64,000 nt of DNA, from assembly GCF_000002075.1 (NCBI RefSeq), contig NW_004797449.1, forward strand, positions 408,025 to 472,024, written 5' to 3'. Position 1 is the stretch's first letter. Each line of letters opens with the position of its first letter. The DNA comes from Aplysia californica (taxonomy: Eukaryota). The position numbers were made by a program, and so were the translations under genes. Below, piece by piece: positions 1 through 64,000 of the stretch. The notes below the pieces were generated by a model. It was not told where the DNA came from and did not search any database. It saw only the letters and a program-made list of their open reading frames with translations.

Positions 1-24900: not shown

Positions 24901-26111
24901 TTCATAGGCAACATTATGTATCAGTGCCAGACCTGGACTTTAAGCAAAACCCATGAAAGCAAAATCACCGCATGCGAAATGAAATTTCTCCGCAAAACCC
25001 TTAACATCACAAGACGAGACAGGCAGAGAAATGAAAGTAAGAGCAGCTATCGGCACTGAGTCCTGCCTGTGTATAGAAAGACAGAGGATCAGGGGCGGTT
25101 TGTTAACTGTCAGCTGGACTGTTGACAAGAGATTTATTGCAGATGACTTTCATTCAGTTTTAGTAAATCCGAACAAACATGTATCAACATTCAAAAAGCA
25201 CCTTGCCGATTTGAAGGCGCTCAAATAAAAAAAGTGGGATTCACTGCTGTTTTGTCGCGACAGAGTCTCATTCCTTCACCTTTGTTTATCGCACCGGCTC
25301 GTAACTTTAAATCGTCTCCCGTCAAGCCGTCACGTCGCGAAACTTCGTACGAGGACAAACGAACACGGCGGGTAGAGCGATGACGTCAGTCCGCTGGGCA
25401 AATCCATCGACTGCCCTAAGAGCGAATATAGCATCCCTTGATTGCCAAACTGGCCTCCGAGTTGCTTACAAAAGCAGTAATGAGACTGTCTTGAGTCTTG
25501 AGCAGCACAGACACATGAAATATTTTATCAGCAATACATGTACAGTGGAAACCTGATATAACAGGGATGGTGGGAGTAGAGAAAATGTCTGGTTACATCC
25601 GATCCCTGTTAAATCAGAAATGCAAGGAAAGTAAGCATTTATTGTGGACTAATCCACCTGTACTTATTCATGGGTAGTTTCCCTTGCCACAAGTACCCAC
25701 GAACAGGGGTTTTGGAATTAAATTTCTCCTTGCCTCCTTAAACCACATCAGAAGAGCTTGGTCCACAGCATCTGCATCGGGCAGTCTCATCTTCTTTCCA
25801 GTCTCATCTTCTTCCGATCCAGAGCAAACTTTCCATTGGAGTATACTGCCACTATCTTTGCTCTATCCTTGATAATGGTGTGAATCGACCCTTGTGGAAT
25901 GTCAAAGTAACGACAAATCTCTGCCAGTGGAGCTTGCTTTTTGTCAACAGCCTGGATTATTTCATATTTTTTGTCAATTGAAAGGCAGTTTCTCGTGCGC
26001 TTGACATCGTTGATGACACATTACACATGCATGTTGCTAGGTTTCGGGCTAGATCGAGGTCTGCAGCACACCGCAGCCCTCTCTCGCTTCACACGCTGTG
26101 TGTACTTGCAG

Positions 26112-26144
<33 letters not shown>

Positions 26145-29016
26145 NNNNNNNNNNNNNNNNNNNNNNNNNNNNNNNNNNNNNNNNNNNNNNNNNNNNNNNN
26201 NNNNNNNNNNNNNNNNNNNNNNNNNNNNNNNNNNNNNNNNNNNNNNNNNNNNNNNNNNNNNNNNNNNNNNNNNNNNNNNNNNNNNNNNNNNNNNNNNNNN
26301 NNNNNNNNNNNNNNNNNNNNNNNNNNNNNNNNNNNNNNNNNNNNNNNNNNNNNNNNNNNNNNNNNNNNNNNNNNNNNNNNNNNNNNNNNNNNNNNNNNNN
26401 NNNNNNNNNNNNNNNNNNNNNNNNNNNNNNNNNNNNNNNNNNNNNNNNNNNNNNNNNNNNNNNNNNNNNNNNNNNNNNNNNNNNNNNNNNNNNNNNNNNN
26501 NNNNNNNNNNNNNNNNNNNNNNNNNNNNNNNNNNNNNNNNNNNNNNNNNNNNNNNNNNNNNNNNNNNNNNNNNNNNNNNNNNNNNNNNNNNNNNNNNNNN
26601 NNNNNNNNNNNNNNNNNNNNNNNNNNNNNNNNNNNNNNNNNNNNNNNNNNNNNNNNNNNNNNNNNNNNNNNNNNNNNNNNNNNNNNNNNNNNNNNNNNNN
26701 NNNNNNNNNNNNNNNNNNNNNNNNNNNNNNNNNNNNNNNNNNNNNNNNNNNNNNNNNNNNNNNNNNNNNNNNNNNNNNNNNNNNNNNNNNNNNNNNNNNN
26801 NNNNNNNNNNNNNNNNNNNNNNNNNNNNNNNNNNNNNNNNNNNNNNNNNNNNNNNNNNNNNNNNNNNNNTCTCTCTCTCTCTCTCTCTCTCTCTCTCCTT
26901 CCTTCCTTTTTACACATTGTCAACAAGCCTTTGTCCCTGCTATAACCGGTTGGGCTCCGATGAGGCCCTGTTATTGCCGATAACTTTTAATATGGACAAA
27001 GAGTAGGAAAAACTGGGGATTTAAAAAATCCCTGTTATTACTGGATCCCTGTTATTACTGGGCCTGTTATATATATGGTTTCCACTGTACTTATTATTCA
27101 GCCTCCTTTCTTTAACTATCATCAGAACATTTATTGTCAGCATGGCACTAATCTTTTTTGTTTATTGAATTTTTAGCCACCTATAGTTCCTGTTTGGTGA
27201 CTATTCATCGCTTTCTCCCCACTAATAGCGTACCTGGCTCATATGAGTCTAGTGAAATATAAGGAGAATTATAATGAGGAGCGATAGGCTCTCGGCTGTC
27301 AGAGTCTGGGCCGAAAACAATGGGTCTACCCCCTTCCTTCCCTCCCCTTATCCACCGTCACCCCAGCTAGACACCAAGTTCTTATAATTAGCATTTGACA
27401 CACTTCCCCACTTTGTTACAACAGTGTTCTGAGAACTGAGAAGTGTGATGAAAAACGTTTGATTACATAATGATGGAAAACTGTTGTGTGCTATCTTTGT
27501 CCAGCTTTGTATAGTATCTGATTGTAGACTTAATCTGAATGGGACAGCGTCATTGGTACAGTATCAATTGACTTTTTGCCATCATACAGTACAGTTCTTT
27601 TTATTACATATTTACAGGTCGAGTGCACGTCGATATTGTGTGTGGGTGTGTAGAAAGTAAAAGGCTTTGGTTAAAATACCGGAGGCCATGACGAGCAGTT
27701 TATTGCGCTTCTCACTTTCAGTTTGTTTTCTAACATATAGACTCTAGTAGTGTTTCTTTTTCTATGCCGTTCAAGTCAGTTTCTATTAAATAAGACTGAG
27801 TAACTTCCATCTCATACATTAATCATATTCATATTGTTTCTTGACACTACCTTTCAGCTCTTTCACATTATAATTAAAATGTTTACAGTGGTGTGTGTGT
27901 GTGTGTGAGTGGGGGAGGGGGTGGGGATNNNNNNNNNNNNNNNNNNNNNNNNNNNNNNNNNNNNNNNNNNNNNNNNNNNNNNNNNNNNNNNNNNNNNNNN
28001 NNNNNNNNNNNNNNNNNNNNNNNNNNNNNNNNNNNNNNNNNNNNNNNNNNNNNNNNNNNNNNNNNNNNNNNNNNNNNNNNNNNNNNNNNNNNNNNNNNNN
28101 NNNNNNNNNNNNNNNNNNNNNNNNNNNNNNNNNNNNNNNNNNNNNNNNNNNNNNNNNNNNNNNNNNNNNNNNNNNNNNNNNNNNNNNNNNNNNNNNNNNN
28201 NNNNNNNNNNNNNNNNNNNNNNNNNNNNNNNNNNNNNNNNNNNNNNNNNNNNNNNGGGGGTGGGGGGAGGAAGAAAGAGTCTGTGAATGAAGGCTGGTCA
28301 AACCACAAGCCGCCACTGCAGAGGAAAATGCTTTGGTCAGCTGTTACGTAAGTCACCTGACCTGCCAGCCTCGAGAGCCTACAACACCAAGCACTCAGGC
28401 TATAATGGAAGAGGAAGGCCATGCAAAAGGTGGATCGAGGGTGTCAAAGAAACCCTTAATAAAGAAAACATAACATCACAACTGAAAGAGCTGCGGAACT
28501 GGCCTACCATAGAAAACTGCATATATTATTATATAATATCTCCCCTTGACCCTTAACGGTGAGGGAGTGTATACAGTCCCGGTAACCGGGAACAAAGTCA
28601 GAAAGTGAAAGTGTACAGACCCGATAGGGAAACTCTTTTGTGATTTCGGAAAGTTTCAGCGCCCTCTTGGCTCAGGGTAGACCACAGAATTCTACACTCA
28701 AGTTAAGTGTAGAATTCTGTGGGGTAGACCTAGGTTCTTCTAGATCTATGGCCTAGGTAGGTTTTGATCTTGACAGACAGACATAAAAATCATTGATCTA
28801 GATCTAGTTTCGAGGCTATCCTAGATCTAGATCTAGATCTAAATGAAGATTGCGAATGTCTTTTCGAAGAACGATCGTTTTTCCTCCGTTTTGGAGTTGG
28901 AGGAATAATAATTTGAAGAAAAGAACAATTTGTCATTATAATTTCAATCAAGCATTCACCCTTTATATTTCTCTGCCCCCCCTCCCTCTCCCTTCCTCGT
29001 CCTCCCTCTCTCTCTA

Positions 29017-29051
<35 letters not shown>

Positions 29052-29290
29052 ACCGGGTCTGGGCGCTGAAAGTCTCTGAAATCACAAAAGAGTTCCCCTA
29101 CCGGGTCTCTATACTTCGTGACTTTGTTCCCGGTTACCGGGTCTGTATACACTTCGTAACGGCAACAGAGGATGAAAAAGTAAAAAAGTAAAAGTAGTAA
29201 TCTAAATCTAAAGACAAAACCACATGCGAAATCTTAGAGAAACTAAACTTACTGGCGAACCAAAGTTATTGCAAAGGTGCGAGATATCAT
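18240..29290 (-). CDS. TIGAR: TIGAR-like fructose-2,6-bisphosphatase (histidine phosphatase superfamily); exons 29290-29253, 23239-23202, 21179-20986, 20321-(gap, <=20221), 18974-18240
   Basis: Spliced translation MISRTFAITLVRHGETLSNRENIMQGQLDTELSDLGYEQA...YSSDLRRASETA...DKRLRERCFGFLEGK...FTPEGGET...VTQRARSFFNDLC...VLIASHG...SPNTGVSRF...NDTSHL. It has the RHG catalytic motif, the second catalytic His (SHG) and a TIGAR-type C-terminus. There is an in-frame stop upstream of the ATG. The end of exon 4 falls in an N gap. Confidence 0.9.
20221..20321 (-). CDS. TIGAR: TIGAR exon 4 (3' end lost in gap)
   Basis: ttccag|TGT; CFGFLEGKPFREFQRVVSERNVSPSEFTPEGGET. Confidence 0.85.
20480..20790. repeat. 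Degenerate ~21-bp tandem repeat in TIGAR intron 3
   Basis: catcacctctatc(c)aa repeats. Confidence 0.7.
20986..21179 (-). CDS. TIGAR: TIGAR exon 3
   Basis: aaacag|GTCAG...GAACGG|gtcagt; contains YSSDLRRA and LRER. Confidence 0.9.
23202..23239 (-). CDS. TIGAR: TIGAR exon 2 (38 bp)
   Basis: ctccag|TGGTGAA...CAAG|gtaagt; (H)GETLSNRENIMQ(G). Confidence 0.88.
23446..23640. mobile_element. One end of a non-autonomous DNA transposon with agtac subterminal repeats
   Basis: cagagctggttgtaacggagtac followed by many agtac/gtact motifs; matching end not found. Confidence 0.5.
24780..25090 (+). mobile_element. RTE-clade LINE reverse transcriptase C-terminal fragment
   Basis: WTLSKTHESKITACEMKFLRKTLNITRRDRQRNE. 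Confidence 0.7.
25543..27087 (-). mobile_element. Tigger/pogo (Tc1-mariner) internally deleted transposon
   Basis: TA|cagtggaaacc...ggtttccactg|TA. The - strand at ~25720-26015 encodes CENP-B-type HTH remnants (KRTRNCLSIDKKYEIIQAVDK..LAEICRYFDIPQGSIHTIIKDRE; VDQALLMWFKEAR). Contains a gap. Confidence 0.85.
28350..28560 (+). mobile_element. RTE-clade LINE 3' fragment
   Basis: SRAYNTKHSGYNGRGRPCKRWIEGVKETL. Confidence 0.65.
28564..29155. mobile_element. MITE/foldback with ~100-bp imperfect TIRs
   Basis: agtgtatacag.cccggtaaccgggaacaaagtca...aactcttttgtgatttc..ttcagcgccc mirrored at 29060-29155; internal palindrome at 28682-28722. Confidence 0.8.
29253..29290 (-). CDS. TIGAR: TIGAR exon 1 (coding part)
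   Basis: ATG...GTTCGCCA|gtaagt; MISRTFAITLVR(H). Confidence 0.85.
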
Positions 29291-29788
29291 CGTCACTTCA
29301 CTGTCTTCACCAGACTGTGGTGAGCCTGCTGGGGCTGGTGTGTTGGAAACGAAACTTGCACCTTTAACTCCGTCACGTCTACAGCTTAAACGTTCTCAAC
29401 TGCTGTTACTGCGTCCAAAACTAGATTAATAGTTATGAACTTAAACCTGGATAGTGCAAATTAACGACCGACCATGGCGACAGATCACCGAGCCACAGAT
29501 TACTGTGTAGTCCACCCACAGTCGTGCAGTCAAGGTGCAAAAGCCGAAAGAAAATGCGAAATCGAAATTTAAGACGAAACATTTTATTACCTCTTTTAGC
29601 TAAAGAGGATCAACATATTGCCCGAAAATACGTTTCGCTGTTTTAATGTTTTGAAGATGTTTATGCTGAAGTGTGTTGTGATATTATAGTCTTCTTTCGC
29701 TCTGGGAACTTTTTAGACTTCACACTATTTCTTTAGCCTGCTTGTAATAATAATGGCAATAATTTGTAGTTCTTAATCCCCTGAAAAA

Positions 29789-29975
29789 GGGTGAAGTGGC
29801 GGTGCGGTTAGTGCGCTCGTCTCCGAAGCGGAAAATCCGGGTTCGAGCCTCGGTTCGGAAACGGATTTTTTCACCCCCTCTTGCACGTCAAGCAGTAATG
29901 GGTACCTGACTTCGAGTTGGGGAACTGGCCACCCTACCACAATAATGCCGAAGGCCCAGGAAGTTGTCTCACTAA
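29789..29975 (+). mobile_element. tRNA-derived SINE upstream of TIGAR
   Basis: A box gtggcggtgcgg, B box ggttcgagcc, followed by an aatgggtacctgac SINE core rather than a tRNA acceptor stem. Confidence 0.7.
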
Positions 29976-31799
29976 TTTAACAAGGCAATCCACAATATCC
30001 GGATCGGATGCGGGAACAACTTTACTTTAATAATCAAAAAGACCCTAAGTAGGCGCTGTATGTTCAATGCAAAACCAGCCATCAAATTAACTAACGAATC
30101 AAAGAACAGAAAATACACATTTTGAGGCCATTTTACAAGAACAATAACAACAGCACCAATACCCAGCAACACACNNNNNNNNNNNNNNNNNNNNNNNNNN
30201 NNNNNNNNNNNNNNNNNNNNNNNNNNNNNNNNNNNNNNNNNNNNNNNNNNNNNNNNNNNNNNNNNNNNNNNNNNNNNNNNNNNNNNNNNNNNNNNNNNNN
30301 NNNNNNNNNNNNNNNNNNNNNNNNNNNNNNNNNNNNNNNNNNNNNNNNNNNNNNNNNNNTCTCCCACAACTACCGTTCTACCGATAGGCCATAGTAGTAG
30401 CTTAGGCATGCCCGTTTGCGGCTCTGGAAGAAAATTATTATGTGAGAGGGATACAACATGTGTGTGCGAGCGCGCGCGCGCGTGTGTNNNNNNNNNNNNN
30501 NNNNNNNNNNNNNNNNNNNNNNNNNNNNNNNNNNNNNNNNNNNNNNNNNNNNNNNNNNNNNNNNNNNNNNNNNNNNNNNNNNNNNNNNNNNNNNNNNNNN
30601 NNNNNNNNNNNNNNNNNNNNNNNNNNNNNNNNNNAAAACAATCACAGCGGCACAAGAACACATTTTTAGTGCAGGGAAAATAGTGAGATGGAGAAACGGA
30701 GACAGCAGAGAAGGATGTGGTGATAAGAAGACGCATAGTTATTCCCAGTAATGCATTTCTACTACACCCACTTACGTGAATCATGGGTAAATTTTATATA
30801 CTACTACTAGCCGGGCAGAACGTTACACCCCCCCCCCCCCCCCCCCCCAATCCTCTTAATTTGGATCATTTAGGAGGCGGGCTTCCGATCCTGCCTGTCA
30901 GGGCCAACTCGAGCTGAGAGGGATACAATATTATTATGCCAGCAGAAAGACATAGATACTCGATGACAATTTTCTCCCCATTGGAGAATCAAACTCGGGT
31001 CTCCATCGTGCGACAACAAAGCTCCAAACCGCTATACCAGAGTTGTCTGTTCGAGCTGTTCAGTCTTCCTTTGCTTTGTAGCCTGCAACAACAGCAGAAG
31101 CAGTCTTCACAGAAGACTAGCAAAACAGCCTACGATTCGTTTTTGTTTTAGAAAGAGTTTTACGGCACTAACAACACAATAAAGACTTAAGAATAGGTGC
31201 CGAAGATTAGAGGTATTGTTTGTTTAGAAAGGGTTCTACGACGCTCGCAACTGCACAAGGTCATATGAGCGCGCTGATTAAAGGTGTCACACGAGAGTAA
31301 CAAACATAAAAAAAGAAGTTCGGGAGATAAGGACGATACATGATAGAAAAGAAGGAGCAAACCACATTAGAGCACCCGCCAACCACCCACGCCTACGACG
31401 ATTCCATCCCTTCACTTCTGTTAATGACTGGTACTTTAAGTAGCATTGAATACACCATAAAGTGAAGGAGATTAGAGATGCTGTTAAAGGGTAACAAACG
31501 CAGAAAAGGAGGAGGAGAGATAAGGATGACAGACGTTTCACACGGAAGAATTAGCAAACCACACCAGAGCACCCGCCAACCAACCGCTTGTTACTTTTAC
31601 TTTTAGCTTTTGTCGGTCAACGGCAGTAAGATAACGTGGCTAGTGGTAAAATAAAGCAATGCCTTTATTTTCAGTGATGACTTAAATGTGCTCCGTTCGC
31701 TCAGTCGATATCACACTAGACTTGGGAGTGGATGGCCCTGATTCGAATCCCAAACTGGGTGTTTATAACCTCGAATCGTTTTGTGGAGTTTTCAAGGCT

Positions 31800-31970
31800 G
31801 TTTTATTTGTTTTAGTGTTTTACGGCACTCGCTACACAATACGGTCATTAAGTGCCGAATTTTAGAGGTGTTACAAGAGAGTAACAAACACAAAAAGGAG
31901 GGGAGATAAAGGCGATGGATGGTTGATAAAGAAGAAGCACACCACACCAGAGCACCCGCAAACCACCCAC
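31800..31970 (-). mobile_element. Reference copy of the abundant ~170-bp non-tRNA short retroposon
   Basis: Reads gtgggtggtt..cgggtgctctggtgtgg...cggcacttaatgaccgtattgtgtagcgagtgccgtaaaacactaaaac on -; 12-bp TSD gttttcaaggct (31788-31799, 31971-31982). Confidence 0.88.
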
Positions 31971-33109
31971 GTTTTCAAGGCTCTCAACCCATTTTACTCG
32001 GTCATGAGGCGAGCGTTAAAATCGGAGGTCCCGCCTCTGAAATAAGCTGATGTCCTATGGATTGCCTTGATATTGAAGGAAGAATTACTCATTTATTTTG
32101 AATGGAAGTTGAATTATTGTGCATTTAACGGAGGCAGAGGTCGCCTGGTAGCAGAGGTAAAATTGGTGAGAAGATGTCCGTAAAAGTTTGGCCACTTCCA
32201 AAGCTTGAGGGACCTTGAAAACTGCAAATCCATGTCTCTTTTTTTTAAATGCCTTTGACCAACCTTTTTCCAGGAAAAAACACACGAAAATGTGTTTTTA
32301 AATGGATGTAAAAGGTGTCGAGCTAAAAAAAGAAAAACGAATAGAAAAATTCCATTTTCTTCTATTTCATTATTCGGACGAGCACCTGATTTCATAACGA
32401 TGCCTCACACTTCAAATCACTCATGATGGGAGTCTCTCACTTGGCCAGCAAGAGCCAGCACCATCAATGTGTGCCCTCCCCCCATGTGTTTTAAAAAATA
32501 TTTTAATGTAAAGTATAAGTAGTATGAGGTAAGCGTTTTTGTTTTTTTTTGTTTTTTTTCTTCGGCACTGCACTTGCATCCCAAAGAGATCAAGTTTAGT
32601 TTTAGTAAACGGTACTTGCAATACAATAAGGTCAAATAATAGCCAAATGTTACAGGTTTTATAAGGGAGTAACAAACATAAAAAAGGAGGAGAGATCAGA
32701 TGATCAACAGATTCTGATGTTTGATAGGAAATAAGGAGCAAACCACACCAGAGCACCTGCCAACCACCTACAGATAATTACATAAGTGATGAAGATTAGA
32801 GTGAGAGGTGTTATTACATGTACTAGAGAGTGACATACATGATAGAAAGCAAGGAGGAGAGAAAAGTAAAGGACAATAGATGTCTGAAAGGAAAAATAGG
32901 AGCAACCCACACCGGCAGAGCCCCCCCGGCAACCACACCACCCCACATCTCCGATATATGGGTCCAGACAAGGAAGAAATATCTACAAAGAAAACAACAC
33001 AGTGAACAAAAGATGCACTCTTGAATCAGCAGTACAAGTTTAATATGAGTAGTCATGATATATCTACATTGTATGGCATGGCTAATACACATGAGTTAAA
33101 TGAATTTAA

Positions 33110-36100
33110 AAAAAAAAAAAAAAAGCTTTAATTAAGAAATTCAAGTAGTCTAAGAAGAAGGCGTTTTGTTCAGGAGGGCTCTCCACTCACAGTCACATTG
33201 GAGAGAGAGCTGGAGCCAGAAAGGTTCTATGTACATGCTGCTATGGGATTTGGGGAGGGGGGAGGGGGGTCTGTCTGTCTCAGAGTAGAGGGGCGGGGGG
33301 TGGGGGGAGGTGGAAAGGGGTTGGGGGATGAGGGGGAGGCATAATCATCAGAATATCATAGAAAATAGACTATAAAAGTGTGGCTATAATACATTTTTGC
33401 ATAAAATATAAATATGATATCTGTGTATTGAGCACCCCAACTAGCAGCTCTACCACGAGCATCAAGCAAAGTCAACACCACAAGCCTGGAGAGATGAGGA
33501 AACCTCTAGGGCTACCAACCTCCAGCTTGTTTTGTTTTGCTTTATTTTTTGTTCTTTTTTGTTCTAAAAATGAAAATGAAGGGGATGAATGCAGAAACCT
33601 ATCTAGCAGTTCTTGTACTACTATATTGACAAACACATGCCAGGGTCAGAGGTCAGCTTGACCCACCACTGACCTGCAGTCAGTTCAACATGCACAGAAA
33701 GTATCACAAACGTCAATCCCAGAGACAAACGTTGGCCACATCTTTCTCGGGAGAAACAAAGAAAGAAAACACGGTATATCCTTGGCCAGCACTTCAAATG
33801 TTCTAAGCCCGAAAAGTAAAAACTATCAGGAGAGAAGGAAAAACGTACATTTCATTTCTGTTAATACTCATACCTACTTTATGTTATAATCTTTTCTTGA
33901 AGATTTAACAAAGTATTTCTCAAGGACAACCCATACCACAGACTAAGAAACTGCAATGGAACAAATGTTTCAAAAATTTTGGGCTTAGTACATTTGAACA
34001 GCCGGCTGAGGATACATAACTCTGAACATTTATAAACCTACCCATGCCCATCATGAATCCCAGAGATAACAGATAGACACCCTTCCCTTTCTCACCATTT
34101 GCTTCTCAAAGACCACATACAGATCTCTACAATATATATAAGTGTACTTTAAACAAAGCGCTTAGCTCTGGGATATTCCAAAATTTTCTGTCTGTACAAA
34201 TATTCGATTTCACACACTACAAGACATTTTCTCAATCAACACCATGCAGAAACAACAGCAAGGAAAGATTTGCATAGCACGCATTCATACAACAGTCACA
34301 CATACACACGCATGTGTACATACATATGCATTTGTACACACACATGCATGTGTGCACACACACAGACAACAAACAAGCATGCACAGACACGGTTGCATAG
34401 AGCACATGGAGCTACTGGGTGTTATATCTTGGTGTAGCTACAAAGGACAAGGAAGTTCACAATGTCATAAAATTAAAAAAACCAAGAGGCGAGGGAACGA
34501 AATATGTACACTGTGACACAATAGATAACTTATCATTTTGTTACTCTCATAATAGTTGTATGTAGAACTCTTCTGTAGTACAAGAATAGACAATTTGTGT
34601 AGGAATGATCATAGTTGATGCATAAGAACAGTTGACAAAAAAACAAGAACAAGCATGGGGCCATGCGATTCGGGGGGAGTGGGGGTGTGTGAAGAGGAAG
34701 CTGCCAGATATTCAACAAGGCAAATTTCCTCTCAGCCTTTAGTACCGTCCGTTACATACAGACACCCGAGGCAGCCTTTGTTTTCTCTAAATGTCAGTGT
34801 TTTTACAATCTATATCGTTAAGGAGACGGGCTTCCGACCCTGCTTGACAGGGTTAACCCTCGCTTAGAGGGATACAACATTCAAACAGAAAGACCAAGAC
34901 ACTCAACCAAAAATTACCCCCCGATTGGGAAAGGAACTCTGCTCTCCTGCATGGTAACAGTAAAGAGCTCAAGCGCTACACCCAGGCATCCATCTAAGGC
35001 AGCCTGCATAAGAGACTCAAAGGACACAACTCCCCTCCCCCCTACCAATACGGATTGGCTATCGGCGAAATCCGAACTGTCAAAACCCTGTGCGAGTTGA
35101 TTCAAGAGGCTTGAACTCTGAACTCATTGTAAATCTAACACAGGACCAAGCCAGGCAGACAGAGAGTTGTGAAAACTCTCCCTGGCTCAAACCTGCCGTA
35201 CAAGGAAGAAGGTCTGGAGAGTTAAAAATGTCAATCACGTGGGAAGTGTTAACGAGACACCTGTGGGTGGACTCATTCCAAATTGGCAAATACAGCACAA
35301 CCTATAAGAGCCCATACAACTCGCGAGGGCGTACACGAGCAGCAAGAACTTCATCACCAGACAAAAGTGGCCAAATTATAGTAAAGGTTACTTCTTGGTA
35401 TATTCGATACATACACACTTCTGTCCCTCCCCCCAAACAAAAGCATGTCGCTGATGGAGGAGGGAAGAGGAAGCTAGCCTGGGGACATCACAACCTTACA
35501 GGTCACAACCAAAGCAGGGCTCAGGCTTGGGCAGCCAGCCTCCTTAATTTTACATACTGACTACAACACCCAAAAAAATATTTTTCTTTTATGAGGTCCA
35601 AACATTTCCTCAGGTGTTGATTCAACCGTCTATTTCATAAGCTGCGACGTTGACACTTGAAGACTTGACTACCAGAGGTGTCAAACTTTCCTTACCATTA
35701 CCAGGTTTATTACGTTGGTTATTGCTTATATACATATATGCATCCTGTTCTTAACAACAACACAAAGGTGCCATTTCAGGAGGCTTGACAACTTGGTCAA
35801 AACCCAATCAGGGATATCCCATGCTATAACACCAGATTATGTAACAACATAAGTGGGACTGGTTTTGGTGAAGTATATGTGATTGGGCTCTCAAATTTCC
35901 TCCCCCCGACTGTCCAATCTGGGACCATCGCGGGAAATTCAGGACAGTCGGCAAGTCTGGTTTTCTCTTCAACAACGGCCACATCCAGCTAGCTACAACA
36001 TCAAGGAACCATCTCCTGAGGCAGTCACCCAGCCCTCTAGCTCCTGCACACACAACACCGAAGGGTTTACAGTAACCTTGTAGTCACAACCCTAAAGTGA

Positions 36101-36275
36101 ACAGAGCGAATACCTAAATGTTCCACACAGACTTTCCCTCCAATGTCGTTATTTTCTCACTTTCCCTTCAACATCATTAGTTTCCCACTTCCCCTTTGAT
36201 GTCATTTTTTTCTCACTGTCCCTTCAATGTGATTGGTTTTCTAACGGTCCATTCACTGTCTGTCCAATAGTTGTC
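33110..36275 (-). other. Putative long (~3.1 kb) afadin 3' UTR with candidate ATTAAA poly(A) signal at 33132-33127
   Basis: Repeat-poor stretch downstream of the stop, ending at ATTAAA followed by a T-rich tract on the - strand; no transcript evidence. Confidence 0.4.
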
Positions 36276-37280
36276 TCACTGTCCGTTGAGCTTGGACTCG
36301 ATGCTGCGGAGCGTCTTGGAAGCCTTGGGCTTGTACTTGATGGTGTCCTCCCCCGCCTCTTGGGCGAAGTACTTCATCTTTTCGCGGAAGGACATGCGGT
36401 CCGTGCCCGGGCTGGCCCGCGAAGTCGACTGAGAGGCCATCCTTGCTTCTATCCGCGACCGCGGGTCCCGGTACACTTCCTGCGCTCCGATCACGTTGGG
36501 CGTGGAGCTGTTGGTGCTGTTGTAAACAGCTGTGTTGCTGTTCCCCTCCATCCCCACGCCGCTGCCAGTGCTGTTAACAAGGGGTGGGGGCGGGGAGGGC
36601 AAGTTAGAAGAGTCAAAGACTTCGCTGTTTTCCATATTGTGGAAGTTTGGCGGCGGGATGCCCTGATCGGAGGACTGCGACCCTGTGGGCGACTTGTAGG
36701 AAGAGACCGAGTGGCTAGGGGTTCGCTCCTTGTACGTGTTCATCTGAGTATTGAAGGAGACCGACTTCTTCGCAGGGGCTGGGGGCTCTTGCCAGTTTTT
36801 CATGGCCGACGGGAGTGACGCTGATGAACTGGCAGTCGACATGCTGCCGCCACCCGCCGAAAGAGGAGGTGGGGGAGGGAACTCCTGACTGTTGCTGTTG
36901 CGGAACGAAGCTCGCTGCTGGTGCTGGCTGAAGGTGTCGTAGGACGACTTCCTCTCCGGTGGGGGCGGGGCCAGCCCAGAGACGTCCTGGGGCTGCGGAA
37001 CACTGCTGGCGGGGAGACCCGACACGTTGGCGTACTGGCTGTACCCTCCTCCTCCTCCTGTCGGGGACTGAACTTGACCCTGTTGACCCTCTGTCCCTGC
37101 CGAGTCTAGTCGTCGCCTCATGTCGGCCACACGGACCGGCCGCTGTTGATCCAATCGCTGCTGTTTCTCCAGGGCCAGCTGCTGCTGCATGTACTGGTCG
37201 TCCTCGCGGCGGATCTTCTCCCGCATTCGCTTCTCGTCTGCCTCCCGCTGCTCCTGCAGGTCCTGGCGACGCTCTCTCTC
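36276..37280 (-). CDS. AFDN: Afadin terminal exon (Pro-rich + F-actin-binding region)
   Basis: tttcag|GAG; APPPPERKSSY, KKSVSF, TPNVIGAQEVYRDPR, MSFREKMKYF; TGA at 36278-36276. Confidence 0.92.
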   Translation of the reverse strand, partial: ERERRQDLQEQREADEKRMREKIRREDDQYMQQQLALEKQQRLDQQRPVRVADMRRRLDSAGTEGQQGQVQSPTGGGGGYSQYANVSGLPASSVPQPQDVSGLAPPPPERKSSYDTFSQHQQRASFRNSNSQEFPPPPPLSAGGGSMSTASSSASLPSAMKNWQEPPAPAKKSVSFNTQMNTYKERTPSHSVSSYKSPTGSQSSDQGIPPPNFHNMENSEVFDSSNLPSPPPPLVNSTGSGVGMEGNSNTAVYNSTNSSTPNVIGAQEVYRDPRSRIEARMASQSTSRASPGTDRMSFREKMKYFAQEAGEDTIKYKPKASKTLRSIESKLNGQ

Positions 37281-40200
37281 CTGAAAACACAACAACAGAG
37301 CCAGCGTCAGTACAGAGAAGAAATTCACAACAATGTTAGCCATAACTTTGGCGTAAGGGAAAACTAAGTCAGAAACAACAGCAAAATAAAAAAAACCATG
37401 GTCAGTAAACCAGGAACTCTCTTTTTTATTTCCGTTGCGAGCTTTACAGCTTTTACTACACAAATAGGCCATATAAGTGCCGAAAATTAGAGGTGTTACT
37501 ACTGAATTTAAAAATCACACCACCCACATTTAGTTTGAGTGAAAGTTTTACAGCACTTGCTGCACAAATAAGTCGTATTAGTGCTGAAGATTATGAGGTG
37601 TCACTTGAGAGTAACAAAGTAATGGAGGAGGAGAGATAAGGATGATAGATAAGAGGTGTTACAGAAAGGAAGAAGCAAGGAGCAAACCAAACCAAACTGC
37701 CTGCCAACAACGCTCTGCCTTTGAAAACAGCATGAAGGGCTCAGGAGACAGATACAAACAACACAGAAATAGATGAGTTTCCTTGAAAACTGTAAAGTTA
37801 CATTTTTGTGCCTTTGATCAATGATTTTCAGTAACATCCAAACAAAAACATGTTTTCAAATGGACATAAAAGATGTTGAGCCCTCAAAAAAGTAATAAAA
37901 TTTGATAAACATTGTCCACCGGGAGGGAAATGTCGGTTTCTTCAATTACAGTATATTGACTAGCGCCTAATTTCACCACGATGACATACAATTCCTGAGT
38001 CATGTTATCAGATCTGTCACTCTATGAAATCTAAACTTCCGGATCTCAGAGGAAAAAAATCGGGATCAACAACAAATCACCAAGGCGACTTCCAAGTTGA
38101 CTAAAAATGTTCCTGGGGTGTCCATAAATATTTCATTGTATAGGCCCTATGCGAACGCACAATTGAAACGGTCTTACTGTTGGGTCTTGATGACTGGCCC
38201 GACTAAACAGAACTCAGACAAAGCTTGTTTTGAAAGAAACAGTAGAACTACAAATAATCATTTGTATGTCGCAACTGAAACAGATATCAGTCCATCATCG
38301 GAGAATTCTGAGTGGAAACAAAAACTATATTAATCTTGAGAATGTCCCAAGTTGGAATGCCAAAATAATACTGCTTCCATTATAGTTGAAAAAACATGTA
38401 CAAGCAAAGTTCCAACACAACTTGGGGTGAATAAAATACTAAATCCAGCATCGATATTTCAGAAAATAGTGCTCCAATTTCCTGCCGACAAAAAGTTTAA
38501 AGGGTGCTTTCTGCGACACAGAAGAAGGGAGTGAAGTTTTTAGAAGAATCCGGAGCAACAGACGGAACAAAAATTTCAGGATACACAAGATTGAAATCCA
38601 GAAAATCAGGATGCTTAAGATTTGGGGCGAAAAATCGAGATATCCCGAATAAATCACTCAACACAACATGCGAGAAAAAAAAAACACTCACAAACTGCCT
38701 GCGCTTGTTTAATTCTTCCTCCCTCCTCTGATTCAGCTTCTCCTCCTCCTTCATCAGCTGACGTTTCTGCTCCTCGTAGTTCTGCCGCTGCTTCTCACGA
38801 GATTCCTGCATGGCACAGCAGACAAAAAAAAATTGTCACAGAAGAACAATATTGACTTTTGTTGGACAGTTGTAAAAAAGTACACAGCCCAAATGAAATT
38901 GATTTTTTTATACAGCACTTTCATAATGTGGTATAAATTTTTACGAGCATGACGTGAAAATGCAAATTTCTTGTGAGTGTGCGTGTGCATGTGCATTGTC
39001 ATGCATATGAAAAATTTTCCTACCCTCTGCTGGCGTAGTTGCTCCTGATGTTCCTTGGTTCTCCGGTCCTGCTTGCGTTGCATCCTCTGCTTCTGCTCCT
39101 CCCTGTCTTTCTCATACATTTCCAGCCGTCGCTCAAGCCTGCGTGGTTGTGAAGGGTTTGGTTTTAGCAAGCGTTTTGCGGCAAATAGGTCATACACGTT
39201 CCTAAGTTTAAAGGTGTTACTAGAGAGTAACATACACACGAAAAAAAAAAATTAAATAAATAAAGGAGCAGAGATAGCTTTAGATTTAGTAAGAGTTTTA
39301 CAGCAACTGCAACACAAACAAGTCGTATAAAGTACTGAAGATTAGTGGTGTTACTGGAGAGTAACATACAAAGGAAAGAAGGAGGAAAGATAAGGACGAC
39401 AGATGTTTGAAAGGACAGAAAGAGCAAATCATACAAGAGCACCCATCAACCATCCACAGTGAGGAGCAGACACATTGAGATCAAGGAGAGGACAGAGTGT
39501 AAGTAACGCCACATAAATATGGACACAAATTTCCCACAACAGATTCGAAGAAAAGTAACACAAAACAGAAGTAATTTTAGTCTTCATATGAGTCCATTTT
39601 TTGGTCCTGTATCCTGATCTAGTGCTGGATATCTATAATCTTCATTGAAAACGTGAGCCATGATGGCAGCAATTGTTATGCTTCAAGAAGAAACAAAACA
39701 GGAAAAAGAAAAATTGTTTGATATCTGCTAATGATGCTGATGCTGATGATGATGATTGCAGGTCACTACTTACAGCTGCAGCCTATCTTGTTCTCTGTCT
39801 ACGTCTGCTCGTTGCTGTGACAACTCAAAATCTCGGATGCGGTTACGGGACTTTTCCAAGTCTTCCCTGAGACTCTGTATTAACCTCTCCCGTGTCTGAG
39901 GGAAAGAAAAAAATGATGTGTCATGACATGCTGGAATCGGTCATTCATCAATTTTGGGGCATACGGAAGTTATTGGGATCACCTTAAAGCTAACTTGTTC
40001 GTCTACCTTTTGTTGAAAAAAAAATACTCATCTACCTTGAATAAAGGTCGAGATGTTTGCCATTGAAGTGGGTGGAAATTGCCTGGTGTCAGATGCAAAA
40101 TTAGGGAGAAAATAGCCACAAAATTTTGGTGACTTCCAAAGCTTGAGTGTCCATGGAAACTGCAATGATACATCTTTTGGGCATAGCAAACGTTTTAAAG

Positions 40201-43200
40201 TAAAATCAACACAGAAAAGTATTCTTAAAAGGACGCAAAAGGTGCGAGTCGAGAAGAAAAAATTGGGATAGAAATTGCCAAAAAGACGGAAAAATGTAGG
40301 CTTCTTTGATTTCATAATTTTGATGCCCCCNNNNNNNNNNNNNNNNNNNNNNNNNNNNNNNNNNNNNNNNNNNNNNNNNNNNNNNNNNNNNNNNNNNNNN
40401 NNNNNNNNNNNNNNNNNNNNNNNNNNNNNNNNNNNNNNNNNNNNNNNNNNNNNNNNNNNNNNNNNNNNNNNNNNNNNNNNNNNNNNNNNNNNNNNNNNNN
40501 NNNNNNNNNNNNNNNNNNNNNNNNNNNNNNNNNNNNNNNNNNNNNNNNNNNNNNNNNNNNNNNNNNNNNNNNNNNNNNNNNNNNNNNNNNNNNNNNNNNN
40601 NNNNNNNNNNNNNNNNNNNNNNNNNNNNNNNNNNNNNNNNNNNNNNNNNNNNNNNNNNNNNNNNNNNNNNNNNNNNNNNNNNNNNNNNNNNNNNNNCCCC
40701 CCCCCCTAAATCCCACTACTCACAAAAATTCTCTCCGTCAGATCATCATCATCATCATACTCGTAGTCTCCTTTCTCAGCAATCTCTCGCACACGTCTCT
40801 GAAACTCTTGCTGCGTTTTCAACTTGCGTAGCCGCTCTTGGTCCTGATCAGGAGAAAACAAAGGAGGGTGTCAAAGTCATTTCTCATCAGAAAGGTCAAC
40901 ACAAACTAAAACATCAGTCAGTCATCAGTAACATCAACCAATAAAAAATTCTGTAAATACCACTATCCTAAAACAAAATATTAGAAACAAGCAAATTTGG
41001 TACAGGGAAAAAAAATTCCAGAGTTTTCAGCAGAACATTGGTATACGGAAACGATCTAAACTACACTTTTCTTTCTATGATACTCTCTAGTAACTTCTCT
41101 AATCTTCAGCACTTTTATGACCTAATTTTGTTGCACGTGCCGTAAAACTCTTCCTAATAAACTGAAAGATCAGCCCATAGTTCGGGTACCTGAGGGTTTA
41201 AGTACGGACGGGCCTCCAGCTCTGAGATCTCTTGCTCTCTGGCCCTAAACAGTTCTTCTTGCTCTTCCTCCTCAGCCTTTTCACGAGCGTCCCGATCCCA
41301 CGCCGAACGTGACGAGCCCTCGCTGCGCTCCCGAGGCTTGGGTTTCAAGGCTGGAACAGCTGGCTTCACCTGATGGACATATACAGTTTGACAATGACAA
41401 TCTTTATTCATTTCACAGGGCAAATTTTGTCTTGTCATTTACAATGGGAGTGGATTTTTATAAAGGTTAGGTGCACTCATGCATTCACACAGTAAAAAAG
41501 GACATAAATACATGTATCACATGCGGAAACACCTCTACTCTGTATGCACACATTCATATTTTCTCTCTCTCTCTCTCTTCCTCTCTATCTCTCTCTCTCT
41601 CCATCTCTCTCTCTGTCATTTGTAGCACCATGAGTTCAATGACTTCACTGCAGGCTTCCAACCCTCCCTGTCAGGGCCAATCTGGGCTGAGAGGGATACA
41701 ACTCCCAGAAAAAAAAGACGAGATATTCAATAAAAAAATTTCCCCAACACGGGGAACAAATCAGGGTCTCCTGCTTGTGACAACAAAGAACCCAACCACT
41801 ACACCACAGATGTCTGTGTGAGGAAATGAGAGTGCCTGCATGTACCTGGAAGCCTTGTGACTTGAGAGCGGGGTTGTCGTAGGACTCGTACTCCGACGGG
41901 GGTTGGGGCACCGGAGGGGCCTGGCCGTCGGGGCCCGACGTGGAGTGGACCTCGTTGGCGAAGCCGATGTTCTGGTAGTTGGGATGCTGTAGCTCGGGGT
42001 CTCCATGGTTCGGGTCCGGGGCCACCTGGTAGCCCAGCGGGGAGTCTCTCGTGTCCACTCCAGGGGGGAGAACTCGGGTCAGTGAGTGCTGCTGCTGATG
42101 TTGCTGCTGCTGCTGCTGTTGCGGCTGCTGCTGTTGCGGCTGCTGCTGTTGCTGATAGCGACTGTGCTGTTGCTGTTGGGGCTGATGATACTGTGGCTGC
42201 TGATGTGATGGTTGTGTTGGTTGGAACGTGTTTGGACTGTACCTTGGATTTCCCCTGGGGAAAGACAAAGAAAAAAATATAATTCTTTGTGTAAGGGAAA
42301 AAAACAACAAGCATACATACACTCAAGTCAGAGAAAAACAGGTACCAATTCACGTTAATATATGCTTCCCCAGATGTGTCCTTTACATATATTATATAAC
42401 TATTACACCATTTCATACTGATGTATACCTTATTTGTGTTTTACTTATGTTATATAAATTTTATTCAAACTCATACTAATTTATGCCTCTCCAGATGTGT
42501 GCTTTGCTTTCGGTGTATAACCTTTACACCCCTTCATACAAATCTTCTATGCCTCAACAGATGCACTCTAAGTTTATTACTTTATAACACAACTTTTGTA
42601 ACTATGATACAGATCCTTCCAATAACAATTTCCTCATCAGTTCAAGATTTTCTTCCTCCCGTCCTGCATTCATCTCTCACAATTCCCCTAAAAGTTCTTC
42701 TATTCCATCTCCATCTATCTATGATTCATCACCAATTTCTCCAAATCAGAAACATGTTTTATCTTTCCATCTAGTATCTCAGGAAATCCCCCCCCCCCCC
42801 CCCCCCTCATATTTATTCTACTCTGAGGTATGTTGACAAAATGAGTTAATTCTAAGACTTTAGCCATATGGACATAGATACATCAAATTATAGGTGGAGT
42901 TTGTACATTCCATACGATAAAAAAAATGTTTAACTTGAAGAAAATGGCATCAACTGAACATCTACAAATCTTAACTTATGCTGATTTTCAGCTTACATCT
43001 CCATTCGTGGATTGCGCGAATAAACCCATTTTCTCCTCATATCTCACATTTACTCTGATTGGTCAGAGCAGTTAAAGTAAAGCATCATCCTGAAATGCCT
43101 CATGAGGATGTGGGCTTGCTAACTTCTTCAAAGCCCAGTCAGGGACACCCAACATTAGATTATTTCTTTTTTTATTATTATAGCAGAGGGTTTTACGGCG

Positions 43201-46200
43201 CTCGCAACTGCATAAGGTCATAATGAGCGCCAAGGGGTGGGTGTCAACAGAGAAGTCTTTACAGGGAATCAGACTTACTCTGCTCACCTCTCTAGCTTCA
43301 ACAGCACAAGGTCTGCATCAACTATCAAGGCACCCCGGAAATAGCAGGTCACAAGAGTGACAAACATACAAAAGAAGTAGAGGAAAATGACAATGAGCGT
43401 GACATGAATGAGCCCATTTACAATTCTACTGTGCTTGAACGAGAAATGTCCCCCTTTGGGGAATGGCCTAAAGACACTACAGTCAGTGGCACTGCCCTGG
43501 GGGAAAACATTAGATTAGACAACAAACAAAAACTACATCAAGCGTGACAGGTTTAGGTGTAGTGTACTTGATAAGGCAAAGCTTTCAAATTCACAATTTC
43601 CAAATCTGGGGCAGTCCCAGACAATTCATGACAACTCGCTCCCTCAGAATTACATAGTTCAATCAGACATTTTATGCCGTTTCGAGTTATTAGGACAATT
43701 AGGTCAGTAACCAAATGTTCTATGTGTTCTTTCAAAATTATCAGATTATTTGAAGTCATAATCAAGATATTAAAAGAACTGCATTTGAAAAAGTTTGACA
43801 TGATGTGAAACTCAAAATTTTGTACTTCAAATTTCTCAAATCAAGGTATTGCGCAAACAGAATTTTGTACTTCTGAGGCTGGCAAGTCTAAGGCTGTCAT
43901 CTGCGACGGCGTGAGGCCTACCTGCTGTCAGTGGCCAGGTACTGGTTGGTGGCATTGATGTGCTCCATCAACTTCTGCTGTTCCTCCGCCAGCTTCTTCT
44001 CCACCAGGTCCTCCTGGGAGGGTGGGGGAGGGAGAGGAGGGAGCTCCTCCTGGTAGTCCTCACCGTGGCCAGGGCTGGGCAGCTCCGTATGGCTCGGGGG
44101 AGGCGGCAGGTCCTGGGGGTAGCCTCCGTACGATTGCTGGTTCGGATCTTGACGGAAGCTGACGTTCTGTTGTGGGGCGTTTCTTCCCTGGCGAGGGTCA
44201 GGGTAGTGTGGAGATGGTACGTTGCTATTATTAGCACCGCCGCTGCGCATGTCAGGCTGCTGCTGCTGGTAGCCTCCTCCTCCCCGCTGAGGCTGCTGTT
44301 GAACATTGCGTGGGTCGGTCATAGTCCGTGGGTCTACGACGTTCCGTGGGTCGGGAACATTTCGCAAGTCTGTGATGTTGCGAGGGTCGGGCATGTTTCG
44401 GAGGTCATTGCGCGGGTCTGGTATGCTTCGGAGGTCTGGCATAGACCTTGGGTCGTGAACTGGGCCGTTCCTAGGATCCGACATGTTGTTCCGCACATCT
44501 GGCCCATTTCTTGGATCCGACATCATCCTGGGGTCTTGACCGTTCCTGGGGTCTGACATCATTCTTGGGTCCTGACCATTTCTTGGGTCGGACATCAACC
44601 TAGGGTCTTGACCATTCCTGGGGTCCATCCCCTGCCTCGGGTCGTGCTGACCCCGGCTGTCTGGCTGACCCCTCCCTGCTTGCTGTGGGTGGCCCGGCTG
44701 CTGTACCATGTGAGGACTGCCCTGTTGTCCCGCCGGGGACGGGGGTTGGCGGTCGCCGAAGAAGTGGGGCTGCGTCTGCCGGTTGTCCACTCGCATCAGC
44801 GGAACCTCCACAGGGGGTACTCGGGCTTGGTTCCGCTTGGGAGCGATGGCCGGTTTAGGGGCCACTTTGGGCCGCAGTTCGCTGTCACTGGGTGGCCGGT
44901 GCAGCTGATGGAATGCTGGGGAAGGTTCTTGCTGTAAGGGCGCTGTGTTCTCGTAAAAGTTAGGCTGCCGGTTGTTGGCCGTGTTGTTCACCTTCTGTGG
45001 GGGCCCACCACTGCCACCACCACCGCCCGTGGGCTGGCTGAACAGTCGTTGGTGGGCTGTGGGTTTGGGCGGTGGGTTGTGCTGTGGCTGAGGGGGCAGG
45101 TCTCTGGCCTGGGGTCCCACGTTGCTGTAAGGCGGGCTGTTTCCACCCCCTCCTCCCTCATACTTGTCCTGCCACTCTCGCAGTTTGCCCGCCGACACGT
45201 CCTCAGACCGCGGACGGGACGAGGGGGAAGGACCGTCCTGCATCATGCTGTTCACGTCCCGCGTGTGTTGGGGGTCGAAGTAGGCCGACTGGGGCCGCGC
45301 GTCCTTGGCGCTGTTTGAAGATGCCCTCGACGAAACCGACGATCTGTCTGAAGCTCGCTGCTGCGGGGCCTGTTGGGGGGGATAACCCTGTGGACCACCA
45401 CCGCCAGGCGGGTACTGGCTACTACTTCCTCTACCTGGGCCCGGAATGTTCTGTCGGGGATCGGCAAAATTATACCCCTGTTGCTGCTGCTGTTGTCTAG
45501 GGGGTCCTCCGTCGTACGACGAGCGCTCCCCTGACCCTTGGGAGGGCGGGTAGTGGGGCTGGTTCTCGTAATCGTTGGGTCGCAGGTCCTGTCTGCGGCC
45601 CCCCGGGGAGTACTGGCCGTAGCCGGGGGAGGATGGGTGTAGCATGCCCACAGACTGCGCGGGACGCAAGTGGGAGGGCTCACCCGCCGGCCCACTGCGC
45701 GGGTCAAAGTTTGTGTCCACGTGCAGGTTGGAGGTGGACTTGGAGCGTGGGTCCCCGATGTCTCGACGCTGGTAGGGGTCAGACGGATGACCTCCGTGGT
45801 CAGGACCTCTCCGTCTGTTGTCCTGGTCTGAGAAAGAAACAAAAAACGAACAAAGGATCAACACAAGCACTAAGTGTAGGAATATGATATGGATTGAATA
45901 CTTTGCTTTCCACATATAAAAAATTCTGAAAGCAATACTTCACACAAAATATACAAATGAAGAGACAAACTACTTTCAAATTTGGTTAAATAACATTTCT
46001 GTTTTAATAAGAGTTTTATGGCACTTGCAACACAAAATGATCATACAAGAGCCGAAGATCAGAGTTAGAAATCAGCAGTTCCCCATATGCAGTTCAGGCA
46101 CAGTTATAAGCATGACATTGATGAATTAGCCCATTTACAATTCTACTGAGCCTAAGAACATGTTAATGTCCCCCCTTTGGGAATGGCCTTAAGACACTTC

Positions 46201-47987
46201 AGTCAATAGCACCCAAGAGAGTAACAAACACAAAAAAGGAGGAGAGATCAGGACGATAGATTTTGATCGGAAAAAAGAAGAAAACCACAACACAGCACAC
46301 GCCAACACAAATTTCTAAGTCTATGTGTATATCTTGAGTCAAGAAGAGCTGCCTTATCATCATCCTGACATAGGCATTGGTACCTATTCACAGGGGTAAA
46401 AAATGGAATGACAGAACAAATGCACAAGATGAAAAAAAGAGATTCTACTAACCATATCCATTGACAGGTTTGTTATCCAGTCCATCGTAAGGAGGTGGCG
46501 GCCCGTCATCTTTGGCTGCTTTAATCCCACCGGGCCCACGATTGTGGATGGCTGAGGGAAGAAAAAAATACGTGACAAGATAGATGGAGACAGGGAAAGC
46601 TCCAAGGGGTAAAGAATCGACACAGATCTGGTTAAGTCAGTCACTGCTTGTGCGAGACTGAGTGTCTTTGCGCCATAGACTTGAATTAATATCCTAGACT
46701 GGGCACTGTCATGGCTGCCCATAGACTTAAAATATCCTAGACTGGGCACTGTCATGGCTGCCCAAAGACATATAATATCCTAAACCAGGAACTGTCATGG
46801 CCATCCATAGACATGCGTTATAATTTTCTAGACTGGGCACTGTCATAGTTGCCCATAGACTTAATTACAATATCCTAGACCGAGCACTGTCATAGTTGCC
46901 CATAGACTTAATTACAATATCCTAGACCAGACACTGTCATAGTTGCCCACAGACTTAATCACAATATCCTAGACCAGGCACTCTCATGGCCCCCCCCCAT
47001 AGACTTGCACTGTAATATCCTGGACCAGGCACAGTTATGGCCACCCATACATTTGAATTACAATATCCTACACTGGTCCCTGTATTGGCTGCCAAGCCGA
47101 TACTCACCTCTCTGACTGGTGGGCGAAGGTTGACTCAGAAGGTTGCTCAAGTTACAGTAGAAGGCTCCTTGTTTGGCCACCTTCAGACGCACAACCTGAC
47201 CCGTCTTGGTCATCAGTTCAGCTGCCCTGAGACACGAGGTGGGAAAAGCAATTAATTGATCAATAAATAAACAAACAAATAAACAAATAAATAAAATAAA
47301 TTACACTCTGGGGTCATAATGGCAAACAAAAGTACAGCACACAAATATACATACAAAGAATATCAAATACACAATATTACACCATTGCAAAACACTTTTA
47401 AAATCAATACAGATCAAATCCTGGAATTCACACTTTACACATTTCAGTTTAGTTCAAATACAAGCTTTAGTCACTTGCAACACAAATAGGTCATGTATGT
47501 GCTGAAGATTAGGGGAGTTACTAGAGAGTAATAAACAAAGAAAAGAAGGAGGAGATTAGGGGTGTTACTAGAGAGTAATAAACAAAGAAAAGAAGGAGAA
47601 ATAAGGATGTTTTTAGTGTTAGTAGAGGTATTACAGCGCTCACAACTGCATAGGGCCATATGAGCGCCAGAAGATTAGAGCTGTCACAAGAGAGTAACAA
47701 ACATAAAAAGGAAGAAGGGGAGGGAAGAAAGATGTTTGACAGGAAAGAAGCAGTAAACCACACCAGAGCACCCGCCAACCACCCACAGATAAGGATGATA
47801 GATGTTGGATAGAAAAGAAGGAGCAAACCACAGCAAAGCACCCACCAACCACCCACGAAAACTCACTTGTCTTGTGAGAGTCCAATGAGAGATTTCCCAT
47901 CTACCTCCAACAGCTGATCTCCTGCCTGCAATTGCCCATCCTAAATAAGAGAAAAAGAACAACAAAAGTCAATTACTGTTTTTTTAA

Positions 47988-48020
<33 letters not shown>

Positions 48021-49058
48021 GTTCACTTCTATAGTGCCCACTCCCTGGTGGCTATAGGCATTTAACAATAATTGAAAGTCAAGCATACTGACCCATTCAA
48101 CGTACTACAACCCTTCCAAATACATATACATCTGCAATCTGCCAAAAGAACACATTTCAACTGATCAGCATAAGACTCCGTCATAGTCACTTTTCAAAAT
48201 GGGGTATGGCAGAATCTTATGCTAAGTAGTCGACACACAAAAAGACATTCACTGAGAAGCACAGAGACACAACAGTCATACATGGCTGGGGAACCTGCAA
48301 AGACAAACTGACACTACAAACATCGTACGAGGGAAACCAAGTCTAAGTCAACACGTAAAAGTCCCTCATTTTGTGATGCTACATCACATGAGATCCGAAC
48401 ATCCACTCACCATAGCAGCGGCCCCACCCTCAACCACAGACTTGATGTAGATGCCTTGTTCCGTCTGGCCCTCACCCTGCAAGAAAACAGACAACAGCTG
48501 AAAATACAACAACTAAAACCAAAACGAAAACAACTTACATCTGAAAATACAGCAGATAATGTCCAGTAATACAACAACTAATGTGAGAGAACAGAAAAAT
48601 TTGTTGGTTTGAGTTTGGGTAAAGAGAAGAACATTGACATAAAAATGGTCATATAGTGCATGAAAGAAGCAAGACAGGCAGACAGAAACAACTGAGGGAA
48701 AAAAAGGAAGAAGGGCCTACTAGTCGCACCCTCCAACTACTTGCCAACTTAAAGATAGATAAGAACAACAGATGTTTGATAGGACAGAAGGAGCAAAACC
48801 ACACCAGAGCACCCGCATCCAGCACTCACCGTGGCCTCAATAATGCTGAGTCCCATGCTGCCCTTGACCTTATTAAAGGACAGTGTGATGATCTCTGGCG
48901 TGGCCGGCAGACCGGGGCTCACTGGCCCTCCCTTCATCTGTACAAAACAAAACACACAGAGATGTCAGGGCTTCAAACAATGGGACATTCTGTAAGCTTG
49001 TTTGAGTCAAAAGAAGTACATAAGCGCAACAACATTCATTTAGAGTGGGGAAAGAGTG

Positions 49059-49113
<55 letters not shown>

Positions 49114-49750
49114 GGGGGGAAAAAGAAGTAGAGAGCTTACTTTTTTATGCCCCTATCAAGACAATTTAAATAATTCAGGAATTAGGCTTCAACCCTGCCT
49201 GTCAGGGACAACCCAGATTGAGAGGAGTACAACATCCAAACAGAAAAACTGAGATAATAAAAATTCTCCTCACTCAGGAATCGAACACAGGTCTATCGCT
49301 TGCCATAGACGCCTGTCAGAGCTTACAGAAAGCATTCACACACAAAATTTTGTCAAACAAACTGCTATACACGAGCTGTAAAGTTTTGCAACAAGCAAAC
49401 ACAGAATATCAGCCACATTTCACCAAGAACAAATTATGATAAAGACAAGTTTCAACAAAGCAAAAAGAACAGACCACACAGTCACTTCAGCTTCCAATGT
49501 CAGCTGATGCTTAACATGGAGAACAATAATCTCAAAGAAAATAGTAACGCTTGTGGACAGTACATGAATAAAATATTTCACAGCAGTTAGAACTAAACAC
49601 TTGCATACATCTGTGACCGAGACAGCCTAAGGGAGGAAGAGGGAAAGGGAAACGGAGTAGAAAACTACAGGATAAGGTAATCCCTCCCCCACACACACAC
49701 AGCTGGCAGCTGTACAAATCCAAAATCCACATTAATGTCTTCGTGTGTTC

Positions 49751-49781
<31 letters not shown>

Positions 49782-50112
49782 GTGTTGGATTTAAAGCTAG
49801 TCCAGCCCGCCACAAAAGCTTATCAGACAAATGACAGGTGTAATGGGACCACTGACCACTTAGAGCTGATAACATTGATACAACATTGATAAAGTAGCTG
49901 TGTCAATGGACTCAGGTGTACCTGTGTGTACCTGTGGAGCAGCTCGTGTACAATACTGTGGGGGCCAGTGCTTGCAGTGTACAGTTTCAAGCATGCAACT
50001 TTTATTAAGATAAGTTTTACGGCACTTGCAACACAATTAGGTAGTGTTAGTTCTGAAGATATGAGTTGTCACTAGAGAGTACCATGTAAAAAAAAGAAGG
50101 GCTAGAGATATG

Positions 50113-50163
<51 letters not shown>

Positions 50164-53100
50164 CACGTATGTGCATGTGTTTGCAATGCACGTGCATGTG
50201 CTCATCAATGAGACAACAAGTAGCAAACTCACATCCTGCGGACCACCATCTCCCATGTATACCGTCCAGCTGCCAGAGGCGTTGTTGTTCACCGTGTACC
50301 GGCAGATACCTGCACCATCGCGAACAAGAGGGAAAGAAATAGTTTTAGTTAAACGTTTAACAGTACTTGAAAGCAACACAAAAAGACCATAAAAATGCCG
50401 AAGACTACAGCTGTTACTTGATATTATCATTCAAAGAAACAATTGTTTATTAGTTTTAGTAAGAGTTTAACAGCACTTGCAACTTAAATAGGTCATATTA
50501 GTACCAAAGAATATACCTGTTACTACTAGACAGTAACTTACCAAAAAAAAAGGAGCAGGAGAGATAAGGACAATAGATGTTTGATAGAAAAGAAGGAGTG
50601 AACCATAACACAGCACTCACAAACCACCAACAAAATAACAAACTGCAATAACTGGCAAACACTTTCAAAAGCATTATCAAATCCCCTCACTCAAAAGATT
50701 TTAGAAAACTTTAAAAAACCAGAAGTAAATATACAATTGAACCGTAATTCTTCAAACTCTTACAAGACAACAAATTTAGAACAACTCAGGTTTTCCCAGT
50801 CAGAAAGGACTCAGGAACTGGTGACAGCAGTAGCGGCAAAATTGATGAAAAATCTTTCTCACTATCAATTCTGATAAAAAGATTTTAAAAATGTTTCAAA
50901 TGTAGGTGTTTTTACGACACAATTTATTAGATCATTTAGGAGGCAGGTTTTCGATCCTGCCTGTCAGGGCTAACCTAGGCTGAGAGGGTTACCAGAAGAA
51001 AGAAAGAGCGACATACTTGATAAAACTTCTCCCCACTTGAGGAAACAAATCAAACTCGGGTCTCCTGTGTGCAACTGCGAAGCATCTAACCTCTACACCA
51101 TACATCGGTATACTTGATAATAACTGATAACACAAACGTTTCCATACCAGGTAAGATCTGATGAGAGAAAAGTTTCCACACTAGCGAAGAAATGATGAAA
51201 GAAAAGTTTCCATACTAGCTACAAACTGATAAGTTACGTTTCTCACCTTCAGTCTCCAGGTAATGAACAAACTCCGGCAAGCCCTTTGGAATCCCTCGGA
51301 TTGTGTCGCAAGAATAGCCGTCCTCCGGCAGCAAAAAGGGAAGGTGAAGGTCAGGGTCTTCCTCCAGTCGCACTTCCCGCCCGTCAGTGCGAGTGAGCTC
51401 ATCCGCCATGTTTTCTGCGATGGACACAACACGCTCGATGAACGTGTCCGACACGTGTGGTTCCCCAGGCTCTGGTAAGTAACGCGTCAACAGTGCACGC
51501 AGCTGCATGGAGTTGAGCTTGAAGCAGGTGGAGCTGATGTTGGTGATGTCGTCAGCGCTCGACTTGGGCGCTTGCAGGAGGTGAGCAGCCTGGGGATAAC
51601 ATAAGAATAATGATACTAATTAAAATAACAATAATCAGACATGACATGCAACCAGTATGATACAAAACAAGTGACACACACAGACTTACACCCAATTGTA
51701 CGATACGACGCAAGTGACACAAACATGACACGCAACCACAAGTATGATACAACAAAAGTGACACAAAAACGATACACCCCACTGATATGACACGACACAA
51801 GTGGCACAGACATGACACACATCCATCTGTATGATATGACACAGACATGACACAAACCCACCTGTATGATATGACACAAACCCACCTGTATGATGCGACA
51901 CAAACCCACCTGTATGATATGACACAAACCCACCTGTATGATACGACAAAAACATGACACACACCCACCTGTATGATGCGACACAAATGACAATCCGCGG
52001 CCAGCTCCAGCCCCTGCTTTTCCGCCCAGGCCTCCACGCTGCCCAGCCGGCTCTTCAGCCGGACGCCCCAGGGCCGCGTGCACAGCTGCAGCTGGGGCTC
52101 GGTGACCAGGATGTTGAACAGCCACATGTTGATGAAGTGGAACAGCTGGGAGAACAGCTGGATGGTCAGCGCGGCGTTGACGCGGCAACGACGCAGCAGT
52201 GTCATGGCCGCCGATAGCGTGTTGAGCACGTCGTTCAGGGTGGGGCGACCCATGTTGTAGCGCTGGCCCATCTCTGGAAGGGAGGAGAGGAATAAATGGA
52301 ATGAACGAATTAACTAAAATAGGAATATATAAATGAAAGATGGAACAAAAGAAGGAATAAATATATGAACAAATGAACAAAAGAAAGTACATGTGAAAGA
52401 ATGAATGAACAAACCAAAGAATAAATGAAGGAACGAATGAATGAACAAAGGATAGAATACAAATACATTAACAAATGAATGCTTAAAAAAACAAATATAT
52501 TAACCATTTCCAACCCACCATCATTATCAGCTGTGGATCCCAAAAATACCAATACAACCCTCTGCAAGTCTCCCCTCAAGACTAAGACTATAATCCCCAA
52601 ACGCCCCTCTTCTTCCAATAAAAGCGCATGCATGTACTCAAAGCCCTTCCAACCCACCTTCACTAATATCGTTATCGTCTGCGAGGTCCATAAACAGAAA
52701 GGACAACCCCCACCCCACCTCCCTCTCCTTCCTGAAATAAAATCTACTGCAAGCCCTTCCAACCCACTATTATTAACATTGTCTGTGGAGTCCATAAAAG
52801 CAGCACGGACAACCACTTCCCTTCCACTACCACCCACCATTACCCTCCCTCTCCCCTTCATATATAACCCATCCAACCCACCATCATTGACATTATCGTC
52901 GGTGGGATCCAAAAACGCCGACATGACACGCTGCAAGTCCCCCTGAAGGCATCGAACCAGGTGGTGGAAGGCCATCTGGACGGCCTCGGCCAGCATCTCC
53001 TGGGACTCAGAGCTGCAGGGGTGAAGGTCGCGGTCTTGTTTCACCATGTGCAAGATCTCCGAAGAGTTGGCCATCCAGAAAGCCAGGGACGGGGGGTCAT

Positions 53101-56100
53101 TGTGTTGATCCTGTAAACATACAGTACAATTGCATTGCAGTTTGTTGTTTTTTTTACGATTTTTGTTTTGTTTTGTAAAGAAGTTACAGCACTTGCAACA
53201 CAAATACGATTAGAAAAGATGAGATAAATCTTTATTGTCTAGATGCTGACACAATGATTTAGCGTTTCATCATGCACCCACACAGGTATGCACATATAAC
53301 CATACGCACCCCCTTTTACACATCCTCTCTTCCACAAACATCTGCACACAAACACAAGTGAGTGCCAAAGATTAAAGGTGTTACTTGAAAGTAACATACA
53401 TAGAGCAGAAGGAGGAGAGATGTGAGCAACAGATGTTTCATAAGAAAGAAGGAGCAAACTGCAACAGAGCACTTGCCAACCAAACACCATCAATTCCATC
53501 CACCAAGTAAAATCCAGTAGAGATTCACAGTAAAAACAGACTCTTATTTTTCCTTGCAGCAACATAAACGGCACATCATTTTTAAAATCACTGAGACTTT
53601 CAAGAAAAACAAGCAACCAAAAGGTTAGGATTATAAAAAAATAAAAACAAATAAAGACTATCAACCACGAAGACACAGCTATGCAAAGGCTATAGAATAA
53701 ACAATTCACAAGGAAAGAAGGATAAAAAAAAGCAAAACCAGCATTTGAAACTTGTCATATTGTAGCATATGATCTAGGCTGGCCACACACAATTGTGATT
53801 TCCTCTATCAACTCTTCTATTCTCAGAAACATCAATCTTAACTTGAACTTTATGAACATCAGTTCCAAAATTGTCAGCATTTTTAGGAGACCCACGTTCA
53901 ATTCCCGAGTGGGGAGAATTTTTGTCGAGTATCTCAGTCTTTCTGCTGGGATACTGTATCTTCTCTGTTTAGGTTGGCCCTGACAGGCAGGGTCAGAATC
54001 CCGTCTCCTGTATGATCTTAATTGTGTAGATGTGAAAAACAGCTACATTTAAGACTTTTTTCACTTACCTGTATCGCCTGTTGGGTCAGTTTGGCAGTGC
54101 GGCTGACGAAATCGGCTACTATCTGTGGCCGGTGGGCCATGGGAGAGCCAGCAGCCAGGAGGTGGCGTGCCGCCAGGTACAGTGTGTAGGTCGGAGCCAG
54201 TTTGAACTGTAGCTGTTTGCTGTTCACCTCCAAGATAGACGCCTGCAGAAGACGACTTTCCGCTGCAGGAAACCAAATAACAAAAATTTGTTTTAAGCAT
54301 TTTTTAAAAAATTAAAAATGTGTAGATATCTAAATACAATTCAGAAATGTACTGTCAAACTGCGAGTGGTTGGTGGGTGCTCCGGTGTGTTTTGCTCCTT
54401 GTTTCCTTTCAATTATCCATGGTCTTTATCTTTCCTCCTTTTCTTTGTTTATAACTCTCAGTAACACCTTTAATATTCAGCACTTATATGTCCAATTTGT
54501 GTTGTAAGCCAAGTTCTATAAAACTCTTGCAAAAACTAATCTAAACTAAGCGAGCATGACTTATCCACCCTAATTGTAATGTTGAAACTTTTCAAGGCGG
54601 CCACTCATTATTGAGGGAAAAATGGTTGTCTGAAATAGATGTACATCTTGATTTAACAGTGTCATTACAATATACAAATAACATAGTGGGATGTAGTCTT
54701 TAGTACTATCGATTCATCCAATTTTTTAAACAAATTGACACATTTGTGTGTTAGCCAGTCACATCACAAGAGTGAGGACATAGGTGTGTACTCACATTCC
54801 ATGAAGAACTCCACAGAGGCAGGTAGGAGATTGTCTGGGGACGACATAGCCTGCGGGGAAGTGGGAGACCGGTCGGGGACACCCCTGGTACAGGGACAAG
54901 GGGAAAACTAAGTATGAATCTTGATAAAAGCAAAAAAACACATCTGTCTATTGAAAACACAAAGTAAAGATGATGATACAAGCAAAAAACATATCTGTCT
55001 ATTGGAAAAACAAAGTACAGATGATGGGACAAGCAACAGCCACACGTATCTATTGAAAATACAAAGTCGGGAAGATGATACAAGCCAAAAAAGACATCTG
55101 ACAATTATAAAAAATAAAGTAAGGATGATGACACAGGCAAAAAAAGACACATCTGACTGTTTTTAAAAATAAAGTAAGGATGATGATGATACAAGCAAAA
55201 AACTCATCCGTCCATACAAAAAACAAAAAACAAAGTAGGGATGATAATACAAGCAAAATACTGGAGTATTGGCACAGCCTTAGCACTCACCTTCCCTGCT
55301 GGCCATCGTACTGCATAGAGCCGTCCCCAGGCGAAGGTCCCCGCACAGTCTCGATGTGTCCATCCACGTCAAAGTTGGTCTCCTGAGGCTGGCCGCGCAC
55401 GCCGGGTTTGTTGGGAAGCTGGTATGGCTGGTTCTGCATGGAAGGCTGGGGTGGGGAAGGGGGCGAATAAATTTTTTAATGTAGGTGTTTTTAAGGAGGG
55501 AAGATAAAGATGACAGATGTTTGATAGAAAGAAGAAGGAGAGATAAGGTTATATAAATATGTTTGATCGAAAAGAGGGGTAAATAAATAAAATAAGAGTA
55601 TTTTTAAAAGTTTGTTAAGTACAGTCTGTTTTACGCCCCCATCGACACAATTCAGATCATTTGGGTGGTTGGCTTTTGACCCTGTCTCTCACAGCCAATC
55701 CGGGCAGAAAGGGATAAAAAAAAATTCAACAAAAAGACAGAGATACTCAATATAAGTTTCTCTCCACTCAAGACTCATAGGATCAAACTTGGGTATCCTG
55801 CAACATGCAACACTAAAACACCCCCGCAAGACACTACATTTATGTTGTTTGGTAAAAGTTCTACAGCGCTGATTACTGCATAAGGCCATATGATCGTGCG
55901 GGACAAGTTACCACATCAGCCAGCCGGCCTCACCTGTTCGAAACGAGGGTCAAGGAACCGGTAGACGTGGTCCTTGCCAAACTGGACCATCATGCCGTGC
56001 TTTAGCATGGTGGTCTGGTCAATGCGCTGCCTCTCCACGTAGGTCTCGGCGTCATGGCTGTTGGGGGTCACAGTCACGATGCCTTCCGTGTGGGCGATGA

Positions 56101-59100
56101 CGCCGTGCCGGGGACGGATGTCTGGGCCAGACAGCTGAAGGGAGACACGGAAATAAGATAGGTGATTTTACTTTAAATGGACACGGAGGTGAAACATATT
56201 CCATTAGATTACTACTGTCAGAATACCGGTTCTGTGTCTAGCTTTAGCAATATAATTGTCAACAAAAACNNNNNNNNNNNNNNNNNNNNNNNNNNNNNNN
56301 NNNNNNNNNNNNNNNNNNNNNNNNNNNNNNNNNNNNNNNNNNNNNNNNNNNNNNNNNNNNNNNNNNNNNNNNNNNNNNNNNNNNNNNNNNNNNNNNNNNN
56401 NNNNNNNNNNNNNNNNNNNNNNNNNNNNNNNNNNNNNNNNNNNNNNNNNNNNNNNNNNNNNNNNNNNNNNNNNNNNNNNNNNNNNNNNNNNNNNNNNNNN
56501 NNNNNNNNNNNNNNNNNNNNNNNNNNNNNNNNNNNNNNNNNNNNNNNNNNNNNNNNNNNNNNNNNNNNNNNNNNNNNNNNNNNNNNNNNNNNNNNNNNNN
56601 NNNNNNNNNNNNNNNNNNNNNNNNNNNNNNNNNNNNNNNNNTTGACCCAACTACAGCCTACTAAACCAGGCTACTGTTATGACTGACCTGCAAGAAGTGT
56701 TTCCCTGTGTAGTCGGTCCTGTTGTTGGCCACTTCCTTGACATTGACCACTTCGGTCACGTTGAGGGGCAGCACGTGTTTCTTGGGTTTGCCTGCTCACA
56801 GACACAGGACACAAAACATATTAGTTTTTGTTTCAGTAAGAGTTTTACAGCTCTTGCAACACAATTAGGTCACATAAGGGCTGAAGATTAAGGGGTGTTA
56901 CTTGAGAGTAACATACAAAGGAAAGCAGGAGGAGAGATAAAGACAACAGATGTTTGATTGGAAAGAAAAAGCAGAGAAATTATCATGTTTTAGTAAAAAT
57001 TCTACAGCACTTGCAACACACATAGGTCATGTAAGTGCTGAAGATTAGATGTTACAACAAAAAAAAGGAAAAAGGCGAGACGAGGATGATAGATGTTTGA
57101 CAGGGAAGAAATAGCAAACCGTACTAGAGCACCTGCCAACTACGCATAATAGGCAGATGAAAGTGAGCACAAATCAGTATCTGTTCTTTGGTCCTTACAA
57201 AAATAAGTGACACAGACTGGTCACTTTAGTGTTGTCAGAATAAAGAGAAACAAATCCATACCAAATGACCATTTAAGACAAAGACAAAGGGGGGAGGGGG
57301 GAAACCAGCAAGATAGACTGACAGAAACAATAGAGGGAAAGAAATTGCAGGACCTAAAAGTGGCACCCTCCATCCATCCACCCACACATCTAAGATATGC
57401 TGGGAAATGATTTACTTCCCACAATCCTTAAATAGAGATTTCAATAAAAAAAATCAATGCATGGGTTACATTTTTAGATTTTCAACTTCATTTTCTTCAG
57501 GTTTAACATATCCTTTTCATTTCACTCTAAGAAATTATAAAACCTCAGCCTATAAATTTGATATATTTAAGTTAATATGGCTAAAATCTGAGAAGAAACT
57601 CATTTTGTCACCACGCCTCACATTACTGTCTATTGCAATACCACAAAAACAACAACAAAAATCAGATAGTTAAGCCAAGTCTAAAGTGATGTTCCCAGCA
57701 TGACAAAAACAATAATAAAAACATAGAGAAAAGGGTATGTCTCACTCTACGGTGGAATTAGGCATTCGTCAATTTTTAGGTATACAGAGTCATTGGTATC
57801 AAAGCTTATTCATTTGTCTGGCTTTTGATGAAAAAAACCCATCTATCTTGAATAAAATTGAATATATGTGTGTGTGCCTGGTGAAAGGGACCACATGTCG
57901 CATTTTCTCAAACCGAGATATCAGGCTTCAAAGTCAAAAATAGAATTTTTGACAAAATTTAAGTTCCATTAAAAATGGATTCTTCAGCCATTTATTTATT
58001 GATATTTACAAGGATTTGGGTTATTTTGACTTTAAAATACATTTTAAAAGGTGTCTGTTAACCCGAGATATATTGCATAATCCCAAAAAATGCGTGAGGA
58101 AACTGGCTTTCAGGGTAAACACTGCGGATGGTTTCTCTTGTCCATTCATAAAGTCGACCCAATCACATTGCATACTAAAAATTTAGGTCATTCTCTCTGC
58201 TCTCCAATGGCAGGTAGTGCGCATGAATATCTAGAACATGTAAACAAAGCGAAACTTTGCGCACCCATACCCTTTTGTTTCTTTGGAGAGCAAACTTGTA
58301 TCGCCTATTTCTGCCCTGTGCGAACCGTATTTCTTGAAATTCCTGTTCAATGTGGTGGTGAATTTGTTTTGAAGACGTAATATAAACACTTTGAAGCTGT
58401 TCTTTTATTGTAAAGCTGCTTTTTAAAGTTGGTTTGTGAGAAGCGACTGTGTTGTCAGGTCGTCTCGAAGCACAACAACACGGCGGAGCTGCCAGCTGTA
58501 ACAGTACTACCGGTACTGTTAGATTAGTAGTAGATCTTGTACTATTCGTGAGCAGGAAATTGTGTCTCTTCTCAATACTCTTAGACGCATTGGAATGTCA
58601 GAATGGCAACTGAAGAAGACATTAGAGATGTAATATGCGATTATTTCGTTTCTGACGTCGATTTGGGAGAAGAGGAAGAAGATGAGTTCGATCTGTGGTG
58701 CCATCGCCAGTTCCAGACCCCGCACTTGAAGCAGAACCGAGCGAAGCAGGTAAAACAACAAAAACAACAGTGATAATAGAAATAGATTTATATTTAGCAA
58801 ACTAATAATTATTTATTATAATGAAAATTAATAGTAATAATTATCATAACGCTGTTCTTTCTTGATAAACCTAGATCTAGATCTAGAACTAAATCTAGAT
58901 CTAGTTTAGATCTAGCTTACTCATAGTAGTGCATTTTTGTTTTCTTAATTCTAAATGTATGCAAAACAAAATTTCATTTATTCCTTGGAGAGTCTGGGTT
59001 CTAAGATCTGGATATGTGGCAATCTTGTTAAGTGGGTAAGGAACAAAAAGTTTTCCTCTGACCCTGATGATTGATAGTGTTAGGTTCCCTAGTTACTGTG

Positions 59101-62100
59101 GTGAAGATACTTTTTTTGCCTGTGTGTGTTGCAGGAGATGAAGGGGGAGGAAGGGGGGTATCAAGTTTTTAAACAAAACAATAATAATTATGAACATGAT
59201 TTAACATTATATTTCAGCAACAGCAAAACCTTTTTACTAGAATGGTGACTTGTTATGAAAAAAGGGTGTTCTGTTTTTGTTTTTTCTGCAGAAACAGAGG
59301 TGAAACTTTAGAGCCGTTTTTCTCAAAACTTTGTTTCCGTACCCTGCCTTACAAAATCTCCCATATCTCAAAAACTACTGAAGATATCTTCAAAATTTAA
59401 AAAGCACATTGTTCAGAAATGAATTCTGTACCAGAAAATGCCAAAATACGGGATTTTTCAAAATGCGACATGTGGTCCCTTTCACCAGGCACACACACAT
59501 ATTTGGACTGAAAGAGGTGAGGGTCCTCTGATGTTAGAGGTAAAATTAGCCAGAAAATGGCTGCCAAAGTTTGGTGACTTCCTAAACATCCTTGGAAACT
59601 GCAAATTTACATTTTTTGAGCCTTTGATTAATATTTCTCTGAAAAATCTACACAAATATGTGTTTTTAAATGGACACAGAAGGTGCTGAGCCCAAACAAA
59701 TAAAAATTTTATTTAAAAATTGCCAGACAGGTGTAAAAATGTCCTGTTTTTTTAATTTTTCAAATTCACATTTTTGACATTTCACTGCAATGTCACACAC
59801 ATCATCTCCGTCCCAGCACTGACCTCTCACATTGACCTCTACCAGATAGGGCAGCATGTCCAGGTTTGTGTGCCTCTGGTCACTCTGGTGGTTGCGCAGA
59901 TCTTCATGTGACACGGCCCGCGGCCGCTTGCTGCGCTTCTTGTAGTCTGCTGATCGCTGGCGAAGCTGGAAGATGATGTGACCTGGACAAAACAAAACAA
60001 CAGGTTCTTACTTTTTCATGTCATGAGGAAAAGAAAAAAACAAAAGGATAAAATATACACAGCAGCTATAGACCTAGCTTGCTCACTTTGGTCTGTCTGC
60101 AGTTAAAACAAGATAAAAACAAATTGCTATTTAATCTTAACAGGTCTTTGCATATTTTCTTATGCCTTCTAAACTAAAAAACAGTTATTGTGAAAATGTT
60201 CTATAAAAATAAATAATTTACTTGTGCAAACTACTCAAAAGAACACGGGAACAGATGCAATTTATGTCCAGATACCACTACTATAGAACAATTCACAATA
60301 AAAATAAGAAATATGGCCTTTTCTCAAGCACAGAAGGAAATTCTTGATAAAGACACAAGTTACGTTTCATAGATTCCTACACTGCAATTTGACAGCAGCC
60401 TTGCACCACACAACATGACAGCCATCTGAAATGAACCTCTGACAAAAATACTGTCCCGTCTATGGGAATAGTGCCTCTTCTCTTCTTTTCTTTCTATCAT
60501 ATCGGCCATCTGACTAGCACAACAGCTCACTTGTAATGACATCGGCACATTCATAGACCAAAACCATAATTGAAGTCTGTATGACTCATAACTGTTTTCA
60601 ATTTGCAATTTCACAGACTTGTGATCATTGGACCATGACTGAATACAAAGTCCTTGAACAGGAACTGATTGCACAGCACTACCACCCAGGCGTTCGAACC
60701 ACACCAACCAATATAATTATGATCACAGTGAACAGTATCACAATAAAATATTGCATAAATGAAAATCAAACACCACAATACCAGAAACATACAAGCTTTA
60801 TAAATGCATAAAAAAAAGTTTAAATAAAACCGTCAGCCTTTATGAAAGAAAGCTCATGCAATTGTCAGGTCCAAAATAGGAACAAATTTAGTCATTCAAA
60901 TGTTTTCATTTCGCACTAGGGGCAGTAAGTAACAAAGAGTCAACAGTTGTACAAGATATTTCATGAGCAAGCTGCTAAAATGCTCTACACCCAGAAAGCA
61001 ACATTTCTCACGACAGAGAAAAAAAAAGTTTCATTCTTTTAACAATTGTGCTTAAATTATGCACATTTTCTTGCTTTTTCCCCCCAACATTTAGAATTTG
61101 AATTTTGACAAAATATATTCTGGAGCACATGCAACCGATACCACAGATTAAGAAACAGCAACAAAAGAAATTTTCAAAACTTTGGGCTTAGTACATTTTA
61201 ACAGTTGTAACAGACATTTGTTTTTCTTTCACAAGCAGCTTCAGAGATTTGAACCATTCAGAAACTTGACAGTTAAAATTAAATGTAGGTTTTTTAGACT
61301 CCCATCAACACAATTTAGATTATTTACAAGAAAGGTTTCCAACCCTGTTGGTGAGCTGTTATTTTTCCAAGTTTTTAGCCATTTCCATTTTCGCGTAGAG
61401 TCAAACAGCTTCATGTGTCCCAATGATGCATTGCCCTGTTAACATTTCGCGAATAACTTGAATTTACAAAACTCTTTAAAAATCGCGACATCAAGTTGCA
61501 TGCGATAAAAATCTAGTTTACAGTACGTGGACAGTATTGTTTCTCAAAGGCTGCAAAAATGACTTGTGCGTGACTGCAATACTGCCAGCGAGTATCTCTC
61601 AATGTACAGTCAAACCTGTGTAAGACGGCCACCCATTGTCAAGGAGGAAAGTGGTCGTATAAGACAGGTGGCCGTCTTAGGCAGGACCGATCAAGATGAA
61701 GAAAACAAACAATTTCCATCTGAGGTCCCAATCGAAAGAAGCCGCATTGTTGTGGTCTTAATTGTCGTTGTTGTTGGTTTGTATTTTGTTTGTAATTTTT
61801 ATTTTGTTGCTGATTTTGCACGAGGGCGATAATAAAACGAAATGTGTCAGGCGAGGAAAACAAACACATGGGTCGCCACCACTCGGAGAACGAGGGACGC
61901 TTTTGTCACAAGTTCACGTCAATGTCCATTGTTACAGACTGGGTAAACAGTGACCACTCGTCTCACTTACGATTTGTGTAAGAGTTCTGGGCGGGGCTTA
62001 TGGGTTATGAGGGATCACACGCTTACCTCACCAGCAGCTGAAAATTGGTAGCTATTGGTCAACAGTGGGAGGGGCCTACGCAACTTGATCGGTTGGAGGG

Positions 62101-63833
62101 ACTACCTAACAACAACGACAGGTGATTGAATTATGACGGCTCGCCCACAACGCCAGGGGCCAAGGCACAATTTATCACAAAACGCAATGAAGTCACTAAG
62201 GTGGCCATCTAAGACAGGTGTTATTGTTTAATGTGATAGGGGTTGTGTGTTAAAATATGGTGGCCGCGACCGCATTGGACAGGTGCCCGTTTTACAGTTA
62301 AATTATATAGAAAAAACGCAAGGGGGGAAATGGAAAGTGGCCGTTTGTACAGGTGGCCGTCTTATAGAGGTGGCCGTCAGGGCAGGTTTGAATGTAGTTT
62401 GGAGACTTGGGAGACAATTTTTGTTGTTCGATACGGCACTTGAGAGTGGGAAATTGAAATTGAAATATATGTGAACATAATCAGAAAATCAGACCTGCCA
62501 ACCAAAAAAAAATGGTATAATCTTTACATTTAACTGCAATGGCATGGGTAATCAAGGAGGCTTTTAAAGTGGGTGGTGAAGGAGGTCAGGCGGAGGTGAA
62601 GATGTGGGAGATTGGGGGGAGGGGGTAAGGAGAAGATGGTGNNNNNNNNNNNNNNNNNNNNNNNNNNNNNNNNNNNNNNNNNNNNNNNNNNNNNNNNNNN
62701 NNNNNNNNNNNNNNNNNNNNNNNNNNNNNNNNNNNNNNNNNNNNNNNNNNNNNNNNNNNNNNNNNNNNNNNNNNNNNNNNNNNNNNNNNNNNNNNNNNNN
62801 NNNNNNNNNNNNNNNNNNNNNNNNNNNNNNNNNNNNNNNNNNNNNNNNNNNNNNNNNNNNNNNNNNNNNNNNNNNNNNNNNNNNNNNNNNNNNNNNNNNN
62901 NNNNNNNNNNNNNNNNNNNNNNNNNNNNNNNNNNNNNNNNNNNNNNNNNNNNNNNNNNNNNNNNNNNNNNNNNNNNNNNNNNNNNNCCCCCCAAAAAAAA
63001 AAACAACCCCACAACAAACATGATGAGCAGAACATTCTGACAAAAACAAAACTAGAAAACAATGTACAGGACCTGCCGACAGAATAACACAACATCAAGA
63101 GCTTTTTTTTTTTCTGGAGGGGGCAATAAACCTCTCCATCCCCCCACCCCAAAGTTTTGATTTTGAGAAAAAAAGAAGCACAACCACACAATAATGGTCA
63201 GAAGACACAAGAGAGGGACAGAAAAAACAAAGGGAAAGAAAAGAAGTAGGACCTGCCGGTGGCACCCTCCAACCACACACACAAAAACAAAATGTCATAA
63301 GACTTTGGCTATTTCATTTATACTACATGAACAAGTTTTAGCTTCGATTAGATTTTTATGCCACTTGCAACACAAATAAGTCACATAAGTGCCGAAGATT
63401 AGAGGTGTTACAAGAGAGCGACACACAAAGAAAAGAAGGAGGAGACATAAAGACGATAAGATGTTTGATAGGAAAGAAAGAGCAAACTACCCACAAAAAA
63501 TCTTCTGATGCCATTCCTCGACCTGACTGTAGAAAGAAAGAGTCCTCCAATCACACCTCCCTCTTCCCCCAACCACGTACAAATGCACATGTGCGCACAC
63601 ACAAACACAAGCACGTACACACACATGAGCAAACACACACACACACACACATACACACACTCACACACCACATACCTCGACCAGACAGTAGAGAGAAGAG
63701 TCCTCCTTCTCCAGACCGTACTTGTCCATGGCCTCCCTGACCACAGCAGCGGCTGGGTCGGCCGTGGACAGGAACAGCGTCTTGTACGGGACATCCGGAC
63801 GCAGACTCTCTCCGTAGATCTTTAGGGTGCCAC
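36276..63833 (-). CDS. AFDN: Afadin / AF-6 / canoe ortholog, 5'-partial; 24 visible exons: 63833-63676, 59982-59824, 56791-56688, 56134-55934, 55445-55291, 54884-54796, 54262-54069, 53110-52882, 52273-51969, 51589-51247, 50309-50233, 48937-48830, 48476-48411, 47940-47867, 47226-47108, 46551-46453, 45827-43922, 42254-41846, 41369-41190, 40843-40724, 39895-39774, 39138-39024, 38805-38692, 37280-36276
   Basis: Domain order and motifs are diagnostic: RA2 (GGTLKIYGESLRPDVPYKTL), FHA (PRHGVIAHTEGIVTVTP), ETNFDVDG, DIL (LAFWMANSSE; LLRRCRVNAALTIQLFSQLFHFIN; LEEDPDLHLPFLLPEDGYSC), PDZ (MGLSII; GIYIKSVVEGGAA; DGQLQAGDQLLEVDG), coiled coil, and C-terminal VIGAQEVYRDPR...MSFREKMKYF. All junctions are GT-AG and in phase except one, where an exon is missing. 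Confidence 0.95.
38692..42254 (-). CDS. AFDN: Afadin polyQ and coiled-coil exons (42254-41846, 41369-41190, 40843-40724, 39895-39774, 39138-39024, 38805-38692)
   Basis: SAWDRDAREK..REQEISELE, DQERLRKLKTQQEFQRRV; AG/GT bounded and in phase. Confidence 0.85.
43922..45827 (-). CDS. AFDN: Afadin 1.9-kb exon, Pro/Gly/Gln-rich disordered region with DPR repeats
   Basis: ctcag|AC...AGCAG|gtaggc; stop-free over 1906 bp; contains RSKSTSNL and RPQSAY motifs. Confidence 0.88.
46670..47095. repeat. ~45-bp minisatellite (about 9 copies) in an afadin intron
   Basis: aatatcctagactgggcactgtcatggctgcccatagacttaatt. Confidence 0.88.
47108..48937 (-). CDS. AFDN: Afadin PDZ-domain exons (48937-48830, 48476-48411, 47940-47867, 47226-47108)
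   Basis: KGSMGLSIIEAT|GEGQTEQGIYIKSVVEGGAAAM|DGQLQAGDQLLEVDGKSLIGLSQDK|AAELMTKTGQVVRLKVAKQGA. Confidence 0.93.
47465..47856 (-). repeat. Cluster of ~170-bp retroposon copies in an afadin intron
   Basis: Same consensus, both tail variants present. Confidence 0.85.
50233..55445 (-). CDS. AFDN: Afadin linker and DIL-domain exons (55445-55291, 54884-54796, 54262-54069, 53110-52882, 52273-51969, 51589-51247, 50309-50233)
   Basis: FKLAPTYTLY, LAFWMANSSE, RCRVNAALTIQLFSQ, GLELAADCHL, STCFKLNSMQLRALL; phases consistent. Confidence 0.93.
51635..51985 (-). repeat. 24/35-bp tandem repeat seeded on an afadin splice donor
   Basis: Unit gtgggtttgtgtcatatcatacag on -, degenerating away from the exon. Confidence 0.9.
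54920..55260. repeat. ~52-bp degenerate minisatellite filling an afadin intron
   Basis: aaagtaaggatgatgatacaagcaaaaaaacacatctgtctattgaaaa. Confidence 0.8.
55934..56791 (-). CDS. AFDN: Afadin FHA-domain exons (56791-56688, 56134-55934)
   Basis: LPLNVTEV...HFLQ | LSGPDIRPRHGVIAHTEGIVTVTP...VQFGKDHVYRFLDP. Confidence 0.9.
57864..59502. mobile_element. 1.6-kb non-autonomous DNA element with perfect ~43-bp terminal inverted repeats
   Basis: atatgtgtgtgtgcctggtgaaagggaccacatgtcgcatttt and its exact reverse complement; no credible ORF. Confidence 0.85.
59824..59982 (-). CDS. AFDN: Afadin exon (end of RA2 / linker)
   Basis: GHIIFQLRQR...MLPYLVEVNVR; AG/GT bounded. Confidence 0.88.
61607..62394. 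mobile_element. Tigger-type MITE
   Basis: TA|cagtcaaacctg...caggtttgaatg|TA with repeated aggtggccgt subterminal motifs. Confidence 0.85.
63676..63833 (-). CDS. AFDN: Afadin exon, second Ras-association domain
   Basis: accag|GT...GTCGAG|gtatgt; GGTLKIYGESLRPDVPYKTLFLS...KYGLEKED..LYCLVE. Confidence 0.92.
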
Positions 63834-64000
63834 CTGGTGGAGGGAAAACACAAAACAAAACACAAACATGAGTTTTTCGCCAGTCTGACAACACCATAAT
63901 ATAATGTAACATCAATTACAAAATCTTAAAAATACATGAAATTGTTTCACTCTCTTTTCCCAATGCCCATTTCAAGGTGGAATAGGAAATCAAGGGCTCG

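What the first reader, a model, noticed from the sequence alone, without database searches (positions are those of the whole stretch)
31788..31982. Abundant ~170-bp retroposon with no tRNA head, defined ends and a 3' hairpin
Seen: roughly 35-40 full or partial copies by eye. Intact copies share a 5' end (gtgggtggttggcgggtgctctgg), a pyrimidine-rich body, a stem-loop cggcactt-N~21-aagtgccg, then taaaac and a (CTAAAA)-like tail. This copy has a perfect 12-bp TSD and interrupts an older SINE. No pol III A/B boxes are visible. Established: variable-length TSDs with a simple-repeat tail indicate target-primed reverse transcription, and hairpin-plus-taaaac 3' ends resemble I-group (Nimb/Ingi-like) LINE ends. 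Inference: a non-autonomous LINE derivative (5' end fused to 3' end, RIME-like) that may be uncatalogued.
Basis: partly seen in the sequence, partly recalled or inferred. Interest (0 to 1): 0.7.

Follow-up and report, generated by a model that had tools for sequence, protein, structure and literature searches.

The report
Non-tRNA retroposon aligned with host genes
This is a short non-coding jumping element of the sea hare, present in roughly 100,000 copies (an estimate), that lacks the usual tRNA-derived start, ends in a hairpin shared with two full-length LINE families that likely copy it, and inside genes points the same way as the gene about six times out of seven, likely because opposite-facing copies are weeded out.

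Summary
The copy (31800-31970, minus strand) has a perfect 12-bp TSD and splits an older tRNA-type SINE. The host is Aplysia californica. The family ('A') has about 1.1e5 copies, a fixed 5' end (131 of 163 copies) and 11-13-bp TSDs (59 of 173; control 9 of 516). It has no pol III boxes. Its 3' hairpin matches the ends of two intact I-group (Nimb-like) LINE families in this genome. Its head does not match their 5' UTRs, so the RIME-like 5'+3' fusion is unsupported. The head is shared with a sister family, C. New result: inside 52 genes A lies sense 104 times and antisense 17 times, C 67:4, while two tRNA-headed SINEs (26:18, 12:15) and a DNA-type repeat (33:32) show no bias. Target-site base preference does not explain this. 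It works like the molluscan LP-SINEs but with a different head. Repbase and Dfam could not be checked, and a family this abundant may already be named there.

The parts
31788..31799 (.). Target-site duplication, copy at the element's 3' side (12 bp)
   Evidence: single in paralogs of the host SINE
31800..31822 (-). 3' tail: TAAAAC then short (CTAAAA)-like units
31823..31857 (-). 3' stem-loop shared with the 3' ends of I-group LINE families N1 and N2 and with at least three other SINE families of this genome
31858..31946 (-). CT-rich body, homologous to the middle of family B
   Evidence: score 96; shuffle maximum 45
31947..31970 (-). G/T-rich 24-nt head, shared with family C; defines the fixed 5' end; likely promoter (inferred)
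31971..31982 (.). Target-site duplication, copy at the element's 5' side (12 bp)
31691..32056 (+). Older tRNA-type SINE interrupted by the insertion (ends approximate)
   Evidence: 40 of 40 scored places match at 78-100%
31131..31585 (-). Three neighbouring family A pieces in the same orientation (31585-31466, 31390-31219, 31217-31131)
32590..32936 (-). Two neighbouring family A copies in the same orientation
6272..7418 (-). Cluster of six same-strand family A pieces of both subfamilies; 6539-6360 is nested inside an older copy

Best explanation
[quoted passage not shown] Shown: the anatomy, the fixed 5' end, variable TSDs, the shared hairpin, intact partner LINEs, and the sense bias in genes. 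Inferred: (1) LINE-driven TPRT, about 0.9; A-rich TSD starts fit annealing of the tail to the nicked target. (2) The head is an internal pol II promoter module kept while bodies and tails were swapped among families A, B and C, about 0.55. (3) The sense bias comes from loss of antisense copies, whose strand is 64% purine and carries TTTTAG acceptor-like ends, GAA-rich enhancer-like runs and a CATAAA hexamer, about 0.55.
For: 5' starts: 115 of 163 unselected 3'-complete copies begin within 3 nt of the head and 131 within 10 nt. TSDs in 59 of 173 full copies, 47 of 112 among high-scoring ones, mode 11-13 bp, range 8-20; swapped-flank control 9 of 516. In 30 head-anchored copies not chosen for likeness to the focal copy: 13 of 30, control 1%. 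Tail matches N1 (34 of 42 nt, E 2e-6) and N2 (41 of 55 nt, E 2e-5) 3' ends. These LINEs have a 1226-aa endonuclease-RT-RNase H ORF2 and an ORF1 with three CCHC motifs. The stem pairs in 89% of cells against 25-52% when slid, with changes on both sides at 2 of 7 pairs. Pol III is unlikely: no boxes and an internal run of six T. The head is shared by A and C, whose bodies and tails differ. Sense bias: A 104:17, 91:16 as clusters, repeated in two independent gene sets (58:11 and 46:6); 31 genes lean sense, 4 antisense, 3 tie, 14 of 52 had no copy. Introns here are generally asymmetric in the same direction: AATAAA 544 sense to 903 antisense, (TC)n 120:73. Precedent for selection against antisense Alu near exons: PMC3088655 (passages).
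Against: No promoter activity was shown: three poly(A) RNA runs gave no pile-up of read starts, and 86-88% of laid reads ran on into unlike sequence (these reads include other families sharing the tail). Purging alone does not fit the densities: sense-strand head matches in the gene set are twice the genome's per-strand mean (45 against 22.6 expected) while antisense are 6, so enrichment in these genes is also needed. The bias is the same in high- and low-scoring copies (19:3 and 20:5) and persists in a myosin gene with a 53-kb gap between exon hits (14:1), unlike the Alu effect, which is reported near exons. The tRNA-headed SINE with the same tail type is also CT-rich yet unbiased (12:15, small sample). 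The covariation test is modest (11-14 of 500 shuffles as high for three measures, 395-419 of 500 for two) and the rows are related. 114 of 173 full copies gave no TSD by my rule. The Nimb clade label was not tested by phylogeny.
Confidence: 0.6

Rival explanations
1. The element has no promoter of its own; it rides in host pre-mRNA and is inserted co-directionally into transcribed genes, with the first nick on the template strand, so the sense bias is made at insertion.
For: Sense density is twice the genome per-strand mean. A plus C are denser in myosin and kinesin genes than in channel and dynein genes relative to control repeats (128:64 against 64:72, p 0.0004; few genes, germline expression assumed, not measured). 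Same bias at all ages. Only read-through RNA seen. All three N1/N2 LINE fragments found in the gene set are sense, and 12 of 15 N1/N2 3' flanks are T-rich like intron sense strands (interval includes zero).
Against: A tRNA-headed SINE with the same tail type, hence likely the same enzyme, shows no bias (12:15; Fisher p 9e-5 against A). No way to make the fixed 5' end was found: no ribozyme match, whole-element fold z 0.11, and the head start varies among TG, CG and CA in family C, which fits CpG decay better than a GT splice donor.
Confidence: 0.2
2. It is a RIME-like internal deletion of an extinct or unsampled I-group LINE whose 5' end was the A head.
For: I-group tail. The partner LINE 5' UTRs have CT-rich blocks weakly like the body (E 0.001). 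Family B, which shares the body, starts with a C-run as the LINEs do.
Against: Head not found in N1 or N2 5' UTRs. The seven more divergent endonuclease hits I fetched were all N1 or N2 relatives. Of 240 head matches in fetched DNA, 196 continued as A, 27 as C and none of the other 17 as a recognisable LINE (read by eye). Kojima 2018 lists ORF-less bipartite elements only for RTE, Ingi, Vingi and R2 (PMC5786205).
Confidence: 0.12
3. It descends from a longer SINE that lost its head and was spread by a few master copies sitting behind external host promoters; the head has no function.
For: Body shared with the longer family B. Two discrete subfamilies of different age (median identity to consensus 0.92 and 0.96). 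No independent transcript seen.
Against: The same head starts two families with different bodies and tails and persists across subfamilies, which is easier to explain if it is needed.
Confidence: 0.08

Closest known systems
LP-SINEs of gastropods and bivalves (Matetovici et al. 2016, PMC4758252)
   Same: Short, non-tRNA-headed, TSD-flanked molluscan retroposons with terminal tandem repeats, proposed pol II transcription, a CT-rich stretch behind the head, and an ACTAAA hexamer near the end. The scallop element in its supplement ends in a hairpin of the same type with a third stem variant (compared by eye).
   Different: Their head is a ~70-bp piece like the Nimb-17_LMi 5' UTR; the A head is ~25 nt, unlike the scallop head by eye and not traced to any LINE. 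No Aplysia LP family is named in the sections read. No strand bias is reported there.
Bipartite non-autonomous LINEs (RIME, NARTc, Bov-A, Vingi derivatives; Kojima 2018, PMC5786205)
   Same: No small-RNA head, LINE-derived 3' end, likely pol II.
   Different: The 5' end does not come from the partner LINEs found; none is listed for the I/Nimb clade.
Nimb-mobilised tRNA SINEs of molluscs (Meta and V families; Martelossi et al. 2024, PMC11481361)
   Same: Tail homology of 35-61 bp to an I-superfamily LINE, tandem arrays, accumulation in genic regions.
   Different: Those have tRNA heads and conserved core domains; the passages read report no orientation bias relative to genes.
Repbase Aplysia entries (CALSINE series)
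   Same: Same host; CALSINE3 is named in PMC5786205, which implies other numbered Aplysia SINE entries.
   Different: CALSINE3 is described as a CORE-SINE, which A is not. The other entries could not be seen, so identity with one of them is open.
Human intronic Alu orientation bias (Zhang et al. 2011, PMC3088655)
   Same: Sense excess attributed to cryptic splice acceptors on the antisense strand.
   Different: Reported for 20-200 bp from exons and small (47.7% antisense among AluY in the zone); here 14% antisense for A and 6% for C across whole gene bodies.

Membership tests
tRNA-derived SINE (SINE2) | tRNA-like head with pol III A and B boxes | tested here: not met
   No box with up to 2 mismatches; controls gave boxes. 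No tRNA or Rfam match. Internal T6.
Non-autonomous retroposon (TPRT product) | Variable-length TSDs and simple-repeat tail | tested here: met
   59 of 173, lengths 8-20, control 9 of 516
Non-autonomous retroposon (TPRT product) | 3' end shared with an autonomous LINE in the same genome | tested here: met
   N1 and N2 3' ends
Bipartite non-autonomous LINE (RIME-like) | 5' end identical in origin to the partner LINE's 5' end | tested here: not met
   Not met for N1 and N2; extinct or unsampled families cannot be excluded
Plain 5'-truncated LINE copies | Random 5' endpoints within LINE sequence | tested here: not met
   131 of 163 start within 10 nt of the head; body is not LINE 3' UTR
LP-SINE | ~70-bp head homologous to the Nimb-17_LMi 5' UTR | tested here: inconclusive
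   No likeness by eye to the scallop head in supplementary figure S2; the other LP heads are in a main figure that is not held
LP-SINE | No tRNA head, TSDs, terminal tandem repeats, poly(A)-signal-like hexamer | tested here: met
LP-SINE | Transcription by pol II from the head | not testable with these tools
   RNA lay shows no discrete start
I-group LINE (partner) | ORF1 with CCHC knuckles; ORF2 with AP endonuclease, RT and RNase H | tested here: met
Nimb clade (partner) | RT phylogeny with named Nimb references | not tested
   No named reference among the 120 listed homologues; the label rests on architecture, the tail type and recall
MITE or Helitron-derived element | Terminal inverted repeats with fixed-length TSD, or no TSD | tested here: not met
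   Variable TSDs and a LINE-type tail; only the subterminal stem folds
Retrozyme or ribozyme-headed element | Self-cleaving ribozyme fold | tested here: not met
   No Rfam match; fold z 0.11

The most novel reading that the evidence does not exclude
Families A and C are promoterless intron passengers: they are transcribed only inside host pre-mRNA and are inserted co-directionally into transcribed genes by a borrowed I-group reverse transcriptase, a transcription-coupled, strand-specific route of retroposition not described for SINEs.
Probability: 0.17. Interest if true: 0.8.

Novelty: new variant of a known kind. Interest (0 to 1): 0.5.

Why it matters
About 2% of the genome of a classic neurobiology model (1.1e5 copies of ~180 nt, my estimate) is made of an element with no small-RNA head and no traced LINE head, which extends the LP-SINE idea to a new head module that is swapped between families. 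The 6:1 to 17:1 sense bias, set beside an unbiased tRNA SINE with the same tail type in the same introns, is a natural experiment on whether strand bias of retroposons is set at insertion or by selection, and it is directly testable with population data. In practice the orientation of these copies marks the direction of transcription in poorly annotated regions.

Tried and rejected
Rfam on the locus and on five loci with A and B copies: nothing near a gathering score. RNase H-bearing LINEs with other tails (Ingi-like, RTEX-like and one I-like family; labels recalled) do not carry the hairpin at their ends. A GT splice donor as the source of the 5' end: rejected as weak, since head starts vary like a decaying CpG and strong sense donors should be harmful. 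Target-site base preference as the cause of the bias: a 16-position matrix from 166 sites predicts a ratio of 0.89-1.0. Clustering as the cause: same-strand neighbours are common (73 of 80 pairs under 300 bp) but the bias stays after merging clusters (91:16). Kinase hits were mostly single-exon and were left out of the strand test. No RNA holder was listed for the locus; lays of raw poly(A) reads from the same species label showed both strands and no start or end pile-up, and short unpolyadenylated RNAs would be missed. No empty-site allele was seen among the joints shown, which is no proof of fixation. The first structure string was one column off and was corrected. A direct random sample of the genome for intergenic density was not obtained, so the intergenic per-strand density is open. 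Literature searches listed no paper describing this family or its strand bias; the library lacks most subscription papers and Repbase Reports. Three look-ups of earlier scan findings returned nothing.

Full report
Observation. The stretch 31788-31982 holds an element on the minus strand at 31800-31970 between two exact copies of a 12-mer. The flanks belong to an older repeat with a tRNA-like B box; all 40 scored places of a genome search match its left part at 78-100%. Paralogs L312 and L314 align to both flanks across a single 12-mer. The duplication and the nesting are therefore real. A profile finds 44 hits in the window, 15 full-length and 38 on the minus strand; some tail-only hits belong to other families.

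Host and abundance. An ORF of the window is 100% identical to a protein labelled Aplysia californica. The exact 24-nt head occurs 11,612 times in the 927-Mb genome, evenly on both strands, with 0 control matches. A 19-nt form with one mismatch occurs 47,553 times, control 21. Scaling by the ratio of profile hits to pattern hits in the gene set (121 to 51) gives about 1.1e5 copies; this is an estimate. A run labelled as a second organism also holds the element.

Ends. In 1.54 Mb of fetched DNA not chosen for this element, 163 of 225 copies reach the 3' end; 115 of the 163 start within 3 nt of the head and 131 within 10 nt. This sample is not random: it consists of LINE, kinase, family B and intron loci plus the window. 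TSDs of 8-20 bp, mostly 11-13, were found in 59 of 173 full copies against 9 of 516 swapped controls; 114 gave none, more often among old copies (12 of 61 found). TSDs start A-rich (44-53% A at the first three positions), which fits annealing of the tail to the nicked target (inference). There are two subfamilies with different stems, 105 and 43 of 188 full copies, 40 unassigned.

No small-RNA head. No tRNA, no Rfam family, no A or B box, an internal run of six T and no fold beyond the 3' hairpin (z 0.11). Pol III transcription is unlikely on established knowledge of pol III termination.

The partner. RNase H searches first gave LINEs with unrelated tails. A second round gave two families, N1 and N2 (L131-L150), with intact 1226-aa ORF2 copies, endonuclease, RT and RNase H domains and, in the N1 copy examined, an ORF1 with three CCHC motifs. 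This is I-group architecture; 'Nimb' is my label and was not tested by a tree (one search gave no named reference). Both end in the same hairpin followed by GTAAAAC and short repeats. The element's tail matches N1 at 34 of 42 nt and N2 at 41 of 55 nt. In an 18-row alignment of A, B and LINE tails the 7-bp stem pairs in 89% of cells against 25-52% when slid; the shuffle control is modest and the rows are related. A scallop SINE in the supplement of PMC4758252 ends in a hairpin of this type (by eye).

The head. N1 and N2 share a different 5' end that starts with a C-run and a 9-bp hairpin. The A head scores no better than shuffles against either 5' UTR. Seven more divergent endonuclease hits were all N1 or N2 relatives. 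Of 240 head matches, 196 continue as A, 27 as a shorter family C with a different body and an N1-like loop, and 17 as neither, none recognisably a LINE. The CT-rich body is homologous to the middle of a 400-nt family B that has the N2-type tail. The picture is modular exchange of head, body and tail, as described for molluscan SINEs in PMC4758252. The RIME-like reading is not supported by the partners found.

Strand bias. Most copies in the window run with the minus-strand afadin-like gene (DIL domain; the gene name is recalled); the focal copy lies about 4.3 kb beyond what appears to be its last coding exon. To test this I fetched 93 stretches (883 kb, 740 kb non-N) from 52 myosin, channel, dynein and kinesin genes, oriented by exon hits. 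Most lie between exon hits; several dynein stretches extend past the last hit and are assumed intragenic from protein length. Sense to antisense: A 104:17 (58:11 and 46:6 in the two sets), C 67:4, B 22:8, a CORE-type tRNA SINE 26:18, a tRNA SINE with the same tail type 12:15, a DNA-type repeat 33:32, a second small repeat 6:9. A differs from the pooled tRNA SINEs (Fisher p 1.4e-5). Head-pattern matches are 45 sense and 6 antisense against 22.6 expected per strand from the genome mean. Target-site composition predicts a ratio near 1. Repeat-masked flanks of 59 sequence-chosen copies are T-rich on the element's strand (skew 0.063, interval 0.029-0.095), close to intron sense strands (0.074), which suggests that the bias holds genome-wide; flanks of LINEs are also slightly positive with intervals that include zero.

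RNA. About 1 in 1,000 reads of three poly(A) runs lay on a young copy, on both strands, with 86-88% running on into unlike sequence and no start or end pile-up. These counts include other families that share the tail. This shows read-through of embedded copies and neither shows nor excludes an independent transcript.

Mechanism. I commit to pol II transcription from the head, copying by an I-group ORF2 through the hairpin, and purging of antisense intronic copies on top of accumulation in gene-rich DNA. The first and third steps are inferred at about even odds. The two-fold sense enrichment, the age-independence and the persistence far from exons count against pure purging and keep a transcription-coupled insertion route alive; the unbiased tRNA SINE with the same tail type counts against that route.

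Comparison and what I read. PMC4758252: passages, section 10, part 1 of 2 of section 9, part 1 of 5 of the supplement PDF and term searches; figures not seen. PMC5786205: parts 1-4 of 5 and a supplement search with no hit. PMC11481361, PMC3088655, PMC5804259 and PMC9989829: passages only. The element works like an LP-SINE but is not shown to be one. Nine literature searches listed no description of it. Repbase holds Aplysia SINE entries that I could not see, and I put the chance that A is already named there at about one half. The strand bias against unbiased controls is the part least likely to be on record.

Verdict. Real; a new variant of a known kind; interest 0.5.

Noticed in passing
L224 (G000:C479:16500-26499) near 7550; window about 7480-7575 and 48741: Family C, about 140 nt: same head as A, different CT-rich body, N1-like hairpin loop and (CAAA)n tail; 67:4 sense in genes.
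   Followed up: partly
window 7572-7766 and 43173-43384, minus; L062-L080: Family B, about 400 nt, young (the 40 best hits are 99-100% alike over 141 nt), starts with a C-run, no B box, shares A's CT-rich body and the N2-type tail; head not traced. A second candidate non-tRNA retroposon.
   Followed up: partly
L131-L150: Two intact I-group LINE families with 1226-aa ORF2 (58% identical over the endonuclease region) that share nearly the same first ~40 nt; L134, L136 and L266 carry a duplicated or swapped 5' UTR, and L136 has an N1 UTR in front of an N2 element.
   Followed up: partly
L137 (G000:C221:853000-862000) and beyond: The 3' 1.5 kb of an N2 LINE is repeated head to tail; RNase H hits at four places about 1,564 bp apart.
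   Followed up: no
L132 3' UTR, about 70 nt before the end: N1 carries a second, degenerate half copy of the tail motif upstream of the terminal hairpin.
   Followed up: no
window 6272-7418, 47437-47856: Copies inserted into or next to earlier copies in the same orientation, including different subfamilies; 73 of 80 close pairs in all fetched DNA are same-strand.
   Followed up: partly
window 13048-14592, plus: Broken ORFs resembling a hAT-type transposase (zinc-finger-like start and ETRWNST motif; label recalled).
   Followed up: no
window 3133-6242, plus: Adhesion-type GPCR gene (7tm_2) with a long final exon; the A pieces at 2185-3246 run in its sense direction.
   Followed up: partly
window 6300-64000: The DNA-type control repeat lies 6:0 on the minus strand in this window although it is unbiased (33:32) in the gene set.
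   Followed up: no
L211-L263, L271-L310: General intron strand asymmetry: 88 of 93 stretches are T-rich on the sense strand; AATAAA and CATAAA are depleted and pyrimidine microsatellites enriched on the sense strand.
   Followed up: partly
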